Positions 1 to 64,000 of a DNA stretch of 64,000 nucleotides are shown piece by piece. Made by a program: the position numbers and the translations under genes. The notes beneath the pieces were generated by a model. That model was not told the origin of the DNA. It saw nothing but the letters and a program-made list of their open reading frames with translations, and did not search any database. Source of the stretch: an uncultured Azospirillaceae bacterium (lineage in GTDB: Bacteria > Pseudomonadota > Alphaproteobacteria > RF32 > CAG-239). Numbering within the stretch: position 1 is the stretch's first letter; the number at the start of each line of letters is the position of its first letter. The stretch covers positions 1,486 through 65,485 of the forward strand of contig CAYPFN010000004.1 of assembly GCA_964410325.1 (NCBI GenBank), read 5' to 3'.

Positions 1-687
1 AAACCGAACAATTCAACATCATAACGGCGGCGACCGAGTTCGGTGCCAGAAACGATATTACCCCATTGGTCAGCGCCGGCAATCTGCGCGCGGCAGCCAT
101 ATTTTTGATAGAGCACGCAAAAATCATAACCTTGCAGAAGTTGATAATTAAACTCTAAAAAAGACATTGGTTGTTCACGTTCTAAACGACTTTTAACGCT
201 ATCCATCGTCAACATACGATTAACCGAATAACATGTACCGATATCGCGTAAAAATGCCAAATAATTAATATCTTTAAACCAATCCCAGTTATCAACCATT
301 TCCGCAGCATTTACACCGTTTTCAAAATTTAAAAACTTGCGAAAAGATTTTTTTAAGCCCTCCGTATTATGCGCCAAAGTTTCTTCGCTTAAAAACGGGC
401 GCAGTTTATCTTTGCCCGATGGATCGCCTATGCGGGCCGTGGCACCGCCGACTAATGTTAATGGTTTATGGCCGCATTTTTGAAACCAGCGTAGCATCAT
501 AACCGGCACAATATGTCCAACATGAAGACTATCGCCAGTAGGATCCGAACCTAGATAGCCGACGGCGGGAATACCTTTTTTTTCGCAATCGGCAAGATAC
601 TCATCAAAACCACTGTCGTTAGTACATTGATTATAAAAGCCGCGTTCAACCATAATATTTAAAAATTCGGATTTCCAAGTGCTCATT
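1..687 (-). CDS. tyrS: Tyrosyl-tRNA synthetase, N-terminal part (gene continues beyond window start)
   Basis: Reverse-strand translation from ATG at 685-687 begins MSTWKSEFLNIMVERGF..GSDPTGDSLHVGHIVPVMMLRWFQKCGH. This carries the class I HIGH-type motif (HVGH) typical of TyrS. Absent from the ORF track because it runs off the window edge. Confidence 0.75.
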
Positions 688-761
688 TTTCTTTCCTTTA
701 TACTAAATTTTAACGCATATTAGCATATATTTGCAACATTGCAAGAAGCGAGGTAAAATTT

Positions 762-1871
762 TTGACAATGATGATAAAGCCTTTAAATGTGCTCGGCTTG
801 ATGGGCGGAACTTCTTTAGACGGTATTAAAGCTGCCTTGATTTCAACCGACGGCGTGGATATTTATGAGGTTAAAAATGCGCGAAATTTCATTTATCCAG
901 ATGGGCTTATACAAAAAATCCGTTCGGTTTTTGGTATGCATTATTCTAATCCTGAAGAACAAGAAAAAATTGATGCCGTGGAAGCAGAGGTAACAGATTT
1001 TTTATGTGAAATAGTATCTGAAATTAATGCTGAAACTTCTGAAACCATTGATGTTGTTGGTCTTGAAGGGCCGACCATCTGCCACGAGCCGGAAAATGGT
1101 TATACTTATCAACTTGGTAAGGGGCAGACGTTGGCAGAAAAAACCGGTATAAAAGTTATTACTCATTTTAGAAATGCTGATATTTTAAACGGCGGGCAGG
1201 GTTCGCCGATTACGGCAACATATTACAGCGCCTTAGCACAAGGGCTTGAAAAACCTAATGTGTTTATTAACATAGGTGGCATTACAAATCTTATTTGGAC
1301 CGGCCATTTAGGAGAAATCGTAGCATTTGACTGCGGGCCGGGAAACGCTTTAATTAATGATTGGGTTTTTAAACACGGCGGTATGCAAATGGATTTCAAC
1401 GGTAAATTAGCCGCAACTGGAACTGTTCATGAGAAAATTATCAATCAAATGATGAAACATGATTTTTTTGCTAAATATCCGCCGAAATCACTTGACCGAA
1501 ATTCGTTTAACGATAAAACCGAACATCTGGAAGGTTTATCTTTGGAAGACGGCGCGGCGACGGCCACCGCTTTTATAAGCGAAGCAATTGCTTACTCTCT
1601 TGCCCTTTATTTGCCGGAAGTTCCAGTTTGTGCCGTACTTTGTGGCGGCGGCGCGCAAAATCCGACATTGGTACGTTTTATTCGCCAGCATTTAAAAAGT
1701 ATGAAAATTGAATCGGTTTTAGAAGATGTTTTTGATTTTAAAATCGGCGATGCTCCAGCTATTGCTTTTTTAGCAATGCGCCGGCTCTATTCTTTACCGA
1801 TAACTTTTCCGACAACGACGGGAATTGCCCAACCGATGATCGGCGGAAAAATTTATGAGAAGGATACTTAA
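762..1871 (+). CDS. anmK: Anhydro-N-acetylmuramic acid kinase
   Basis: 369-aa ORF. The N-terminal GLMGGTSLDGIKAAL and overall length fit AnmK, and tyrS is adjacent as in many alphaproteobacteria. Confidence 0.8.
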   Translation: MTMMIKPLNVLGLMGGTSLDGIKAALISTDGVDIYEVKNARNFIYPDGLIQKIRSVFGMHYSNPEEQEKIDAVEAEVTDFLCEIVSEINAETSETIDVVGLEGPTICHEPENGYTYQLGKGQTLAEKTGIKVITHFRNADILNGGQGSPITATYYSALAQGLEKPNVFINIGGITNLIWTGHLGEIVAFDCGPGNALINDWVFKHGGMQMDFNGKLAATGTVHEKIINQMMKHDFFAKYPPKSLDRNSFNDKTEHLEGLSLEDGAATATAFISEAIAYSLALYLPEVPVCAVLCGGGAQNPTLVRFIRQHLKSMKIESVLEDVFDFKIGDAPAIAFLAMRRLYSLPITFPTTTGIAQPMIGGKIYEKDT

Positions 1872-1873
1872 AC

Positions 1874-2590
1874 ATGAAAGAATCTATTCAAACACAGAAT
1901 TTAAGCAAAGTTTACGGCAGTCTAAAAGCCGTGGAAAACTTTACTTTTTCTGCACAAAAAGGCGAAGTTATCGCCCTTTTAGGCCCAAACGGTGCCGGAA
2001 AATCAACTTTAATGAATATGATTACTGGATTTTTAGCACCCACTGCTGGAAAAATTTTTATTAATGGTTTGAATATTGCAGAGTATCCGTTGGAAACTAA
2101 AGCTAAAATCGGTTTTTTACCTGAAGGCTCGCCCTTGTATCCGGATATGAGCGTTAAAATGTTCTTGCATTATATGGCTGATTTACGGCAAGTTGGAAAA
2201 AAGGAAATTGAACACGCTATAGAATTGGCGAATATTGAAAATGTTCTAAAACAAAAAATTGAAACATTGTCTAAAGGATATCTCCGTCGCGTTGGTTTTG
2301 CCCAGAGTATTTTAAGCAATCCGGACATTTTATTGCTGGACGAACCGACTGATGGGCTTGATCCAAATCAAAAAGAGCATATGCGGCGGTTGATTGCGCA
2401 AATGGGAAAAGATAAAACTATCTTGATTTCTACGCATTTGCTGGAAGAGGCGGAAACAATCTGCACGCGTATTATCTTAATTAACAAAGGAAAAATTATG
2501 GCTGACGGCAACTGCAGCAAAATCTTGCAAAAAGCCAAAACTAAAAATCTGGCCGAAGCATTTAAAAAACTGACACAAGGCACAGAATAA
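1874..2590 (+). CDS. ABC transporter ATP-binding protein (partner of downstream ABC-2/GldG-like fusion)
   Basis: Walker A GPNGAGKST, signature LSKGYLRRVG, Walker B LLLDEPTDGLD. Its start is 3 nt after the anmK stop. Confidence 0.8.
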   Translation: MKESIQTQNLSKVYGSLKAVENFTFSAQKGEVIALLGPNGAGKSTLMNMITGFLAPTAGKIFINGLNIAEYPLETKAKIGFLPEGSPLYPDMSVKMFLHYMADLRQVGKKEIEHAIELANIENVLKQKIETLSKGYLRRVGFAQSILSNPDILLLDEPTDGLDPNQKEHMRRLIAQMGKDKTILISTHLLEEAETICTRIILINKGKIMADGNCSKILQKAKTKNLAEAFKKLTQGTE

Positions 2591-2620
2591 CAGAGATTTT
2601 ATCTAAAAGAGGACAAGCAT

Positions 2621-5600
2621 ATGAAAGGTTTATGGATTGTAACAAAAAATGAACTGTTGCGCTATTTCATTTCACCACTGGCGTATGTTTATTTGATGTC
2701 TTTTTTAATCTTAAACACGGCGATGGCTTTTTATTTTGGAAACTTTTTTGAACGTGGGCAAGCTTCCCTGCAAGTAATGTTTGCTTTTCAGCCTTGGCTT
2801 TACTTATTGTTTATACCAGGGATTTCCATGCGTTTATGGGCTGAGGAATTTCGAACCAAAACAATTGTACAAATTATGACTATGCCGGTTTCAATTGAGG
2901 TGTTGGTGTGGGGAAAATTTTTGGCCGCATGGTTGTTTTGTGCCCTAGCGCTTATTTTAACTTTCCCATTTTGGCTGACGGTGAATATGCTTGGTGCTCC
3001 TGATAATGCTGTTATTGCTGTCAGTTATGCCGGTAGTTTTGTTCTGGCGGGTTGCATGCTTGCCATTTCGCAAACCATGTCTGCTTTGACCAAAAACCAA
3101 GTTATCGCTTTGGTGCTTTCTGTAGCGGCAAATTTAATGTTTTTTTGGAGTGGCGTAGAATTTATTTTATCTTTTTTCCGGTTGTTTTTACCTGATTATA
3201 TGATTGATGCTATTGCTTCTTTCAGCTTTTTAACACACTTCAGCAGCATTACTGGCGGTTTGCTTGAACTGCGTGACGTTTTATTTTTTGCTTCCATCGT
3301 TATTTTGTTTAATTTCACTACAGTTTTGATTGTCAGTTTCCGCACGGCAGGCACTTCTTCTTGGTTAAAATCGACCAATCGCCCCTATTATATTTCCGCG
3401 TGGATAATGCTGGTGCTGGGATTTATGGGCTTTAATCTGCTGGCCAACAATCTTACCCGTGGCACACAAATAGATTTCAGCGAAGACGCAATTTATACAC
3501 TTAACAAAGATACGGTCATGACGTTGCAAAATTTAACCGAGCCGGTTACTGCCAAATTATATTATTCAACAATTTTGGAGCAACGCAATCCGATTATGCG
3601 CCAGATGTTTGATAAAATTCGTCAGCTTTTGGCGCAGTATAAAACTCATTCCAATGGTAGATTTGATTACCGGATTTATCATCCGCAAAATCTTGATAAT
3701 GTTGAAGATCGAGCCATTGCCGACGGTATTCAACCAATACCTTTAATTGACATTAATCAAAATGCGTTGTTTGGCTTAACCGTTACCGATACGCTACAGA
3801 ATAAAAATGTTATTCCTTATTTTACGCCGGCTCGAATGGCTTTTTTGGAGCAGGATTTAACTTCTCTTATTTATCAGCTGGGGCGTGAGAAAAAAACAGT
3901 GGCAGTCTTATCAACATTGCCGATTAACGGCGGTGGCACTGACAGCATGATATTGCAGCCCTGGGAAATCACCCGGCAGATTGGAATGTTTTACAATGTT
4001 CGTTATATTCAAAAACCGGAAGATTTGGATGATCATCCAGATGTGCTTATTCTTATTCATCCGCAAAACATTGGTTCGGGAATGGCCGAAGCTATTAAAA
4101 AATATTCGCAAAATTATGGGAATATTCTTTTGCTTTTGGACGGAGCCGCAGAGGCGCCAAGGCTTTATTCTTCGGTAAACCTTCCCTTTCAGGCATCAAA
4201 CTTAAACGGGCTTGATGAGTTTTGGGGAATTCGTTTTTATAATGAATATGTGGTGGCGGATTTGGATAATTCTATTACTGTAGATGCAACCAGCAATTAT
4301 AAAAACAATCCCGCTTTTACACAGGATATCATTCAATTTAAACTTAAAAAAGAAAACTTTAATCCGAAACATCCAGTTAGCAAAAACTTACAAAGCATGC
4401 TGATGTCATCCGTTTCCGTAATTATGCCGATAAGCCGTGATATTGAATTTATTCCGCTTATGCAGGCCAGCAACAATTCTTCTTTAATGCCTATCAAAGT
4501 TGTGTACGACGGTTTAAATCCACGGCAAGTATTAACATATTTCCAGGCAGATGACAACCCAAAGATTTTAGCGGCGGCTATTCATGGCAAAAAACCAGAT
4601 AATCAATTTAATATGATTGTGGTCGGAGATACGGATTTTATTTATGATAATTTTTGGGTAACATCACAGACAATTTTGGAGCGAACATTTTTTATTCCGT
4701 TGTTTAATAATGCCGACTTTATCTTAAACAGTCTGGATTATCTGACGAATAATAGAGATTTATTGGAGCTACGCGGTAAAAGTGCCCGCAGCCGCGAGTT
4801 TTCAGATATTGAAAAACTGCGTAAACAAAACGTCTTCCTATATAAAATTAAGGAAGAAAAAATTTTTACACGGATGAACAATGTTAAAAATCAGTTACAG
4901 GAAATTTGGAGTAAGCGGGATTTTGAAGAGCGCGAAATTTTTACTGCCGACGAACTGGCTCTTATCAGTAGCATTCGTAAACAATTGGAAGAACTCCGAC
5001 AAGAATTAAGCAATATCCGCTTGCAAGCCAACCGCGATATTAGTCAAATTGCCGCAAAAATTAAATTTATTAATATTTTTGCCCTACCGTTAGTATTAAG
5101 CTTGATATTGCTGATTTTTCTGTGGTTAAAAAAAGACAAAAGAACTTATGGAACGCCTCTTAAATTTAATCGAGCGTTATTGAAACTCTTTCTGACGGCC
5201 GTTGCCGTACTGTCAGCTGGTATTGCTTCCGTTTATTTTTCCAATCTGTCAGATATTCAGAAATATGAAGATAAACCTCTGTTTCCGAAATTACCTGAAC
5301 AAATTAATCAGATGCAGTCAATCATCATCAAAAACAATAAGCATAGTCTTCATTTTATTAACGATAAGGGAATATGGAAGATTGAAGAACATTCCGATTT
5401 TCCTGTTTTTCAAGAACGCATCCGTAGTTTTTTGAGCGCCTTGATAGAAGCCAGATTTTATGAGAAAAAATCTGATAAAGCTGAAAATTTGGCCTTGTTT
5501 GGTTTACAGCCGATTGAAGTTGAAAATTCACCTAATACAAGGATTGAGCTTTTAAATACCGATAGCAATCCGATTTTAAGTTTTGAAGTAGGCAAATACA

Positions 5601-6070
5601 ATATAGACCTTGGGCGAGGCTCTTATGCCGCGTATGTTAAATTTGACGGACAGTTTCAAGTTTGGTTGGCAGAAGCTGATTTTATAGACCTCTCAACCGA
5701 TTGGCAAAAATGGACATACAGTCGCATTTGGGATTTACGGTTCGGACGCTTAGAAAGCGTCAATGGCATTAGCGATGTTGATAAGCTTGCCGATATCATG
5801 AGGATCTTTTTAAATACACCGTTTTATTCATCCGTGCCGGAACTTGAAAATCCTAAAAAATTGCTGGATTTGCAAATTATGGCTGAATATGACAACCAGA
5901 TAAAAATCAGTTTTTATAAATATGCTGAAAAGTTTTGGGTAAAATATGAGTTTGAACGTCCGGCGCAAGGAAAACATTTGCAATTTTATGAGCCTTATGT
6001 TATGGGGCGCTTTTTAGAAATTTCCGCAACGGATTGGGAACAGATAAAAAATGTCGCATGTTTTGACTGA
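2621..6070 (+). CDS. Fused ABC-2 family permease / GldG-like ABC auxiliary domain / DUF4340-like C-terminal domain (1149 aa)
   Basis: The N-terminal ~240 aa carry multiple hydrophobic helices (ABC-2 permease like GldF). The middle has a GldG-like periplasmic region followed by a TM anchor (FINIFALPLVLSLILLIFLWL). A long C-terminal soluble domain follows. Confidence 0.65.
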   Translation: MKGLWIVTKNELLRYFISPLAYVYLMSFLILNTAMAFYFGNFFERGQASLQVMFAFQPWLYLLFIPGISMRLWAEEFRTKTIVQIMTMPVSIEVLVWGKFLAAWLFCALALILTFPFWLTVNMLGAPDNAVIAVSYAGSFVLAGCMLAISQTMSALTKNQVIALVLSVAANLMFFWSGVEFILSFFRLFLPDYMIDAIASFSFLTHFSSITGGLLELRDVLFFASIVILFNFTTVLIVSFRTAGTSSWLKSTNRPYYISAWIMLVLGFMGFNLLANNLTRGTQIDFSEDAIYTLNKDTVMTLQNLTEPVTAKLYYSTILEQRNPIMRQMFDKIRQLLAQYKTHSNGRFDYRIYHPQNLDNVEDRAIADGIQPIPLIDINQNALFGLTVTDTLQNKNVIPYFTPARMAFLEQDLTSLIYQLGREKKTVAVLSTLPINGGGTDSMILQPWEITRQIGMFYNVRYIQKPEDLDDHPDVLILIHPQNIGSGMAEAIKKYSQNYGNILLLLDGAAEAPRLYSSVNLPFQASNLNGLDEFWGIRFYNEYVVADLDNSITVDATSNYKNNPAFTQDIIQFKLKKENFNPKHPVSKNLQSMLMSSVSVIMPISRDIEFIPLMQASNNSSLMPIKVVYDGLNPRQVLTYFQADDNPKILAAAIHGKKPDNQFNMIVVGDTDFIYDNFWVTSQTILERTFFIPLFNNADFILNSLDYLTNNRDLLELRGKSARSREFSDIEKLRKQNVFLYKIKEEKIFTRMNNVKNQLQEIWSKRDFEEREIFTADELALISSIRKQLEELRQELSNIRLQANRDISQIAAKIKFINIFALPLVLSLILLIFLWLKKDKRTYGTPLKFNRALLKLFLTAVAVLSAGIASVYFSNLSDIQKYEDKPLFPKLPEQINQMQSIIIKNNKHSLHFINDKGIWKIEEHSDFPVFQERIRSFLSALIEARFYEKKSDKAENLALFGLQPIEVENSPNTRIELLNTDSNPILSFEVGKYNIDLGRGSYAAYVKFDGQFQVWLAEADFIDLSTDWQKWTYSRIWDLRFGRLESVNGISDVDKLADIMRIFLNTPFYSSVPELENPKKLLDLQIMAEYDNQIKISFYKYAEKFWVKYEFERPAQGKHLQFYEPYVMGRFLEISATDWEQIKNVACFD

Positions 6071-6105
6071 ACATTATAATCGACTTAAAAAACGGCGACA
6101 TATAA

Positions 6106-6282
6106 ATACATTTAGAACTTGATGGTAAATTAACGCTTAATAAAGCGTATGAACTGACGGATATGGTAGAAGACAAAATCAAGACAGTTTTTCCTGACGA
6201 GCAAGTGATTATTCATCATGATCCTTACAGACCACATGAAAATCGGCTGAATTACACCATTGAAGGCAAGCGCGGTTTTTAA
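6106..6282 (+). pseudogene. Remnant of a cation diffusion facilitator (CDF) transporter, C-terminal ~55 codons only, with no start codon
   Basis: The stop-to-stop frame translates to LDGKLTLNKAYELTDMVEDKIKTVFPDEQVIIHHDPYRPHE.., which resembles the CDF cytoplasmic C-terminal domain (..L.v.eaH.i.d.ie..i...fp....v.iH.eP). No upstream in-frame start or TM region is present. Confidence 0.4.
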
Positions 6283-6623
6283 ATACAGCGTTCAAATTTA
6301 TAAAGATTAAACACGTATAAATCAACTCTATTTTGGTTTTAGCGGCTGGTTTGCCGCTATAAACAAAGCCATCTTGCAAAATCGGCTATTATAGAGCTGA
6401 TAAAATTACTGGCGAATATGAATACTAGAAATTTCATTAATCCTTAGAAAAAGTCCTCAAGGATTTTTTCTTTTTTTATTATTTATCCAAATTTCTCCTA
6501 ACGGCGTATTTAACCAGCACCTGACCAAAGTTTTCCCACTATTTGAAATAATATCCCAGATCCTCGTCACTTTTCCAAACATCACTCGTATAATGTCAAT
6601 AATTTTCCCATTAATACACTAAA

Positions 6624-6649
6624 AGCTCCTTAATTAGAATTAAGGAGCT
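6624..6649 (-). terminator. Hairpin terminator downstream of the 136-aa ORF
   Basis: 10-bp perfect inverted repeat with a 6-nt loop, followed on the minus strand by TTTT. Confidence 0.45.
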
Positions 6650-6650
6650 T

Positions 6651-7061
6651 TCAGCCAAGTCTTAAAAACGGGCGGGTATAAGCATGTTGGCTTTCTTCTA
6701 TATATATTTCCCGTCCCGACGAAAAATCTAACCCTTGACGTATGTCAAAATCTACCTTCGTTCGACCCCAATATTTATTCTTGTGCAGGGGCGGAAGATT
6801 TAACATTGTCAAGGTTTGATCAACCTCTTCCCTGTAATCAAGCAATATTTGCAGTTGCTTGCTATTAGGGATAACCCAGTACAAATTGCCAATATCCAGT
6901 TCATAGCACATTTTACTGGCTTCTCTCCAACGTAATTTCGGCAAATCTTTAACATATACCGCAACCTCATCTCCTTTGAGGAAAATGGCTACTGGTTGAG
7001 AATTTTCAAGATATCGAGATTCGCCATTTTCGTACAAAACCATTAAAGGTAATTTATCCAT
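6651..7061 (-). CDS. Hypothetical protein (136 aa)
   Basis: Clean ORF with a perfect 10-bp hairpin (agctccttaa/ttaaggagct) immediately downstream at 6624-6649. No recognisable motif. Confidence 0.45.
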   Translation of the reverse strand: MDKLPLMVLYENGESRYLENSQPVAIFLKGDEVAVYVKDLPKLRWREASKMCYELDIGNLYWVIPNSKQLQILLDYREEVDQTLTMLNLPPLHKNKYWGRTKVDFDIRQGLDFSSGREIYIEESQHAYTRPFLRLG

Positions 7062-7119
7062 ATATAAATAATTTTTATTTGTCAGTTAATTTGACATACA
7101 AAACAAATTTTGTCAAGCA

Positions 7120-8187
7120 TTAGTTCTGTTCTTTTTGTGACTTTAGTTGCCCGCAGGCCGCTAAAATATCTTGTCCGCGTGCCACACGCACCGGAGCGGC
7201 AAAACCTGATTTTTCCAGAATATTGGCAAAAGCCTCGATGTTTTTATCAGAACTCGGTTTAAAACTGCATCCCGGCCAAGGATTAAAAGGTATCAGGTTA
7301 AAAGAAGCGCGAATTTTGTATTTTTTCATTAAAACCGTTAATTCTCGGGCATGTTCCAGAGAATCGTTTATTCCGTCCAGCATTAAATATTCAAAAGTAA
7401 TGTAGCGGCTGCCATCGATTTCCTGATATTTCTGGCAAGCTTTTAAAATTTCTTCTATCGGATAACGGTCATTTATCGGCATAATTTGTGAACGAATCCG
7501 ATTGTTCGGTGCATGCAGTGAAACTGCCAGGCGGACGCCCGTGGCTTTTAAAACAGGTACAATTTTCGGAACAATGCCAGAAGTTGACATTGTTACTCGC
7601 CGGCGGGATATGGCAATGCCATCACCGTCAGTTAAAATATTTAGAGCTTTGATAATATTATCCGGATTATGCAACGGCTCACCCATGCCCATAACGACAA
7701 TATTTGACAGATAGCGTATTTCATCGGTTGGACTCGGCCATTCGCCGTAAGTATCGCGCGCCACCATAAATTGACCGACTATTTCGCCAGCCGTTAGATT
7801 CCTCGTCAATTTTTGGCTACCAGTATGGCAAAATCTGCAACCGACAGCACAGCCTACTTGAGTAGATATACACACGGTACCCCGATCGTTTTCCGGAATA
7901 TAAACCATTTCTACCCTTTGGCCGTCTTGAAATTCCAGCAGCCATTTGCGGGTTTTGTCTTTAGAAAGCTGTTCGGCGATAATTTTCGGACGGGTAATTA
8001 TAAAATTATCTTTAAGCTTTTGGCGCAGCTCCTTAGCAAGATTTGTCATCTTGTCAAAATCGGTTTCACCGTGGAAATACAGCCATTGCCAGAGTTGTTT
8101 GGCGCGAAACGGTTTTTCTCCGATTTTTGCAAGCAGTCGTTCTAGTTCGACTTTGCTTAACTCTGTCAGTTCAATTTTTTCAGCCAT
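7120..8187 (-). CDS. rlmN: 23S rRNA/tRNA adenine C2-methyltransferase, radical SAM
   Basis: 355 aa. Radical-SAM CxxxCxxC (CAVGCRFC), GMGEPL motif and a C-terminal CGQL. Confidence 0.85.
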   Translation of the reverse strand: MAEKIELTELSKVELERLLAKIGEKPFRAKQLWQWLYFHGETDFDKMTNLAKELRQKLKDNFIITRPKIIAEQLSKDKTRKWLLEFQDGQRVEMVYIPENDRGTVCISTQVGCAVGCRFCHTGSQKLTRNLTAGEIVGQFMVARDTYGEWPSPTDEIRYLSNIVVMGMGEPLHNPDNIIKALNILTDGDGIAISRRRVTMSTSGIVPKIVPVLKATGVRLAVSLHAPNNRIRSQIMPINDRYPIEEILKACQKYQEIDGSRYITFEYLMLDGINDSLEHARELTVLMKKYKIRASFNLIPFNPWPGCSFKPSSDKNIEAFANILEKSGFAAPVRVARGQDILAACGQLKSQKEQN

Positions 8188-8205
8188 TATTTTACGCCGT
8201 TCATG

Positions 8206-8712
8206 CTATTTTTTGCCGCATTTGGCGCTTATAGCGTTATAAGCCCGGGTAAAACCAGAAAGGGAATAAGTGTCTTTGGTTTTGGTTCCCCGAGAGGACA
8301 CGCCGTTAACAATCATGCGCTGTCCACGTTTCATGGCCGCCACCAGCGCTTTATCGTCTTTTTCGGTTAAAGTCCAGGCTTTATCATCATCAATAAAAAA
8401 TTTATCAAATGTCTGCGTACCGATTTTAACCGTCACTTTGGCGCTTTTTTGATATGTATAACCGGCTACCAGATTAAAAACGTCAAAACTGTTTTCTCCT
8501 GGACGATGGGTTACAACGGCATAAATATCGCCGCGGCGGGTATATTTTCCTTCATCTCTTTTAGGGACAGAGGCCATATAACAAACGTTTTTTCCGTTTT
8601 CTTTATAGGTGTATGCTACCCAATCGCCATATTCGCCGATTAAACGTGGCGCCTCTATGGCGTAAGACGCTTTTGTAAACAAAAAAGTTGCTAAAATTAA
8701 ATACTTAAACAT
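8206..8712 (-). CDS. ialB: Invasion-associated locus B (IalB) family protein
   Basis: Likely start at the internal Met (MFKYLILATFLFTKASYA, a signal peptide). IalB-like EYGDWVAYTYKENGKNVCYM...VVTHRPG...VNGVSSRGT. The track ORF extends to 8853 in AT-rich sequence. Confidence 0.65.
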   Translation of the reverse strand: MFKYLILATFLFTKASYAIEAPRLIGEYGDWVAYTYKENGKNVCYMASVPKRDEGKYTRRGDIYAVVTHRPGENSFDVFNLVAGYTYQKSAKVTVKIGTQTFDKFFIDDDKAWTLTEKDDKALVAAMKRGQRMIVNGVSSRGTKTKDTYSLSGFTRAYNAISAKCGKK

Positions 8713-8815
8713 TTTAAAATACCCACATATTTCAAATTTGATGAAAATATTGATTGCATTATAAATATAAACTGTTAAAAGAAAGCAAATATTTGAATCT
8801 TTTTGGAGCTCAAGT

Positions 8816-10048
8816 ATGATTCGACCAGAATATTTGGATATCAATAAAATCATTTCCGATAAAAGTATTTTAAAGTTGTTTCGTGCCGTTGCTGATCACG
8901 GTGGCATATTGCGGTTTGTCGGCGGCGCCGTACGTGATGTCTTAGCTGGATTGAAAGGTTTTGAAATTGATTTAGCCACTGATTTAACACCCGATGAGTT
9001 GGTTGAGGCTTGTCAAGACGCCGGATTAAAAACTGTACCGATCGGTATAAAATTTGCCATAACTGGCGTTGTTATAAATAATAAAATTATTGAAGTTTCC
9101 TCTCTGCACAGAGAACGTAAAGGTTATGCTTTAAATTCTGAATTTACTTTTACGGACGACTGGATTGCCGATGCCTCAAAACGCGATTTAACAATCAACG
9201 CTGTTTACGCCGATGAAAAAGGCAATGTTTTTGACTATTACAACGGCATTGATGACTTAGAACAGGGAATTATACGTTTTATCGGCAACGCTGATGATCG
9301 GATTAAGGAAAACCATATACGAATTATGCGCTTTTTCAGATTTTATTCAATTTTTGGGAAAAAAGCCCCTGATTTAAAATCTCTCAAAGCTTGTGTTGAA
9401 AATCGGGATTTGTTAAAAGATGTGGCGATTGAGCAGGTTCGCGACGAATTGTTTAAAATTTTACTGACGCCCAATGTTGTCAAAACCCTTCGTATGATTT
9501 TTGAAAATGATATTCTAAGTTACATTTTGCCAGTTTCGCCACATTTGGATGAGCTACAACGGCTTTCTGATATTATCATGAAAAACAATTTTGAACCCGA
9601 CGCCTTACGGCGGCTTTACGTACTTTATCATCCGGATAAAATGCTGGCGGAAAATCTGGCGATACGCTTACGTTTGACTAAAGAACAGAAAAACCGGCTG
9701 ATTAATTGGACAAAGTATGATTTTGACCACCGGCAGGCAGCTGATAATAACACATTGAAACAAGCTGTTTATTTATATGGGAAACAATTTTGCAAAGATA
9801 AACTTTTGTTTGATGCCGCACAAAACGGTACGGAACTTCTTTCTTTACCGGAAATTTTTGCCGAGATTGACCGTATAAACATTCCGCGGTTTCCGATTTC
9901 TGGCAACGATTTAATTGAAATAGGTATTCAGGATAAGGGAAAAATCGGCAAACTGCTAGGTGTTTTAAAAAACGAATGGATAAAAAGCGGATTTTCCATC
10001 ACATATCAACAACTTTCAGACCTTGCTAAGCTATTTATAAAACAATAG
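8816..10048 (+). CDS. cca: CCA-adding tRNA nucleotidyltransferase / poly(A) polymerase family protein
   Basis: 410 aa, GGAVRD motif (FVGGAVRDVLAG), and DLTINA for the nucleotidyltransferase head domain. Confidence 0.75.
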   Translation: MIRPEYLDINKIISDKSILKLFRAVADHGGILRFVGGAVRDVLAGLKGFEIDLATDLTPDELVEACQDAGLKTVPIGIKFAITGVVINNKIIEVSSLHRERKGYALNSEFTFTDDWIADASKRDLTINAVYADEKGNVFDYYNGIDDLEQGIIRFIGNADDRIKENHIRIMRFFRFYSIFGKKAPDLKSLKACVENRDLLKDVAIEQVRDELFKILLTPNVVKTLRMIFENDILSYILPVSPHLDELQRLSDIIMKNNFEPDALRRLYVLYHPDKMLAENLAIRLRLTKEQKNRLINWTKYDFDHRQAADNNTLKQAVYLYGKQFCKDKLLFDAAQNGTELLSLPEIFAEIDRINIPRFPISGNDLIEIGIQDKGKIGKLLGVLKNEWIKSGFSITYQQLSDLAKLFIKQ

Positions 10049-10885
10049 GTGTTTTTGGGTAAATCTGCGTTTTATAGACGCTGCAAACTTTATGGTTTAA
10101 TAATGTACGTTAGCATGGCGTGGCTTTCAAATATTTTGGCCTTCAGCTCCGAATAATTTTAGGCTTTCTTGTAAGGTTTATCAAAAAAAGTTTTATCTTT
10201 TTTATTGTTTCAAAATAAAAAAATCCTGATACAATTATAAATAACGTAATATAAAGTGTGAAGATTTTGTTATGTGTAATTTTACTCTAACCCTGGTTTT
10301 CGGGTTGGTTATTGCAAAAACTATACGGGAAGTTGTATTCAAGTTTGTTCTGGCACCATCTATCCTTACTCAGAGAGTATTACAAACGGATAATTATCTA
10401 GAATTTTTGTACAGGATATAGGAGGTACTTCTACTGGCAGCTGTAGTGGCTCATCCGCCTCGTATTACTTTGACTTTACTTTTAACTCAGATTATACCAA
10501 ATCCATAAGCAGCTGTGTGAAAAGGGCTCATAAAATAGAACTAAAGAAAAGCGGATGTATATAAATGTTATTATAATAACAACTGTTTTACCGTTGAAAA
10601 AGTTATAGTAGTTAATGAGAATAGAGATTCTGTAGAATGTACTTCCAGCGGTTCAAGTCAAACCGTTTCTATATTATCTTCAGTAAAAATTCAGATAGTT
10701 GTTTATAATGAAGATACATTTTTTAATACTATAACTGTATTTCAATTTGGTACAATTCTATCAAATGAATTTGTGTGGTGTTCTACCGCAACAAATAAAA
10801 CGCCTTGATGCATCACGAAAGTGAAAAACAATTTTTATAGATTCTGACGGAAAGCAATTTGAATTTTACGTTCTAAAAAATAACA

Positions 10886-11770
10886 TCAGTCTTCCAGTTT
10901 TTCAATAAGCTTTTCCAGCTGCGCTAAATCTTTATATGCAAAAGTAATTTTACCGCGACCGTTTTTGCTGGCGATAATTTGCACTTTTAAACCATATTTT
11001 TTTGAAAGGCTGTTTTCAATTTCATTTAAATCTGCGTCTTTTTGCGTCTTTGCATGTAAAGCCGGTTTTTTTGACTCTAGAGAGGTTTCTTTGCCCACTG
11101 AGACTATTGCCTCAACTTGACGCACATTCAATCCCTCAGTGGCGATTTTTTGGGCAAGTTTTTCAGCATCCTCCCGACCAACCAAGGCCCGGGCATGGCC
11201 GGCCGATATTTTTCCTTGATTTAATAATACTTTAACCCCTTCCGGTAAGGTTAAAAGACGCAGACTATTAGTAATATAGCTACGGGATTTACCGATTACG
11301 CTGGCAAGTTTTTCCTGTGTGTAAGAAAATGTTTTTATCAGTTGTTCAAAACCTGAAGCTTCTTCTAAGGCCGTCAAATCCTGACGGACAATATTTTCGA
11401 CTAAGGCAACTTCCAAAACTTCATTATCGGCCATATTTTTTTCTATAACTGGAACTTCGGTCAAGCCGGCCTGCCTGGCGGCGCGATATCTTCTTTCGCC
11501 GGCAATAATCTCATATTTTTCACCAGATTTGCGCACAAGAATCGGTTGTAATATACCCTTATCTTTTATAGATTCCGACAAAGCTTTAATGGCATCGGCA
11601 TCAAAATCCTGCCGCGGTTGATATTTACCTGGTACTAAATCTTCAATTTTGACGGACTTAATTGTATGGCGGTCAGTAGCGATAATACCGTCGGCGGTTA
11701 AATCTAAGTCTTCATCGCCAAACAGCGCACCTAACCCGCGGCCTAAACCATGCTTATTGCTAGCTGCCAT
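10886..11770 (-). CDS. parB: Chromosome partitioning protein ParB
   Basis: 294 aa. The ParB box GERRYRAA and the HTH region SRSYITNSLRLL. Confidence 0.9.
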   Translation of the reverse strand: MAASNKHGLGRGLGALFGDEDLDLTADGIIATDRHTIKSVKIEDLVPGKYQPRQDFDADAIKALSESIKDKGILQPILVRKSGEKYEIIAGERRYRAARQAGLTEVPVIEKNMADNEVLEVALVENIVRQDLTALEEASGFEQLIKTFSYTQEKLASVIGKSRSYITNSLRLLTLPEGVKVLLNQGKISAGHARALVGREDAEKLAQKIATEGLNVRQVEAIVSVGKETSLESKKPALHAKTQKDADLNEIENSLSKKYGLKVQIIASKNGRGKITFAYKDLAQLEKLIEKLED

Positions 11771-11771
11771 G

Positions 11772-12539
11772 TCATATCTCCTTTTCGCGTTTTAAAACTT
11801 CTTTGGCTAAATTAATATATGCTTGCGCGCCAGTACTTTTAAAATCATATATCAAAATTGGTTTGCCGTGTGAAGGAGCTTCTGAAATACGAACGCTCCG
11901 CGGAATTACCGTTTGATAAACCAAGTTGCCGAAATATTGACGGACATCTTTTTCCACCATGGAACTTAAGTTATTGCGGCGGTCAAACATGGTTAAGACA
12001 ATCCCCTGCACTTTAAGCGCCGGATTAAAGCTTTTCTTTATCTGATTGATATTCTTGACTAAATCCGTCAGCCCTTCCAGCGCCAAAAATTCGCATTGCA
12101 GCGGAATAATCACTGAATCTGAGGCAACAAGCGCATTAATGGTAATCAAATTTAAAGAAGGCGGACAATCGATTAAAATATAATCATATTTTTCTTTTAA
12201 CGATTGCAGCGCATGCTGTAAAACAAATTCACGTCTAGGCACATCAATCAATTCAATTTCTGCTCCAGCCAAGCCCGGCGTTGAAGGTAATAAATAAAAA
12301 TTCGGTATTTCACAGGCCTTAACGGCTTTTTGCGCTTCAAGCCCATTAATCAAAACATCATAAGAAGAATATTCGCAACTTTTTTTATCAACCCCCATTG
12401 ATGTTGTGGCATTACCCTGTGGATCAAAATCAAGCACCAACACATTTTTGCCAATAGCCGCCATGGCCGTAGCAATATTGATGGCTGTTGTGGTTTTGCC
12501 GACGCCACCTTTACGGTTGGCAACAGCGATTACTTTCAT
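11772..12539 (-). CDS. parA: Chromosome partitioning ATPase ParA
   Basis: 255 aa with the deviant Walker A KGGVGKTTT. Adjacent to parB with a 1-nt gap. Confidence 0.9.
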   Translation of the reverse strand: MKVIAVANRKGGVGKTTTAINIATAMAAIGKNVLVLDFDPQGNATTSMGVDKKSCEYSSYDVLINGLEAQKAVKACEIPNFYLLPSTPGLAGAEIELIDVPRREFVLQHALQSLKEKYDYILIDCPPSLNLITINALVASDSVIIPLQCEFLALEGLTDLVKNINQIKKSFNPALKVQGIVLTMFDRRNNLSSMVEKDVRQYFGNLVYQTVIPRSVRISEAPSHGKPILIYDFKSTGAQAYINLAKEVLKREKEI

Positions 12540-13159
12540 TTCTTTTTCCTCCTTAAATTTTCTAATAATAAAATTACCCCGTCGGCGGATTGTTCGTTTG
12601 GCTGAACCGACAAATTAAAATTCCAGTTTTTAAAAGCTTTTTTTAACTCGATTTGATATGACTTTCCTTTGGGAAAAATCAGTTTAGTCCGGCACGTTGT
12701 TAATTTAAATACATAGTTCAAAAGCTTATCAAGCGCCGCCACGGCGCGGGCAGTAACAACATCAGCTGGCGGTAGATCTAAACCTTCGGTGCGCGCATTG
12801 ATAACCGTCACATTGTTTAGATCAAGCTCATCCTTAACAGTCTTTAAATACAGTGTTTTTTTAGTTACGCTTTCAATTAACGTAAAACGCATAGATGAAC
12901 GAGTTTCCTGAGCCATGATTGCCAAAATCAGCGCTGGAAAACCCGCACCACTGCCTACATCATAAACAGAATTAACTTCTGGAGTTATATATTTGAAAAG
13001 ACCGGCAGAATCGGCAATATGACGCATCCAGACATCAGACAGGGAATTACGGCTGACCAAATTGAATTTTTCCTGCCAAACTTGCAATAGTCCGACAAGC
13101 TTTTCCAATTTTTGATATGTTTCACGTGAAACATTGTATGTCGTGATGAAATTATCCAT
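12536..13159 (-). CDS. rsmG: 16S rRNA m7G527 methyltransferase RsmG (GidB)
   Basis: 207 aa. SAM motif DVGSGAGFP. Synteny: parA-rsmG-mnmG. Confidence 0.85.
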   Translation of the reverse strand: MDNFITTYNVSRETYQKLEKLVGLLQVWQEKFNLVSRNSLSDVWMRHIADSAGLFKYITPEVNSVYDVGSGAGFPALILAIMAQETRSSMRFTLIESVTKKTLYLKTVKDELDLNNVTVINARTEGLDLPPADVVTARAVAALDKLLNYVFKLTTCRTKLIFPKGKSYQIELKKAFKNWNFNLSVQPNEQSADGVILLLENLRRKKK

Positions 13160-13236
13160 ACTGATTTTTATAAACCGTCATAAAGAATAGATAAACCGAA
13201 AACAGAAGTTATAAACATATATTTTTATGAAAACAT

Positions 13237-14076
13237 CTATTTTAAATGGAAACGATTGTTACAACCAAGCTCTTTTAATGTATTTTCCGCTTTATCAAAA
13301 GCATAGCCAAGTTCGTTAATGCTGTGAGCATCATCACTGATGACCAGTGGAACTTTTTGTTTAATTAACTCCCGTAAAATATAGTTTTCAGGAAAATAAT
13401 CATTGATTTTCCGCAAACCTTTGGTGCTTATTTCACAAGCCATATTTTGTCGATGTAAAGCATCCACAACCGCCAAACGTTCCGCAAACATTGGATATTG
13501 TGCATGCGCCGGAAGTTTACGCGCGTAATCTAAATGCGCCAAGAAAACAAACAATCCAGAATCGACGGCTTTAACCAAAGTCTGATAATGTCTGAGCAAA
13601 TAATTTTCCAATGTATCATCAGTTTCTTCGGGCTGCATTTTTTTATAATTGTAAATATCTATAACCTGAGAGCCGTTCTCATTCATGAAAAAATGATTTC
13701 CAGATATTAGATAATCATGATCAACTTTAGTCATAAAATTTTTAAACTGTTCCAACCAACCATCATATGTAAAAAAGTCAACCTCATAACCAAGATAAAC
13801 TTTTAAAGGATATTTTTTCACCGTCTTGCGGAAAAACTCAGCATTTTTTTGAAAAATGGGCAGAGCTTCTTGAAAATCAGAATGATAAATTTCCGCATGC
13901 CTTCGCGCTACCAACTTATCATAATAAGCACTTTGTCGAATATTTTTATGAACAATCAAATGATCAGTAATGCCGATTTCTTTCCAACCTAGCTTTACTG
14001 CCTGCTGTAGCATCTCTTCCAATGTGTTGTTTCCGTCAGAAAAAATCGTATGTGTATGATAACTAAACTGTTGCAT
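13237..14076 (-). CDS. PHP-domain histidinol-phosphatase family protein
   Basis: 279 aa. N-terminal YHTHTIFSDG is the PHP metal-binding HxH motif. A later DHL is also present. Confidence 0.55.
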   Translation of the reverse strand: MQQFSYHTHTIFSDGNNTLEEMLQQAVKLGWKEIGITDHLIVHKNIRQSAYYDKLVARRHAEIYHSDFQEALPIFQKNAEFFRKTVKKYPLKVYLGYEVDFFTYDGWLEQFKNFMTKVDHDYLISGNHFFMNENGSQVIDIYNYKKMQPEETDDTLENYLLRHYQTLVKAVDSGLFVFLAHLDYARKLPAHAQYPMFAERLAVVDALHRQNMACEISTKGLRKINDYFPENYILRELIKQKVPLVISDDAHSINELGYAFDKAENTLKELGCNNRFHLK

Positions 14077-14085
14077 AAAACAATC

Positions 14086-15945
14086 CTACTTCTTTAAATG
14101 TCCCAAAATAGCCGTAATTGCCGCTGGCGTTACGCCCGGTATACGCGAAGCTTCACCGATTGTCGATGGGCGGACTTTACTCAATTTATAAACCATTTCG
14201 CGTGATAAACCGCCAATTGATTGATAATCTATATCCTCACGGATTTTTAAGTTTTCATCTTTTTTAAAAACTTCTATATCTGAGAGCTGCCGTTTAATAT
14301 ATCCTGAATAACGCGATTCTATTTCAATTTGTTCATAAACTTTAACGTCGAACTCTTTGAGTTCAGGATATAAATTTAAAATTGTTTCACGTGAAACATC
14401 ACTATACCCCATTAAATGAAAAGCCGTACGCTTTGCACCGTCATGATTAAAAGCTATGCCGCTTTTTTCCATATCAACATAAGTAGCTTTCAGATTATGA
14501 GAAAGTGCACGGCAATTATCAATTGCCTGCTTTTTAGCTTTAAATACACTGTTTCTGTATTCTCCGACACAACCTATTTGATAACCCAAAGGCGTTAAAC
14601 GCATATCCGCATTATCTGAACGTAAAAACAAACGATATTCAGAACGTGATGTAAACATTCGATACGGTTCATCTACGCCTTTGGTAATCAAATCATCAAC
14701 CATAACACCAAGATATCCCTGGCTACGGTCCACGACAAACTCCCTACCTTTATTTTCAGCTTTTAAAGCGGCATTTACCCCAGCTAACAATCCTTGGGCG
14801 GCAGCTTCTTCATATCCTGTTGTACCATTAATCTGGCCGGCTAAAAATAGTCCTGAAACTTTTTTTACTTCAAGACAATGATTTAATTCCTGCGGGTCAA
14901 TATAGTCATATTCTATAGCATAGGCCGGACGTAAAATTTCAACATTTTCCAAACCTTTCATCGTATGAATAAATTGGTGTTGAATATCTTCAGGCAGAGA
15001 AGTTGAAATTCCGTTCGGATATACAACATCCGTATTTAATCCTTCCGGCTCTAAAAAAACCTGATGGCTGGTTCGCTCGGCAAATTTGACAAGCTTATCT
15101 TCAATACTTGGACAATAACGCGGACCGACACCAGTAATTAGTCCTGAAAAAAGCGCACATTTTGCAAAATTATCACGAATGATTTTATGCGTTTCTTCAT
15201 TAGTATGTGTGATATAACACTTAATTTGCGAATTATATATTTTATCTGTTAAATAAGAAAATGGCTCAGGATTTTCATCACCTTTTTGTTCTTCCAATAT
15301 GTTCCAATTAATAGTTTTTCCATTCAACCGCGCTGGAGTACCTGTTTTCAAACGTCCTACCTTCAGACCCAATTGCTTTAAATACGGTGTTATACCAGAG
15401 CAAGAAACATCGTTAAACCGACCACCGATTGAGGTTTGATGACCTATAAACATTATGCCGTTTAAAAAAGTTCCTGTTGTTAAAACAACAGCTTTAGCCA
15501 TAATTTGACTACCATCTGCCAAAATAATGCCGTTAATCCAGTTTATATTGTTTTCATTAATAATGTTTAAGCCTTCAACGGAAGTTTCCATAATTTCAAG
15601 ATTTTGTTGTTCTTGTAATACCTGAAACATATATTGTTTATATAAATCCCTATCCGCTTGGGCTCGCGGACCACGAACCGCTGGACCTTTTGAAGAATTA
15701 AGCATACGAAACTGTATGCCAGCTTTATCAATTACCCGACCCATCAAACCATCAAGAGCATCTATTTCCCGTACCAAATGCCCTTTACCGAGTCCACCAA
15801 TTGCCGGATTACAAGACATTTCACCAATTGTTGAAATTTTGTGAGTTATCAAAACAGTTTCTGCGCCTAAACGTGCTGCCGCTGCGGCTGCCTCACAACC
15901 AGCATGACCACCACCGACAACTATAACATCATAAATATTCTTCAT
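14086..15945 (-). CDS. mnmG: tRNA uridine 5-carboxymethylaminomethyl modification enzyme MnmG (GidA)
   Basis: 619 aa. FAD-binding [14 protein letters not shown], and a long region with the typical MnmG identity pattern. Confidence 0.9.
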
Positions 15946-16536
15946 TATTTTACCTTGTTAATTTTATCTGTATCATACGTGAAAATATCCATAATTCAAC
16001 AGAAAAATTTAAGCAAAAAAAAGAAAAAATTTGAAAATTAAATGACTTTATTTAATATGAGCTTATCGTCGTATGACAATAGTATCTGAAAAACATCATA
16101 CAAACAAACTCCTTGACAAGGAGAGTTCCAGAAATAAGGCTTAGCTTGAATAAGGGAGACTGTTGTTAGACTGTTTTTTAGCTCCTAATATTAAAAATTA
16201 AGATGGTTTTGTTTTTAACCAAAATAAAATTAGAGGAGCTTAGTAAAATAACAAAAGCACACTGGATTAAAGTTAACACGGCGTGAAATAAGGCAACTTT
16301 TATGGGAATTACGAAAAACCACTGATATTAAATTTATTTGGCAATGCAGTTAAGTATTCAGGAATGACATTTAGATTATTTAATCTTCTGTGGAAAAATT
16401 TTTATTAATCTGAGGGATTTGCTGTAGCTGACTACCTTTTATGACAAAATCATTAAAATTTATTTGGTGGATTTTAAGTAAGAATTTTCATCTCAATTTA
16501 AAATTCTGATGTTTATACATCTGAATTTTTCTTTTA

Positions 16537-17880
16537 TTATTTACCAATGCAAAAAGAACCAAAAACCTTATCCAAAACTTCATCAATTTCAATCCGACCA
16601 GTTATTTTCCCTAAAGCACGTACTGCAAGACGAATATCTTCTGCAGATAATTCTATTTCTTTATCAAAATTAAAACAGCGCAGATTTTCCAAACATTCTA
16701 TTAAGGCTTCACGATAGCGCTTCCGTGTTATCAATAGGTTTGAATCTGAAGTAAATTTTCGACCTATGTCAGCGGCTATTTTATCAATAAGCTTTTCCAA
16801 ACCTTGGTTATATTTAGCAGAAACCAACAAACATCCTTGATTTTCCAATATTGAACATTGTTCAAATGTTAATTTATCACATTTATTAGCAAGGTATAAG
16901 ATATTGTTTTGAGATTCTTTTTTGATATCGGTAAATATTTCGGGCGTGTCGGTGGAAGCATCGAAAAGAGCTAAAATCATATCGGCCGTACGAATTTTAT
17001 TAAAAGCTATTTCAATTCCCTGTTTCTCTATCGGATTATCAGAATTCCTTATGCCTGCCGTATCTGTAAATATAACTGGATAACCTTTAATATCAAGGTT
17101 AACATCGACAGCATCTCTGGTTGTTCCAGCTATTTCCGAAACAATAACAGCATTACGCTTAACTATAGCATTTAACAAACTCGATTTTCCCGCATTTGCT
17201 GGACCAGCAATAACAACTCTAAACCCTTCCCGCAATCTTTCGCCATAATTGGAAGTGTTTAAATGTTCATCTATTTCTTTAATTAATTTAAATACAGTGT
17301 TCAAATTAGACTCTTTTATATTTTCTGGAATGTTTTCTTCTGGAAAATCAATATAAGCCTCTAAATAAGCATATACTTTTAAAAGTTCTTCCCGCCAACT
17401 ATCATAAATTTTTTTTAACATTCCTTCCATTTGCCGCAAAGCATATTTACGTTGTGCAGCCGTTTCAGAATCTATTAAATCCGCCAGTCCCTCAGCTTCG
17501 GTTAAATCCATTTTTTGATTATAAAAAGCCCGACGCGAAAATTCTCCTGGTTCTGCAAGTCGAAAATTAGGCAGTTTAGCCAAAGAATCCAAAATAGCGG
17601 ATAAAACCGCCCGCGACCCATGACATTGTATCTCCACAACATCTTCACCCGTAAAAGAATAAGGTTTTTTAAAATACAATAATAATGAATTATCCAATGA
17701 TTCACGTGAAACAGAATCATAAATTTTTGTAAAATAAGCATATCTCGGCTTTAAATACAGTGTATCAAGTGGAGTCATCTGCTTGACAACTTTTAAAGCA
17801 TCTTTTCCAGAAATTCGAATAACAGCAACTCCTGATTTTCCATACACGGTGGAAAGTGCGTATATTGTTTTATTATCCAT
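16537..17880 (-). CDS. mnmE: tRNA modification GTPase MnmE (TrmE)
   Basis: 447 aa. G1 GPANAGKSSL, G3 DTAG, and a C-terminal CIGK. Confidence 0.9.
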   Translation of the reverse strand: MDNKTIYALSTVYGKSGVAVIRISGKDALKVVKQMTPLDTLYLKPRYAYFTKIYDSVSRESLDNSLLLYFKKPYSFTGEDVVEIQCHGSRAVLSAILDSLAKLPNFRLAEPGEFSRRAFYNQKMDLTEAEGLADLIDSETAAQRKYALRQMEGMLKKIYDSWREELLKVYAYLEAYIDFPEENIPENIKESNLNTVFKLIKEIDEHLNTSNYGERLREGFRVVIAGPANAGKSSLLNAIVKRNAVIVSEIAGTTRDAVDVNLDIKGYPVIFTDTAGIRNSDNPIEKQGIEIAFNKIRTADMILALFDASTDTPEIFTDIKKESQNNILYLANKCDKLTFEQCSILENQGCLLVSAKYNQGLEKLIDKIAADIGRKFTSDSNLLITRKRYREALIECLENLRCFNFDKEIELSAEDIRLAVRALGKITGRIEIDEVLDKVFGSFCIGK

Positions 17881-18052
17881 GTTTACCTCGTAAAATTTAG
17901 TTTAAAATAATGCATATGTATTAATAAAATTATAAATTTCCAATTTTTTGGGCACATAATGACTTTTTATTATTTTTTAATAGTTACACTATAAACTAAT
18001 TAAAATTCGTTTGTACAAACATTTAATAAAGCGGTTTTTCGAAGAGGAATTT

Positions 18053-18721
18053 ATGAAAAAACTGATTATATGGGATTTTGATGGCGTTATTGCTGATACT
18101 GAAAAATTATGGTTAAAAAATAGACAGATTCTTATGAAGGAAAGTTTAGGCATTGATTGGGACTGGCAAACAGTCAACCACTATCTACGCGGCATGGGTG
18201 ATAAAACCAAAAGAGACGTTCTTGATAATCTAGGCATTGTCACCGATAATGCCTTTTGGGATAAAATCATTGCCATGGATGTTGAAACGATGCAAACAGA
18301 AGGTTTTGAATTAACTGATGGAATCGAACAAATTTTTAAAATGAACAATATTAAGCAATGTATAGCCACTGGTGGTGTTAAAAATAAAACATCTTTAAAA
18401 ATTGATATCACCGGCATTCGTAAATATTTTCCCGATAATCACGTTTTTACAGTTGATATGGTAAAATACGGCAAACCAGAACCTGATTTATTTTTACTTG
18501 CCACTGAAAAAATGGGAGAAAAACCGCAAGATGCTGTAGTTATTGAAGATTCTATCGCTGGTTTAACAGCAGCAATCAAAGCAGGTTGTCTACCTATTGC
18601 TTTTCTAGCAGGAGATTTAGTTGGAAACGATATTCATTTTAACCAGGTTAAAAAACTTGGTGTCAAATATATAACTCATGATATGCAAACTTTAAAAAAA
18701 CTTATTCTTGAGTTGTTTTAG
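18053..18721 (+). CDS. HAD-superfamily hydrolase (phosphatase/beta-phosphoglucomutase-like)
   Basis: The DxD motif IIWDFDGVIADT lies immediately after the internal Met. The track ORF starts at 18011. Confidence 0.6.
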   Translation: MKKLIIWDFDGVIADTEKLWLKNRQILMKESLGIDWDWQTVNHYLRGMGDKTKRDVLDNLGIVTDNAFWDKIIAMDVETMQTEGFELTDGIEQIFKMNNIKQCIATGGVKNKTSLKIDITGIRKYFPDNHVFTVDMVKYGKPEPDLFLLATEKMGEKPQDAVVIEDSIAGLTAAIKAGCLPIAFLAGDLVGNDIHFNQVKKLGVKYITHDMQTLKKLILELF

Positions 18722-19418
18722 CTGATTCATTAAATTTTAACCAGACGGCATTCTTTAGCTTTTCTTTTAAAAATTTTTCATGTGTTTCAATTTCTTGCGC
18801 GGTTAAGAGAAAAGATCTTGGTTCGAGATATGTTTTGTTTTCAATCTTTTGAACAGAATTAATTTTAATTTCATCATCAGGTGTCAAACTCATTGTCGGT
18901 TCAGCACCTCCCAAAAGTTCAAGATAAACCTCAGATAAAAGTTCAGCGTCAAGCAAAGCACCATGTTTAGTACGGGCTGAATTATCTATATTAAAACGAC
19001 GGCATAAAGCATCAAGATTGTTTCTAGCGCCGGGAAATTTATTACGAGCAATTTCAAGCGTATCCACAACTCTTTCCCAAGGATAAGTATTAAAGCCTAA
19101 ATGTTTGAATTCATAATTAATAAAACGTATATCAAAAGAAGCATTATGAGCGACTAAGATACCATCATCACCTACAAAATTTATAAAATCCTGTGCTACT
19201 TCCGATAACTTCGGATAATTTTTCAAAAATTCTTCCGTAAGGCCATGGACTTTGACCACCTCTTCAGGTACATTGCGCCCTGGATTTATATATTGGTGAT
19301 AAGTACGTCCAGTTGGCAAATGATTTATCAGTTCAACAGCGCCAATTTCTACTAATTTATCGCCTTCTTCAGGGTTTAATCCTGTTGTCTCCGTATCAAA
19401 AACAATTTCTCTTAACAT
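18702..19418 (-). CDS. dnaQ: DNA polymerase III epsilon subunit (3'-5' exonuclease)
   Basis: 238 aa. Exo I FDTETTG, Exo II VAHNASFD, Exo III HGALLDAELL. Confidence 0.85.
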   Translation of the reverse strand: MLREIVFDTETTGLNPEEGDKLVEIGAVELINHLPTGRTYHQYINPGRNVPEEVVKVHGLTEEFLKNYPKLSEVAQDFINFVGDDGILVAHNASFDIRFINYEFKHLGFNTYPWERVVDTLEIARNKFPGARNNLDALCRRFNIDNSARTKHGALLDAELLSEVYLELLGGAEPTMSLTPDDEIKINSVQKIENKTYLEPRSFLLTAQEIETHEKFLKEKLKNAVWLKFNESAKTTQE

Positions 19419-20014
19419 TTTTCAAATCCGTTTATAATTTCAATCAAATCTGCTTTCAGGCATCCGATAGGTTTATCTGTCGATACAACAAAATCAGCCA
19501 TATTTATGCGAATACGGTTAGGCATTTGCATCTTCAAAATATTATCAAAGTCAATTTCAGAAATATTATCACGCATCATTACTCTGTGTTTCTGAATTTC
19601 ATAAGGAACTTCAGCAACAATGACATCCGTGCAATATTGTTCCCACCCCATTTCAAACAATAAAGCAACATCAATAAAAATAATATTATCATGCCGGCTG
19701 TTTTTATGAATAACATCTAAAAACTTTCGTTTTAAAAACGGATGTATCATTTTTTCTAATTTTTGCAATTCCAAACGGCTGTTAAAAACATGATTACGCA
19801 AAATCCTTTTATTAAAAATGCCGTTTTCCCAACAAAAAGGAAATATTTCACGAATTTTTTGCAGAAAATCAGCTTCAAAATAAAGCTCGCGACACCACTT
19901 ATCAACATCATAAACAACAAATCCGAGTTTTCTGATAATGCCGGCAATGGTAGTTTTGCCACAGCCAATAGCGCCCGTTATTGCAATAATATGCATTTTT
20001 ATATTTCCTATCAA
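19412..20014 (-). CDS. coaE: Dephospho-CoA kinase
   Basis: P-loop ITGAIGCGKTT near the N-terminus. The true start may be the internal Met at about 19996. Confidence 0.8.
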   Translation of the reverse strand: MIGNIKMHIIAITGAIGCGKTTIAGIIRKLGFVVYDVDKWCRELYFEADFLQKIREIFPFCWENGIFNKRILRNHVFNSRLELQKLEKMIHPFLKRKFLDVIHKNSRHDNIIFIDVALLFEMGWEQYCTDVIVAEVPYEIQKHRVMMRDNISEIDFDNILKMQMPNRIRINMADFVVSTDKPIGCLKADLIEIINGFEKC

Positions 20015-20200
20015 ATATTTATATTGTTATACACAAAACTTCTTAATGTCTGTGTATAAATATGAATTTAAGAAAAATAATACAATTTTATACGCATAAT
20101 GTAAAAACATTTCCGATAATTTATCAACATGTTGATAATATTATAATAATGTTGTTACTAACGGTCATTATAAAAATTATTAACAATATGTTAAAATTTA

Positions 20201-20240
20201 TTAAGTTTTTGAAACGTAAAATAATTAATAATTTATTAAC
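20201..20240. promoter_or_regulatory. Two tandem CtrA-box-like motifs (TTAA-N7-TTAA and TTAA-N7-TTAAC) in the coaE/rho intergenic leader
   Basis: ttaacaatatgttaa at 20201-20215 and ttaataatttattaac at 20225-20240. They match the alphaproteobacterial CtrA consensus TTAA-N7-TTAAC. The region is very AT-rich, so chance matches are possible. Confidence 0.3.
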
Positions 20241-20466
20241 AATTTAACTAACACTGTATTCATCTTTTGATAAATCTGTGAATAAAAAGTAATCCTCAAT
20301 CAACACAGAAATAAACAAACAACTGTAAAGTATTTTAAAATTAAATTAGGATAGGCAAGCTGTGTATAAAAACTTTTGAATTTAAGATTGACATTTTTAA
20401 CATTTTTAGTATATATATGCCTATCGCGTTCGCGGTAATCTATATTAATTTATCAATAAGGTTTAC

Positions 20467-21720
20467 ATGCATATTAGAGAATTAAAAGAAAAATCTCCGA
20501 AAGAGTTATTAACTTGGGCAGAAGATTTAGGTGTTGAAGATGCATCATCTATGCGTATTCAGGATTTGATTTTTGCTATTATGAAAAAAATAGCTTCCGA
20601 AGACAATATTATTAATGGTGATGGAGTAATTGAGGTTTTGCAAGATGGTTTTGGGTTTTTACGTTCGCCGAAATCAAATTATTTAGCAAGTCCCGATGAT
20701 ATATATGTTTCACCAGCACAAGTTAAAAAATTTGGTTTACGTACAGGGGATACGGTTGAAGGAGAAATCAGAGCACCTAAGGATAACGAACGTTATTTTG
20801 CCTTAACAAAAATCAATACGATTAATTATGAAGATCCAGAAAAATCTAAACTAAGGGTTAATTTTGATAATTTAACACCATTATATCCGACAGAAAAACT
20901 TAATTTTGATATTATTTGCGGTGAAAAAGATTATACAACTAGAGTTATTGATTTGATTGCGCCGCAAGGCAAGGGACAGCGCGGTTTAATTGTTGCACCA
21001 CCACGAACAGGAAAAACGGTTATGCTACAAAATATTGCCCATGCAATTGCCGTTAATCATCCAGAAGTTTATTTAATCGTTTTATTAATTGACGAACGTC
21101 CAGAAGAAGTGACGGATATGACTCGTTCGGTTAAAGGCGAAGTTATATCTTCAACTTTTGATGAGCCGGCAACTCGACATGTGCAAGTAGCTGAGTTGGT
21201 TATTGAAAAAGCTAAACGCTTGGTCGAAACAAAAAAAGATGTGGTCATATTGCTTGATTCTATTACCCGTTTAGGCCGGGCATACAATGCTGTCGTGCCG
21301 TCTTCGGGAAAGGTTTTAACAGGTGGTGTTGATGCTAATGCCCTGCAGCGTCCGAAACGTTTGCTTGGTGCGGCACGTAATGTGGAAGAAGGTGGATCGT
21401 TGACCATTATTGCAACAGCTTTGATTGATACTGGTTCACGTATGGATGAAGTTATTTTTGAGGAATTTAAAGGAACTGGCAATTCAGAAATTATTCTTGA
21501 CCGTAAGTTAACCGATAAACGCTTATTCCCGACAATAGATATTACACGTTCGGGAACTCGTAAGGAAGAATTACTGGTTGATAAAGCAACTCTATCTAAA
21601 ATGTGGGTTTTACGCCGTGTGTTAATGCAAATGGGCATGACCGATGGCATGGAATTTTTACTTGATAAGTTAAAGATGTCTAAAGATAATCAAGATTTTT
21701 TTAATACTATGAATAGTTAA
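20467..21720 (+). CDS. rho: Transcription termination factor Rho
   Basis: 417 aa. Walker A APPRTGKT and an N-terminal RNA-binding domain, preceded by a ~400-bp AT-rich leader. Confidence 0.95.
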
Positions 21721-21756
21721 TTATAAGCCCAGCTTTTCAGATGCTGGGTTTATAAT

Positions 21757-22218
21757 TTATTTTTGTTCAATTTCTATATATTCAATACCTGCTTCTTTGA
21801 ACATCTGAGCAGAGTATTTAAGTTTATCGCGCCACGTAGAGGCTTCTATATCATTTCTTTTTTCTAAAGGATTGGTTACTACTACTTTAATTCCAGATTG
21901 AATGATAGCTCTTGCACAATCCGTGCATGGCGTATGCGTTGCATATAAAACACAGCCTTTTAATGATGTTCCTGTTAAACAAGCGTTATAAATAGCATTA
22001 CGCTCGGCATGTTCAAAAAAGTCATATTTTGTAGGGCGTTCCATACGTTCAGGAATATTATCATCGACACCTCTTACAAGTCCGTTATAACCTGTTGCCC
22101 TAATTTCACGATTGGGACCGACTACAACAGCACCGGTTTTGGTTGACGGGTCTTTTGACCATGATGCAACTAAAAAAGCAATTTCCATAAATCGACGATG
22201 CCATTTGTCTGAAAACAT
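21757..22218 (-). CDS. Deoxycytidylate (dCMP) deaminase, ComEB-like
   Basis: 153 aa. Zinc ligands HAERNAI and TPCTDCA. Confidence 0.75.
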   Translation of the reverse strand: MFSDKWHRRFMEIAFLVASWSKDPSTKTGAVVVGPNREIRATGYNGLVRGVDDNIPERMERPTKYDFFEHAERNAIYNACLTGTSLKGCVLYATHTPCTDCARAIIQSGIKVVVTNPLEKRNDIEASTWRDKLKYSAQMFKEAGIEYIEIEQK

Positions 22219-22363
22219 TTGTTATATTTCCCACCTTATTATAATCTAGGTTTTAGTATATTCAAAAAATGTAAAATGACAATAAAAATAACAAATTGAT
22301 AACAGGTTGGACTTGACAATCTAATAAAAATAGCACAATTTATGTGCAGAGTTTTTTAGATAA

Positions 22364-23659
<1,296 letters not shown>

Positions 23660-23678
23660 TTTTTTTGAGTTGGTTTTA

Positions 23679-23716
23679 ATTACTCGGGATGAAAATTTAT
23701 CCCGAGTAATTTTTTT
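23679..23716 (+). terminator. Rho-independent terminator after eno
   Basis: attactcggga ... tcccgagtaat inverted repeat followed by TTTTTTT. Confidence 0.6.
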
Positions 23717-23778
23717 AGTGAAAATTTTAATAAAGTGTATTATAATACTATCTATAAGATAATAGCGGAGTTTTTCAC

Positions 23779-24111
23779 ATGAGAATGTTAACAGTTTTAA
23801 TTTTTTTATGTGCTTTCTTCGTTATGCCGGTTTATGCCGAAGATGTTACCGAAACGGATGAAGATGTTGTTTTATCTTCTGCAGAGAGAAAAAGACAAGC
23901 AAAACTCAGTAATATGAATGATGCTCAAATATTTGAACAACAAATGTTGGAACGCCGAGCACAAAATTCAAAAAGAAAGAAAACTAAAAAAATTTCTGGT
24001 ACTTATAAATCTTCATCTTCCAAAAAAGTTTCTCAAACAAAGTCTTCTCAAAAATCTTCAAGCAGCAGTAGCGGTGTACCTTCGTTGGCATCTGGTATGT
24101 TTATAAAATAA
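23779..24111 (+). CDS. Small secreted Ser/Lys-rich protein (110 aa), hypothetical
   Basis: Signal peptide MRMLTVLIFLCAFFVMPVYA followed by a low-complexity acidic-then-basic S/K-rich tail. No motif. Confidence 0.4.
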   Translation: MRMLTVLIFLCAFFVMPVYAEDVTETDEDVVLSSAERKRQAKLSNMNDAQIFEQQMLERRAQNSKRKKTKKISGTYKSSSSKKVSQTKSSQKSSSSSSGVPSLASGMFIK

Positions 24112-24211
24112 GATAATGTTTGGTGTATAAATTCGTATATATCTGGAAAAAGTGGTTGTGAAAAGTATAAGTTGTTTTATAATTAAGCAAAAGCACAATC
24201 GGAATTAAGTA

Positions 24212-27200
24212 ATGAATAATCCTAAATTTGTACATTTGCGAGTTCATACCGCTTATTCTCTTTCAGAAGGAGCTATTAAAGTTCCGGTATTAATTCATAG
24301 ACTTTGTGAAAATAATGTTCCGGCGGTTGCGATAACCGACACGGGAAATATGTTCGGTGCTAAAGCGTTTTCAAAATATGCTTCTGATGAAGGAATCAAA
24401 CCGATTTTAGGCTGTCAGTTTTATATTCGTAATTCTGATGCCGATAATTTACTGCTTACCAAAGGAAAAGAAGTTGCAAGAGATAAATTGGTTTTGCTGG
24501 TCATGAATGCGACTGGTTATGAAAATATTGTGAAATTAATGAAGCGCTTCTATCTTGATAATACAGCCAATGGTGATGAACCGCAATTAAAATATAGCGA
24601 TTTGGAAGAACTTAATGGAGGATTGATTGCTCTGACAGCCGGCGTTGAGGGGCCTATCGGACGGCTGTTGTTGGAAAACAGAAATGAAGAAGCAGAAGAG
24701 TTATTGCAAAAGCTTTTGCAAATATTTGGCCACGATAACAGATTATATATGGAAATTTCTCGAATAGGGTTATCTTCTGAAAAGCAAACGGAGCAACTAT
24801 TTATCGATTTGGCTTATAAATATAATGTGCCGCTGGTGGCAACCAATGAAGTTTTCTTCTTTGACGCTGATATGTATGAAGCCCATGATGCTTTAATTTG
24901 TATTGCCGCTGGCGAATATTTGGCTGATGAAAATCGAAAAAGATATTCACCAAATAATAGATTTAAAACTCAAGATGAAATGGTTGAGTTATTTAAGGAT
25001 TTACCAGAAGCAGTTATGAACACCGTTCAAATTGCAGAGAGATGTAATTTTTTATCGGAAAGTGTTAAACCTTTATTGCCCATTTTTGAGTGTCCAGATG
25101 GAAAAACTCAAGATGATTATATTACGGAAGAATCCTATAGAGGCTTAGCCGAACGGATGGAAAAACATGTTTATTTTGACGGTATGACGGCAGAACAAAA
25201 AAAGGAACTTGATAAAAAATATTATGATCGTCTGGAATATGAACTGAGCGTTATCAAAAGAATGGGATTTCCAGGATATTTTCTTATTGTTTCGGATTTT
25301 ATCCGCTGGTCGAAAAACCATGGTGTACCAGTTGGTCCGGGACGTGGTTCAGGCGCTGGTTCTATAGTGGCATGGTCTTTGAAAATTACCGAACTTGACC
25401 CTATAAAGTTTGATTTATTATTTGAGCGCTTTTTGAATCCAGATCGTGTTAACATGCCTGATTTTGATGTAGACTTTTGTCAGGAAAACAGATTTAAAAC
25501 GATTGAATATGTGCAAAATAAATATGGTTTTGACCATGTGGCGCAGATTATTACTTATGGTAAATTACAGTCTAAGCAAGTTATTCGCGATGTGGCACGG
25601 GTGTTGCAGATGCCTTATTCACAGGCTGATAGAATTTCTAAAATGATACCAAATCCAGTACAGGGAAAGAATGTTTCTTTACAAGAGGCTTTGGATACGG
25701 TGCCAGAATTGGAGGAAATGAGGCAAAAGGATCCGCAGATTAATAAATTGTTTGATATTGCGATGAAATTGGAAGGGCTTTATAGGCATTCGGGAGTACA
25801 TGCTGCCGGCGTAGTTATAGGCGATAGACCGCTTGATCAGCTTGTTCCTCTTTATAAAGATCCGAAAGCTGATATGCCAGTAACGCAGTATGATATGAAA
25901 TATGTTGAAGAAACAGGGCTTATTAAATTTGATTTTTTAGGGTTGAAAACATTGACCGTTATTAAAAAAGCGGTTGATTGGATTAAAAAAGTGCATGGCA
26001 TTGATTTAGATATTAATGCTGTTCCTTTAGATGATAAACCGACATATGAAATAATGCAGCGCGGTGATACAGCTGCAGTTTTTCAGTTTGAATCTTCTGG
26101 TATGAAAGATGTTCATAAACAAATTAAACCGGATCGTTTTGAAGATTTAATAGCTATCGTTTCTCTTTATCGTCCGGGACCTATGGATAATATTCCGATG
26201 TATATAAAGCGCAAGCACGGTGAAGAAAAAATAACATATCTGCACCCAAGTCTGGCGCCTATTTTAGATGAAACCTACGGAATTATGGTTTATCAGGAAC
26301 AGGTTATGAATATTGCACGGACTTTGGGCGGATATACGATGGGGGAAGCTGATAAATTGCGCAAAGTCATGGGTAAAAAGCAAAGGGAAGAAATCCCCAA
26401 ACATCGTGAAAAATTTATTAAAGGCGCCAAAACCAACGGTATTAGCGAAGATATTGCTGAAAGCATTTTTGATCAGATGGAAAAATTTGCCTCTTATGGT
26501 TTTAATAAGTCACATGCAGCAGCTTATTCCTTGATTTCATATCAAACAGCATACTTGAAAGCACATTATCCGGTTGAATTTATGTGTGCGGTGATGGATT
26601 TGGATATGACCAATACTGATAAATTGGCATTTTTTACTTCCGAGTGCAAGACTTCGGGAATTGAAATAATTAAGCCAGATATTAATAAATCCGATGCAGA
26701 TTTTAAGGTAGAAAACGGAAAAATACGCTATGCTCTAGGGGCAATTAAAGGTGTTGGCGAGACTTATATGCGAGGAATTGTTGAGGAACGGAAAAAGAAC
26801 GGATTATTTAAAGATATGTCGGATTTTTGCCATCGGGTGGATTTCAAATATGTTAACCGCAAGCAGCTTGAAAATATTATTAAAGCCGGTGTATTTGACA
26901 GTCTTGAAAATAATCGCGCCAAGTTGTTTGAAAATATTGATACAATTATGCGTAATATTTATGCCGCTACAGAAGTTAAAACCAGCGAACAAAAATCTTT
27001 GTTTGGGGCAGAAGAACTTTCTGCCGTAATTAAGTTTAAGGAATTTCCGGAATGGCCTTATTTGGAAAGACTTCGTTATGAGGCGGAGGCTATAGGTTTT
27101 TATTTATCGGCGCATCCTTTAAATATTTATGCTGAAAGCATGAAAAAACTTGGTGTTAAAAATTGTGTGGAGATGTTGCAAAACATTAAAGCTGGAGATA

Positions 27201-27691
27201 GTATTAAAGCAAATATGGCGGCTTGTGTTGAAAGTTTTCAAAAACGTTTAAGCAAGTCAGGAAATAAATATGCTTTTGTTGGTTTGTCTGATACAACAGG
27301 GTCTTTTGAGGCATTGCTTTTTTCTGAAGGTATTGTTAAATATGAAGAAGTTTTAAATTCTGGCGTTCCGGTTTTGGTTAAATTGACGATAGATAAACAG
27401 AACGAAGAGGGAAATCCGCGTATTATGATTAATTCAGTTAAAACTTTGGACGAAGCTATTGCTGAACAGGCGAGGGGATTGATTATTAATGTTACAAATA
27501 TAGATGCGGTTATGGCTGTTAGGGATATTCTAAAACAAGATCGGCAGGGGGCAAATAAAATATATATTGTACCGGAAACAACTGATTGGGATATACGAAT
27601 TGAACTTAGTGGCGGATATGCTTTTTATGATGTTAATATGATTGGAAAACTACGGGCAATTTCAGGGGTTTCAAGCGTAAAGGAGATTTAA
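24212..27691 (+). CDS. dnaE: DNA polymerase III alpha subunit
   Basis: 1159 aa. N-terminal PHP domain (FVHLRVHTAYSL), the polymerase core, and a C-terminal OB fold. Confidence 0.95.
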   Translation: MNNPKFVHLRVHTAYSLSEGAIKVPVLIHRLCENNVPAVAITDTGNMFGAKAFSKYASDEGIKPILGCQFYIRNSDADNLLLTKGKEVARDKLVLLVMNATGYENIVKLMKRFYLDNTANGDEPQLKYSDLEELNGGLIALTAGVEGPIGRLLLENRNEEAEELLQKLLQIFGHDNRLYMEISRIGLSSEKQTEQLFIDLAYKYNVPLVATNEVFFFDADMYEAHDALICIAAGEYLADENRKRYSPNNRFKTQDEMVELFKDLPEAVMNTVQIAERCNFLSESVKPLLPIFECPDGKTQDDYITEESYRGLAERMEKHVYFDGMTAEQKKELDKKYYDRLEYELSVIKRMGFPGYFLIVSDFIRWSKNHGVPVGPGRGSGAGSIVAWSLKITELDPIKFDLLFERFLNPDRVNMPDFDVDFCQENRFKTIEYVQNKYGFDHVAQIITYGKLQSKQVIRDVARVLQMPYSQADRISKMIPNPVQGKNVSLQEALDTVPELEEMRQKDPQINKLFDIAMKLEGLYRHSGVHAAGVVIGDRPLDQLVPLYKDPKADMPVTQYDMKYVEETGLIKFDFLGLKTLTVIKKAVDWIKKVHGIDLDINAVPLDDKPTYEIMQRGDTAAVFQFESSGMKDVHKQIKPDRFEDLIAIVSLYRPGPMDNIPMYIKRKHGEEKITYLHPSLAPILDETYGIMVYQEQVMNIARTLGGYTMGEADKLRKVMGKKQREEIPKHREKFIKGAKTNGISEDIAESIFDQMEKFASYGFNKSHAAAYSLISYQTAYLKAHYPVEFMCAVMDLDMTNTDKLAFFTSECKTSGIEIIKPDINKSDADFKVENGKIRYALGAIKGVGETYMRGIVEERKKNGLFKDMSDFCHRVDFKYVNRKQLENIIKAGVFDSLENNRAKLFENIDTIMRNIYAATEVKTSEQKSLFGAEELSAVIKFKEFPEWPYLERLRYEAEAIGFYLSAHPLNIYAESMKKLGVKNCVEMLQNIKAGDSIKANMAACVESFQKRLSKSGNKYAFVGLSDTTGSFEALLFSEGIVKYEEVLNSGVPVLVKLTIDKQNEEGNPRIMINSVKTLDEAIAEQARGLIINVTNIDAVMAVRDILKQDRQGANKIYIVPETTDWDIRIELSGGYAFYDVNMIGKLRAISGVSSVKEI

Positions 27692-27692
27692 G

Positions 27693-28505
27693 ATGCCGAA
27701 GCAAAAAGAAGAGAATAAATATTCTGTTTTGAAATCGGTTTTTTCCCCGTTTTTAAATATTGCGGATAATTTGGAACGTTTTTTATTGAGCGGTATTTTA
27801 TTTGCTTTAGGATTAACGCTTTTATCTTATATATTTAATCAGACTTATTTGTGTGTTATCAATGTTGAAGCCGCCAAATTTCTGTCTTGCGGGGGGTATC
27901 AACATTTATACGGCGTGTATATTTTTCTGAAAGTATTGATTTGCTCTTTGTTTATAACTGTATGGTGTTATTTAAGTACGCATGATGAACTTGAAAAAAA
28001 TATTTATAGGTATTTTTTAAAAAATTGGAAAAAGTTTTTTCATGATTTATGTTTTTTTATTTGTTTTGTTTTTCTTAATATACTACCGGTTATTTCCGGC
28101 GTGTTGCTGCTGTTTAGGGTACCAAATCCAAATTGGCAAATTGAACTTTTATATTTTACGTTTGTGGGACTTGGTTTTATAGTTCCTTTTATTGTGATAC
28201 GTTTTTATACAAATTTTGCCGAAGCTTTATCCGGTGAAGATTGGCGCAACTTTTCTATGGTTTGGCATCAGACATCCGGGAAAGGATTTAAAATTATTCT
28301 TTCGACAGGTTTGTTTTTTCTGATAGAAATGATTTTACTTCTAAGCGTTAATTCCAGTTTTCGTGCGCCGAGCAATATGCCACCGTTGTTTTATAATTTT
28401 ATTGCGGAATTTATTTTTAATCTGATGACGTTATTGATGATTGCTTTGATTGTTAATTTTATGCAAGAGCAGAAAGCACAAATTGTTGAAAACAGCAGAG
28501 TATAA
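27693..28505 (+). CDS. Polytopic membrane protein, hypothetical (270 aa)
   Basis: Several hydrophobic helices. Its start abuts the dnaE stop (translational coupling). Confidence 0.45.
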   Translation: MPKQKEENKYSVLKSVFSPFLNIADNLERFLLSGILFALGLTLLSYIFNQTYLCVINVEAAKFLSCGGYQHLYGVYIFLKVLICSLFITVWCYLSTHDELEKNIYRYFLKNWKKFFHDLCFFICFVFLNILPVISGVLLLFRVPNPNWQIELLYFTFVGLGFIVPFIVIRFYTNFAEALSGEDWRNFSMVWHQTSGKGFKIILSTGLFFLIEMILLLSVNSSFRAPSNMPPLFYNFIAEFIFNLMTLLMIALIVNFMQEQKAQIVENSRV

Positions 28506-28553
28506 AAAATCCCGGAATTATCCAGGATTTTTAAAGGATTTAGCCTTTTAAAT

Positions 28554-29588
28554 TTAGCGGCTGAAAACAGCATCTTTTAAACGCTTGAGAGTGTTCGCCG
28601 CTACTGGCCGGGCCTTAGAGGCTCCTTCAGCCAACAGTTCTTCCACTTCATTAAAGTGTGCCATGTAATAGTTATATGTTTCGCGCTTATCTTTAATTTC
28701 TGCTAAAACGACATCAAGCAACATATTTTTTATATGGCCGTAACCTAATTTTCCATGTTTTAAACCTTCCGCCATTTCAGCTGTTTGTTCTGGTGTAGCG
28801 ATAGCTTTATAGATTTCATAAACTAAAATTTCGTTAGGATTTTTTGGTTCCTCCATCGGTCGCGAATCGGTTTTGATGGAAAAGATGGCTTTTTTAATAA
28901 CGTTATCGTCAGCAAACAAAGGAATAACATTGCCATATGATTTACTCATTTTACGCCCGTCAATTCCAGGGATGACGGCAACATTGTCATCAAAATAATA
29001 TTCCGGCAGGCAAAGCAAAGGTTTGTTATAATGAGCGTTAATGGCGCCGGCAATGTCTCGCGCGATTTCAACATGTTGAACTTGGTCTTTACCGACTGGT
29101 ACAATATTGGTGTTATAAGCCAGAATATCAGCCGCCATGAGAGTTGGATAGGTATAAAGTCCCATGTTTATTCCATCATCGTCAGGTTTCCCGATTTCAC
29201 GATTTTTATCAACTGCCGCTTTATAAGCATGAGCCTTGTTCATAAAACCTTTTGGCGTGTAGGCGCATAAAATTGTCGTAATTTCAGGTATCTCCGGAAT
29301 ATCAGATTGCCGATAAAAAACCGATTTTTTCGGATCTAAACCAACAGCCAGATAAACACAGGCAATTTCTTTTATTTTTTGGTTTAAAACTGTAGCATCT
29401 TTTTCTGCATTAATGGCATGATAATCGGCAATGAACATATAATGACTGCCGCCGGCTTTCAGAGTATTGTTTCCAAGCATAATTGCTGGTTTAACGGCTC
29501 CGAGATAATTCCCGAGGTGCGGTGTTCCGGTTGGTTTGAGGCCGGTTAGAATAACCTTGTTTTCAAACATTTTATTTCTCTTTTGCAA
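28554..29588 (-). CDS. trpS: Tryptophanyl-tRNA synthetase
   Basis: 344 aa. A HIGH-like GTPHLGNYLG and a KMSKS motif. Confidence 0.9.
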   Translation of the reverse strand: MQKRNKMFENKVILTGLKPTGTPHLGNYLGAVKPAIMLGNNTLKAGGSHYMFIADYHAINAEKDATVLNQKIKEIACVYLAVGLDPKKSVFYRQSDIPEIPEITTILCAYTPKGFMNKAHAYKAAVDKNREIGKPDDDGINMGLYTYPTLMAADILAYNTNIVPVGKDQVQHVEIARDIAGAINAHYNKPLLCLPEYYFDDNVAVIPGIDGRKMSKSYGNVIPLFADDNVIKKAIFSIKTDSRPMEEPKNPNEILVYEIYKAIATPEQTAEMAEGLKHGKLGYGHIKNMLLDVVLAEIKDKRETYNYYMAHFNEVEELLAEGASKARPVAANTLKRLKDAVFSR

Positions 29589-29667
29589 ATTTTGTATTGT
29601 ATTTATTTGTAAAATTGATAATCTACTTCCCGGTTTAAATCAATAAAATTTTAATAGGACGCCAAAA

Positions 29668-30954
29668 ATGTTGGATATTAAGTTTATCATTGAAAACATT
29701 GATATAATTAAAGAAGGACTTCAAAAAAAAGGATATTCTAAAGAAGACTTAGATATTGATGCTTTAATTGAGCTTCATAAAGATATTACCAAGCTCAAAA
29801 CATCATCACAGGTTTTGGCGGAAGAAAAAAATCGGCTGAGTGCCTCTATAAAATCAGTAAGCGCTGAAGAACGGCCGGCAATTATTGCAAAAAGCAAGGC
29901 ATTGGGGGAAGAGCTTAAAGCAGAATTGGACAAGCTTAATGCTGAACAGGAAAAATTTAATCTGTTGGAGCTTAAAATGCCGAATATGCCTTCGCCGGAA
30001 AGTCCGGTTGGCCAAGATGACAGCGGAAATATTATTCGTCGAAAAGTTGGTGAAATTCCGCATTTTGATTTTGAACCGCGTGATCATGTGGAATTGATGA
30101 CATTAAACGATTGGTCAGAAATGGAACGTATTGCTAAGGTTTCTGGTTCAAGGACATATGCTATTAAAAATGATTTAGCGAAGTTAGAACTGGCAATGCA
30201 TATGATGGTGTTGGATAAGCTGCGCGCTAATGGTTTTACGATTATTACCGTTCCATCCATTTCTAAAGAAAGACCGTTATATGGGCAGGGGTATTTACCG
30301 TTTTCCAAAGATGAAATTTATTATATGCCGGAAGACGATATTTATCTGTCAGGAACGGCTGAATTAATCTTAAATTCATTGCGCGCTGATGAAATTTTAC
30401 AAGAAAACGAGTTGCCTATTTTGTACGCTGGATTTTCGCCGTGTTTTCGTCGAGAAGCTGGTGCTGCCGGAAAAGATACGCGAGGGCTTGTACGTGTGCA
30501 TCAGTTTATGAAAACGGAACAATTTGTCATTTGTAAAAATGATATTGCCGAAAGTGAGAAATGGCACCAAAAGCTTTTGGTTATTTCTGAGGAGGTTTTA
30601 CATGATTTGGAATTACCGTATCAGGTTTTGGAAGTTTGCACTGGCGATATGGGGGCTCCGAAATACAGACAGTACGATTTAGAAGCGTGGGTTCCGAGCC
30701 AAAACTGTTATCGAGAAACACACTCTTGTTCTAATATTACGGATTGGCAGGCTCGGAGGACAAATTTGCGTTATCGGGACAATGCCGAGGGACGAGTTAG
30801 GTTTGTCCATACTTTAAATAATACGGGCATTGCAACACCGCGAGCGTTGGTGCCGTTTATCGAAAATCATCAAAACGCCGATGGTTCGGTTAATATTCCG
30901 GAAAAATTACAGCCATATATGGGTGGTAAAAAAGTTATCGGGAAAAACTTTTAG
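29668..30954 (+). CDS. serS: Seryl-tRNA synthetase
   Basis: 428 aa. An N-terminal coiled-coil arm and class II motifs (FRREAG, GLVRVHQF). Confidence 0.9.
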   Translation: MLDIKFIIENIDIIKEGLQKKGYSKEDLDIDALIELHKDITKLKTSSQVLAEEKNRLSASIKSVSAEERPAIIAKSKALGEELKAELDKLNAEQEKFNLLELKMPNMPSPESPVGQDDSGNIIRRKVGEIPHFDFEPRDHVELMTLNDWSEMERIAKVSGSRTYAIKNDLAKLELAMHMMVLDKLRANGFTIITVPSISKERPLYGQGYLPFSKDEIYYMPEDDIYLSGTAELILNSLRADEILQENELPILYAGFSPCFRREAGAAGKDTRGLVRVHQFMKTEQFVICKNDIAESEKWHQKLLVISEEVLHDLELPYQVLEVCTGDMGAPKYRQYDLEAWVPSQNCYRETHSCSNITDWQARRTNLRYRDNAEGRVRFVHTLNNTGIATPRALVPFIENHQNADGSVNIPEKLQPYMGGKKVIGKNF

Positions 30955-31029
30955 ATTATAAAACTATCATTCCGGTATTGCTGAATCGGCAAGATAATTG
31001 ATTTAAATAAAATCTTGTTGTTTTAAAAT

Positions 31030-31725
31030 ATGAGAGAAAAGATGCCGGACGCAAATTTGAATATAACTGGATTGAAAACAGCGGTTTTTGATTGGGACAA
31101 TACTTTGGCTGAAAGCCGAAGCACGCTTGTTTATGCCATTAATCAGGTTTTGTCGCAATATGGCTTGGAAGAATGGGATATAGTGAAAAAGAAAAGAGAT
31201 AATAATCTCTCGTTTAGAGATAATTTTCTCCGTATTTTTGGCGATAAAGCAGAAGAAGCTTATGATCGGTATACGAAAATTTACTTGCAAAATGTTAGCC
31301 AGATAATTACGGCGTTTCCAAAAACGCACGAGGTTTTGGCGTTTTTTAAGCAAAACGGAATTTCTGTTATGATTATGACTAATAAAGACAGAGTTTTGTT
31401 TGATTATGAACTTCCTTTATTATTTAATCCTGATATTTTTGACAATATTGTCTGTGGTCATGAAGCGGAAGAGGATAAGCCTTATGCGGGACATTTGATA
31501 TGGACGGTAAAAGGTGTTTTGAATTCGGAACAAATCAGTCCGACAAGTGTATGGGTTATTGGCGATAGTCCGCAGGACAGCGCATGCGCACGCGCTGCTG
31601 GCGCTAGGCCTATACGTATAGGGAAACCAATATGGGGAAATGAAAACGAACAAGAAACAGGAATTTGTTTTTTTGATTCATTTGTGGATTTTTATCAGAG
31701 TTTGCTTTTATCGAATCCAAAATAG
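31030..31725 (+). CDS. HAD-superfamily phosphatase
   Basis: DxD motif VFDWDNTL, motif III near the K, and a C-terminal GDSPQD. Confidence 0.6.
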   Translation: MREKMPDANLNITGLKTAVFDWDNTLAESRSTLVYAINQVLSQYGLEEWDIVKKKRDNNLSFRDNFLRIFGDKAEEAYDRYTKIYLQNVSQIITAFPKTHEVLAFFKQNGISVMIMTNKDRVLFDYELPLLFNPDIFDNIVCGHEAEEDKPYAGHLIWTVKGVLNSEQISPTSVWVIGDSPQDSACARAAGARPIRIGKPIWGNENEQETGICFFDSFVDFYQSLLLSNPK

Positions 31726-31750
31726 GTTACATTAAAACAAAGATAATTGT

Positions 31751-32944
31751 TTGAATGTAGCAAATATGGCTTTAAATAACCCTAAAGAATTGTATTTAAA
31801 AATTTTTAAAAGAGTAACAATCATTGTTTTACTTTTAGTGATTATGGTTGCTAATATTCATGAATTTAAGCGTCTGGTTTCAACGAATCCTGAAAAAATA
31901 ACGGAATATCAGTCGCCAAGAGATATTTATGCAGAAATTAGAAATCCAGTTATATTGATTACATATTATACGGTTTCAGATAAAATGCCGAAAATCGCCA
32001 TTTTGCCGGAACAACATTTTGATAATGTGATACAGAGCTTGGGTAAAAATTTTAAAAAAGGACAGATACAGAAGATTTTTATAGGGATGCTAGCTGGTGT
32101 AGCAAAAGAGAAGGTTGATTTTTTTAATAAAGAAGATTTATTTGATGGCGTGCCTTTCAAAATTTTTACAGATCAAGATATTTTACAATCAAAGCAAAAA
32201 GATTTTGTCTCTCTGCTTGAAACTGATAGAAATTTTCTAATTTTAATCGGAAATTTAAAAGATGATAAGTTTGCCGAAATGTTAAAAATGGTGGAAACAA
32301 CGGCGGTTAATTTGAATTTACGGCCGGTGGCCAAAGATTTATTAGCCATCCAGAAAGTTTTTTTAGAGAAAAAGAGCCAAGGTTTAGATACTTTGAATTT
32401 GGAACAACAGTATGCTAATTTAGAGACGTTTATTAAAGATCAGCAAGAATCATTACAGAAGTTGATAAAACAAGCCTTAGATAATGATTTAGATAATGTT
32501 GGGGAAATTAAAAAGAACAGGCATTTTGATGATAAGGCCGCTGTTTATGTTTTAGCTGTTTCCGAAGAAGAAAATTTATTTCGGGAATATGGAGAGGTGA
32601 GTTTTGAAAAATCTGTTGCTAAGGGGATTTCTTTTTATGTTGCGGAAGCAAAAAAAGACTTTCCGGAATCTGATATAAAGATTTTTCTGTTAACAGAAAG
32701 CGAACGGAAAAATTATGCCGATGAAAAAGAATTCGAAGCGGCTTTGCAAAGAGGATACGGCATTGTTTTGACAGTTGGGAATAGAAGAGGTATTTTATTG
32801 CCCTGTTTTTGGGAAACATACCCGAATAAGAAAGAATTTATTAAACAATTAAAAATAAAATCGGGAATAAGTCCAGATTATTGGTCAGAAGAAATAAATA
32901 TTTATTATTTTAAAGCCGCGGAGATACCATATCATGAAAATTGA
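31751..32944 (+). CDS. Membrane-anchored hypothetical protein with AMMECR1-like C-terminal segment (397 aa)
   Basis: N-terminal TM VTIIVLLLVIMVANI. The C-terminal ..GNRRGILLPCFWE..KEFIKQLKIKSGI loosely resembles the AMMECR1 C-terminal consensus. Overlaps the next gene by 11 nt. Confidence 0.4.
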   Translation: MNVANMALNNPKELYLKIFKRVTIIVLLLVIMVANIHEFKRLVSTNPEKITEYQSPRDIYAEIRNPVILITYYTVSDKMPKIAILPEQHFDNVIQSLGKNFKKGQIQKIFIGMLAGVAKEKVDFFNKEDLFDGVPFKIFTDQDILQSKQKDFVSLLETDRNFLILIGNLKDDKFAEMLKMVETTAVNLNLRPVAKDLLAIQKVFLEKKSQGLDTLNLEQQYANLETFIKDQQESLQKLIKQALDNDLDNVGEIKKNRHFDDKAAVYVLAVSEEENLFREYGEVSFEKSVAKGISFYVAEAKKDFPESDIKIFLLTESERKNYADEKEFEAALQRGYGIVLTVGNRRGILLPCFWETYPNKKEFIKQLKIKSGISPDYWSEEINIYYFKAAEIPYHEN

Positions 32945-34652
32945 CGGATATGAATTAAACTTTAGTGAAGAACAGCTTGATTTTATATTAAGTAAAAAAA
33001 CACGCACAGTTGAATTGATATCTAAAGATTTTGAAGGTTATCAAAATCTGCCGGCAGGGGATAAAAAAGCAATTGAGCATTTGATTAATGCCGCAAACAT
33101 GATTAATGATGTTGCTTTAGAACAAGACCATCCGTTAAATTTACGCTTAAAGAAAGGGCTGGAAAGCGCTTTCTTAAAGAGTTCTTGGGCAGGAAAAGCT
33201 TTAGAGCTTTTTAATAGTTTGAACGGTGTTATAGGGTTTAATGGCATAGACAGAGAGCCTATACGAATTTTTAAAGAAGTCAGTTTGTTGCCAGGGAGAA
33301 ATTTTTATCCAGAAGATTTATCTGTTGAAGAATTTCATCGTATTCTTATTACGATGGGAAACAGAGGAGAAATTGATAAAATTCGAAAAATTTTATCAGC
33401 TCGAACAATGGTTCGCCGCCAAGGCGATAGCTTAAAAGCGATAGATTATACCGAGTATTTTTCAGAGGCTTTTTCCGATATTGCCAATGAGTTGGAAGCG
33501 GCCGCATATTATTGTACGGAACAGGAGTTTAAAGATTATCTTGGCTGGCAGGTTCAGGCGCTGTTGCAAAATAATCCAGATATGGATATGCTGGCGGATA
33601 AACATTGGGCAAAATTGCAAAATACTAATTTAGAATTTACGATTTCCAGAGAAAATTATGAAGATGAAATAAGCGGGACGGTTTATAATAATCCAGAACT
33701 TATTAAGATTCTTGAAGAAAATAATATTCATGTGGTAGCCAAAGACACATTCGGCTGCCGGGTTGGTATTGTCAACAAACCAGCAACAGAAGATATTCTA
33801 TTATCGAAAAAAATGCTACCGATCCTTGCCAAATGGATGCCTTATAATGAACAGTATACACAAGATAACGTTGATGAAGAAAATTTGCGGCAAAGCATGG
33901 TTGATGTTGATTTAATTGCCTTAACCGGCGATTATGCCATGTGCCGTGGCGGAATTACAGCGGCGCAGAATTTGCCGAATAACGATAAAATTTCTGTGCA
34001 AACTGGTGGTGGACGGCGCAATGTTTATCATCGGCAGGTGCGCTTTAGCACAGATGAAGAAAGAGATAAAAAGCTTTTGGATAAGTTGGTGGATCCCGCT
34101 TTGCATACATATGTTGATAAGTCAAAAGTGATTGTTTTTGTGGTAGGACATGAAAATGGCCATTCTCTTGGTCCGGGAAGTGTTTATCAGAATTCTTTAG
34201 GCATGTATAAGCATATAATTGAAGAGCATAAGGCAAACGTTGTTTCCATTGCTTCAATTACAGAAGCGGCAAAGCAAGGAGCAAATTTTGATAGGGAAAC
34301 ATTGCGCAAGATTTATACGTCTTGGATTGTCGGAAATTTATTTTTGCGGGCCAAACCTCTTTTATCACAAGCGCACAGGGTGGCTGATTTGATAGAATTT
34401 AATTATTTATTGGAAAGTAAAGCCATTTGGTTTGATGATATGAAAAAAATTCATATTGATTTTGATATTATCAATATGACAATGTATAAATTGTTAGAGG
34501 AAACTATACGAGTACAGCTTTCAAAATCTGTAGAAACAGCCAGTGAATTTATCAATCGTTGGGCAATATGGGGAGAATGGTCACGGTATATCGCTGAAAT
34601 ACAACAATCGTTAGGCGTTAAACCTTATATAAAAATTATAACTAAATTTTAA
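32934..34652 (+). CDS. Hypothetical 572-aa protein with HExxH motif (possible zinc metallopeptidase, M49/DPP-III-like?)
   Basis: VFVVGHENGHSLGPGS contains HENGH. A downstream IIEEHKA is weakly reminiscent of the M49 second motif, but the spacing differs. Confidence 0.45.
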   Translation: MKIDGYELNFSEEQLDFILSKKTRTVELISKDFEGYQNLPAGDKKAIEHLINAANMINDVALEQDHPLNLRLKKGLESAFLKSSWAGKALELFNSLNGVIGFNGIDREPIRIFKEVSLLPGRNFYPEDLSVEEFHRILITMGNRGEIDKIRKILSARTMVRRQGDSLKAIDYTEYFSEAFSDIANELEAAAYYCTEQEFKDYLGWQVQALLQNNPDMDMLADKHWAKLQNTNLEFTISRENYEDEISGTVYNNPELIKILEENNIHVVAKDTFGCRVGIVNKPATEDILLSKKMLPILAKWMPYNEQYTQDNVDEENLRQSMVDVDLIALTGDYAMCRGGITAAQNLPNNDKISVQTGGGRRNVYHRQVRFSTDEERDKKLLDKLVDPALHTYVDKSKVIVFVVGHENGHSLGPGSVYQNSLGMYKHIIEEHKANVVSIASITEAAKQGANFDRETLRKIYTSWIVGNLFLRAKPLLSQAHRVADLIEFNYLLESKAIWFDDMKKIHIDFDIINMTMYKLLEETIRVQLSKSVETASEFINRWAIWGEWSRYIAEIQQSLGVKPYIKIITKF

Positions 34653-34682
34653 AATTAATAGTGTATTTATAAGAAAAGGGGA

Positions 34683-35057
34683 ATGAAAATGTTTGGTAAT
34701 TTAGTTTATGGTAAATTTTCCTTAAAAGAAACGTTTTGGAAATTTGGCGTTCTCGGTGTTTTTTTCTGTGCTTTGGTTACAAGAATTTTTAAGGCTTTTT
34801 TGATGCAGGCACTAAATGGTGCTACTATTACTTATTACTATACACATTATTTCTCACCGCTTGCAATGGATGGCAAGATTTTGTTTTTAACAATCGGGTA
34901 TTTTGTGTGTTTTGCGGCTTTATGCCTTTATTCAATAATGGTTTTGTTTGGTATTTGGCGGAGTTCTGCGGAATACGATAAAAGCATTTGGTTGCGTCAT
35001 ATTGCTAGAATAATGATGTTTCTGATGGTTTATCTTGGTGTAAAATTTGTATTATAG
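34683..35057 (+). CDS. Small membrane protein, hypothetical (124 aa)
   Basis: 3-4 predicted TM helices. No motif. Confidence 0.35.
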   Translation: MKMFGNLVYGKFSLKETFWKFGVLGVFFCALVTRIFKAFLMQALNGATITYYYTHYFSPLAMDGKILFLTIGYFVCFAALCLYSIMVLFGIWRSSAEYDKSIWLRHIARIMMFLMVYLGVKFVL

Positions 35058-35066
35058 GGTGGACAT

Positions 35067-35222
35067 ATGAAAAAATTTATTTTGTTGTTTTTGCTATTTT
35101 TAATAGGGTGTGTTGTTGCTGGAGATTTTTCCGAAGACAGGAATCGGTTGCATGAACTTGGCCGGGATGAGGCTTATTGCCAGAAAAATCCTGATCGTTG
35201 TGTTAACGGCATTCCTTGGTAA
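35067..35222 (+). CDS. Small lipoprotein candidate (51 aa), not in ORF track
   Basis: MKKFILLFLLFLIGCVV.. carries an LIGC lipobox. An AGGGTGG Shine-Dalgarno lies 6 nt upstream, and a hairpin terminator follows at 35236-35264. Confidence 0.35.
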   Translation: MKKFILLFLLFLIGCVVAGDFSEDRNRLHELGRDEAYCQKNPDRCVNGIPW

Positions 35223-35235
35223 TTGTTTGAAGAGA

Positions 35236-35264
35236 AAAAATCCGCAGTTAAAGCGGATTTTTTA
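35236..35264 (+). terminator. Rho-independent terminator
   Basis: aaaaatccgc agttaaa gcggattttt. Confidence 0.55.
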
Positions 35265-35308
35265 ATATTATTAACGGGTGAGCGATGTAATAAGAATTAT
35301 AAAATCTA

Positions 35309-35336
35309 AAAAACCCCGTATTAAACGGGGTTTTTT
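35309..35336. terminator. Bidirectional hairpin terminator (3' of pssA on minus strand)
   Basis: aaaaccccg tattaaa cggggtttttt. Confidence 0.55.
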
Positions 35337-35342
35337 CAAAAG

Positions 35343-36140
35343 TTATTTTACAGCTTTTTTCTTATCATATAAAAATTTGATAATCCCCAGTGGAATTGAT
35401 AAAGCATAAAGTCCGGTCATAATACCTAATGTAAGCCAGGGTTGTGTAATCATAAAATGAATAAACAATACGACAAACAGCATTAAAGGTAGCATCATAT
35501 ATGTTTGTACTTTAAGCTTTTTTAATGAAATGGTGGGTATACGACTAACCATTAAAAAAGTAATGATAAACATCATAATGCCACAAAAGGCATTAGACTG
35601 TAAAACGATAGCAGCTTGCGGAAAATGGAAACAAATCAGCAAAGGCATGATAGCTAAGGCCGCGGCGGCTGGTGCTGGTACGCCGACAAAATAATGCGAC
35701 CAGTATTCAGGCTGATCATCATCAAGCATAGTGTTAAAACGTGCTAAGCGCATGGCCATACCCATAGCAAATAACAAACAGAAAAACCAGCCGAATTTAG
35801 GCAAATCAAACAAAGTCCATTGATATATTAAGATTGCGGGCGCAACGCCGAAACTGACAAAATCGGAAAGCGAATCTAGTTCGGCGCCGAATTTGGAGGA
35901 GGCTTTCAAAAATCTGGCAACACGACCGTCCAGACCATCAAATAAAGCGGCCAGAAAGATACAAAGTACGGCTTTAATCCAATCATCTATAATTGCATAG
36001 CGAATCGATGTTACACCAGAACAAAGCGCCATCATCGTTAAAATATTCGGCACTAGTTTACGAAAAGGAACCTCTTTAAATTTTTGTTTAGATATGAGTA
36101 TCCGGTTGTTGATGTTTTTAACTTTATGAATGTTTCTCAT
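35343..36140 (-). CDS. pssA: CDP-diacylglycerol--serine O-phosphatidyltransferase
   Basis: 265 aa. CDP-alcohol phosphatidyltransferase motif DGLDGRVAR..G..D..D. Confidence 0.8.
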   Translation of the reverse strand: MRNIHKVKNINNRILISKQKFKEVPFRKLVPNILTMMALCSGVTSIRYAIIDDWIKAVLCIFLAALFDGLDGRVARFLKASSKFGAELDSLSDFVSFGVAPAILIYQWTLFDLPKFGWFFCLLFAMGMAMRLARFNTMLDDDQPEYWSHYFVGVPAPAAAALAIMPLLICFHFPQAAIVLQSNAFCGIMMFIITFLMVSRIPTISLKKLKVQTYMMLPLMLFVVLFIHFMITQPWLTLGIMTGLYALSIPLGIIKFLYDKKKAVK

Positions 36141-36844
36141 TTAACAACTCCTTCTACTCTTGGTGCATCAGATTTCAGATTTGCTAAAATTGTTTCGCCG
36201 GCGACCATGGTTTGACCAATGCATACCTGAGGTTCAATATCGGTTGGCAGATAAACGTCCAGACGGGAACCAAAACGAATAAGCCCGAATCTTTCACCAG
36301 CCTGATATTGTTGTCCATCGCGGGCAAAGCAGATAATTCGACGAGCGACCAAACCGGCAATCTGCACAAAGGCGATTTCTTTGCCGCAGTCTGTGCGCAT
36401 GGCAAGCAGCTGTCGTTCATTATCTTTGCTGGCTTTGTCAAGCGTTGCATTAAAAAATTTGCCTTTGATATAAGCCTTTCTGATAATTTTGCCAGATGCT
36501 GGCGCACGATTAACGTGGACATTAAACACGCTCATAAAAATGCTTATGCGATTGAATGTTTTATTGTTCATACCCAGTTCTTCAGGGCCGGTTACGCGGG
36601 TAATCATTTGAACAATGCCATCAGCTGGGGAAACGACTACATCTTTTATCTGTGGCGTAACGCGTTCAGGGTCACGGAAGAAATAATAGCACCAGATAGT
36701 TAAAATTAATCCGACAATACCCAAAGGAAGCCAGATAATTGCCAGCAACGCTGTTGCCGCTGCAAAAATGCTGATAAAGCGCCACCCTTCGTTATTAATG
36801 TTTGGAAAAATATATCTTTGGAAAGAAAGATTAACGTTTTTCAT
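36137..36844 (-). CDS. psd: Phosphatidylserine decarboxylase proenzyme
   Basis: 235 aa. A C-terminal GST-type cleavage region (RFGSR) and a conserved core. Overlaps pssA by 4 nt. Confidence 0.85.
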   Translation of the reverse strand: MKNVNLSFQRYIFPNINNEGWRFISIFAAATALLAIIWLPLGIVGLILTIWCYYFFRDPERVTPQIKDVVVSPADGIVQMITRVTGPEELGMNNKTFNRISIFMSVFNVHVNRAPASGKIIRKAYIKGKFFNATLDKASKDNERQLLAMRTDCGKEIAFVQIAGLVARRIICFARDGQQYQAGERFGLIRFGSRLDVYLPTDIEPQVCIGQTMVAGETILANLKSDAPRVEGVVK

Positions 36845-37008
36845 AACAAATACCTTTCAATAAAAATGCCGAAACGCTGTTTCCGACGCATTTGATTAAT
36901 GTTTATGGACATAATCCGTAAATCAAGAAAACATAATTTTGCAAAAAAAACAAGTTTTATGTTGCATTTATGAAATTATGTGGTTATAAACAACCTTGTA
37001 AAGGTTAT

Positions 37009-37095
37009 GCGCTTGTGGCGGAACAGGTAGACGCTGCAGACTTAAAATCTGTTGGGAGCAATCCCGTGCCGGTTCGATTCCGGCCTAGCGCACCA
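37009..37095 (+). tRNA. tRNA-Leu (anticodon TAA)
   Basis: GCGCTTGTGGCGGAACAGGTAGACGC...GCAGACTTAAAATCTGT...long variable arm...GCCGGTTCGATTCCGGC..ACCA. The anticodon loop is CTTAAAA. Confidence 0.8.
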
Positions 37096-37404
37096 TTTGT
37101 TTTCCTTGAAAATCAAGCATTTAGATTAAGAGCTATGCTGAAAAGTTAGGCTCTTTAATTTTTTATGCTTACATTTTGTGTTTTACAAAAGACGACTTTG
37201 AAAAAGCAAAATGTCTGAAAACTGTGAGATCCTTATTTGTCGGATATTCTAAAATAATATTAAAATTTGATAGTTTTTGTTTAAAAATATTGAAAATCAA
37301 GTCCTGTGATTTGAATTCCTTCACCAATCATTCTGCCATTTCTGCCAAATAAAAAACTCTCCCTTTTTAGAGGAGAGTTTAGTTTGTTTGAAAAAATGAG
37401 ATGA

Positions 37405-37884
37405 TTAGCAGAAATTTCCATCATCGGTACATTCCTTGTAGGTATCATAGAATTCCTGTTCGGCAATTCCATAAATATCATCCAAAGAAGTGATGGAAAT
37501 GAAGCTTCCGGCACGCATGTTCTGAGCTTCACCCCAAGAACAGATAAACGAAATATTTTCACTTATCTGTATAAACTTGGCAATTCCGCCTGTAGGTTTA
37601 AACCAACCTTCGCCAAGTTCCGGAGCTGGCTCATATTTTTTCCCGAATTTGTTTGCGGGAACAATATAGCTTTCGCCTCCGGGATTGGTAACAATCCAAT
37701 CACCGGCGTTTGCTTTATTGCTCGTTTCTCGGTGGCCATCAGTAAGAATGGTTTCAATTACTTCGCCTTCTTTAGCCTCTCGCGCCAAAACACGGGCAAA
37801 TTTGGTATATGTTTTACAGGAGGCGCCGTTAGCAATCAAACCTTCTACATAGCTTTTCATTTTTTCTTTGTTCATTGTTTTCAT
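37405..37884 (-). CDS. Hypothetical protein (159 aa)
   Basis: Clean ORF with a 9-bp hairpin terminator (aaactctcc/ggagagttt) downstream at ~37349-37380. Confidence 0.45.
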   Translation of the reverse strand: MKTMNKEKMKSYVEGLIANGASCKTYTKFARVLAREAKEGEVIETILTDGHRETSNKANAGDWIVTNPGGESYIVPANKFGKKYEPAPELGEGWFKPTGGIAKFIQISENISFICSWGEAQNMRAGSFISITSLDDIYGIAEQEFYDTYKECTDDGNFC

Positions 37885-38116
37885 AATTTATTTTTTTTAA
37901 TTGTTAAACATCGTTGCATTTTAAGATTATGAGCATTAAAAATAAAACCATAACGCATAAAATTCAACAATGTTAAAAATTATGGAAACGGAATTAAAAA
38001 TAATAAACATATACTTAATATAGCAATTATAACGTATCACATTTTTTAGTGTTTTAAAAGACAAATTTTAATATTTTAAGCAAAAACCCCCGCTTTTGCG
38101 GGGGTGTTGCTTAAAA

Positions 38117-38207
38117 TGGCGGATAGAGTGAGATTCGAACTCACGGTACCCTTTGGGGGTACACACGATTTCCAATCGTGCGCCTTCGACCACTCGGCCA
38201 TCTATCC
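38117..38207 (-). tRNA. tRNA-Ser (anticodon GGA)
   Basis: Reverse complement reads GGATAGATGGCCGAGTGGTCGAAGGCGCACGATTGGAAATCGTG..long variable arm..GAGTTCGAATCTCACTCTATCCGCCA. Confidence 0.8.
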
Positions 38208-38253
38208 ATGCCCCTCTTTCTATATTCTTTTTTTTGATTTCGCAAGTGTTTTT

Positions 38254-38811
38254 TTAATCTTTTTTATCAGGATAACCGATTAACTGATGAATAATGACAA
38301 ATTCATCTTCCCTTAAGCCTAAGGCTTGGTGGAGTTTTTCTTTATCAATGAAACCGCGGACAACCGTTCCCAAACCCTTTTCCGTAACATATAAATAAAC
38401 ATTCTGATATGCAGCACCAGCATGTAAAAGCGAATATTCCGGATTGCTACCAGTATATACCAGATTAAGCGAACCGTTTCTCACATAATCTTGAAGGGCA
38501 AGGCTTGACAAAGCATTTTCATTTGAAATTTTGTTCAAAGTATGATTTTCGCCGTCGTAAAGCCAAATTCCTTTTTCATTGAGTATAAAAATTTTAAGAT
38601 TTTTTTCATTTAAAGCCGTGGGAATAGTTCGGGTGCCTTTTTTGTTTTTGCCGAAGGCAACCCATAAAATGTTGCTGATGTCTTGCTCATCTAGACGACT
38701 GGAGCAATATTCTTTTGTGGAAACGCGATTGTTCATGATTTGCAGCAAAGAATCGGAAATTTGTGGACTGGACAGGCGAACTGGTGCTCCGAGATCTTTT
38801 TTAGATGACAT
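38254..38811 (-). CDS. Nitroreductase-family protein
   Basis: 185 aa. RVSTKEY...ISNILWVAFG is the nitroreductase-fold signature. Confidence 0.55.
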   Translation of the reverse strand: MSSKKDLGAPVRLSSPQISDSLLQIMNNRVSTKEYCSSRLDEQDISNILWVAFGKNKKGTRTIPTALNEKNLKIFILNEKGIWLYDGENHTLNKISNENALSSLALQDYVRNGSLNLVYTGSNPEYSLLHAGAAYQNVYLYVTEKGLGTVVRGFIDKEKLHQALGLREDEFVIIHQLIGYPDKKD

Positions 38812-39096
38812 TTTCTCCTCCTTATAAAAAAGAATCTTAATTTGTTTTTATTCTAAAGCCGAGGGATGAAATTAGCAAATTTTGATTTAAAAGTATTCAC
38901 GATGTTTTTCAGGATGTTATGGTTATAGACCATAAAATAACTGTCCAGAGGGTAATGACTGTTATTAAGTCTCAAAAATTGTAACCACAGGAGCTCCATA
39001 TAATTAAAAAATATTCTGTCGATCAAAAATAAGGATGAAGAACAATAAAACAAAACCCCGCTTAACAGGCGGGGTTGGGGTTAAGAAAACGCTTTA

Positions 39097-39825
39097 TTAT
39101 CTTCTGTTACCCATAATCCTTAATAAATTCAGGAACAGGTTGATAAAATCCATATACAAAGCCAGAGCACCGGCAACAGCTTTTCGCGTCAGCGAATCTT
39201 CCGAATCGGCGGAAGCGTAGATGTTGAGAATGTTCTGCGTATCGTAGGCGGTTAAACCAACAAATATGGCTATGGAAATATAAGACAATGCATAATACAT
39301 TGCCGGGCTTTGCATAAAGATGTTAACAATGCTGGCAATGATAACGCCCCATAACCCCATAATCAGAAAAGAACCAATACTGGTCAAATCACGCTTGGTG
39401 GTATAACCGTACAGGCTCATGGCACCAAAAGTGCCAGCTGTAATTAGAAAAACGCGAGTCATACTGGAAGCGGTATAAACTAATAAAATCGGTGTTAAAG
39501 AAGCGCCCATTAAAGCCGCAAAACCCCAGAATACGCCTTGAACCTGTTTTGTCGAGCCACGCATAACTGCCCAGTTAAAAACAAACACCATAATCAACGG
39601 TGAAATTAGAAACAACCAGCCAAGCCCCGACATGCTGACCGAGTTTGTGGCTTGATTAAAATTGAAAAACAGTCTGATTAAACTGGTGTTTGCGATTAAA
39701 TAAGCCACCAAGGCGGTTAAACACAAACCACCGGCCATATAATTATACACTTTGAGCATAAAACTGCGCAAACCTTCATCAATGTAGCTTTTTGCCGCGG
39801 ATGAAGTATAGCTTTTTGTTTCCAT
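39097..39825 (-). CDS. Bax inhibitor-1/YccA family membrane protein
   Basis: 242 aa with 7 TM helices and a charged C-terminus LRIMGNRR. Confidence 0.8.
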   Translation of the reverse strand: METKSYTSSAAKSYIDEGLRSFMLKVYNYMAGGLCLTALVAYLIANTSLIRLFFNFNQATNSVSMSGLGWLFLISPLIMVFVFNWAVMRGSTKQVQGVFWGFAALMGASLTPILLVYTASSMTRVFLITAGTFGAMSLYGYTTKRDLTSIGSFLIMGLWGVIIASIVNIFMQSPAMYYALSYISIAIFVGLTAYDTQNILNIYASADSEDSLTRKAVAGALALYMDFINLFLNLLRIMGNRR

Positions 39826-39943
39826 GATTCTCTCCTTAAAAATTTTTCCTGTTTGATAATATAGAAATTTTTTTATCTAAAATCAATAAGCATGTAAAAA
39901 AACATCCGCCTGTTAAAAGGCGGATGTTGTACATTTGTGAAAA

Positions 39944-41104
39944 TTAAGCTGCTTTGGCCGAATATTTATAAGCAAACTTATTCATTGTTTCAATGATATA
40001 AGACTGTTCGTCTTCTTCCAAATACGGATGCATAGGAATGCTTAAAACGGTTTTGGATAATTTTTCGCAGACAGGAACCGAACGGGTATTCCATTTTTTA
40101 TAAGCTGTTTGGGTGTTAACCGGGCGCGGATAGTAAGCGCCACAGGGAATTCCTGCTTTTTTTAAATGTGACATGAGCTCATCGCGATGTTCGCAATTGA
40201 TGGTATACAAAGCGTAAGCCGAACGACAATTATCCAAAATCCGTTGTTTGCCAAAATAGGGGCTTAATTCCAAATCATAGCGTTTGGCAATACGGTAGCG
40301 GTCTTCCAGTTCTTTATCAAAAATTGTCAGTTTTTGTAAAATAACGGCTGCTTGGAAAGAGTTCATGCGTCCGGTCATACCCAAACGGATATTATCATAA
40401 TGATCATTGGGGCTCATGCCATGGACGCGACAGGATTTAACCAGTTCATTTTCTTCATTATTATTGGTGAATACGGCACCGCCGTCGCCATATCCAGCCA
40501 AAGGTTTTGTCGGATAAAAAGACGTAGCACTCATGTCGGAAATGGAGCATGCTTTTTTGCCATGATAAATCGAACCATAGGACTGACAGGCGTCAGACAA
40601 AACTTTCATGCCGTTTTCATGAGCGATGTTGGTGATTTCGTCCAATTCGCACGGAGAACCGAAAATATCAACAGGAATAACCGCTTTCAAATTTAGTTTT
40701 CCTTCTTTTTTGACTTCAGCAATGGCGCGTTTCAGATCTTCAGGATCCATGTTGTAGGTGTCTGGCTTGGAATCAACAAAAACAGGCGTTGCGCCAAGCA
40801 AGACAGGGGCTTCCGCAGAAGATACAAAAGTAAACGATGAAACAAAAACGGCATCGCCAGGCTTAACATCCCAAGCCATTAAAGCCAGTGTTAAAGCATC
40901 GGTGCCAGAACCGCAGGTCGAGCAATATTTTGTACCGGAATATTCAGCCAGTTTTTGATCGAGTTCTTTAGTTTCTGGACCTTGGCAATAAGCGCCATGG
41001 TCTAAAATTTTTTCTAAAGCCGTCATGATTTTCTCTCGACCGATAACGCTTTGCGATGAGGCACAGTCAAACAAATTGATTTTTTTAGAAGGTTTTTCTA
41101 TCAT
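39944..41104 (-). CDS. DegT/DnrJ/EryC1/StrS-family PLP-dependent sugar aminotransferase
   Basis: 386 aa with a conserved lysine region SFYPTKPL. Confidence 0.8.
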   Translation of the reverse strand: MIEKPSKKINLFDCASSQSVIGREKIMTALEKILDHGAYCQGPETKELDQKLAEYSGTKYCSTCGSGTDALTLALMAWDVKPGDAVFVSSFTFVSSAEAPVLLGATPVFVDSKPDTYNMDPEDLKRAIAEVKKEGKLNLKAVIPVDIFGSPCELDEITNIAHENGMKVLSDACQSYGSIYHGKKACSISDMSATSFYPTKPLAGYGDGGAVFTNNNEENELVKSCRVHGMSPNDHYDNIRLGMTGRMNSFQAAVILQKLTIFDKELEDRYRIAKRYDLELSPYFGKQRILDNCRSAYALYTINCEHRDELMSHLKKAGIPCGAYYPRPVNTQTAYKKWNTRSVPVCEKLSKTVLSIPMHPYLEEDEQSYIIETMNKFAYKYSAKAA

Positions 41105-41305
41105 TTTTTTATCCTTTAAGCAAAATTCAAACTGAGGCTGATATTACGGCACTTAATCTGTTGATGCAACACACAAGATATTTCTTGATTGTAACAAAAA
41201 ACAATCCATACGAAAATATCACCATGAATAATTATATTTTTGTTGATTTAATTGCCATAATTGCTATATTTGAGGCAACTTAAATAATAATTATAAGGAT
41301 GTGTT

Positions 41306-42100
41306 ATGAAAAAAATTGCCTTGTCGGTGCTTTTGGCTTTGAGCCTGACCGCCTGTGCGACCAATCCGGATGGCAGCAAACTTAATCCTGAAGATGAAGA
41401 ATCGGGGTTGGAGTACTATAATCGTGCCATGTTTAATTTTAATTATCAGTTTAATAAAAAGGTTATGAAGCCGGTGGGCGAAGGCTATAAAGAAGTTACC
41501 AACCAATTTTTCCGTGACCGGGTCAGCGCTTTTTTTGATAATCTGGAAGAGCCAGCTTATTTTGCCAATAACCTTTTTCAGGGGGAATTTAAAAACAGCG
41601 GTATTTCAGTCGGGCGCTTTTTTATTAACTCAACTCTAGGGCTTGCCGGAATGTTTGATGTGGCTGTTGGTTGGGGGCTTGAAAAGAAAGCCAATAGTTT
41701 TGATAAAACAATGGCAAAATATTGCGTGCCGGACGGTCCGTTCTTTATTGTGCCGATAGTTGGTCCGGCAACGCCGCGATATGTTGTTGGCTGGACGGCT
41801 GATGCTTATGCCAGCCCGCTGTTTTGGGCTTTGATAGATGTTGATGATAGCGGAGTTGATGCGGCTGTGATTGGCGCAACGACGCTGAAATATATTAATA
41901 TTTATGCGGAAAATTTAAGTTTGCTTGAAAGCTTGGAAGAAGGGTCTGTTGATTTTTATGCAACGGTCAAGTCGGCCTTTTTGCAAAATCGGCAAAAATT
42001 TGTCAGCATATGTGCCGAAACAGGAACTGATAATGAAGTTTTGAGCTATGATTTTGATTTTGGTTATGATGATGCTTTTGATGATGAAATAGAATTTTAA
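41306..42100 (+). CDS. mlaA: MlaA/VacJ-family outer-membrane lipoprotein
   Basis: Lipobox LSLTAC, and a VacJ-like core (FNFNY..DRV..P.). Confidence 0.7.
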   Translation: MKKIALSVLLALSLTACATNPDGSKLNPEDEESGLEYYNRAMFNFNYQFNKKVMKPVGEGYKEVTNQFFRDRVSAFFDNLEEPAYFANNLFQGEFKNSGISVGRFFINSTLGLAGMFDVAVGWGLEKKANSFDKTMAKYCVPDGPFFIVPIVGPATPRYVVGWTADAYASPLFWALIDVDDSGVDAAVIGATTLKYINIYAENLSLLESLEEGSVDFYATVKSAFLQNRQKFVSICAETGTDNEVLSYDFDFGYDDAFDDEIEF

Positions 42101-42118
42101 TTACAAGGAGATGGAAAT

Positions 42119-42715
42119 ATGCGCAAAGTTTTAGGTTTAATATTGACGATGGCGCTGTTCGTTGCTGGAACGGCAAAAGCTGATGTTGATGCGCAAAAAG
42201 CGGAAGATTTTATTAAGGAAGTAACAAAACAGGGAATAGAAGAAATTATTAATTCTGATGTGCCACTGGAAGAAAAAGATGCCAGATTTGCTAAGCTTTT
42301 TAATGAATATTTGGATTTAGATTTTATCGGGCGATTTGTTTTAGGTAGATATTGGAAAACCTCAAGTTCCAAACAACGAACGGACTTTATAGACGTTTAT
42401 CGAGAGATGAATATTAAAACTTGGTCCAAACGCTTTGATGAATTTAAAGGAAAAACCTTTGTTTTCAAAGGGACATCGCCTTCCAGTTCAGCTAATCAAG
42501 TTTTTGTAAACACTGAAGTGTCGATGGATCAGGGCGCTCCAGCAAAAGTGGCCTGGCGGGTTAAGGAAACGGATGGAAAGTTTAAAGTTGTTGATATTGT
42601 TATTGAAAATGTCAGTCTGGCGATTACTGCCCGCAATGAATATACGGCATATATTAAGAAATCTCCGGATGGAATTGACGGTTTGATCGCCAATCTGCGA
42701 CAAAAAATCCAATAA
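42119..42715 (+). CDS. MlaC/Ttg2D-like periplasmic phospholipid-binding protein
   Basis: 198 aa with a signal peptide. Size and position next to mlaA fit. Confidence 0.5.
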   Translation: MRKVLGLILTMALFVAGTAKADVDAQKAEDFIKEVTKQGIEEIINSDVPLEEKDARFAKLFNEYLDLDFIGRFVLGRYWKTSSSKQRTDFIDVYREMNIKTWSKRFDEFKGKTFVFKGTSPSSSANQVFVNTEVSMDQGAPAKVAWRVKETDGKFKVVDIVIENVSLAITARNEYTAYIKKSPDGIDGLIANLRQKIQ

Positions 42716-42867
42716 AAGCGTAACGGCATAAATTATTGCCGATGGTCTGTTGTTGCCGGAAAATTTCCGATGAGGTTTATAAAATATTTTTGGGCTATTT
42801 TTCTGGAGATTTTAACTATAAATGAATAATTGACATTTTGTGCTTTTTTAGGTAAACTAATAATAGT

Positions 42868-43860
42868 ATGTATAATTATTTTTTGTCGGGGGCTGTCATG
42901 CTTAGTTTGAAAAATTTTTCCTTAATTTTGGTCGGAATACTGTTTTGGAGCGTTTCTGCCGAGGCTCGAGTTTGTTTTTTAGCCGGAAGTGATGATGATG
43001 AAAACTGTTTGACCTCTATAGGAGATTTTGTCGAGGATGGATGTTCGGGGTATTTATCTTGTGACATTCCAATTATTGGCGCATCAACTTGCGCTAACAG
43101 TGAGCAGTCTCTTTACCAGCCGGAAGATTGTTGTTCGAACGGCTCTTATTTTGAACGTTGTGACGGTGAGGGGCAGGTTTGTAACGGCGTCAGTTGTAAG
43201 GGCTATGATGCAAACGGCGACATTTACGAATCTTGTGAAATTGGATACTGTAGCTGTGATAGCTCTTATTCGGAAACTTGTTCGGGAAATGGTTTAACCG
43301 GTGATGGCGAAGCTTGTAATGGTTTGTATCAGAGCTGTAAATGTTCTGATGAATATTATGCTTGTGATGCTGAAGCTGAAGGTAGTGGCTCTTCTTGTTA
43401 CGACGACACACAAAAATATACTTCTTGTACATGTCCGGATGCTGATGGAAGCACATGGGTGTCCGATGCAAGCGATTGTTGTTTTGGTTACTCTAAATAT
43501 TGTGTTAATCGTCCTAGTGGCCGTATTGTTTATGAGTGTAACCTAGTAACGTTTGAGAATTGTTCCTGTGGATATACTTATGCATCAGGTACTTCATCAT
43601 GCATAAACGGCTGTACTGATGAAGATTATGAATATGTCGGGGTTCCAGAGAATGTGACTTGTAAAGATCTTCTCAACGGGCTTAGCACAACCTGCGGCAA
43701 CAATTGTACTTGTAAAAGCGGATATTGGGATTTTACGGAAAGTTGTGAACAACAGGTGTCTACAGTTTGTACCAATATAGGATATACAGATACTTCGTGC
43801 AGCGGTGAATGGATTGCTTGCCCATATGATGCTTCAGCGAAGAAATGTCTGAATATATAA
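42868..43860 (+). CDS. Cysteine-rich secreted protein (330 aa; ~45 Cys), hypothetical
   Basis: Signal peptide (MLSLKNFSLILVGILFWSVSAEA; likely start at ~42898). The mature part is dominated by C, G, S, D, E, Y, T with recurring CSG/CxC/SC spacings. Confidence 0.55.
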   Translation: MYNYFLSGAVMLSLKNFSLILVGILFWSVSAEARVCFLAGSDDDENCLTSIGDFVEDGCSGYLSCDIPIIGASTCANSEQSLYQPEDCCSNGSYFERCDGEGQVCNGVSCKGYDANGDIYESCEIGYCSCDSSYSETCSGNGLTGDGEACNGLYQSCKCSDEYYACDAEAEGSGSSCYDDTQKYTSCTCPDADGSTWVSDASDCCFGYSKYCVNRPSGRIVYECNLVTFENCSCGYTYASGTSSCINGCTDEDYEYVGVPENVTCKDLLNGLSTTCGNNCTCKSGYWDFTESCEQQVSTVCTNIGYTDTSCSGEWIACPYDASAKKCLNI

Positions 43861-44124
43861 AAATAGTGTAAATGTTTCTGTTTTTAGATGCATGGTAAAA
43901 ACAATGTTTTAAAGGCATGAGGCAAGCCTTGTCCTTTCTCTTGAGTATGGGGAAGGGGAATGGTAACAGTGTTGTATTCGTTCGCAGCAATAAAATTATT
44001 TGTTGGAATGGTTTTATCCGAGGTGTTTCATAGCTTATAAGGAAATGGCGCATAATATTCTTGCATTTTTATAGAAAATGTGATATATATCTATTAGTTT
44101 TTTTGGAAAAGGTATGGATTTGCT

Positions 44125-44484
44125 ATGATTATCAATAGTAATGATTCTTTGCAAAGAAGTATTTTGACTAATAAATGTTTTTATCAAACAACAGCACAGA
44201 TTATGCATGATTTTGAGCAAAAAGGTTATGCAAACTCTGCTGATGAGACAGCTAAAGTAATTGCTGCTTATCATGGTATCATACAGAAAAAAACAAAAAA
44301 TAACTATAGTAAGGATTATAACGAGGCGTTTGATAAGATTGATAGTGCAATTAAAAGCATGGCAAATAAGGTTTTTTATATTTATGATAAAAAAAGTTTT
44401 GATCGTGCTTATCAATCTTTTCAAGATTTTGATTATATCAGTGCCATTATCCGACGTCAGAGAATGAAAAAAAATCAATTATAA
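44125..44484 (+). CDS. Hypothetical protein (119 aa)
   Basis: ORF followed by a hairpin terminator (atccgg ttaaatg ccggat tttt) at ~44486-44512. Confidence 0.4.
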   Translation: MIINSNDSLQRSILTNKCFYQTTAQIMHDFEQKGYANSADETAKVIAAYHGIIQKKTKNNYSKDYNEAFDKIDSAIKSMANKVFYIYDKKSFDRAYQSFQDFDYISAIIRRQRMKKNQL

Positions 44485-44602
44485 CATATCCGGTTAAATG
44501 CCGGATTTTTGATTTGTGAACTATTTGATATTCAACATTGCAATAATAGATTATTGTCGTTACACTCCATGTATAATTTTAATTTAGTGTACGCGAGGGA
44601 AT

Positions 44603-45580
44603 ATGAAACAAATATCAGTTATCGGTTGCGGTCGCTGGGGAACTTTTTTGGGCTGGTATGCCGCTAATTACTGTGTTGATAGTGTTGTTCTATATGATAT
44701 TCCGACATCGCCTAACTTTATAGAGCTACAGGATACACGGCGTAATTCGTATTTGGCGTTAAGCGATAATATGGTTTTAACGTCGGATTTAAATAAGATT
44801 TTGCATAATGAGTATATAATTATTTCTATTGGGTGCCAGCATTTACGAGAATTAGCACGCCAACTTAATGGATATAATTTAGAAAATAAAAACTTTTTGT
44901 TGGCGATGAAAGGGTTGGAAGAACCAAGCGCTAAAATTTTGATTGATGTTTTTCGAGAGGAAATCAAACAGAATATACATGTATCCTGTTTGGGCGGGCC
45001 GGGACATGTGCAGGATTATATTAAAAAAGTTCCTTCCTGTGTGGTTGTTGACAGTTATGAAGAAGAAAACAAGGATCGTTGGATTAGGTTGTTGCAGAGT
45101 GATTTGATTCGTTTTTATTATGGTAATGACGTTATCGGTAATCAGATTGGTGCAGCTTTAAAAAATGTTATCGGCATTGCTGCCGGTATTTTGGACGGAT
45201 TGGAATGGTATGGTTTGAAAGGCGCTTTAATGGCGCGGGCGCCAGTTGAAGTTGGCCGTTTGATTAAGCATTTTGGCGGAAATCCTTTTACAGCTTATGG
45301 GTTGGCGCATTTAGGCGATTATGAGGCAACATTGTTTTCAAAACACAGCCATAATCGTATGTACGGTGAGATGTTTGCTAAAGGCGAACGTTTCGGTAAA
45401 CTGGCGGAAGGTGTGGCAACTCTTAAAGCAGTTAAAATTATTGCCGATAGAGAAAAAATTGATATGCCTATTTGCCAAGCTTTGTATAAGGTTGTTTATG
45501 AGGATGCCGATATTAAAGCTACAATCAAAGAGATGTTTGAGCGGGGGTTGAAAAAGGAATTTGATTATATCAGCGCTTAA
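44603..45580 (+). CDS. NAD(P)H-dependent glycerol-3-phosphate dehydrogenase-like protein (divergent GpsA homologue)
   Basis: 325 aa. N-terminal IGCGRWGT (compare GpsA GAGAWGT), KNVIGIAAGILDG (GpsA KNVIAIAAGI.DG), and the MPI region. Confidence 0.65.
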   Translation: MKQISVIGCGRWGTFLGWYAANYCVDSVVLYDIPTSPNFIELQDTRRNSYLALSDNMVLTSDLNKILHNEYIIISIGCQHLRELARQLNGYNLENKNFLLAMKGLEEPSAKILIDVFREEIKQNIHVSCLGGPGHVQDYIKKVPSCVVVDSYEEENKDRWIRLLQSDLIRFYYGNDVIGNQIGAALKNVIGIAAGILDGLEWYGLKGALMARAPVEVGRLIKHFGGNPFTAYGLAHLGDYEATLFSKHSHNRMYGEMFAKGERFGKLAEGVATLKAVKIIADREKIDMPICQALYKVVYEDADIKATIKEMFERGLKKEFDYISA

Positions 45581-45585
45581 GGAAA

Positions 45586-45622
45586 GTTGTTAAAAAACCG
45601 GCTTTGCGCCGGTTTTTTATGG
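45586..45622. terminator. Hairpin terminator between gpsA-like and ctrA (bidirectional)
   Basis: aaaaaaccggctttgcgccggttttttat. A near-identical copy is at 51303-51336. Confidence 0.55.
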
Positions 45623-45650
45623 TTGCAACTCCTTATTTAAAAGATTGATA

Positions 45651-46337
45651 TCATTTAACCTCATCCGGATCGCGTAGAACGTAACCGCGGCCCCAGACGG
45701 TTTCAATATAATTTTTACCACCAGAGGCTTTTTCTAATTTTTTACGCAGCTTACAGATGAAGACATCAATAATTTTTAATTCAGGTTCATCAATACCGCC
45801 ATAAAGATGGTTTAAAAACTGATCTTTGTTTAAGGTAGAACCTTTACGCAAAGACAATAGCTCCATAATACCGTATTCTTTACCAGTTAGATGTAATGCT
45901 TTGCCACAGACGGTTACCGTTTGTGTATCAAGATTGACTTCAACATCGCCAGTTTTAATAATGGAGTTGGAATGTCCTTTTGAGCGACGGACAATAGCCT
46001 GAATACGCGCTAAAAGTTCGGATTTGTCAAAAGGTTTGGTCAGATAGTCGTCCGCGCCATAACCTAAACCCTTAACCTTTTTATCTGGTTCGCTTAAACC
46101 GGAGAGAATTAAAACAGGAGTGTTGACTTTGGCATTGCGCAGACTTTTTAGAACTTCATAACCATTCATATCCGGAAGCATCAGGTCTAGAATAATGATA
46201 TCATAATCGTATAATTTGCCGATTTCGAGTCCATCTTCGCCCAAATCGGTCGCATCAACAATCATGCCTTCTTTTTTTAACATTATTTCAATGTTTTGCG
46301 AGACGGCATAATCATCTTCTACTAACAATACTCTCAT
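45651..46337 (-). CDS. ctrA: Cell-cycle response regulator CtrA (OmpR family)
   Basis: 228 aa. Receiver domain with D51-type [11 protein letters not shown], and a winged-helix C-terminus ending in the GRGYVLRD-type motif. Confidence 0.85.
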
Positions 46338-46519
46338 CTCTTTGCCTTTCCGTAATCTTTTAATAGTAATCTTACTATAACGCCATATTTTTTATTTGTG
46401 AATCATTTTAAAGCCCTGTTAATAATTATTAATAGGATAAAGAATAATTAAGCGGAAAGTTGGTTGAAATGGAGGATTTTTATGTATATTATTAACTTAA
46501 GTTTTTTAAGGAGGAAAAA

Positions 46520-47095
46520 ATGTTTCAATTACCGCTGCTGAGTTATAAACTTGATGAACTTGCCCCCTATATTTCCCAAAACACAATGGCGTTTCATTAT
46601 TTGAAACATCATCAAACATATATTGATAATCTGAATAAACTGATTGTTGGAACAGCGTTCGAAAATATGGCTCTGCCGGCAATTGTTAAAAATACTGCCA
46701 GGAAAACGGAATACAAGGCAATTTTTAACAATGCCGCGCAAACTTGGAATCACTCTTTTTTCTGGAATTCCATGCGGCCGAACGGTGGTGGCAAACCGCA
46801 TGGGCAGTTGTTTGAGGAAATAATAAAATCTTTCGGCAGTTATGAAAACTTTCGCAAAGAGTTTAAAGACGCCGCGCTGGCACAGTTTGGTAGTGGCTGG
46901 GCTTGGCTTATTCGTGAAGATAAAGACCGTTTGGCCATTATGAAAACAGCAAATGCGGATAATCCTCTCGCACATGATTTAGAGGCGGTTTTGACAATCG
47001 ATGTCTGGGAACATGCGTATTATCTGGATTATCAAAACCGTCGCGCCGATTTTATTGATGCCTTTTTGGATCATCTGGTGGATTGGAAAGAATAA
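46520..47095 (+). CDS. sodB: Fe/Mn superoxide dismutase
   Basis: 191 aa. H..H, and the DVWEHAYYLDYQNRR metal-binding motif. Confidence 0.9.
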   Translation: MFQLPLLSYKLDELAPYISQNTMAFHYLKHHQTYIDNLNKLIVGTAFENMALPAIVKNTARKTEYKAIFNNAAQTWNHSFFWNSMRPNGGGKPHGQLFEEIIKSFGSYENFRKEFKDAALAQFGSGWAWLIREDKDRLAIMKTANADNPLAHDLEAVLTIDVWEHAYYLDYQNRRADFIDAFLDHLVDWKE

Positions 47096-47210
47096 AGACA
47101 GACTTGAGATAAATTTACAGTAGATTAAAAGCTCCGGTTATTATCGGAGCTTTTTAAAATAATTCTTGCATTACGTTAAGAAGTATATTAAAAGGAAAGC
47201 ACTTCGTAAT

Positions 47211-47286
47211 GGTCCCATCGTCTAGAGGCTTAGGACGCGGCCCTCTCAAGGCTGCAACACGGGTTCGAATCCCGTTGGGATCACCA
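47211..47286 (+). tRNA. tRNA-Glu (anticodon read as CTC)
   Basis: GGTCCCATCGTCTAGAGGCTTAGGACGCGGCCCTCTCAAGGCTGCAACACGGGTTCGAATCCCGTTGGGATCACCA, which aligns with the canonical tRNA-Glu. The anticodon loop is CTCTCAA. Confidence 0.75.
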
Positions 47287-47292
47287 ATGCAA

Positions 47293-47317
47293 GCCTCTCT
47301 TTTTAAGAGAGGCTTTG
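47293..47317 (+). terminator. Hairpin terminator immediately after tRNA-Glu
   Basis: gcctctctt ttt aagagaggc ttt. Confidence 0.55.
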
Positions 47318-47321
47318 TTGT

Positions 47322-47400
47322 TGACCCTAGAGATTCGAACCCGAGGTTCGTTCAATTGCGACTAAATTTCGCTTTGCGACGCTGTCGCTTGCTTGCTCAA
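47322..47400 (-). repeat. Degenerate inverted partial copy of the tRNA-Glu 3' half
   Basis: The reverse complement contains CCTCGGGTTCGAATCTCTAGGGTCAACA. Compare the tRNA's ACACGGGTTCGAATCCCGTTGGGATCACCA. Confidence 0.35.
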
Positions 47401-47458
47401 TAAGTCTCATTGTGTCTCCTCAGAAAAAGAGCGTTAGGGCTCTTTTTCTTTCGGCCAT

Positions 47459-47480
47459 CCGTTGGGATCACCAATGCAAA
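47459..47480 (+). repeat. Direct repeat of the tRNA-Glu 3' end (ccgttgggatcaccaatgcaa), att-site-like scar
   Basis: An exact ~21-bp copy of 47272-47292, located 187 bp downstream. Confidence 0.5.
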
Positions 47481-47665
47481 TGGCAGGTATGAAAACTGCC
47501 GTTTTTCTTTATTTTCCAGGGACTTCAGCGAGTTTGAGAGTTGTAAATTTGAAATTACGGTTTTGGGAAGCTTATACGAACTCGTTTAGAAAAAATATTT
47601 ATTTTTTTCAAATGCTTAGATCTGTTGAAATCTTGTTCAATTTTTGGGGATGTTTTGTTTTTCAG

Positions 47666-48448
47666 TTAACGTAGATTTATGCCGTATTTCTTTACTAAGC
47701 TTTTCAGAGCCTCTTTAGTGATCTTATCTTGATACCATTGTTGTCTTTCTTCTTTAAAAAATTCATTTCCGGCCGTCATACAGTCAGGGCAAAAGGGAGA
47801 TATATTGTGTTTTTTTGCGAGTAATCGGGCTCTTGTTATATCGCTAAAATCGCCATCAGATCTTTGTTGCATAATGCACATCTCGTCTGGATCTGTACAA
47901 TGTGGGCCTAAATTCTCTTCAGAATTTTTTCTTCTTTCGTAAGTAAGATTAATAACATGTCCAAACTCGTGCATTAATACTGTTTTGAAGTTTTCGCGAT
48001 CAATCAGCTTGCCGTTTTGATTTGAAAAGCGGTAGGCAGAAACAACACAGCCAATCCTCTCTTCTCCTATACCTAGACAATATGCATCCTTATCATAAGG
48101 ATATAAATCATCTTTTGTCAACAAGATTGTAAATTGTGGAATTTGTTGATTTGTCGGGTCTTTCTGCATTGTTTCAAGTAAGGTGCTTGCATTTAGCCGA
48201 TGATAATTAGGGTCTGGTCGGGCATTTTCAATATGCCAACGAGTGCTTTTATATGGAGCCAGATAAAGCTTCCCATTTTGAGAATAGATATACCCATGAT
48301 CTTTCCATGCACCTAAATTAGTAATTGGATAATCATTTTTATATTCAGGGAAAAACCCCATGATTTCGCTAATTGCTTCGACAGCGACATAGTTTACTTC
48401 AGGATCAAGCCCATCTTGGCTAACTATATAAATATCTCTCTGTTTCAT
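47666..48448 (-). CDS. Archaemetzincin-like (peptidase M54-like) zinc metallopeptidase
   Basis: 260 aa. HEFGHVINL followed by C..DPDEMCIM and CPDC, reminiscent of the archaemetzincin HExxHxxGx3Cx4CxMx17CxxC signature. The spacings are not identical. Confidence 0.5.
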   Translation of the reverse strand: MKQRDIYIVSQDGLDPEVNYVAVEAISEIMGFFPEYKNDYPITNLGAWKDHGYIYSQNGKLYLAPYKSTRWHIENARPDPNYHRLNASTLLETMQKDPTNQQIPQFTILLTKDDLYPYDKDAYCLGIGEERIGCVVSAYRFSNQNGKLIDRENFKTVLMHEFGHVINLTYERRKNSEENLGPHCTDPDEMCIMQQRSDGDFSDITRARLLAKKHNISPFCPDCMTAGNEFFKEERQQWYQDKITKEALKSLVKKYGINLR

Positions 48449-48624
48449 GATATATCCCTCTGTTCTATATTATACCCTTATTTTTATTAAAAATCAAGGA
48501 ATGCAAATAGCCAGCCGTTTTACAACTTGTCCGAACAATTTATTTATTGATATATTTTAAAGATAGGATTATGAGATATTTCTTTTGCAATAGACACCGC
48601 TTCTTTAAAAACTGGCAATAAATT

Positions 48625-49317
48625 ATGCTCCATAATTTCATAAGGATCTTTTTGTTGTTTATTTTGCAGCATTCAACTTCTCCATATTTATTTATATCAA
48701 GATACTTAAATAATTTTAAAGATGATTACCATGCATCCAGACGATTATATGCGATGTCTATAGCATCTTTGGTTATAAATTTATTGAATGCTAAGAATAA
48801 TTCGGATGAACTGAAAAAGAAAAATATAAAGATGCTCGATGTAATTCAAGAGAGAACTTATTATAACGCAGATGGTAGTTTAAGAAAAGAAAGTATTTTT
48901 TATCACCCGGAAATTATAAAATTCAAGATTCAAATGAATAAATTAGGAGGAGGATATTTTGATGATGCTGTTATATGTCGTTGCGTAGAGAGTTTTAAGC
49001 TTGATAGTGGTATGAGTACATTTAGCGAAGGACAGCCCATTATTTCTCCTGATGGAAAAATTTTAGATTGGGAAAAGGCATCAAATTCTGCTATATTTAA
49101 ATTTGCCGTTAGGGATATGGTAATTGATATGTATTCCCGTGAGATGGAACGTTATAAAAAACTCAATGAGGATGAGAAAATGAGAGAAGTTAGATATTTT
49201 ATCAATAAAGAGTGCGAAGAAACAATAAATACGAAAATAGCTGAAAGTTGCTCAGAAAGACAGGGCTCTTCGGTTGTTGGCTTATTTATGGATAAAGGAG
49301 GAAAAGGCATCGCGTAA
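48625..49317 (+). CDS. Hypothetical protein; true start probably an internal Met (MSIASLV.. or MLDVIQ..)
   Basis: The first ~40 codons look like a translated AT-rich promoter. The remainder is non-repetitive with a Cys pair (CRCVESF). No motif. Confidence 0.35.
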   Translation: MLHNFIRIFLLFILQHSTSPYLFISRYLNNFKDDYHASRRLYAMSIASLVINLLNAKNNSDELKKKNIKMLDVIQERTYYNADGSLRKESIFYHPEIIKFKIQMNKLGGGYFDDAVICRCVESFKLDSGMSTFSEGQPIISPDGKILDWEKASNSAIFKFAVRDMVIDMYSREMERYKKLNEDEKMREVRYFINKECEETINTKIAESCSERQGSSVVGLFMDKGGKGIA

Positions 49318-49883
49318 ACTGTGCGTTTAAGCCTCATCAAGTCAAAAAGTCTTTATTGTTTTGGAATATAAGAAAGATTAAATTAGTTTTATTACATTTT
49401 CATAGATTTTTTTAGTCGTTGTTTGAAAATTTTTATAGGTATTTACTATTGCTTTATTTGCAATTTTAGCACAAATTTCCTTAAGTTCTGGATTTATTTT
49501 GCCGCTTAAAATATCTCCTTTTAATTTGTTAGGATTTTTTCCAAGGATATTGTTGATGGCTTTTTCTAGAGCATCAGGTTCTTTATCCTGCTCTTTTAAA
49601 CGTTCTTTAGTTTCTTTTATTTTTTGTTCAATTTCCTTGGCTTGTTGAGCATTTTCAACAGTTTCTTTAGCTTGTTTTGGATTATCGGCTGCAGGTCGTG
49701 CGGAATGATTTGGAGCGGCAACTGCAGAAAATGACGCTTGCTAACATGCAGGCTGAATTGCATAAAATTTCTTGAAAATTATTTATAAAAACTGCTTTAA
49801 TAAAAGCAGTAACACTGTTTATATAGTAAAATGATTCTGAAACAATAGGGATATTAAAGGTTATCAACGGCTAAGATTGAAAT

Positions 49884-50549
49884 ATGTTTGAAGAGATTTT
49901 TAAGTATAAAAAGGCGGAGTTTGCCGCAATAGAAGATTTTGGCTTTGTTAAGACGGAAAGTGGCTATATTTGGTCGAAAGATATTTTGGGCGGTACGTTT
50001 GAGTTGAGGGTTTTAATAGATAAGTCCGGCGCGATTAAAAGCAATGTGATAGACAAAGATACCAGAGAGATGTATGTTTTATATCAGGCGGTAAATGCAG
50101 AAGGGGCGTTTATCGGGAAAATGCGCGAAGAGTGTCGGCGGATTTTGCAAGAGATTGCCGATAGGTGCTATGTTTCTCAGATTTTTAAGAGTACGGTTAC
50201 ACAACAGGTTATTGCCTATGTGCAGCAAAAATATCACGACAAATTGGAATTTTTATGGGAAAAATTTCCAGATAACGCGGTTTTTCGCCGTTCAGACAAT
50301 AAAAAATGGTATGCGGCGATTTTGACGGTGATGGCATCTAAACTCAATCTAGAAAATGATAGGAAATTTGAGGTCATAGATTTGCGCGGCACACCAGAAA
50401 ACATTGTTGTTTGGGTTGATGGCATTAGATATTTTCCGGGGTATCATATGAATAAAAAAAACTGGTATACTATTTGTCTTGATGGTTCGGTTGATGTTGC
50501 AGAAATATTTTGGCGAATTGATGAAAGTTATCGGTTGGCAAAAAAATGA
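49884..50549 (+). CDS. MmcQ/YjbR-family protein (predicted DNA-binding)
   Basis: 221 aa. The ..KKWYAAIL.. and GYHMNKKNWYTICLDGSV segments match the YjbR signature as I recall it. Confidence 0.55.
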   Translation: MFEEIFKYKKAEFAAIEDFGFVKTESGYIWSKDILGGTFELRVLIDKSGAIKSNVIDKDTREMYVLYQAVNAEGAFIGKMREECRRILQEIADRCYVSQIFKSTVTQQVIAYVQQKYHDKLEFLWEKFPDNAVFRRSDNKKWYAAILTVMASKLNLENDRKFEVIDLRGTPENIVVWVDGIRYFPGYHMNKKNWYTICLDGSVDVAEIFWRIDESYRLAKK

Positions 50550-50743
50550 TTTAACTTTCTTTAAAGTTAGTATGAAACCAGAAAGTGAGTATTGAATCAG
50601 CGTAAGTTTCTTTTTAAATTGCATTGTGGTAATGTGAGGATAAATCACGGCAGTGCGAAAATTTTTTGTCATTTGTATTGACTGTGGTGGCTTTAAGCAT
50701 ATTGCCGAAAGCAGACCTGGCAATATAATCAGGAGGAAGAAAT

Positions 50744-51298
50744 ATGAATAAAAAAATTGTTATATTAAACGGAAGTCCGCGCCTGAACGGCAATACTCAA
50801 GGTCTGATTGAAGCCTTCAGTAAAGGCGCGAAAAGCAAGGGATATGAGGTTAAATGTTTTAATCTGCAAAAGATGAATATTCATGGATGTTTAGGGTGTT
50901 TTGGTGGTGGTAGAGATAAAAACAGTCCCTGTGTTCAAAAGGATGATATGCTACAGATATATCCGGATTATGTTGCGGCAGATATTATTGTACTGGCTTC
51001 ACCGATGTATTATTGGGGTTTTTCAGGACAATTAAAATGTGCATTTGACCGTTTGTTTGCGGTTGCCGAATGTAATCCGAATTATGAAAATCCAAAAAAA
51101 GACTGTGTTTTGCTTATGGCTTCGGAAGGCAATGATAAAGATAATGCCAAACCTGTAAAGTACTATTATGAAAAACTTTTGGCGCATCTAGGCTGGCGTG
51201 ATTTGGGACAAATTTATGCTGGCGGTGTTTTAAAACTTGGCGATATTAAAGGGCATAAAGCTTTGCTTGAAGCGGAGCAGCTGGGTATTTCTTTATAA
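50744..51298 (+). CDS. Flavodoxin-like NAD(P)H-dependent FMN reductase family protein
   Basis: 184 aa. MNKKIVILNGSPRLNGNT is typical of the NADPH-dependent FMN reductase fold. Confidence 0.6.
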   Translation: MNKKIVILNGSPRLNGNTQGLIEAFSKGAKSKGYEVKCFNLQKMNIHGCLGCFGGGRDKNSPCVQKDDMLQIYPDYVAADIIVLASPMYYWGFSGQLKCAFDRLFAVAECNPNYENPKKDCVLLMASEGNDKDNAKPVKYYYEKLLAHLGWRDLGQIYAGGVLKLGDIKGHKALLEAEQLGISL

Positions 51299-51302
51299 TT
51301 AA

Positions 51303-51336
51303 AATAAAAAACCGGCTTTGTGCCGGTTTTTTATTT
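51303..51336. terminator. Bidirectional hairpin terminator between the flavodoxin-like gene and hxlR-family gene
   Basis: aaaaaaccggctttgtgccggttttttatttt. Confidence 0.55.
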
Positions 51337-51668
51337 TAAGAACGATGTTTATCACCCCAATCGCATAAATCAAATAAAATCGGAATTAAAGATTTTCCTT
51401 TTTCTGACAAACTATATTCAACTTTAGGAGGCATTTCCAGATAAACTTTTCGTAAAACCAGGCCGTCTTTTTCTAACTCTTTTAACGAGGTGCTTAACAT
51501 TTTAAATGATATCTTGCCGATTAAACGGTGCAGGGCATTGTGTCGCAAAATGCCGAATTCACCTAGCCAGTAAAGTATAATCATTTTATATTTGCCACCG
51601 ATGAGTGATAATGTGTAGCCAAATCCAGTGTCTTCAATTTTGATGTTTGGTTCGATACAGCGTTGCAT
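51336..51668 (-). CDS. HxlR-family winged-helix transcriptional regulator
   Basis: 110 aa. Recognition helix region SFKMLSTSLKELEKDGLVLRKVY..PPKVEYSLSEKG. Confidence 0.7.
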   Translation of the reverse strand: MQRCIEPNIKIEDTGFGYTLSLIGGKYKMIILYWLGEFGILRHNALHRLIGKISFKMLSTSLKELEKDGLVLRKVYLEMPPKVEYSLSEKGKSLIPILFDLCDWGDKHRS

Positions 51669-51745
51669 TTTAAGCTATCCTTAAGGTTAGTATTAAACGA
51701 AAAGGTAAGTATTGAATAAAAATATATTATAGGGATATATTTTTA

Positions 51746-52234
51746 TTGGCAATAGAATTTTTAAAAGGAAGAACCATGAATAGAAAACTTTTAACAATTA
51801 TCGCAGCGGTAATTTTTTGTTTGGGAAGCCAAGCAAAAGCTGCTGAAAATACAGTGAAAGGAGAAACAATGCAGGAAGTAAAAGTGAGTGATTACGAGGC
51901 GGTTAAAGAGGCCTTAGGTAAATATCTCGAGGCGGGCAGGCAAGGAAAAAGTGCTGTTTTGCGTCCGGCGGTTTATAAAGATGCCATAATGTACAGCGCT
52001 GCCGGCGGTAAAGTTGAAGGAGGCTCGATAAACGCTTTATTTGATTATTTAGATAACAATCCAGCAGCACCGGAAATTGAAGCAGAAATTACGGCTGTTG
52101 ATGTAGCCGGGAATATTGCTTATGTTAAGGTAGAATCAGATAAATGGCATGGCGCGCGTTATACAGACATGTTTTTGCTGGTTAAAGACGGTAGTGAATG
52201 GAAAATTTTAACCAAAGTATTCCATACGCATTAA
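51746..52234 (+). CDS. Secreted NTF2-like/SnoaL-like protein (lipoprotein-type signal)
   Basis: Signal peptide with C at FCLGS. The size and C-terminal pattern (W..L.KDGSEWKI) suggest an NTF2-like fold. Confidence 0.4.
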   Translation: MAIEFLKGRTMNRKLLTIIAAVIFCLGSQAKAAENTVKGETMQEVKVSDYEAVKEALGKYLEAGRQGKSAVLRPAVYKDAIMYSAAGGKVEGGSINALFDYLDNNPAAPEIEAEITAVDVAGNIAYVKVESDKWHGARYTDMFLLVKDGSEWKILTKVFHTH

Positions 52235-52444
52235 ATTATTTGAAAATTTTTAAACCCCGTTGCGCAAAACCAGCGGGGTTTCTTTTGTTTTTTACTTTAG
52301 GAAATGTCAAGCTTGGCTGGATATGCCACAGGCTACGTGCGGGGTGTCTATGAAGAGCATTGTTTGCAAAACAAGCCTTGAATAAATTTGGAACCTGTTT
52401 TATTATCTTAAAGACATATTTTATAAGATAAGGATTTTTAAACA

Positions 52445-52960
52445 ATGAATCTTGCTGAAAAAATCAGGGTTGTGCCAGATTTTCCGAAAAAAGGCATTAT
52501 GTATCAGGATATTACCACGCTGTTAAAAGATAAAGAGGCTTTTCGAGAAGCCGTTGATTTGTTTTATCAAAAGTTTAAAACTGAAAAAATTGATTATGTG
52601 GTAGCGGTGGAATCGCGCGGTTATTTGTTTGGCGCACCGCTGGCATATGCGCTTGGATGCGGGTTGGTGATTGTGCGTAAGGCAGGAAAACTCCCGGCAG
52701 AAGTAGAGCGAATCGAATACGACTTGGAATACGGCAAGGATGTTTTGGAAATTCACAAAGACGCAGTGGAACCAGGTAAAAGGATTTTAGTGATTGATGA
52801 TTTGCTGGCCACTGGAGGAACGGCAGCGGCTACTTGTCAGTTGATGGAAAGAATTGGTGGCCATGTTGTGGCAGCAGCTTTTTTAATTGAATTATCAGAA
52901 TTAAACGGACGAGGGAGATTTTCCCCAAAAACGGAAATTTTTTCCTTACTTGCTGTGTAA
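52445..52960 (+). CDS. apt: Adenine phosphoribosyltransferase
   Basis: 171 aa. PRPP-binding VIDDLLATGGTAAA. Confidence 0.85.
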   Translation: MNLAEKIRVVPDFPKKGIMYQDITTLLKDKEAFREAVDLFYQKFKTEKIDYVVAVESRGYLFGAPLAYALGCGLVIVRKAGKLPAEVERIEYDLEYGKDVLEIHKDAVEPGKRILVIDDLLATGGTAAATCQLMERIGGHVVAAAFLIELSELNGRGRFSPKTEIFSLLAV

Positions 52961-52965
52961 TTTAA

Positions 52966-53994
52966 TCAGCGATTCAGGCGTCGTGCCGCGCCACCGATTT
53001 GCATAAGTGTGTAACTTAAGATTTCTTCAGCCGGCAGGTTGGTGGTTTTACATTGGCGCTCGCAATCATACAATAATTGCAAGACATCCAGGACAGGGTG
53101 CCGTTTCCATATTTTTAATTGTTGGATTAAATCGGCTTTGCGGAAGAACATAACCGGCGGTCTCAAAGCGCTAATGGCGCTTTCTGCCGGTTGTCCCTTT
53201 TCCATGGAAGCAATGCAGAGTAATAATTTTTCGAAGTGATAAGTCAAACTGCGTACGAGAGAAACAGATTCCTCGCCAGCATGGATGAGCTCTTGGTACG
53301 CATCTAGGGCTTTAGCAATTTCCCCTTTAGCAATGAAATAACATAAATCTTCTTGTGAGGAACTTGATATGTCGCCGATGACGGTTTTAATATCATTGAT
53401 TTCTACATTGCGGCGGGTGCCGAGATAGGTTATAAGTTTATCCATTTCAGTTAAAGATGCTTTGCGATCATTGGATAAACGGCTGCATAACAACTGCATG
53501 GCGTCATTGGCAATGGTAATACCGTTTTTAACAAAATATTCCCGCGCGGCTGTATAAATATTTTCTTCCCGATCATCATAACAGCTTATCAAGGCAAAAT
53601 CTTCACGTTCTTTGGCTAAGGTAACCAAGGATGATTTGGTGTTTAAAGTTAATGAGCTGATAATCAGCAAAGTATCAGAAGTATTGTCTTTGAATAAGTT
53701 TTTTAAATGCGCCGTTAAGGTATTATTACCGTCTTTAATAATAACAACCCGCCTTCCTCCCATTAGTGAGCGGGCGTTATATTCGCCGAACAGCAAACCT
53801 ATGTCTTTTTCTAAAGTATCCATAGAAAGCCGAGCAACCTGAAAGGCATCGTTTAAATCGGGGCATATGGTTTGGGCAAATTGTTTGGTATAATCTGCAA
53901 TCATGCCTTCGTTGCTGCCGAAAATAACGATACATTTGATGTTAGCATCAGGGTGCTTAAAATATCTAGCAATATCTGCCGCCTTAAAATTCAT
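52966..53994 (-). CDS. holA: DNA polymerase III delta subunit
   Basis: 342 aa. The N-terminus and size fit HolA, and the neighbours lptE-leuS form the conserved leuS-lptE-holA cluster. Confidence 0.7.
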   Translation of the reverse strand: MNFKAADIARYFKHPDANIKCIVIFGSNEGMIADYTKQFAQTICPDLNDAFQVARLSMDTLEKDIGLLFGEYNARSLMGGRRVVIIKDGNNTLTAHLKNLFKDNTSDTLLIISSLTLNTKSSLVTLAKEREDFALISCYDDREENIYTAAREYFVKNGITIANDAMQLLCSRLSNDRKASLTEMDKLITYLGTRRNVEINDIKTVIGDISSSSQEDLCYFIAKGEIAKALDAYQELIHAGEESVSLVRSLTYHFEKLLLCIASMEKGQPAESAISALRPPVMFFRKADLIQQLKIWKRHPVLDVLQLLYDCERQCKTTNLPAEEILSYTLMQIGGAARRLNR

Positions 53995-54006
53995 TGATAA
54001 GCGCCT

Positions 54007-54573
54007 TTATAAATTGTTTGGATCGCCGCGTTTGGTAATGACTGAATGAAAGTAAGCGCCCATGCGCAAGGATATGTCGTTAGAGATAATATCCGCTGCA
54101 TTTTTTTCAATTTTTTTCTGGGCATATGTTGTAGAATAAGGATTGGCTAAAATATCATAACTGACATACGATATACTGTTTCCCCGCACCAACTGTTTGT
54201 TTGTTTCGGTATCGTACAGATAATAATTGACTTTATAACGGACGCGTTCACGGGTGGCGGTAATGTCATCACGCAAGGCCTGCTGAACAACTTGTCGGTT
54301 AATATCGCCGATAACCAATCGATAACGTGGTTTTGCTGGCACTCCCTTAGGAGTAAAGCTATCTAAAAGATTGTTGCGGAGCAACTGGCCAAAGCGGTCA
54401 GAAACGGGTTCAATTCTGATTTTTTCCATTTCATCCATAATGCTGGTGTCAAACTCACCTTTATAATACCAACCCTCATCTGGCTTGCGTTCGACATACA
54501 GTGGCTCAAAACCGCAACCGGATATCATGAATAAAGCGCAAAGCGCTGAATATATTTTTTTACGCTGTAACAA
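54007..54573 (-). CDS. lptE: LPS-assembly lipoprotein LptE
   Basis: 188 aa. Lipobox ISGCG. Located directly downstream of leuS. Confidence 0.65.
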   Translation of the reverse strand: MLQRKKIYSALCALFMISGCGFEPLYVERKPDEGWYYKGEFDTSIMDEMEKIRIEPVSDRFGQLLRNNLLDSFTPKGVPAKPRYRLVIGDINRQVVQQALRDDITATRERVRYKVNYYLYDTETNKQLVRGNSISYVSYDILANPYSTTYAQKKIEKNAADIISNDISLRMGAYFHSVITKRGDPNNL

Positions 54574-57034
54574 TGTTTACAATCCTATTTGGTACGATAA
54601 TGATTTTCTTAATTTCTTTTCCGGCAGTTTGGCGGGCAACATTATCCAGCTTTAAAGCCGCCGCTTTAACGGTTTCTTCCGGACTGTCTTTAGGCAGTTC
54701 AATGGTACCGCGCATTTTGCCGCAAATTTGTACGGCCAGCGTTACAACATTGTCTTGCGCCATTTTCGGATCGCCCTCAGGCCATTGTTCAGTTACAACT
54801 GAGGTTGTGTGTCCTAAACGCGTCCACATTTCTTCGGCCAAGTGCGGGGTGAACGGGCTTAATAATTTGATTAGTGTTTCATATAAAACTGACGGAATTT
54901 TTTCTAGGTCTGAAAGATGATTAACATAAGTCATTAAAGAAGAAACAGCGGTATTAAACTTCATCTGGTCAATGCGTTCGGTAACTTCTAAAATGCATTT
55001 ATGCATAATGCGCAAATCTTTTTCATTTGGTTCGATTTTGTAGACTTTTTTAAATAGGTTATAAATTTTACCGACAAAACGATACACACCCATTAAACTT
55101 TCTTCCGACCACATAGCTGTTTGGTCAAATGGACCGATGAACATTTCATATAAACGAAATGTGTCAGCGCCGTAATTATTGACAATATCATCAGGATTGA
55201 TGACATTGCCGCGTGATTTTGACATTTTTTCTCCGTTTTCAGCCAAAATCATGCCGTGTGAGGTACGTTTATTATAGGGTTCTTTGGTTGGGACATAACC
55301 ACAATCATATAAAAATTTGTGCCAGAAACGGGAATAAAGCAAGTGTAAAGTGGTATGTTCCATGCCGCCGTTATACCAGTCAACATTCATCCAGTAGTTT
55401 AGAGCCTCTTGCGAAGCAAATTCTTTATTATTATGCGGGTCGCAGTAACGTAAGAAATACCAAGACGAACCAGCCCAGTTTGGCATTACATCGGTTTCAC
55501 GGCGCGCCGGTTTGCCGCACTTCGGGCATGTGGTATTCACCCAATCGACAGCTTTAGCCAAAGGCGAATCGCCGTTATCATTAGGCAGATAATCTGAAAT
55601 TTCCGGCAAAGTTAAGGGCAGGTCTTCTTCATTTAACGGCTGCCAGCCGCAATGTTCACAATAAACCATCGGAATCGGTTCGCCCCAATAACGTTGGCGG
55701 GAAAATACCCAGTCGCGTAATTTAAAATTGATTTTTGGACGGCCAAAACCGTTTTTAACAGCATAATCTATGGCTTGACACATGCCGTCTTGTTTGTTTA
55801 AACCGTTTAAGAAACCGGAATTGATGTGCGGTCCATCTTCTTCAAAAGCTTTTTCTTCAATGTTGCCACCATCTAAAACTTGTACAATCGGCAGGTTAAA
55901 GGTTTTGGCAAAGTCGTAATCGCGTTGGTCGTGCGCTGGTACAGCCATGATTGCTCCTGTACCGTAGCTCATTAAAACATAATCGGAAATAAATACGGGA
56001 ATCATGTTGCCGTTATAGGGATTGCGAGCCTTGATACCTTTTAACTCAACGCCTGTTTTGGAATCATCAGCCGTGCGCTGTAGATCGGACTTTTTGGCAG
56101 TAGCTTCAACATATGTTTTGATTTCATCTTGGTTTTCAAACTGATTCATATATTTAGCAACAAATTCATGTTCAGGAGCTAAAACCATATATGTTATGCC
56201 AAACGCCGTATCGGGACGGGTGGTGAAAACAGTTAATTTGTCGTTGCCGAACTCAAAATCCAGCTCGGCGCCTTCCGAGCGGCCAATCCAATTAATTTGT
56301 TGAGCTTTGACGCGATCAATAAAATCAACATCTTTTAAGTCGTCAATCAAACGGTCGGCATATTTGGTAATAGCAATCATCCATTGTTCTTTGTTGTGGC
56401 GGACAACCTCAGCGCCGCAACGTTCGCAATGCCCGTTAACAACTTCTTCATTAGCCAGGCCTACTTTGCATGCCGGACACCAATTAATAGCCATTTTATC
56501 TTTATAAGCCATACCGTGTTTAAACAGCTGGATAAACATCCATTGCGTCCATTTATAATATTCCGGAGAAGAAGTATTGATACAGCGATCCCAATCGAAA
56601 CTGAAGCCGATAGATTTTAACTGGCGGGTAAAGTTTTTGATATTTTCTTGTGTGGAAACAGCCGGATGAATACCAGTTTTGATAGCATAGTTTTCTGCCG
56701 GAAGGCCGAAAGCGTCAAAACCCATCGGATATAGAACATTATAACCCTGCATGCGTTTTTTGCGGGCAATGACGTCAAGTGCCGTATAAGAACGTGGGTG
56801 ACCAACATGCAGGCCAGCGCCGGAAGGATAAGGAAATTCAACCAAAGCATAGAATTTTTCTTTTTTATGGTCGATGTCAACATGATAGATTTTTTCATCT
56901 TCCCAGATTTTTTGCCATTTTTGTTCAATAGTACGGAAATTGTATCTATCTTCCAATTCCCACTGTTTTTGCCATTCTTCAAATGTTTCAGCTCCGTTAT
57001 AGCGCGGGTTTGCTGTCATTTTCTTTTTCTCCAA
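54560..57034 (-). CDS. leuS: Leucyl-tRNA synthetase
   Basis: 824 aa. HVGH motif (LHVGHPRSY) and KMSKS. Confidence 0.95.
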   Translation of the reverse strand: MEKKKMTANPRYNGAETFEEWQKQWELEDRYNFRTIEQKWQKIWEDEKIYHVDIDHKKEKFYALVEFPYPSGAGLHVGHPRSYTALDVIARKKRMQGYNVLYPMGFDAFGLPAENYAIKTGIHPAVSTQENIKNFTRQLKSIGFSFDWDRCINTSSPEYYKWTQWMFIQLFKHGMAYKDKMAINWCPACKVGLANEEVVNGHCERCGAEVVRHNKEQWMIAITKYADRLIDDLKDVDFIDRVKAQQINWIGRSEGAELDFEFGNDKLTVFTTRPDTAFGITYMVLAPEHEFVAKYMNQFENQDEIKTYVEATAKKSDLQRTADDSKTGVELKGIKARNPYNGNMIPVFISDYVLMSYGTGAIMAVPAHDQRDYDFAKTFNLPIVQVLDGGNIEEKAFEEDGPHINSGFLNGLNKQDGMCQAIDYAVKNGFGRPKINFKLRDWVFSRQRYWGEPIPMVYCEHCGWQPLNEEDLPLTLPEISDYLPNDNGDSPLAKAVDWVNTTCPKCGKPARRETDVMPNWAGSSWYFLRYCDPHNNKEFASQEALNYWMNVDWYNGGMEHTTLHLLYSRFWHKFLYDCGYVPTKEPYNKRTSHGMILAENGEKMSKSRGNVINPDDIVNNYGADTFRLYEMFIGPFDQTAMWSEESLMGVYRFVGKIYNLFKKVYKIEPNEKDLRIMHKCILEVTERIDQMKFNTAVSSLMTYVNHLSDLEKIPSVLYETLIKLLSPFTPHLAEEMWTRLGHTTSVVTEQWPEGDPKMAQDNVVTLAVQICGKMRGTIELPKDSPEETVKAAALKLDNVARQTAGKEIKKIIIVPNRIVNIVTA

Positions 57035-57138
57035 AATTTTTACATTGCTTACAAAATACCTTAAAGGAATCTAAAAAACAAGCAGAAACTGTAATATAAT
57101 CCGTTTTTATAACAGGAAACAGGAAGAAAGAATTTTGC

Positions 57139-58482
57139 TTGCAAATTTTTATGAGATGCTTACAGTTAAATATAAGGAGAAAACAAAAGATGAAAGTTCG
57201 GCGGCAGTGTGTGGAAATTTTGACTCATGTTTTGGAAACAGGAGCTTTTATTAACACGTTGAAAGAACAAATCAGTGAAACTGAGCGGCCGTTTGGCAAT
57301 ATGCTTCTTTTGACAACTTTGCGACGTTTGGAAAATTTAAAACAGATTTTGCAAAAGTTTTTGCATAAAAAAATTCCGGCAAAGGATAAAGCGGTTTATT
57401 ATGTTTTGTTGTTGGGAGCGGCTGAAATTCTTTATCTTGCAACGCCTGATTATGCCGCTATTAATGAATATGTAAACATTGCCAAAAAAAAGGCTGGCAG
57501 ATTTCCTGCTGGTATGGTTAATGCGGTTTTGCGACAAATCGCCGCTCAAAAAGAGAATTTAAATACAGTGTTCAACAAAGGGGCTTTTCCGCTGGAATTT
57601 AAACGAATTTTGATAAAAGATTATAAGGTGGAAGAAATAAAAAAAATGGAAGAAATTTTACATTACGAACCACCTTTAGACATTATACCCAAACAAGATG
57701 CGGTCGGCTGGGCACAAAAATTGAACGCTGTTTTATTTTCTAACGGCACGTTGCGATTAGCTAAAGCGGATAAGGTTTCTGAATTGGAAGGTTATGCGCA
57801 AGGGCAATGGTGGGTGCAGGATTTGGCGGCATCTTTGCCGGTGCTACTTTTAGGTGACATCAAAAATAAAAAGGTGTTGGATTTGTGTGCTGCGCCTGGC
57901 GGAAAAACAGCGCAGCTTTTAGCGGCTGGCGCTGAGGTTACGGCTTTAGATATTGACGCAGAAAGAGTGGAAAAATTAAAGGAGAATATATGGCGTTTGC
58001 AATTGACTGCAAATTTGACAACGATCGTTTCTGACGCTGTTTTATTTTTGGAAAATTGCAGAGATTTTTTTGATGTTATTGTTATCGATGCGCCGTGTTC
58101 AGCAACTGGCACTTTCCGCCGGCATCCGGAAGTTCTGCATCATAAAACCATAGCTGATGTTGAAAAACAAAAAGCTTTGCAAAAAACTTTTCTGCAAAAG
58201 GCGGCTAATAAACTTAAAACCGGCGGTAAAATTTTGTATTGCACTTGTTCTATTGCCAAGAGTGAAGGCGAGCGCCAAGTAGAATCTTTTTTAAATAAAA
58301 ATCATGATTTTAGGTTATGTCCCGTAGATATGGAAAATTTGCAACGCTATGAGGGGATAAATCTTGATAAAAATATAATTGATAAGGGAGTTTTAAGAAC
58401 TTTGCCGTATTATATGAAAGATATCGGCGGGATGGATGCTTTCTTTGCGGCTTGTCTGCAGAAAAATGAGGGGGAAGTGTAA
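57139..58482 (+). CDS. rsmB: 16S rRNA m5C967 methyltransferase RsmB/Sun family
   Basis: N-terminal NusB-like domain, SAM motif DLCAAPGGKT, and catalytic DAPCSATG and TCS. The real start is probably the internal ATG near 57190. Confidence 0.8.
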   Translation: MQIFMRCLQLNIRRKQKMKVRRQCVEILTHVLETGAFINTLKEQISETERPFGNMLLLTTLRRLENLKQILQKFLHKKIPAKDKAVYYVLLLGAAEILYLATPDYAAINEYVNIAKKKAGRFPAGMVNAVLRQIAAQKENLNTVFNKGAFPLEFKRILIKDYKVEEIKKMEEILHYEPPLDIIPKQDAVGWAQKLNAVLFSNGTLRLAKADKVSELEGYAQGQWWVQDLAASLPVLLLGDIKNKKVLDLCAAPGGKTAQLLAAGAEVTALDIDAERVEKLKENIWRLQLTANLTTIVSDAVLFLENCRDFFDVIVIDAPCSATGTFRRHPEVLHHKTIADVEKQKALQKTFLQKAANKLKTGGKILYCTCSIAKSEGERQVESFLNKNHDFRLCPVDMENLQRYEGINLDKNIIDKGVLRTLPYYMKDIGGMDAFFAACLQKNEGEV

Positions 58483-59562
58483 ATGTCTTTAAATTTCATA
58501 TTTGGCGTTTTGTTAATATGTGTCGGGTTTGTTTGTTCTCGGGTGATTTTAAATTTTTTACGTATGGACGGTGGTGAAATCAGAGAATATACTTTTCTAA
58601 AAGATCCGTGGCTATATATCTTTTTTTTGACAGGCGTCGGCTTATTGGCGATTTTTTTTCTGATGCCGAATTTTAATGATGTTGTTGTTCCTTTAACAAT
58701 TACTCCGTTGGGGGTGTTGTTGGGGTTATCGCTACTTATTTATGTAGTTTTTTTATTAGAAGAGGATTGGCTGTTTTATTTAGTTTTGGCCGGCGCAAGT
58801 CTGGTTTTGGCTTTTATGATTCCCGATGAAGTATTACTTTTTGAGGGTTTAGTGCCTTTGTGGGTTGATAGGTTGATTGTTGCGGCTGCGGTATTTATAT
58901 TTACGAGTTTAGCTCAATGGTTGAATGGTTTGCCCAACATTTTTACCATTCAGTGCCTGACAATTACAATTGGTTTGTTTGTTATGGCTTTGGTTGGCGG
59001 TGTTTCGCAAATTTTAGGATTTGCCGGCGCTTGTTTGGCTGGAGTATGGTTGGGATTATTCAATTTAAATCAAATTTCTGGAACGGGTATACTGAATAAC
59101 GGCGCATGCGCAGCGGCGGCGTTTGTTTTTTCAGGCTTGTTGATTGATGGTGCTCTGGAGATGGCCGGACCGTCAATGGTGATTTTGATAATGTATGCGT
59201 TATCTGAGGGAATGTGGAGCATTGTCTGCCGGTATATTTTAGGAATAAAACGACTGGATTGGTCAGATAATACGACCTATATGTCTGTGGCCGATAAAGG
59301 AGCGTCAATAGACGCCATAAACACGGCTGTTATTAAAATAGGGCTGGTTAATGTCATGTTAGCCGGTTTCCAGCTTTTTGCCGTTAACGCCTTTTCAATT
59401 CCCTTGTTTGCTTTGGCTGTTAATTTGTGGCTCCTTAGCATGTTATATAATGCGGATAACAAAAAACAATCTTTGAGGGAAGTTAACCGAGATTTTGTCA
59501 GCAATATCAAAGAAGAGCTGAAAGAGATCCAACAATCATTCAGGAAAGGCAAAGGTCGGTAA
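58483..59562 (+). CDS. Polytopic membrane protein, hypothetical (359 aa)
   Basis: 8+ hydrophobic helices. Its start abuts the rsmB stop. Confidence 0.45.
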   Translation: MSLNFIFGVLLICVGFVCSRVILNFLRMDGGEIREYTFLKDPWLYIFFLTGVGLLAIFFLMPNFNDVVVPLTITPLGVLLGLSLLIYVVFLLEEDWLFYLVLAGASLVLAFMIPDEVLLFEGLVPLWVDRLIVAAAVFIFTSLAQWLNGLPNIFTIQCLTITIGLFVMALVGGVSQILGFAGACLAGVWLGLFNLNQISGTGILNNGACAAAAFVFSGLLIDGALEMAGPSMVILIMYALSEGMWSIVCRYILGIKRLDWSDNTTYMSVADKGASIDAINTAVIKIGLVNVMLAGFQLFAVNAFSIPLFALAVNLWLLSMLYNADNKKQSLREVNRDFVSNIKEELKEIQQSFRKGKGR

Positions 59563-60902
59563 TGTTTTTTACAGGACTTAAAAATTTATTTAATAGTTCT
59601 GCGTTGGAAGTTGCTGTTCCGGAAAAAAGGCGGATAAAGGTTGTTGTGGCTGCTTTTGCAGATGATTGTCCGGAAAATTCGGGAAAAATTTTAGCGCAGT
59701 ATCTGTCCGGATTAGATTTTTTGGCCGTAAAATATTATGAAAATCCGTTAGGAAGAGATTTTGTTAATCTTAACAGTCGGAATTTTTTTGATTTTATTGA
59801 TTTAGGAAGACAAATTATCAACGTAACGGAAGCGGATGTCCTTATATGGGGGAATCGGGAACAAGATAGAATTCGTTTGAATTTTCAAATCTTGCGTCAA
59901 TACGAGAAGCAAGATTTGCCGTTTTTTTCTTTGTTGAATAATTTGTATCTTCCGCTGTCGTATCTTCAGGAGAGAAATTTTCCAACATCTATGCAGTTTT
60001 TAATTGGAGGCGTTATTGTGGCGGTGGCTGATTTGAAAAACCACCGGGAACAAAAAGAGAAACTAGCAGAAATTTTGGATAAAATCGGCCGAGAGCACTC
60101 TCCCAGAGGATTAGAAGTTTTTTACATGCCGTATATTTTAAATATTTTGGCGCTGATTTATTTGTGCTCAAAAGCTGAAGAATTAAAATTGTCAGACGTG
60201 AAAATTGTTTCGGATTTATGGGCAAAAGCCTACAAAAGCCTGTCGGCAGGTAAAGATTTGCTTTTAAGCGGCAATATATATGCTGGTTTGGGGCAGCTGT
60301 ATCAATTGGCAGCGGAGAATCTGCAGCGGAATAAATATATTTTTTATAAAAACGCCGCCGAATGTTATCGATATGCGCAAAAATGTTTCAGTCGCCATTC
60401 CTATCCGTATGATTTTGGTATTTTATCTTATCTGCTTTCAAAAGTTTATTACGGATACTGGAAACAATCTTCAGATGTTCAGGCACTGCGTGATTCTGTA
60501 TTTCACCTTCGGGAAGCAGAAAAGTTTTTTTCAAAAGCTTCATTCCCTTATTTTTGGGCGGATATTCAGGGAGATTTAGGCTTATATCTATCGTTATTGG
60601 GCTTGTTTGGGCGCAATGATGAAATTTCTATGTTGGCTGTTGAAAATTATAAAAATCGCCAGAGAATTTATACGCGGGAACAATGGCCTTTGGAATGGGC
60701 AAAGGCTGAAGAAAGCATCGGTAATATTTTTTATAATTCAGGCAAAAGGTTTGATGACGAGGAGTATTTGGAAGAGGCTATAAAATATTATGCTGAAGCA
60801 GCGGATATATATGAAAATAACCGTTTGAGCACGGAATTAAAACAAACGCAGATTTGCATTGCCAAAGCAGATGAACATATTATGCAGCTTAACCGGAAAT
60901 AA
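59562..60902 (+). CDS. Hypothetical soluble protein with TPR-like repeats (446 aa)
   Basis: Its start overlaps the preceding stop by 1 nt (TAATG). The C-terminal half has repeated A/Y-rich helical pairs. Confidence 0.45.
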   Translation: MFFTGLKNLFNSSALEVAVPEKRRIKVVVAAFADDCPENSGKILAQYLSGLDFLAVKYYENPLGRDFVNLNSRNFFDFIDLGRQIINVTEADVLIWGNREQDRIRLNFQILRQYEKQDLPFFSLLNNLYLPLSYLQERNFPTSMQFLIGGVIVAVADLKNHREQKEKLAEILDKIGREHSPRGLEVFYMPYILNILALIYLCSKAEELKLSDVKIVSDLWAKAYKSLSAGKDLLLSGNIYAGLGQLYQLAAENLQRNKYIFYKNAAECYRYAQKCFSRHSYPYDFGILSYLLSKVYYGYWKQSSDVQALRDSVFHLREAEKFFSKASFPYFWADIQGDLGLYLSLLGLFGRNDEISMLAVENYKNRQRIYTREQWPLEWAKAEESIGNIFYNSGKRFDDEEYLEEAIKYYAEAADIYENNRLSTELKQTQICIAKADEHIMQLNRK

Positions 60903-60948
60903 TGCTTGCATAAAGTTTAATTTTATTTTATGAAATAAACCGATATTG

Positions 60949-61041
60949 GGAGAGATGGCAGAGCGGTTGAATGCGGTTGACTCGAAATCAATTGTACTCT
61001 TTAACGGGGTACCTAGGGTTCGAATCCCTATCTCTCCGCCA
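60949..61041 (+). tRNA. tRNA-Ser (anticodon CGA)
   Basis: GGAGAGATGGCAGAGCGGTTGAATGCGGTTGACTCGAAATCAATTG..long arm..TAGGGTTCGAATCCCTATCTCTCCGCCA. Closely parallels the E. coli tRNA-Ser(CGA) layout. Confidence 0.8.
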
Positions 61042-61047
61042 TTAAGC

Positions 61048-61076
61048 AAAACCCCGCACAAGGCGGGGTTTTGCTT
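61048..61076. terminator. Bidirectional hairpin terminator
   Basis: aaaaccccgcacaaggcggggttttg. Confidence 0.55.
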
Positions 61077-61087
61077 TGCGATTTAAG

Positions 61088-62314
61088 TTATTTTTTTGTT
61101 TCAGCGTGGTAATCAATATGGCAGTCTTTGCATAACATTATGCAGTTTTCTATGGTTGTTTCGCCACCGTCAGCAAAAGCTTTTTTATGATGGCCTTCCA
61201 GGTCTTTCAAGGCAAAATTTTTGCCACAGCGGGCGCATTTGCCACCTTGCCTTTCATAGGCTTGTTTTTGTTGATGTTCGCTAAAAGCTCGATGCCAAAT
61301 CAGCGTTCTGTCATCAGATAGGCAATATTCATAAAAGCCTTTCTTTTTCAAGCCGTCGGGGTCGATATCATAAAGCTCATATAAATGGTTAAGTTTTTCG
61401 GCAATCTGCGCCGAATTAAAACTTTTATGATGATATTTATTGTACAAAATTCCCCAATCAAGGCCTTTCATATCCGTGCGATAAGTGATAAACGTGTGTT
61501 TAACCCATGAAATAACATTTTTGAAATAATCAATAAGTTCACCAGCGTCATTGTCAAAACGGTGCTTGCCCATATAATCTTTAATTTGCGGATATTCCGC
61601 CGGTTGCGCATCAATTCGCCAGCCAAGAGCAAGTTCCAACAGCAGTTGTCGGTTTGCTTTATCGCCGAGTCCGCCCATATCGCCCAGGGTTTTATCCGCC
61701 GACAGGCTAAGCAAGGTTTTTTTGTCGTCATTGTCGTAATAAGAAATGGCAATCGCTTCATTGTTATTTTTCTTAGAGAAAAACTGTTTCGCTGCCGTCA
61801 GCCACTGACCGGTATAATTAGCATTAAGAAGTTCCTGATTGGTCATTTGTTTACCGGCAATGTTAATGGTGTGAAACCAATCCAACTTCTCATCATCTGT
61901 CCCTTCGCAGACGTAAACTTGTAGCCGATAATCCAAAATTTCTTTCTGTTTATCAGGGGTGAGACCTTCAAAAGTTTGCGTATTTCTGCCGTTAAAGTCA
62001 ATGGCAATAGGGTTGCCGTATCCGTCATCATTGGTGATAAACTGGCAGATAGAAATCAGACGTTGCTGTCCGTCAATAACCTCGAAAGTTCCGTCCGGAT
62101 TGACAGCCCAATACATACTGTTCAATGGCATGTTGTTATATACCGAGAGCATCACCCGATCCCTGTCATCGGGATTATAGACGAACGCCCGCTGATACGC
62201 CGGACGAACATTAAGTTTCCCGCCAAAAGCCACCACGCCTTGCTCGCCTTTATCCAAATAGCCGCCCACTAAATCTCTGATAGTAATAACTGGCTGAGTC
62301 GTTTTCATTGTCAT
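61088..62314 (-). CDS. DUF262 (ParB/Srx-like, DGQQR motif) - HNH endonuclease fusion protein; predicted restriction/defence nuclease
   Basis: 408 aa. N-terminal ..FEVIDGQQRLISICQF.. is the DUF262 hallmark. C-terminal GGKCARCG...EGHHKKAFADGG...NCIMLCKDCHIDYH is the classical HNH pattern (CxxC...HH...N...CxxCH). Confidence 0.7.
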   Translation of the reverse strand: MTMKTTQPVITIRDLVGGYLDKGEQGVVAFGGKLNVRPAYQRAFVYNPDDRDRVMLSVYNNMPLNSMYWAVNPDGTFEVIDGQQRLISICQFITNDDGYGNPIAIDFNGRNTQTFEGLTPDKQKEILDYRLQVYVCEGTDDEKLDWFHTINIAGKQMTNQELLNANYTGQWLTAAKQFFSKKNNNEAIAISYYDNDDKKTLLSLSADKTLGDMGGLGDKANRQLLLELALGWRIDAQPAEYPQIKDYMGKHRFDNDAGELIDYFKNVISWVKHTFITYRTDMKGLDWGILYNKYHHKSFNSAQIAEKLNHLYELYDIDPDGLKKKGFYEYCLSDDRTLIWHRAFSEHQQKQAYERQGGKCARCGKNFALKDLEGHHKKAFADGGETTIENCIMLCKDCHIDYHAETKK

Positions 62315-62315
62315 A

Positions 62316-63437
62316 TCAGTTCTCCTTTTTCTTAATCAAAATACGAGCATATGCAGAATAAACACATTCGTGGGTCAAAGGGTGGATATAATAATTTCCT
62401 TTTGATGATTTTCCTAATAAAACAGGATTTCCTCGTGTCTTTCGTCCGCTCGCATTAGTATAAGTGCCGTCTTGTCTAATTTCTTTAAAATCATCATACT
62501 CCCGTATTGCAGGAATTCCGGCCAATATTTCATCACTTGAATTTAAAAGACCGATAATGTTAAATTGTTTGGGATTATATTTATCCAAAAAGGTTATCGG
62601 CACCCCCATCGCCCCGATATAATCCATCGGGATGTCGCTGACCTTATCAACATTAATGGCGTCGTAATTGTCATATTTGGGATACATTTCTTCATAGCCG
62701 TAATATTTTTTGCCGGTATTAATTACCTCAATTCTTCGGCTATTTTCCAAATTTGTATACCAGCTGACATTACCAAAGTTCTTAACTAAACCGTCTGGCT
62801 TGTAAAACTGCTTAACATGATGTAACCCACACCAAAACTTATTTTCTTTTATCAACGGAAAAATTTCTTTATAGGTGCGACAGTTATCATTGCCGATAAT
62901 TAAAAATTTTTTATTGTACTGTATAAGCTGCGCCACATATTCGCGAAATAGAGAAAACGGTGGGTTGGTTATTACGATATCCGCTTGTTTTAACAGCGCA
63001 ATACATTCTTCACTTCTAAAATCGCCGTTTCCTTTGAGCGGGATTTCTGTAATATCTTCAAAGCAAGCGATTTTGTCGCCGGTATTGTCCTTATCCAAAA
63101 TATACATAGAAGAGTTTTTTTTATCTTTCTCGTAGTGGGTGGCTATAACTTTTTTGATTTTAAATGCCTCAAAATTATCCGCCAGATATTTCAAAAAATT
63201 TGACTTTGGCGTTCCCAGGCCGATGCCGTTATGGTCATCGCAGTTGCAATAAATCACCTTGCCTTTGAAATATTTGGCATAATTGGACAGTTCTTTTTTG
63301 ATATCTTCGTATGTGGTATAAAATTCGTCATTCTTAGCATTTTTTGCTCTCTTTAAGTTCTTGTGTCCCATTGTCAAAACTCCCAACAAAAAATCGCCTT
63401 TGGTGCAAAAGGCGACTGGAAGTTCGAAGCTACTCAT
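62316..63437 (-). CDS. DNA methyltransferase, NPPF motif (N6-adenine or N4-cytosine; EcoRI-methylase-like family by recollection)
   Basis: 373 aa. IVITNPPFSLFREY is catalytic motif IV. N-terminal DEFYTTYEDI and VIYCNCDD segments are present. The stop is 1 nt from the nuclease start, implying an operon. Confidence 0.65.
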   Translation of the reverse strand: MSSFELPVAFCTKGDFLLGVLTMGHKNLKRAKNAKNDEFYTTYEDIKKELSNYAKYFKGKVIYCNCDDHNGIGLGTPKSNFLKYLADNFEAFKIKKVIATHYEKDKKNSSMYILDKDNTGDKIACFEDITEIPLKGNGDFRSEECIALLKQADIVITNPPFSLFREYVAQLIQYNKKFLIIGNDNCRTYKEIFPLIKENKFWCGLHHVKQFYKPDGLVKNFGNVSWYTNLENSRRIEVINTGKKYYGYEEMYPKYDNYDAINVDKVSDIPMDYIGAMGVPITFLDKYNPKQFNIIGLLNSSDEILAGIPAIREYDDFKEIRQDGTYTNASGRKTRGNPVLLGKSSKGNYYIHPLTHECVYSAYARILIKKKEN

Positions 63438-63559
63438 TGGAAAGTAGTGGGCATATTAATTTAAACAAGATAAAAGCAAACGCTTATCCCTTGATATAAA
63501 CATATTAGCCTCCTTCCAGTCGGACGACCAGAAGGAGTTTTTTACGCCAATGATAATTG

Positions 63560-63625
63560 GCAACCAATGATGAGGCTTCGAACCCTCGGGGCAGACACCA
63601 ACCTGCCTTAAAAGCAAGGTTAAAC
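63560..63625 (-). repeat. tRNA-like fragment (T-arm/acceptor-like GGGTTCGAAGCC...TTGCCA) flanking the MTase-nuclease module
   Basis: The reverse complement reads GGCAGGTTGGTGTCTGCC CCGAGGGTTCGAAGCCTCATCATTGGTTGCCA. A T-loop consensus is present, but no full cloverleaf could be folded. Confidence 0.3.
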
Positions 63626-63791
63626 GATAAGAAATAAAATGCAAGAAATTTTTTGAACGGCATTTCGAAAAACAAATTTAGATTTTATAATTTTATTAAA
63701 AAATTAATAAAATTCGTATTAATAATGAACTCGGGATATTGTTTATTCGTTATTTTATTTGTGACAGAAAATTAATTATCGAGATTAAAAA

Positions 63792-64000
63792 ATGATACAA
63801 GTTGTTAATTATATAAAAAGCAGGAAAAAATTTGTCGTTTACGGTGTTTTGCTGTTGGGCGCTTTAGGGGCTTGGAAATATTTTCACAAAGTTGATGAAA
63901 TTTCTTATATCACAGACACTGTGCGACGTCAGGATATTGAAAAGGTGGTTAATGCTGCCGGTGAGGTGCGGGCAAGCGAATTGGTTACCGTTGGTGCTCA
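63792..64000 (+). CDS. HlyD/MacA-family periplasmic adaptor (membrane fusion protein), N-terminal part; continues beyond window
   Basis: MIQVVNYIKSRKKFVVYGVLLLGALGAWKYF...YITDTVRRQDIEKVVNAAGEVRASELVTVGA. A TM anchor followed by the typical 'V.r.di...v.a.G.v.a...v.V' adaptor start. Confidence 0.55.
   Translation, partial: MIQVVNYIKSRKKFVVYGVLLLGALGAWKYFHKVDEISYITDTVRRQDIEKVVNAAGEVRASELVTVGA

Follow-up and report, generated by a model that had tools for sequence, protein, structure and literature searches.

Archaemetzincins are, to our knowledge, among the least understood metzincins, and we know of no physiological substrate for them in any prokaryote. Metzincins of the reprolysin/ADAM (M12B) and fragilysin type are secreted, are made as zymogens, contain disulfides instead of a Cys4 zinc site and display the canonical HExxHxxGxxH motif, and the archaeal DUF6775 proteins, which are linked to Thi4, have the archaemetzincin fold with a Cys3His site and without HExxH. 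The canonical archaemetzincins (MEROPS M54; PF07998; NF033823) include AmzA of M. kandleri (2X7M) and of A. fulgidus (3ZVS/4AXQ), the M. labreanum protein (3LMC), AMZ-tk of T. kodakarensis and human AMZ1 and AMZ2. Their published fingerprint is HExxHxxGxxHCx4CxMx17CxxC (PMC3427221, PMC4681839). The M. kandleri and A. fulgidus AmzA proteins were inactive in vitro and have occluded clefts (PMC3427221), so that not even canonical members can be assumed to be active peptidases. AMZ-tk is an endoprotease (PMC4681839), and human AMZ1/2 are quoted, with reservations, as aminopeptidases in PMC3427221. In Myxococcus xanthus the protein CarG, with HQxxH in place of HExxH, partners the transcription factor CarD (PMC3427221).

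The window, i.e. the whole stretch of 64,000 nucleotides that was analysed, contains a genuine gene for a distant homolog of the archaemetzincins, referred to below as the window peptidase. The gene, the putative signals in front of it and the elements of its product are as follows.

47666..48448, minus strand: peptidase coding sequence, 260 aa, ATG start, 30.4 kDa, pI 6.0
48456-48461, minus strand: Shine-Dalgarno AGAGGG, 7 nt ahead of the ATG (consensus match only)
48469-48497, minus strand: putative sigma-70-like promoter TTGATT-17-TATAAT (-35 at 48492-48497, -10 at 48469-48474)
47957..47971, minus strand: H160-E161-F162-G163-H164, on the active-site helix (model helix 151-165), aligned with canonical HELGH (HMMER, hhalign)
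47903..47941, minus strand: family-specific insertion of about 13 residues (170-182) between HExxHxx[G/N]L-T and G-x-H-C
47897..47902, minus strand: H183-C184, putative third catalytic-zinc ligand followed by the first Cys of the predicted Cys4 site, aligned with canonical GHC
47870..47878, minus strand: C191-I192-M193, second Cys of the predicted Cys4 site and Met-turn methionine
47780..47791, minus strand: C220-P-D-C223, CxxC pair completing the predicted Cys4 structural zinc site, 26 residues past M193
47684..47788, minus strand: long C-terminal helix of the model (residues 221-255), poorly conserved in sequence

The putative promoter agrees with the consensus at 10 of 12 positions, in a promoter scan that overall was not enriched relative to shuffled sequence. 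Neither a signal peptide nor a transmembrane segment was found in the 260 residues (Kyte-Doolittle maximum 0.70, 19-residue window), and given this lack of a hydrophobic segment the protein is predicted to be cytoplasmic.

The original prediction had described a protein of 260 aa with HEFGH followed by a cysteine cluster, and both the codons read in the DNA and the conservation among homologs bear this out. In an alignment of 24 close homologs (40-71% identical) E161, H164, G181, H183, C184, C191 and M193 are invariant, H160 is retained in 23 sequences, and C220 and C223 in all those that extend that far. Since the residues are conserved across homologs, the motif is not a matter of chance. 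In a wider sample of 66 sequences the column of H183 holds His in 63 and that of C184 holds Cys in 65. Two features of M54 are thus present, HExxH with the catalytic Glu and a His directly followed by Cys, the latter within the element G181-P-H183-C184. The extended motif HExxHxxGxxH is absent: position 167, the metzincin Gly, is Asn in the window peptidase (Gly in 19/24 of the close and 52/66 of the wider relatives), position 170 is a Tyr that is not conserved, and the third His is displaced, H183 being the sole conserved His past H164. Within the insertion, where the pLDDT of the structural model falls to 76-81 (around residues 170-182), the alignments of relatives show no further conserved His, Asp or Glu, which leaves H183 as the only candidate for the third ligand. 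From alignment and conservation we infer that H160, H164 and H183 would be the ligands of the catalytic zinc and E161 the catalytic Glu.

The relationship to the archaemetzincins becomes visible when the homologs are taken together. With the single sequence, the Pfam scan returned only sub-threshold matches to Reprolysin and M43 (E ~0.03; PF01421 at 14.9 bits versus a cut-off of 20.8) and none to DUF6775. A match to PF07998 (gathering cut-off 24.4 bits) had been proposed as the check on the archaemetzincin assignment; the window peptidase itself gave none at E<=10, although 14 of the 24 close relatives did (best E 4.2e-6). The NCBIfam model NF033823 ('archaemetzincin') scored 36.7 bits (E 3.8e-9) over residues 79-169 only, versus a cut-off of 145. 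A phmmer search of the PDB sequences with the window peptidase alone gave no match, and with a profile of the 24 homologs three archaemetzincin sequences ranked first (E ~5e-4), the alignment covering the strand region 'DLY..N(F/Y)xxG' and HExxH. When the alignment of 66 sequences was compared with eight canonical archaemetzincins (C-terminal fragments, retrieved with a 65-aa fragment as query), hhalign reported a probability of 99.1% and an E-value of 6e-19. An AlphaFold2 model built from the 24-homolog alignment (pLDDT 92.1, pTM 0.89) has the archaemetzincin fold, and Foldseek ranked its matches in the same order as the profile search, archaemetzincins first; among the viral structures of BFVD only weak matches to giant-virus metallopeptidases were seen. 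Of the proposed archaemetzincin-like HExxH/Cys4 metallopeptidase, therefore, the likeness stands, on fold, profile-profile comparison and NCBIfam, whereas canonical M54 membership does not. The protein misses the curated cut-offs, that of NF033823 by far, and departs in two spacing features, for which reason we call it archaemetzincin-like rather than a strict member of M54.

These departures are shared by a large family. When 1.84 billion cluster representatives were searched exhaustively with a profile, E<=1e-3 was reached by 655 proteins and E<=1e-10 by 315 (representatives at 50% identity), mostly of 210-240 aa and matched end to end. Among the 66 sampled members NF033823 was matched by 65 (best E 4e-19) and PF07998 by 36 (best E 1.6e-8). 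The motif was checked in the best 150 of the 655 and in the close homologs, and the pattern H[EQ]xxH...HC...CxM...CxxC was found in 159 of the 176 relatives retrieved. In all but one of these 159 the linker from the second His to HC is 16-26 residues long (mostly 18-19), against 5 in canonical archaemetzincins, and in most of them 22-27 residues separate Met from CxxC, versus a canonical 17; the corresponding gaps of the window peptidase are 18 and 26. Its Cys-Cys gap of 6 is shared with its closest relatives, whereas Cx3-4C is found in most others and x4 in the canonical proteins. In the hhalign comparison the difference appears as a clean insertion of 13 columns between 'HExxHxxGL' and 'GHC', with about 9 columns added before CxxC. 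The group, which we call the long-loop group, is thus homologous to M54 with a systematically different motif geometry. Compared with the canonical archaemetzincins the window peptidase has, besides the insertion of about 13 residues, Cx6C, Mx26C and Asn at the metzincin Gly, an additional beta-hairpin of about 20 residues (47-66); compared with the archaeal ones, of which 158-191 residues are modelled in the crystals, it also has an additional C-terminal helix of about 35 residues. From DUF6775 the window peptidase differs in having the full catalytic motif.

Source names and taxonomy are recorded for almost none of the broad family; the labels present include CPR/Patescibacteria and gut Alphaproteobacteria, and all long-loop members that carry a source name are called 'hypothetical protein' (Alphaproteobacteria, Pseudomonadota, Ca. 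Magasanikbacteria, Ca. Roizmanbacteria). Tentatively, the long-loop group may represent an undescribed sister family of the archaemetzincins that is bacterial for the most part. Its third zinc-binding His would then be displaced by 13 residues from the position in HExxHxxGxxH/D that is otherwise universal among metzincins, and the Gly would be dispensable; this would amount to a new build of the metzincin active site, whose specificity may be distinct and gated. Some long-loop domains of distant family members (P0041, P0162) occur in fusions, with a HopA1 effector-family domain (an 850-aa protein) or a calcineurin-like phosphoesterase (a 959-aa protein). These scattered HopA1 and Metallophos domains were the only fused domains found in the long relatives, and they are uninformative.

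When one genome per GTDB species was searched, the subclade of the window peptidase was found at 33 loci in 32 MAGs, all from uncultured Alphaproteobacteria and from human gut, rumen, chicken or reindeer samples. Together with a nearby CtrA equivalog this supports the alphaproteobacterial host that had been proposed for the window. One of these MAGs has two peptidase paralogs about 30 kb apart on contig JAQWBS010000004.1 (loci L014 and L038; 56% and 39% identity with the window peptidase), so that a duplication has occurred within the clade. In a neighbor-joining tree, which is rough, carries no support values and has a poor outgroup (the eight C-terminal canonical fragments), all alphaproteobacterial sequences form one clade (89 of the 211 tips) nested within the long-loop family, and the canonical fragments fall outside that family.

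Taken together, the window peptidase is very probably a soluble, cytoplasmic, two-zinc metallopeptidase of the metzincin type and of archaemetzincin (M54) descent, belonging to the long-loop group and encoded by a long-inherited, stand-alone chromosomal gene of uncultured gut and rumen Alphaproteobacteria. Its homology, fold, residue conservation and distribution are established by the comparisons above; the metal binding, the catalysis and the role of the loops proposed below are modelled on archaemetzincin structures (PMC3427221). H160 and H164, on the active-site helix, and H183 would hold the catalytic zinc. E161 would act as the general base and polarize the zinc-bound water for attack on the scissile peptide bond, with M193 as the Met-turn below the catalytic site. 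C184, C191, C220 and C223 are expected to form a Cys4 'zinc finger' around a second zinc, structural in role, which would stabilize the C-terminal subdomain. The group's own additions, about 13 residues between the end of the HExxHxxG helix and His-Cys and 5-10 before CxxC, would leave the ligand set intact. The loops, 170-182 and 194-219, adjoin the primed side of the cleft, where they probably serve as a lid or as a specificity element; together with the helix 221-255 they probably control access to that side of the cleft or determine its shape. By analogy with human AMZ1/2 and AMZ-tk, the enzyme would most likely trim or cleave cytoplasmic peptides or one specific protein. The neighborhoods of close and distant family members gave no clue to the substrate.

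The protein might instead be a non-proteolytic regulatory or structural partner, as CarG is in Myxococcus. CarG (NF033824) is likewise bacterial, derived from archaemetzincins and equipped with a His/Cys zinc motif, and it provides a bacterial precedent next to the archaeal AmzA proteins without in-vitro activity (PMC3427221). Weak matches to NF033824, the model for the 'non-proteolytic archaemetzincin-like protein', were obtained in 12 of the 66 long-loop members (best E 4.3e-6), but the window peptidase has none. Moreover, in contrast to CarG, it keeps the catalytic Glu: E161 is invariant in the 24 close homologs, its column holds Glu in 63 of the 66 sampled sequences, and only one of the 159 motif-bearers has Gln there. 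As the three predicted His ligands and the Met are also kept down to about 24% identity, we consider a CarG-like role unlikely and favor a metallopeptidase.

The original prediction placed the gene in a putative accessory patch associated with a tRNA-Glu gene, in a divergent arrangement with an uncharacterised gene. The features around it that bear on its origin are the following.

45651-46337: CtrA equivalog, 400.8 bits versus a cut-off of 350, 1.3 kb from the peptidase gene
47211-47286, plus strand: tRNA-Glu(CTC), convergent with the peptidase gene
47272-47292 and 47459-47479, plus strand: direct repeat of 21 nt of the tRNA-Glu 3' end, exact, 166 bp between the copies
48625..49317, plus strand: divergent neighbor, open reading frame of 230 aa, no NCBIfam or Pfam match

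The divergent neighbor is indeed present, but it is not conserved beside the peptidase elsewhere. An all-versus-all BLAST of the open reading frames of 42 loci and the window detected no conserved neighborhood beyond very close relatives, the only widespread 'neighbor' being an antisense open reading frame within the peptidase gene itself, and the gene contexts of distant family members are unrelated and have no common partner. In the window the gene is surrounded by core or housekeeping genes (GpsA, CtrA, SodB, YjbR, FMN reductase, HxlR, phosphoribosyltransferase, LeuRS and RsmB). NCBIfam gave no match for the open reading frames of 230 aa (48625-49317, plus strand), 330 aa (42868-43860, plus strand) and 359, 446, 408 and 373 aa (58483-63437), nor did Pfam for that of 330 aa. 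A direct repeat of 48 nt (79% identical) occurs at 50550-50597, upstream of the FMN-reductase gene (50744..51298), and at 51670-51717, between the divergent genes for HxlR (51336..51668, minus strand) and a lumazine-binding-like protein (51746..52234, plus strand); it probably represents an HxlR operator or promoter module common to both places.

The 21-nt repeat consists of the last 15 nt of the tRNA-Glu gene followed by ATGCAA, and no copy is expected by chance. It looks like the att-like scar of a small or largely deleted integrative element that targeted the tRNA gene. On the minus strand of the 166-bp segment, at about 47332-47342, there is a T-loop-like GGGTTCGAATC, and each of the two repeat copies is followed by a terminator-like hairpin. 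This exact duplication, which adjoins the peptidase gene, is a reason to ask whether the gene is recently acquired island cargo. The GC content is also slightly lower (0.325) at 48-50 kb of the window, the gene contexts vary from genome to genome, and several homologs in other MAGs have a tRNA gene (Arg, Asn, Glu) no more than about 400 bp away. The repeats, however, enclose just 166 bp, and the peptidase gene lies outside them. In the closest GTDB relative (locus L010, 71% identity) the peptidase gene and tRNA-Glu(CTC) have the same convergent layout, and over the stretch between the peptidase stop codon and the distal copy of the repeat the spacer can be aligned with the window; this orthology places the peptidase gene on the ancestral chromosomal flank, outside the scar. 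Locus L007 (68% identity) has a tRNA-Glu(TTC) in the same place beside the peptidase, and a layout common to L010 and L007 is older than the split of lineages with 68-71% identical proteins. No integrase was found, no match turned up by tblastn among 50,697 phage and 72,556 plasmid records, and neither the peptidase nor its 230-aa divergent neighbor was matched in PADLOC or PHROGs. With CtrA, SodB, GpsA and LeuRS as core genes on the flanks, and the alphaproteobacterial proteins in one clade of the rough tree, recent acquisition as island cargo is very unlikely, and the accessory patch is not borne out; a long-inherited chromosomal gene is preferred.

Proximity to a tRNA gene (Arg-CCT, Asn or Glu), at a few hundred bp, was observed for the peptidase homologs of several genomes that are otherwise not syntenic. 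It seems to be above the expectation for about 45 tRNA genes per genome, and no integrase was seen. The tRNA genes adjoining homologs, in the coordinates of each locus, are:

L013, 6118-6194
L037, 5936-6010
L021, 4175-4251
L025, 4205-4281
L026, 3017-3093
L007, 1055-1129
L010, 5994-6069

Finally, it is extremely unlikely that the protein is another bacterial metzincin (reprolysin/ADAM M12B, matrixin M10 or pappalysin M43) with disulfide cysteines and unrelated to the archaemetzincins, the sub-threshold Reprolysin and M43 matches notwithstanding, as the archaemetzincins win every comparison and, unlike reprolysin/ADAM proteins, it lacks a signal peptide and its cysteines align, column by column, with the Cys4 zinc site.

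As a long-loop subgroup variant of the archaemetzincins, and not a novel type of system, the window peptidase is a modest curiosity; on its own it opens no long-standing question, and nothing ties the gene to mobility, defence or host interaction. It does mark a sizeable, unannotated branch in which the textbook HExxHxxGxxH spacing is broken while every predicted metal ligand is kept, and this combination makes the branch a natural test of what the metzincin zinc site tolerates. In addition, it offers a handle by which proteins of gut Alphaproteobacteria and of candidate-phyla bacteria, in several hundred clusters, could be annotated.

What the first reader, a model, noticed from the sequence alone, without database searches (positions are those of the whole stretch)
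60949..63640. Compact MTase + DUF262-HNH nuclease islet wedged between tRNA-Ser(CGA) and a tRNA-like fragment
Two translationally coupled minus-strand genes sit directly 3' of an intact tRNA-Ser. One is an NPPF methyltransferase (62316..63437). The other is a ParB-like DUF262 plus HNH nuclease (61088..62314); their stop and start are 1 nt apart. They are bounded on the far side by a degenerate T-arm/acceptor-like fragment (63560-63625), and a bidirectional terminator follows the tRNA. The layout looks like a small tRNA-targeted genomic islet carrying a restriction-modification-like or other defence module. No integrase remains. The nuclease architecture (DUF262 + canonical HNH, rather than the GmrSD pairing DUF262 + DUF1524) is not a classical Type II REase fold. 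Its pairing with an MTase argues against a purely modification-dependent Type IV enzyme. This is my best candidate for an under-described system here.
Basis: partly seen in the sequence, partly recalled or inferred. Interest (0 to 1): 0.75.

Follow-up and report, generated by a model that had tools for sequence, protein, structure and literature searches.

The report
RNA-led restriction-modification cassette, not tRNA islet
The two genes are a widespread but uncharacterised restriction-modification pair, and the supposed tRNA remnant beside them is the start of a new ~225-nt structured leader RNA that these gut bacteria also place in front of a porin gene.

Summary
The interpretation needs revision.

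(1) The pair, an EcoRI-family N6-adenine methyltransferase followed by a DUF262(ParB-like)-HNH nuclease, is a conserved two-gene module. It is adjacent in 62 of 66 genome loci across many phyla and also occurs on plasmids. PADLOC catalogues it as Type II R/M. RefSeq calls the nuclease only "DUF262", and I found no paper on it.

(2) The "tRNA-like fragment" is not a tRNA scar. It is the 5' part of a ~225-nt structured RNA (63609-63384, minus strand). This RNA has its own promoter, strong covariation and an intrinsic terminator about 15 nt before the methylase ribosome-binding site. It is absent from Rfam.

(3) The same RNA family precedes a porin-family outer-membrane-protein gene in related bacteria. 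It is therefore a portable attenuator-type leader. In other lineages a C-protein-like HTH gene or a tRNA-Ser sits in that position.

(4) The methylase carries two swappable variable modules, while the nuclease has none. This suggests that the methylase supplies target recognition.

There is no integrase and no att repeat. The ligand or trigger, the recognition sequence and the enzymology remain unknown.

The parts
63617..63644 (-). Putative sigma-70-type promoter of the leader: -35 TTGCAT (63644-63639), 16-nt spacer, -10 TAACCT (63622-63617). Similarity to relatives begins abruptly here, at about 63648-63653.
   Evidence: The conserved block starts at CTTGCA in 13 loci whose upstream flanks are unrelated. 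Better-matching promoters occupy the same place in other copies: TTGCGA-17-TATTCT in L076/L077, and TTGACA or TATAAT in clades B and C. The window's -10 is too weak for the consensus scan, so the promoter is inferred from position and conservation only.
63384..63609 (-). Structured leader RNA, about 225 nt. Helices: P1 63607-63602/63595-63590; long-range P2a 63580-63575/63430-63425 and P2b 63570-63564/63440-63434; P3 63561-63557/63550-63546; P4 63537-63526/63521-63510; P5 63490-63488/63451-63449 with a variable inner hairpin; then the terminator.
   Evidence: Covariance model R1 scores 252 bits here. In 19 distinct copies, 48 pairs were predicted and 12 show compensatory double changes. 99.3% of cells pair, against 36-54% in slid registers; the covariation score is 0.228 against 0.03-0.06; 0 of 500 shuffles reach the observed value. 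Conserved G-U pairs make the structure specific to this strand. No Rfam family matches.
63386..63417 (-). Intrinsic terminator at the 3' end of the leader (stem 63417-63409/63400-63392, then a T-run), about 15 nt before the methylase Shine-Dalgarno sequence. The segment just 5' of it, CUUCCAGUC, is complementary to the 3' strand of P4 (GACUGGAAG) and partly to the SD (GGGAG).
   Evidence: The terminator scan finds 10 pairs plus a T-run, and the element is conserved in all copies. The equivalent antiterminator helix in the clade-B leaders is supported by compensatory changes and overlaps the terminator 5' strand by 4 nt. In clade A the alternative pairing rests on complementarity of invariant segments only.
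62316..63371 (-). N6-adenine DNA methyltransferase of the EcoRI_methylase family, 351 aa, with catalytic motif ITNPPF.
62763..62888 (-). Methylase variable region VR1 (about residues 162-203). Three unrelated sequence types occur among close relatives; the window has type a.
   Evidence: Alignment of 17 clade-A methylases. Windowed identity falls to 0.41 on average and 0.0 at minimum. Synteny alignments break here.
62352..62552 (-). Methylase variable region VR2 (about residues 274-340). At least 7 unrelated types occur; the window's type was not seen in any other locus examined.
   Evidence: mean identity 0.22-0.29. The DNA alignments to L001 and L003 have their gap here. Many database homologs cover only about 77-80% of the query. 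The region lies in the beta-rich C-terminal half, which has no close solved relative.
61088..62314 (-). Nuclease, 408 aa. The N-terminal DUF262/ParB-like domain has an invariant VIDGQQR motif. A helical middle region follows, then a C-terminal zinc-ribbon HNH (C360, C363, H376, N390, C391, C395, H399). It is translationally coupled to the methylase.
   Evidence: Pfam. PADLOC REase_II PDLC03418, E 3e-89, full length. Invariant columns in A1. Only the HNH part matches solved structures: McrA, a group II intron maturase and IscB. No swapped block was found.
60949..61041 (+). tRNA-Ser(CGA). It is a neighbour of the cassette, not part of it, and is convergent with the nuclease gene.
   Evidence: ARAGORN and Rfam. 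Similarity to relatives ends at the nuclease stop codon, 61088.
61048..61072 (.). G+C-rich hairpin (CCCCGC/GCGGGG) flanked by A-runs and T-runs. It is a probable bidirectional terminator shared by the tRNA-Ser and the nuclease gene.
   Evidence: Read from the sequence. Terminator-type Rfam models align to it on the minus strand below threshold. The simple scan reports only an offset + strand site.

Best explanation
Window 61088-63648 (minus strand) is a three-part restriction-modification cassette. A promoter drives a ~225-nt structured leader RNA that ends in an intrinsic terminator. About 20 nt further on comes an EcoRI-family N6-adenine methyltransferase gene, and this is translationally coupled to a DUF262(ParB-like NTPase)-HNH nuclease gene.

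Shown:
- The gene pair is a conserved, mobile module found in many phyla and on plasmids.
- The leader is a real, strand-specific structured RNA.
- The same RNA family also sits directly upstream of a porin-family outer-membrane-protein gene in related Alphaproteobacteria.
- In other lineages the position in front of the methylase is occupied by a C-protein-like HTH gene or by a tRNA-Ser.

Inferred:
- The leader is a conditional transcription attenuator. The methylase and nuclease can only be transcribed by read-through of its terminator. A segment next to the terminator can pair either with the terminator partner or with an upstream strand (an antiterminator), and it can also mask the methylase ribosome-binding site. 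The leader would therefore set or gate M-R expression in response to an unknown signal, doing the job that controller proteins do in classical systems. The RM operon probably acquired it from the host porin gene.
- Because the methylase has two cassette-like variable modules that reassort among loci while the nuclease has none, the nuclease probably does not read the DNA sequence itself. It probably relies on the methylase for target recognition, as the Res subunit relies on Mod in Type III systems, and cuts unmethylated DNA with its HNH site under control of the NTP-binding DUF262 domain.
For: Module:
- Pfam and PADLOC assignments.
- The methylase lies immediately upstream on the same strand in 62 of 66 genome loci. 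Three of the four exceptions are cut by a contig end.
- The same pair occurs on plasmids of cultured bacteria.
- Genomic contexts differ: fbaA/infC, mscL/rplK, an anmK-like gene and others.

Leader:
- DNA similarity to unrelated contexts runs from the nuclease stop codon to about 63648.
- Covariation is strong in clade A and in clade B.
- R1 finds one copy 5' of the methylase in every clade-A locus that has upstream sequence.
- The terminator is confirmed. The clade-B antiterminator helix has compensatory changes and overlaps the terminator. RNAfold draws the SD-masking helices.

Portability:
- Solo copies lie upstream of the OMP gene in L076/L077.
- R1 hits L086/L087 upstream of an 85%-identical OMP in another context (E 2e-14).
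- R2, trained only on RM leaders, hits the OMP leaders of L089-L093 at 76-85 bits (E 1e-23 to 1e-26) and also L086 and L033.

Alternative controllers:
- HTH_3 ORFs abut the methylase in L055, L056 and L074.

Recognition logic:
- Methylase mosaic. Windowed identity is 0.22-0.41 in VR1/VR2 against at least 0.64 everywhere in the nuclease, and no nuclease column tracks the multi-member VR types.
- Syntenic loci L011, L013 and L015 differ exactly at VR1 and VR2.
- VR1 and VR2 lie in the C-terminal non-Rossmann half, where M.TaqI-type enzymes carry their recognition domain (the M.TaqI comparison is my own knowledge).
- The DGQQR motif is invariant and is predicted to bind and hydrolyse NTP in GmrS (PMC4619093).
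Against: - There are no expression data. The window's promoter is weak by consensus and the transcript ends are inferred.
- In clade A the antiterminator and SD-masking pairings involve invariant segments, so covariation cannot test them there.
- No ligand or binding partner is known. A leader that merely stabilises or processes the mRNA is not excluded.
- PADLOC labels the nuclease a Type II REase, which by definition would recognise its site itself. I could not check REBASE.
- VR1 and VR2 being recognition modules is an analogy, not a demonstration.
- The nuclease model was too poor (pLDDT 59) to look for a hidden DNA-reading domain. Its region at about residues 240-330 is only 64-68% identical between relatives and could tolerate specificity changes by point substitution.
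- The direction of leader transfer, from the porin gene to the RM operon, is inferred only from the porin's conserved context.
Confidence: 0.6

Rival explanations
1. This is a classical Type II restriction-modification system. The DUF262-HNH protein is an independent, sequence-specific endonuclease with the same specificity as the methylase. The upstream RNA is just a long structured 5' UTR, acting as an mRNA stabiliser or processing signal borrowed from a highly expressed porin gene, with no switching function.
For: - PADLOC REase_II and MTase_II models match over their full length.
- C-protein-like HTH genes sit in front of some relatives, as in classical Type II systems.
- The module is small, two genes, mobile and plasmid-borne.
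- The porin association recalls the long stabilising 5' UTRs of OMP mRNAs such as E. coli ompA (my own knowledge).
Against: - A strong intrinsic terminator conserved 10-35 nt before the start codon in every copy is hard to reconcile with a simple stabiliser.
- The mutually exclusive helix has compensatory changes.
- The methylase swaps two modules among loci whose nucleases are about 72-85% identical and show no co-varying block. An independent sequence-specific REase would become lethal or useless after each swap.
Confidence: 0.2
2. The RNA is a trans-acting component. It is made in excess because of its terminator, as in Type III toxin-antitoxin loci (promoter, RNA, terminator, toxin gene), and it binds and restrains or assists the nuclease or methylase. 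Alternatively it acts as a base-pairing sRNA on other targets.
For: - The promoter-RNA-terminator-effector layout is the same as in ToxIN-type loci (my own knowledge of ToxIN; layout).
- Many unpaired or loop nucleotides are invariant.
- Copies without M-R genes are maintained with compensatory changes (L076 versus L077).
Against: - The same RNA precedes a porin gene in conserved core contexts where no M-R pair is nearby, so it cannot be a dedicated partner of the nuclease.
- It contains no repeats and no unpaired hypervariable (guide-like) segment. The variable segments pair with each other.
- The variants of helix P2 do not track methylase types.
Confidence: 0.1
3. One reading: a genomic islet integrated into tRNA-Ser, bounded on the far side by a duplicated tRNA fragment (an att scar), whose integrase has been lost.
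For: - A tRNA-Ser lies 47 nt from the nuclease stop codon.
- A tRNA-Ser recurs next to this gene pair in L051, L056, L057, L059 and L060, with different anticodons.
- Other tRNAs flank a few copies (L012, L038, L046).
- A tyrosine-recombinase-like gene lies upstream of the pair in L024.
Against: - The far-side 'fragment' is part of a conserved RNA present in more than 20 loci, including loci with no tRNA nearby.
- No tRNA model matches it.
- There is no significant direct or inverted repeat of the tRNA at the boundary.
- In the CPR loci the tRNA is on the other side of the cassette (5' of the methylase, same strand).
- L011, L013 and L015 show the cassette as a stable syntenic resident.
Confidence: 0.04
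4. The nuclease is a GmrSD-like, modification-dependent (Type IV) enzyme, and the neighbouring methylase is functionally unrelated or serves another role.
For: - The DUF262 domain with its DGQQR motif and a His-Me finger nuclease have the same parts list as GmrSD, BrxU and SspE.
- One solitary homolog without a methylase exists (L045).
Against: - Near-obligate adjacency and translational coupling with the methylase from 28% to 86% nuclease identity.
- The C-terminal domain is PF01844 HNH, not DUF1524.
- A self-methylating host carrying an m6A-dependent nuclease in the same operon would be suicidal.
Confidence: 0.03

Closest known systems
Type II restriction-modification operons with a controller (C) protein, e.g. 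PvuII, BamHI, AhdI, Esp1396I (my own knowledge of these systems)
   Same: A compact methylase-plus-endonuclease operon that is mobile and plasmid-borne, with a dedicated regulatory element directly upstream. Relatives of this very pair in Spirochaetia, Hyphomicrobiales and Ca. Andersenbacteria carry an HTH_3 ORF in exactly that position.
   Different: Here the upstream element is a ~225-nt structured RNA ending in a terminator, not a DNA-binding protein. The nuclease is DUF262+HNH rather than a PD-(D/E)XK or a simple HNH enzyme. The methylase swaps recognition modules while the nuclease stays constant.
GmrSD / BrxU / SspE family (DUF262 + DUF1524 His-Me nucleases; PMC4619093, PMC12707154)
   Same: An N-terminal ParB/Srx-fold DUF262 with the near-universal DGQQR motif predicted to bind and hydrolyse NTP, a helical linker, and a C-terminal His-Me finger nuclease.
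   Different: Those enzymes are modification-dependent or phosphorothioate-sensing and have no cognate methylase. Their nuclease domain is DUF1524. No sequence-level match to their solved structures was found here.
Type III (Mod/Res) and Type I restriction-modification logic (my own knowledge)
   Same: Specificity resides in swappable recognition modules of the methylase component, while a conserved nuclease component lacks any. NTP use by the nuclease component is plausible.
   Different: There is no helicase or translocase motor. The nuclease has a ParB-like domain and an HNH site. A physical M-R complex is only inferred. The methylase belongs to the EcoRI family, not the Mod or HsdM families.
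Riboswitch- and attenuator-type 5' leaders (terminator/antiterminator expression platforms, e.g. T-box, SAM or cobalamin btuB leaders; my own knowledge)
   Same: A conserved multi-helix domain followed by mutually exclusive antiterminator and terminator helices just before the start codon. The same RNA is used in front of unrelated genes (a porin gene and an RM operon).
   Different: It is not in Rfam 15. No ligand is known. RNA-attenuator control of a restriction-modification operon was not found in the searchable literature.
Type III toxin-antitoxin loci (ToxIN; my own knowledge)
   Same: The gene order: promoter, structured RNA, intrinsic terminator, then the potentially toxic protein gene(s).
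   Different: The RNA is not a tandem repeat array and also precedes a harmless porin gene. There is no evidence that it binds the nuclease.

Membership tests
Type II restriction-modification system (as catalogued by PADLOC) | A methyltransferase and an endonuclease are encoded side by side and match catalogued R and M families. | tested here: met
   PDLC03418 REase_II, E 3e-89, full length; PDLC03297 MTase_II, E 6e-101. The two genes are adjacent in 62 of 66 loci.
Type II restriction-modification system (as catalogued by PADLOC) | The endonuclease on its own recognises the same defined sequence as the methylase and cuts at a fixed position without NTP. | not testable with these tools
   This needs biochemistry or a REBASE entry with a known site. 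Indirect evidence points the other way: no nuclease block co-varies with the methylase's swapped modules.
GmrSD-type Type IV restriction enzymes | An N-terminal DUF262 domain with the DGQQR motif. | tested here: met
   PF03235, E 4e-20. D81, G82, Q83, Q84 and R85 are invariant. The motif is described in PMC4619093.
GmrSD-type Type IV restriction enzymes | A C-terminal DUF1524 nuclease domain. | tested here: not met
   Pfam reports PF01844 HNH (and a weak HNH_5 match), with no DUF1524.
GmrSD-type Type IV restriction enzymes | A stand-alone, modification-dependent enzyme without a cognate methylase. | tested here: not met
   The methylase is translationally coupled and almost always present. Modification dependence itself could not be tested.
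tRNA-integrated genomic island | An integrase or recombinase within or beside the element. | tested here: not met
   None is present between rsmB and macB around the cassette.
tRNA-integrated genomic island | A repeat of the tRNA 3' part at the distal boundary (attL/attR). | tested here: not met
   The best shared word is an inverted 10-mer, and a match that long arises in 37 of 300 shuffles. The candidate fragment is part of the conserved leader RNA.
tRNA-integrated genomic island | An empty site in close relatives. | tested here: inconclusive
   The flank-gene bait found no relatives among the GTDB representatives. The exact-protein look-up returned only a short contig that ends at the tRNA.
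Any Rfam 15 RNA family (including tRNA, tmRNA, HEARO/omega RNA and known riboswitches) | A match to the family covariance model. | tested here: not met
   Nothing relevant was found at E<=10 in the window's leader, and nothing at E<=0.05 in the leaders of L028, L006, L050 and L077.
Terminator/antiterminator attenuator leader (riboswitch-like) | A conserved structured domain supported by covariation. | tested here: met
   clade A; clade B.
Terminator/antiterminator attenuator leader (riboswitch-like) | An intrinsic terminator immediately upstream of the regulated ORF, with no room for another promoter. | tested here: met
   (window). (all RM and OMP copies; the terminator ends 10-35 nt before the ATG).
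Terminator/antiterminator attenuator leader (riboswitch-like) | An alternative helix mutually exclusive with the terminator. | tested here: met
   Clade B/L050: an 11-bp helix, 3 pairs with compensatory changes, sharing 4 nt with the terminator 5' strand. Clade A shows complementarity only, between invariant segments.
Terminator/antiterminator attenuator leader (riboswitch-like) | A defined ligand or factor that shifts the equilibrium. | not testable with these tools
   This needs in-line probing, transcription assays or genetics.

The most novel reading that the evidence does not exclude
The leader is a new class of ligand- or factor-sensing riboswitch-like RNA. It places a porin gene and a restriction-modification operon under one physiological signal in uncultured gut Alphaproteobacteria. 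In addition, the M-R pair is a new mechanistic type of restriction system, in which a modular EcoRI-family methylase supplies recognition to a sequence-blind, NTP-gated ParB-like/HNH nuclease.
Probability: 0.25. Interest if true: 0.85.

Novelty: new variant of a known kind. Interest (0 to 1): 0.7.

Why it matters
Control of restriction-modification operons is known to use controller proteins, methylase autoregulation and antisense RNAs. A large structured leader with a terminator switch would add an RNA-based solution to the problem of establishing and balancing these systems. Here it is directly comparable with C-protein-controlled relatives of the same gene pair.

The RNA itself is a well-supported new family. 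It has about 30 copies in two sequence types, strong covariation and two unrelated cargo classes. It comes from bacteria that have no cultured representatives, which makes it a concrete riboswitch or attenuator candidate for experiment.

The gene pair is abundant, with thousands of homologs including copies on plasmids of cultured bacteria, yet it is annotated only as 'DUF262'. The pattern of reassorting methylase modules beside an unchanging nuclease gives a testable prediction about how specificity is shared. It also offers a natural panel of new m6A specificities.

Tried and rejected
- A tRNA or tmRNA origin for the fragment. ARAGORN, the Rfam tRNA model and repeat tests were all negative.
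- A small ORF or C-protein inside the leader.
- A guide-RNA or specificity role for the hypervariable helix P2. Its two strands pair with each other, and its variants do not correlate with methylase VR types. The variability is best explained by a pairing-only constraint at saturated divergence plus recombination, as seen between L020 and L082.
- A recombination-site or attC-like ssDNA reading. The promoter and terminator frame the element, the G-U pairs are strand-specific, and the element is fixed upstream of a core porin gene.
- The empty-site test. The genome contigs bait with the 446-aa flank gene found nothing. The exact look-ups gave only short Logan contigs. No pair of fetched loci showed the same context with and without the cassette.
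- Viral origin. The leader 24-mer has no match in IMG/VR.
- Nuclease structure. The AF2 model was too poor for a fold search (pLDDT 59).
- Naming a REBASE enzyme. There is no REBASE access, and literature searches for DUF262+HNH+methylase and for RNA control of RM found nothing specific.
- A leader in the plasmid copies from cultured bacteria. None is evident in Sulfitobacter or Mammaliicoccus.

Full report
1. OBSERVATION.
ORF 61088..62314 (408 aa) carries Pfam GmrSD_N/DUF262 (E 4e-20) and HNH PF01844 (E 2e-12). ORF 62316..63437 matches EcoRI_methylase PF13651 end to end (E 6e-104). The stop and start codons are 1 nt apart. tRNA-Ser(CGA) lies at 60949..61041, followed by a G+C-rich hairpin flanked by A- and T-runs.

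Two corrections are needed. First, the methylase starts at ATG 63371 (351 aa). An external gene call gives exactly that protein (P0121), and relatives start there. The ATG at 63437 lies inside a conserved RNA, upstream of a terminator. Second, the 'tRNA-like fragment' is not a tRNA relic (section 3).

2. THE GENE PAIR IS A CONSERVED, MOBILE, CATALOGUED BUT UNCHARACTERISED MODULE.
PADLOC models labelled REase_II (PDLC03418, E 3e-89, full length) and MTase_II (PDLC03297, E 6e-101) match the two proteins. NCBIfam has no family for either. Only the HNH piece matches any solved structure.

Both proteins have very large homolog sets. Where a source names them, the names are 'DUF262 domain-containing protein' and 'modification methylase'. 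In 66 loci from GTDB representative genomes, an EcoRI-family methylase lies immediately upstream on the same strand in 62. Three of the four exceptions are cut by a contig end. One (L045) is a solitary nuclease next to a serine recombinase.

The hosts are mainly uncultured gut or rumen Alphaproteobacteria (RUG and RGIG bins, Ca. Enterousia). Patescibacteria, Treponema, Clostridia and Bacteroidota also occur. The pair is found on plasmids of cultured Mammaliicoccus, Gordonia, Sulfitobacter, Variovorax, Aeromonas and others, again annotated only as DUF262 plus EcoRI-family methylase. I found no paper describing this architecture paired with a methylase.

Genomic contexts differ among close relatives: fbaA/infC, mscL/rplK, an anmK-like gene and others. 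L011, L013 and L015, however, are syntenic over 13 kb. The unit therefore both moves and persists.

3. THE 'FRAGMENT' IS PART OF A STRUCTURED RNA THAT BELONGS TO THE CASSETTE.
DNA similarity between the window and loci in unrelated contexts runs from the nuclease stop codon (61088) through the methylase and on to about 63648-63653. It therefore includes about 280 nt upstream of the methylase. Aligned leaders start abruptly at a promoter-like CTTGCA(T), 16-17 nt, TAACCT. They end in a terminator just before the methylase SD.

In 19 distinct copies, RNAalifold predicts 48 pairs, 12 of them with compensatory double changes. In the control counts, 99.3% of cells pair against 36-54% in slid registers. 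Sixty-six cells have a change on both sides, against 0-15. The covariation score is 0.228 against 0.03-0.06. None of 500 shuffles reaches the observed value. Conserved G-U pairs make the fold specific to the methylase-sense strand.

The architecture is as follows:
- a 5' hairpin P1;
- a long-range helix P2a/P2b enclosing P3, a 12-bp P4 and P5;
- then the terminator.

Its 'loop' is ACTGAAAA, TTAGTAC or GTTCAAAG in other copies, always matched by the complementary change about 150 nt downstream. ARAGORN and Rfam find no tRNA there, and Rfam 15 has no family for the element. No ATG inside the element is conserved.

A covariance model (R1) finds exactly one copy in the window (63609-63384, 252 bits). 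It finds one copy 5' of the methylase in every clade-A locus that has upstream sequence (196-262 bits).

4. THE RNA FAMILY IS BROADER THAN THE RM OPERON.
More distant alphaproteobacterial relatives of the pair have their own versions with the same layout. These are clade C (L006, L033), clade B (L028-L038) and the group at about 42% nuclease identity (L050, L052, L058, L069). The clade-B version is independently supported. It shows 97.2% paired cells against 33-52%, a covariation score of 0.393 against 0.05-0.15, and 0 of 500 shuffles.

An exact-word scan of JGI metagenomes found eight more clade-A copies. Two of them (L076, L077) have no M-R genes. There the RNA sits about 35 nt upstream of a porin-family outer-membrane beta-barrel gene (PF13505).

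I followed this up with four look-ups of homologs of that OMP. All have 340-410-nt upstream gaps.
- R1 hits L086/L087 (OMP 85% identical, different context) full length at E 2e-14.
- R2 was trained only on RM clade-B/L050 leaders. It hits the OMP leaders of L089-L093 (context rpsA-OMP-recG) at 76-85 bits, E 1e-23 to 1e-26.
- R2 also hits L086 (E 7e-7) and clade-C L033 (E 0.008).

The sequence types therefore form one family, with L086 bridging them. The family is used in front of two unrelated cargo classes. The porin association lies in a conserved core context and the RM association in variable contexts. I infer from this that the RM operon carries a leader of porin origin. The L023 RM leader is nearly the same as the L076/L077 porin leader, which points to recent exchange.

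In non-alphaproteobacterial relatives the slot in front of the methylase holds one of two other things. One is a small HTH_3 ORF abutting the methylase start (L055, L056, L074), which resembles the controller proteins of classical systems. The other is a tRNA-Ser 77-95 nt upstream on the same strand (L051, L057, L059, L060).

5. HOW THE LEADER PROBABLY WORKS (INFERENCE).
Every copy ends in a hairpin plus T-run 10-35 nt before the start codon, with no room for another promoter. Transcription of the cargo therefore requires read-through.

In each type, the segment just 5' of and overlapping the terminator stem is complementary to the 3' strand of an upstream hairpin:

| Clade | Upstream strand | Segment at the terminator |
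|---|---|---|
| A | GACUGGAAG | CUUCCAGUC(GCC) |
| B | GGUCGGGGUG | CACCCCGACC(GCC) |
| C | GGGUGGAUG | CAUCCGCCC |

In clade B/L050 this helix is the consensus fold. It has compensatory changes (GUUCGGGGAG/CUCCCCGAAC) and shares 4 nt with the terminator. The same segment can pair with the methylase SD (CUUCC/GGGAG, CCCCGA/UCGGGG, UCCCC/GGGGA).

This is the anatomy of a terminator/antiterminator attenuator with SD masking. What shifts the equilibrium is unknown. The many invariant unpaired nucleotides suggest a ligand or a protein partner.

6. THE METHYLASE IS MODULAR AND THE NUCLEASE IS NOT.
Clade-A methylases share a conserved scaffold but carry two cassette-like variable regions. VR1 (about residues 162-203) has 3 unrelated types, and VR2 (about residues 274-340) has at least 7. 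The two reassort.

Windowed identity falls to 0.22-0.41 (minimum 0.0) in the VRs. It never falls below 0.64 in the nuclease, and no nuclease column tracks the multi-member VR types. The syntenic loci L011, L013 and L015 differ exactly at VR1 and VR2.

I infer that the VRs set the methylation specificity. I further infer that the nuclease, lacking any co-varying module, does not read the sequence itself but depends on the methylase, as in Type III and Type I systems. Its invariant VIDGQQR motif matches the motif predicted to bind and hydrolyse NTP in GmrS. Its C-terminus is a zinc-ribbon HNH. Complex formation and NTP gating are not shown.

7. THE tRNA-ISLET HYPOTHESIS.
Several observations argue against it:
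- There is no integrase. The flanks are rsmB, two orphan genes and tRNA-Ser on one side, and macA/macB on the other.
- There is no att-like repeat.
- The far 'fragment' is explained by the leader RNA.
- The nearest relatives lack an adjacent tRNA.

An empty site could not be obtained. The recurrence of tRNA-Ser next to the pair in CPR and spirochaete loci is real and unexplained, but it has a different geometry from the window's.

8. COMPARISON AND NOVELTY.
The module works like a restriction-modification system and is catalogued as Type II. The defining Type II property, a self-sufficient sequence-specific nuclease, is untested and is indirectly doubtful. It is not a GmrSD-type Type IV enzyme: DUF1524 is absent and a methylase is coupled to it. 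The leader works like an attenuator or riboswitch expression platform but belongs to no Rfam family. I found no report of RNA-attenuator control of an RM operon.

I therefore rate the whole as a new variant of known kinds: a new RNA family in a known regulatory class, attached to an uncharacterised branch of RM systems.

Limits: all evidence is comparative, there are no expression, methylome or biochemical data, and REBASE could not be consulted.

Noticed in passing
L051 4728-4815; L057 1969-2059; L059 4812-4899; L060 4799-4888; L056 4541-4721: A tRNA-Ser (anticodons tga, cga, gga, gct) lies 77-95 nt upstream of the methylase on the same strand in Saccharibacteria/Parcubacteria loci and an unclassified MAG. 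In a spirochaete locus (L056) two tRNA-Ser genes lie 226-321 nt upstream. The flanks beyond are unrelated, and L057, L059 and L060 share a conserved ~65-nt spacer hairpin. This could be an integration hot-spot or a tRNA used as a promoter/processing module. It is unexplained.
   Followed up: partly
L055 about 280-477; L056 about 4735-4925; L074 about 4680-4877: A small XRE-type HTH ORF (Pfam HTH_3, E 1e-12 to 1e-15) ends at the methylase start codon. It is a C-protein-like controller occupying the position that the leader RNA holds in Alphaproteobacteria.
   Followed up: partly
L076 4490-5187 versus L077 4907-5604: The RNA plus the start of the porin gene is 97% identical between two contigs whose flanks are only 81% identical. 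This suggests recent exchange of, or very strong constraint on, the leader-porin unit.
   Followed up: no
L020 4821-5038 versus L082 10479-10696: The two loci are about 97-98% identical overall, yet helix P2a of the RNA is replaced on both strands (ACUGAAAA/UUUUCAG against GUUCGAAG/CUUCGAA), with extra changes in the variable hairpin. This implies a recombination tract across the leader.
   Followed up: partly
window 63601-63596 and 63406-63403 (A3 columns 9-14 and 213-216): The invariant P1 loop UUGGUG is complementary to the invariant CACC(A/G)A in the terminator loop. This is a possible loop-loop contact. There is no variation, so it cannot be tested by covariation.
   Followed up: no
A3 column 170 (window 63448) against the P2a type: The base in GCCC[A/G]CUA is G in every copy whose P2a is ACUGAAAA and A in all the others. 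This is either linkage between haplotypes or a tertiary contact.
   Followed up: no
L016 5350-6010; L075 781-1044: Decayed copies. L016 has a disrupted methylase (a 50-aa ORF) with an intact nuclease. L075 has the RNA plus about 75-114 aa of the methylase, joined to unrelated DNA (a deletion or an assembly chimera).
   Followed up: no
L006/L041 17-587: An IS200/IS605-type Y1 transposase gene and an Rfam STnc490 match (72.9 bits) lie directly upstream of the clade-C leader-M-R unit.
   Followed up: no
L024 1795-1905 (-) and 2240-3928 (+): A weak R2 hit (E 7e-4) with no ORF after it lies next to a 562-aa tyrosine-recombinase-like gene, about 1.1 kb upstream of the M-R pair in a Ca. Enterousia MAG.
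   Followed up: no
L045 43-3085: This is the only locus with a solitary DUF262-HNH homolog and no methylase. It lies 310 nt downstream of a 540-aa large serine recombinase in a Clostridiales bin.
   Followed up: no
window 58483-60902: The two genes between rsmB and tRNA-Ser (359 aa, membrane-like; 446 aa) have no significant Pfam family. The 446-aa protein found no relative among 185,579 GTDB representative genomes by the pattern scan.
   Followed up: no

Follow-up and report, generated by a model that had tools for sequence, protein, structure and literature searches.

A mobile cassette of a DUF262-HNH protein and an EcoRI-family methyltransferase as a candidate Type II-like restriction-modification system

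In the window, that is, the whole 64-kb stretch of DNA that was analysed, a gene for a protein with an N-terminal DUF262 domain and a C-terminal HNH domain adjoins a gene for a DNA methyltransferase. This raises the question of whether the two form a restriction-modification (R-M) system and what role the DUF262 domain would have in it. The reading favoured here, with a probability of about 0.75, is that the cassette is a Type II-like R-M system in which the DUF262-HNH protein serves as the restriction endonuclease and the DUF262 domain probably serves as an NTP switch. The features of the locus are as follows.

60949-61041, plus strand: tRNA-Ser(CGA), found by ARAGORN
61044-61076, no strand assigned: perfect 14-bp inverted repeat, found by an inverted-repeat search
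61088-62314, minus strand: DUF262-HNH restriction endonuclease candidate, an ATG ORF of 408 aa with Pfam and PADLOC profile matches
62316-63371, minus strand: EcoRI-family N6-adenine DNA methyltransferase, 351 aa, with PF13651 and PADLOC MTase_II matches
63388-63608, minus strand: structured leader RNA of ~220 nt, from conservation, folding and covariation
63617-63645, minus strand: promoter-like element of the cassette, read from the sequence

A preliminary description of this DNA had placed a DUF262 domain with a DGQQR motif at the N-terminus of the nuclease and a zinc-finger HNH at its C-terminus, and both domains were recovered when the domain HMMs were run. In Pfam, GmrSD_N/DUF262 (PF03235) matched residues 36-167 (E 4.4e-20; 73 bits, cutoff 33) and HNH (PF01844) matched residues 360-404 (E 1.8e-12; 48 bits, cutoff 21); PF14279 was likewise matched. 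The Pfam search gave no match to DUF1524 (PF07510) and no motor or helicase domain in the nuclease. The protein is divided into three parts.

61775-62314, minus strand: N-terminal ParB/Srx-like DUF262 domain, approximately residues 1-180
61280-61774, minus strand: central all-helical region, approximately residues 181-345, from the secondary structure of the model
61103-61237, minus strand: C-terminal zinc-type HNH (beta-beta-alpha-Me) nuclease domain, residues 360-404, with the pattern CxxC...HH...N...CxxCH

The DUF262 domain carries QR (41-42), DGQQR (81-85; nt 62060-62074), and N151...Q160-E161. The HNH motif consists of C360-x2-C363, H375 and H376, N390, and C395-x2-C398-H399, the arrangement described earlier, and has the beta-beta-alpha-metal core, the catalytic His, the structural Asn, and two Cys pairs. 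In an alignment of 127 relatives at 32-81% identity, Q41, R42, G82, R85, N151, Q160, and E161 show no variation, and at least 90% of the sequences retain D81, Q83, Q84, C360, C363, H376, N390, and C395. The most variable and indel-rich segment in the conservation profile, residues 181-220, lies in the central region. This region (~181-345) had no recognisable relative among solved structures, and sequence and fold searches of the PDB gave no full-length match to the whole nuclease.

The methyltransferase matches PF13651 (EcoRI_methylase) over the full profile (1-345/345; E 6e-104) and is thus a member of the EcoRI methyltransferase family. It also matches the PADLOC profile MTase_II PDLC03297 (E 6e-101), and its NPPF catalytic motif is at residues 136-139 of the 351. 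A hypervariable insert is seen in its conservation profile at approximately residues 281-340. The start codon is most probably the ATG at 63371 rather than the first ATG of the long ORF at 63437, because the homologues are 344-351 aa long and because the conserved leader and its terminator hairpin occupy 63437-63388. The ribosome-binding site, GGGAG, is located at 63384-63380.

The two genes are separated by one base: the stop codon of the methyltransferase is at 62318-62316 and the ATG of the nuclease at 62314. A ribosome-binding site for the nuclease, AGGAG, is found 7 nt 5' of this ATG, and an E. coli-type scan for a promoter-like site between the genes found none. The two genes are considered to be co-transcribed, as had been proposed earlier, with the nuclease translationally coupled to the methyltransferase. 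The two-gene cassette spans 63652-61088 on the minus strand (2.56 kb), and homology to related cassettes breaks off at 63652 and at 61088-61091. Its neighbours in the window are the tRNA and unrelated genes. The arms of the inverted repeat, AAGCAAAACCCCGC and GCGGGGTTTTGCTT, sit between the 3' end of tRNA-Ser(CGA) and the stop codon of the nuclease, where they are likely to form a bidirectional terminator at the downstream edge of the cassette. A search for direct repeats flanking the cassette found none. A controller (C) protein was considered and rejected: the small ORFs at 63456-63675 are disrupted by 1-nt indels in relatives, and no HTH ORF was seen within the cassette.

The preliminary description regarded the nuclease as the partner of the methyltransferase, and the comparison of related loci strongly supports this. 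Of the related loci, 83 extend far enough past the 5' end of the nuclease gene to be compared, and every one of them (83/83) has an EcoRI-family methyltransferase gene upstream in the same orientation, in most cases as the immediate neighbour of the nuclease gene. These loci represent Alphaproteobacteria, Bacteroidota, Bacillota, Patescibacteria, Actinomycetota, Acidobacteriota, and one archaeon (a Nitrosopumilus genome). Annotated plasmids of Actinomycetota, Bacillota, Pseudomonadota, and Bacteroidota show the identical gene order with overlapping genes; plasmids of Staphylococcus and Lactobacillaceae are among the carriers. A copy is present in at least 547 species genomes, the search of species genomes and related loci having been made with the smaller alignment A2. 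At 77-85% nucleotide identity, the cassette is found between fba and infC in one relative (L004) and in other contexts in three more (L008, L006, and L095), and these differing contexts indicate that it is a horizontally mobile unit.

In the PADLOC/REBASE sense, a Type II R-M system has a separate methyltransferase gene with an intact catalytic motif and an adjoining endonuclease gene of a recognised REase family, and both were found here. The PADLOC profile REase_II PDLC03418 ("Type II REase"), whose seed may be a characterised enzyme or REBASE predictions, matches the nuclease end to end (residues 3-399; profile 1-366/372; E 3e-89). In other words, the locus is an ordinary member of a large family that is already catalogued by defence-finding software. 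Members of the family bear only the public names "DUF262 domain-containing protein", "HNH endonuclease", or "McrA", the last being a JGI name. Literature and PDB searches and the cluster names yielded no biochemistry for any member. The gene pair on a plasmid of Sulfitobacter indolifex was suggested to be a novel R-M system by the authors of that study (PMC9025767), and the literature search found no further paper on the pair.

Comparison with known systems shows where this family stands. GmrSD and BrxU (Type IV; PDB 7p9k) likewise have an N-terminal DUF262 domain with DGQQR, but there it is joined to DUF1524, the hallmark of the GmrSD family with its (D/E)H...N...N motif, whereas here it is joined to the zinc-type classical HNH (PF01844) with its CxxC/CxxC zinc site. 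The preliminary description had set this apart from the usual DUF1524 pairing. The departure is real, but its implied rarity was overstated: more than 5500 homologues have both PF03235 and PF01844, and the homologue clusters at 50% identity (E<1e-30) number 273. In addition, the nuclease of the window is ~170 residues shorter than GmrSD/BrxU, and those enzymes are solitary and target modified cytosines, whereas this family always has a cognate methyltransferase. In the SspE and DndI systems (PDB 6jiv, 9jfl), the backbone is phosphorothioated by multi-gene Ssp/Dnd machinery, in contrast to the single adenine methyltransferase found here, and the nuclease domain and the size of the protein differ as well. 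EcoKMcrA (PDB 6ghc) differs from the nuclease of the window in that it reads 5mC through an N-terminal domain, depends on modification, and lacks a partner methyltransferase. KpnI, Hpy99I, and PacI are HNH enzymes, and classical Type II systems of this kind, like the cassette, consist of two genes, for a methyltransferase and an HNH endonuclease. The methyltransferase belongs to the family of M.EcoRI, and both genes are called Type II by PADLOC. No characterised Type II enzyme with a DUF262 domain was found in the literature or the PDB. PADLOC also matched NsnA of Menshen (E 4e-25) and PD-T4-2_A (E 1e-14), on the DUF262 part only (residues 32-203). These systems lack the HNH and have other partner genes, such as the OLD-family nuclease of Menshen (PMC10952713). 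None of the partner genes of Menshen (NsnABC) or PD-T4-2 was found around the nuclease in the window, and it is not assigned to either system.

In the favoured Type II-like reading, the EcoRI-family (gamma-class, NPPF) methyltransferase would mark adenines in the recognition sequence of the host, and the beta-beta-alpha-metal site of the HNH would cut DNA without the methyl mark. The methyltransferase-first order and tight coupling of the genes may ensure that protection precedes restriction. The ParB/Srx-like DUF262 domain would most likely bind or hydrolyse a nucleotide, acting as a switch that licenses the HNH. According to a review (PMC10952713), DGQQR forms the NTP pocket in GmrSD, BrxU, and SspE, where NTP binding or hydrolysis shifts the conformation and switches the nuclease on. 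That the HNH is gated by NTP is plausible, because the residues of the BrxU/SspE NTP pocket are invariant or nearly so in the 127-sequence alignment. What suggests modification sensing by the nuclease, the other role proposed in the preliminary description, is the conservation of the DUF262 signature. The constant presence of the cognate methyltransferase makes a purely modification-dependent (Type IV) enzyme unlikely.

Alternatively, what the conserved DUF262 residues bind could be DNA and not a nucleotide. The protein would then be a plain, NTP-independent Type II HNH enzyme, KpnI-like with Mg2+ as its sole cofactor, in which the DUF262 domain is a module for DNA binding, sequence recognition, or dimerisation, its conserved residues either maintaining the structure or touching the DNA. 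ParB-fold domains do bind DNA, PADLOC classes the family with the Type II REases, and a protein of this small size with no motor or helicase domain would suit such an enzyme. Furthermore, residues 1-180 have a mean pairwise identity of ~0.62 across phyla, which would suit a conserved reader domain and one common recognition sequence. However, the never-changing residues QR, DGQQR, and N...QE are the nucleotide-pocket signature of BrxU, SspE, and GmrSD (PMC10952713). Their strict conservation across 32-81% identity fits a catalytic or ligand site better than a DNA-reading surface, and this alternative is considered possible but somewhat unlikely.

A more far-reaching proposal, which seems quite doubtful, is a distinct NTP-gated restriction class that combines one-strand methylation of an asymmetric site, a ParB-like switch, and a riboswitch-like leader. 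The switch, by dimer-to-monomer conversion or clamp-like sliding, would provide inter-site communication or a licence for cutting. If so, the hemimethylation problem would be solved as in Type III enzymes but without a helicase-like motor, and a new riboswitch-like leader RNA would control the operon in this lineage. A lead for the marking of one strand is the m6A motif GGCATC of S. indolifex (PMC9025767).

An SspE-type effector appears improbable. In such an effector, the DUF262 domain would read the m6A of the host as a licence for the HNH to nick or cut nearby or unmodified invader DNA, and the nuclease would be inactive, not toxic, without the methyltransferase. DUF262 domains act as sensors of modified DNA in GmrSD, BrxU, SspE, and probably Dazbog, and the phosphorothioate mark of the host stimulates the NTPase of SspE and activates its nuclease (PMC10952713). 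SspE and DndI appear among the structural neighbours in the fold search with the predicted model, and the obligate pairing with a methyltransferase suits an SspE-type and a classical system equally. Against this, methyltransferase-first, coupled, and overlapping genes are the classical layout of a toxic nuclease with its antidote. Truncated homologues without the HNH also exist (P0076 and P0099), as would be expected if the nuclease is costly, and no DUF262 domain is known from direct evidence to sense m6A. A chance juxtaposition of a stand-alone Type IV (GmrSD-like) nuclease and an orphan adenine methyltransferase is very unlikely: DUF262 is best known from Type IV enzymes (PMC10952713) and some members are named "McrA", but the same-strand methyltransferase family recurs across phyla, the genes are 1 nt apart in a cassette that moves as a unit, and an enzyme that attacks modified DNA could not be expressed together with a modifying enzyme unless their specificities differ.

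As to the recognition sequence, GAATTC is an unlikely specificity for this methyltransferase, because its S. indolifex relative, which is 48% identical, leaves GAATTC unmethylated. In that species, the strain-specific m6A motif GGCATC has no assigned enzyme (PMC9025767). GAATTC occurs 13 times in the 64-kb window against 16.8 expected, once inside the methyltransferase gene; site avoidance was not seen in the window, where GAATTC, CAATTG, AATT, and GGCATC were all at expectation. The methyltransferase insert (281-340) and the variable nuclease segment (181-220) showed no coupling (partial Mantel, r ~0, p 0.6). The sole nominal signal of co-variation was at nuclease residues 299-322 (r 0.06, p 0.025), too weak for use.

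As one more copy of a common, tool-recognised mobile R-M cassette, the locus alone carries little weight. The family, on the other hand, combines a classical HNH with the sensor domain that binds nucleotides in the Type IV enzymes GmrSD, BrxU, and SspE, with putative protection by an adenine methyltransferase. A single characterised member could reveal the role of DUF262 in an enzyme that avoids, rather than seeks, modified DNA, and characterisation of the family could give a new specificity or an NTP-controllable nuclease.

The leader RNA is a lead in its own right, positioned to gate transcription of a putatively toxic operon. The boxes of the promoter-like element are CTTGCA (63645-63640) and TAACCT (63622-63617) with a 17-nt spacer, which we take to be the alphaproteobacterial sigma-70-type consensus; an E. 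coli-type promoter scan did not report this element. The conserved part of the leader begins ~8 nt 3' of it. The CTTGC box and the spacing are kept in all aligned copies, one of which (L090) has CTTGCG-N17-CTATTC. The leader has nine helices and ends in a terminator-like hairpin (63417-63394) followed by a T6 run (63393-63388), directly 5' of the ribosome-binding site of the methyltransferase. In this lineage, the operon would be read through this terminator-ended RNA, and its expression might thereby be low or conditional.

The leader is almost invariant among cassettes whose coding DNA is 68-85% identical. It is considered to be non-coding, because 1-nt indels occur among these near-invariant copies. 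Its folding z-score is -6.2. Compensatory double changes are seen at 11 base pairs, and 97.7% of the cells are paired. The covariation score of 0.213 was reached in none of 500 shuffles, which gave 0.097, and slid controls did not go above 0.061. Rfam gave no match at E<=1 over 60500-64000, and on the 301-nt stretch alone the best match was PyrR (24.9 bits, E 0.17), for which the gathering score is 54. The leader is regarded as a well-supported structured RNA, previously undescribed and absent from Rfam.

A 19-mer of the leader had no matches in viral contigs and 16 in metagenomes. In nine of the 16, the flanking sequence is unrelated to the leader, and these nine were treated as chance matches; seven of the nine share another repeat. 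Within the leader, GACUGGAAG (63521-63513) is the exact complement of CUUCCAGUC (63422-63414), a segment shared in part with the terminator stem. Their pairing as an antiterminator is only a possibility: the alternative fold, when forced, was 16 kcal/mol worse than the MFE. It should be mentioned that a T-arm-like sequence in the leader, GGGTTCGAAGCC, is 81% complementary to the T-arm of the adjoining tRNA-Ser. An origin of the leader from a tRNA remnant or att site was considered, and the resemblance was judged to be a coincidence, as ARAGORN and Rfam find no tRNA in it and flanking direct repeats are absent. In other copies of the leader, GGGTTCGAAGCC is replaced by GGACTGAAAACC, with compensatory changes.

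The open reading frame that the preliminary description placed at window positions 61088..62314 (minus strand) was borne out: it begins with ATG and encodes a nuclease of 408 residues. Both domains claimed for it, DUF262 and HNH, were recovered by Pfam well over the curated cut-offs, and the HNH part has the proposed zinc-finger sequence (C360-x2-C363 ... H375-H376 ... N390 ... C395-x2-C398-H399). Structure prediction, which had been proposed as a check, was carried out with AlphaFold2 from a 127-sequence alignment and gave a mean pLDDT of 92 and a pTM of 0.84. The features of the nuclease are as follows.

Features of the nuclease (residue numbers)
~1-180: N-domain, alpha/beta (AlphaFold2 model)
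36-167: GmrSD_N/DUF262 (PF03235), Pfam E 4.4e-20
81-85: DGQQR motif
~181-345: middle part, all-helical (AlphaFold2 model)
360-404: HNH (PF01844), Pfam E 1.8e-12
C-terminus: HNH, beta-beta-alpha (AlphaFold2 model)

To build the alignment, 1.84 billion representatives were searched exhaustively with HMMER, which gave 273 clusters at E<1e-30; the 127 family members aligned share 32-81% identity with the window nuclease, which was the query. Seven residues are invariant: Gln41, Arg42, Gly82, Arg85, Asn151, Gln160, and Glu161. Asp81, Gln83, and Gln84, together with Cys360, Cys363, His376, Asn390, and Cys395 of the HNH, are kept in at least 90% of the sequences, and residues 181-220 form the variable segment. 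It should be mentioned that two close homologues (83% identity), P0076 and P0099, are about 284-314 residues long and have no HNH domain; P0099 represents 22 member sequences. Such forms would be expected if a costly nuclease were sometimes inactivated while the cassette persisted.

Immediately upstream on the same strand lies a methyltransferase gene, whose product matches the whole EcoRI_methylase profile (PF13651, 1-345/345, E 6e-104) and contains NPPF. Its TGA (62318-62316) is separated from the ATG of the nuclease (62314-62312) by one base, and an RBS-type site, AGGAG, lies 7 nt 5' of this ATG. The window methyltransferase was compared by tblastn with 87 related loci, four of which end at a contig edge. 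In each of the 83 that have enough upstream DNA, a methyltransferase gene of the EcoRI family lies 5' of the nuclease gene on the same strand, and in most of these loci the two are immediate neighbours. RefSeq-annotated plasmids share this order, with overlapping genes, for example in Mammaliicoccus sciuri, Lactiplantibacillus pentosus, and Sulfitobacter indolifex. With this conserved order and the 1-base gap, the earlier view of the nuclease as the partner of a methyltransferase proved right. The strictly kept pair and its translational coupling look like the signature of a toxic nuclease with a protecting methyltransferase. This reading agrees with the PADLOC models: the full length of the nuclease is matched by 'REase_II' (PDLC03418, E 3e-89), and the methyltransferase is matched by 'MTase_II' (PDLC03297, E 6e-101).

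PF03235 and PF01844 occur in all of more than 5500 nuclease homologues, and when each species was scanned with a single genome, at least 547 genomes carried a relative. Among the matches listed, these belong to Alphaproteobacteria, Bacteroidota, Bacillota, Patescibacteria, Actinomycetota, Acidobacteriota, Spirochaetes, and a Nitrosopumilus MAG. Phages seldom carry the family, with four full-length matches in 50,697 records. The cassette is no oddity: it belongs to a family of two-gene restriction-modification (R-M) cassettes that is very widespread and has already been catalogued. Searches of the literature and of database names found no biochemically characterised member of the DUF262-HNH family. 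DUF262 proteins of 360-385 residues from giant viruses (Indivirus, Hokovirus, Catovirus) showed a similar overall predicted fold in BFVD matches; they align with the whole nuclease model with TM up to 0.53-0.55, at an identity of only 13-15%.

At the gene level the cassette has the make-up of a Type II R-M system and matches the PADLOC family models, and the locus seems to function like one. The DUF262 domain is common to GmrSD and the window nuclease. However, membership of the GmrSD family was rejected, because the nuclease carries a classical zinc HNH in place of DUF1524 and the enzyme is never solitary. Identity with Menshen or PD-T4-2 was also rejected, the PADLOC matches being limited to the DUF262 domain.

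The adenine methyltransferase, the HNH active site, and the DUF262 signature of the cassette are all intact, and the two genes are obligately linked. In the Type II-like reading, the methyltransferase would methylate a specific sequence, and the nuclease would cleave DNA without this mark. In GmrSD, BrxU, and SspE, the DUF262 signature residues form the NTP pocket, and nucleotide binding or hydrolysis alters the oligomeric state or conformation, which activates the nuclease (PMC10952713; Machnicka et al., PMC4619093). Since the signature residues are invariant in the present family, a nucleotide-dependent switch might be retained; the odds between this and a purely DNA-binding role of DUF262 are about even. 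What the nucleotide-binding DUF262 domain does in an enzyme that methylation would block is easy to test, and the locus itself would not surprise a restriction-enzyme specialist.

The methyltransferase is well conserved except for an insert near the C-terminus (residues ~281-340; window 62352-62547), which is hypervariable and rich in indels. In relatives it is 15-85 residues long and shares about 5% identity with the insert of the window methyltransferase, which diverges even from that of cassettes whose DNA is 84% identical on both sides. Partial Mantel tests on 79 methyltransferase/nuclease pairs found no coupling of the insert with any nuclease segment. In S. indolifex, which carries a related gene pair, GAATTC is not methylated, and GGCATC is an unassigned, strain-specific m6A motif (PMC9025767). 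Its methyltransferase is 48% identical to that of the window over 300 residues, and the C-terminal parts do not align, so that the S. indolifex motif is not transferable to the window locus. Within the 64-kb window, site avoidance was flat for GAATTC, CAATTG, AATT, and GGCATC. GATC (77 observed, 215 expected from a Markov model; ratio 0.36) and GGCC (101 and 196; ratio 0.51) are under-represented in the whole window. Because both are strongly rarer than expected, the host lineage may in the past have met restriction systems specific for GATC and GGCC that have nothing to do with the cassette.

Upstream of the methyltransferase gene is a leader of about 220 nt. From the promoter-like element to the RBS it is conserved more than the coding DNA, and it is non-coding, since its copies differ by 1-nt indels.

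Features of the leader
63388-63645, minus strand: structured leader RNA with promoter-like element, terminator hairpin, and T-run, directly 5' of the methyltransferase gene
63645-63617, minus strand: conserved promoter-like element, CTTGCA-N17-TAACCT

Copies of the leader in related loci (L-numbers)
L004: 4734-4950
L008: 3755-3968
L011: 3819-4018
L088: 542-764
L095: 10839-11053
L099: 9833-10040
L101: 10483-10695, minus strand
L089: 4580-4779
L090: 5315-5514, minus strand

An invariant 19-mer of the leader, when used to scan metagenomes, gave seven genuine further copies; the other nine matches, with flanks unrelated to the leader, were set aside as apparent chance. The leader folds with -91.9 kcal/mol (z -6.2 against shuffles), and RNAalifold predicted nine helices from 10 full-length copies. 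Eleven pairs stay paired through two-sided changes, e.g. GUUCGAAGC/GCUUCGAAC to CUGAAAAC/GUUUUCAG, and 97.7% of the alignment cells are paired. The covariation score was 0.213, compared with 0.097 for shuffles (0/500 reached 0.213) and no more than 0.061 for slid partners. No Rfam family matches the leader.

The 3' end of the leader is a strong hairpin with a T6 run, which is followed 3 nt later by the GGGAG RBS. As this terminator lies between the promoter-like element and the RBS, operon transcription from that promoter must read through it. An invariant hairpin strand of the leader is perfectly complementary over 9 nt to the 5' side of the terminator and could act as an antiterminator; this pairing is thermodynamically disfavoured in the full-length RNA. 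The leader may be a riboswitch or an attenuator that depends on a protein, or else a 5' UTR with a stabilising role. In gut Alphaproteobacteria it is a candidate for a new cis-regulatory RNA.

The methyltransferase most likely starts at ATG 63371, which has GGGAG in front of it and gives 351 residues. The mechanical ORF start at 63437 is 22 codons too early: relatives have 344-351 residues, and the extra codons would overlap the conserved non-coding leader and the terminator hairpin.

The leader precedes a methyltransferase gene in seven full-length copies and in an eighth, L102, which is cut by its contig end. At L099 the contig edge follows the leader and the downstream gene lies outside the data. 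At L089 and L090 the downstream gene encodes an outer-membrane beta-barrel (PF13505, E 6e-21) and there is no R-M operon, which makes the leader a portable promoter-leader module that is not R-M-specific. At L088 (526-1044), a locus without the nuclease gene, the leader is followed by a methyltransferase ORF truncated after about 100 residues and continuing as an ABC-F ATPase gene unrelated to it. Either the cassette has decayed or the metagenome contig is chimeric.

The cassette is mobile. In BLASTN comparisons with the closest relatives (L004, L005, L008, L011), homology extends from 63652 to 61088, with 68-85% nucleotide identity, and none was seen outside. The window cassette has tRNA-Ser(CGA) (60949-61041) on one side and, on the other, a gene that starts near 63792 and is transcribed divergently; the L004 cassette lies between the fructose-bisphosphate aldolase gene and infC. 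Among the matches listed, the closest cassettes are from gut and rumen alphaproteobacterial MAGs and from 'Candidatus Enterousia'. Judged by the cassette alone, the window DNA probably comes from a host-associated alphaproteobacterium that is uncultured. No flanking repeats were found around the window cassette.

Feature at the tRNA side of the cassette
61044-61076: perfect 14-bp hairpin between the tRNA-Ser(CGA) gene and the nuclease stop codon

The T-arm of this tRNA (61012-61032, plus strand) is 81% complementary to a T-arm-like leader segment (63569-63589), and the two form inverted repeats bracketing the cassette. Since other leader copies replace the segment with compensatory changes, the likeness looks coincidental and not like an attachment-site duplication. 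Just upstream of the tRNA are two adjoining plus-strand ORFs without significant Pfam match, 58483-59562 (359 residues, multi-pass membrane appearance) and 59562-60902 (446 residues, only a weak SNAP/TPR-like match, E 0.0015, under the cutoff). In another alphaproteobacterial lineage (L006/L007; 138-587, 5775-6686), the gene pair is beside the gene of an IS200/IS605-type Y1 transposase, with a zeta-toxin gene not far away; these are the surroundings of a mobile element or of defence genes.
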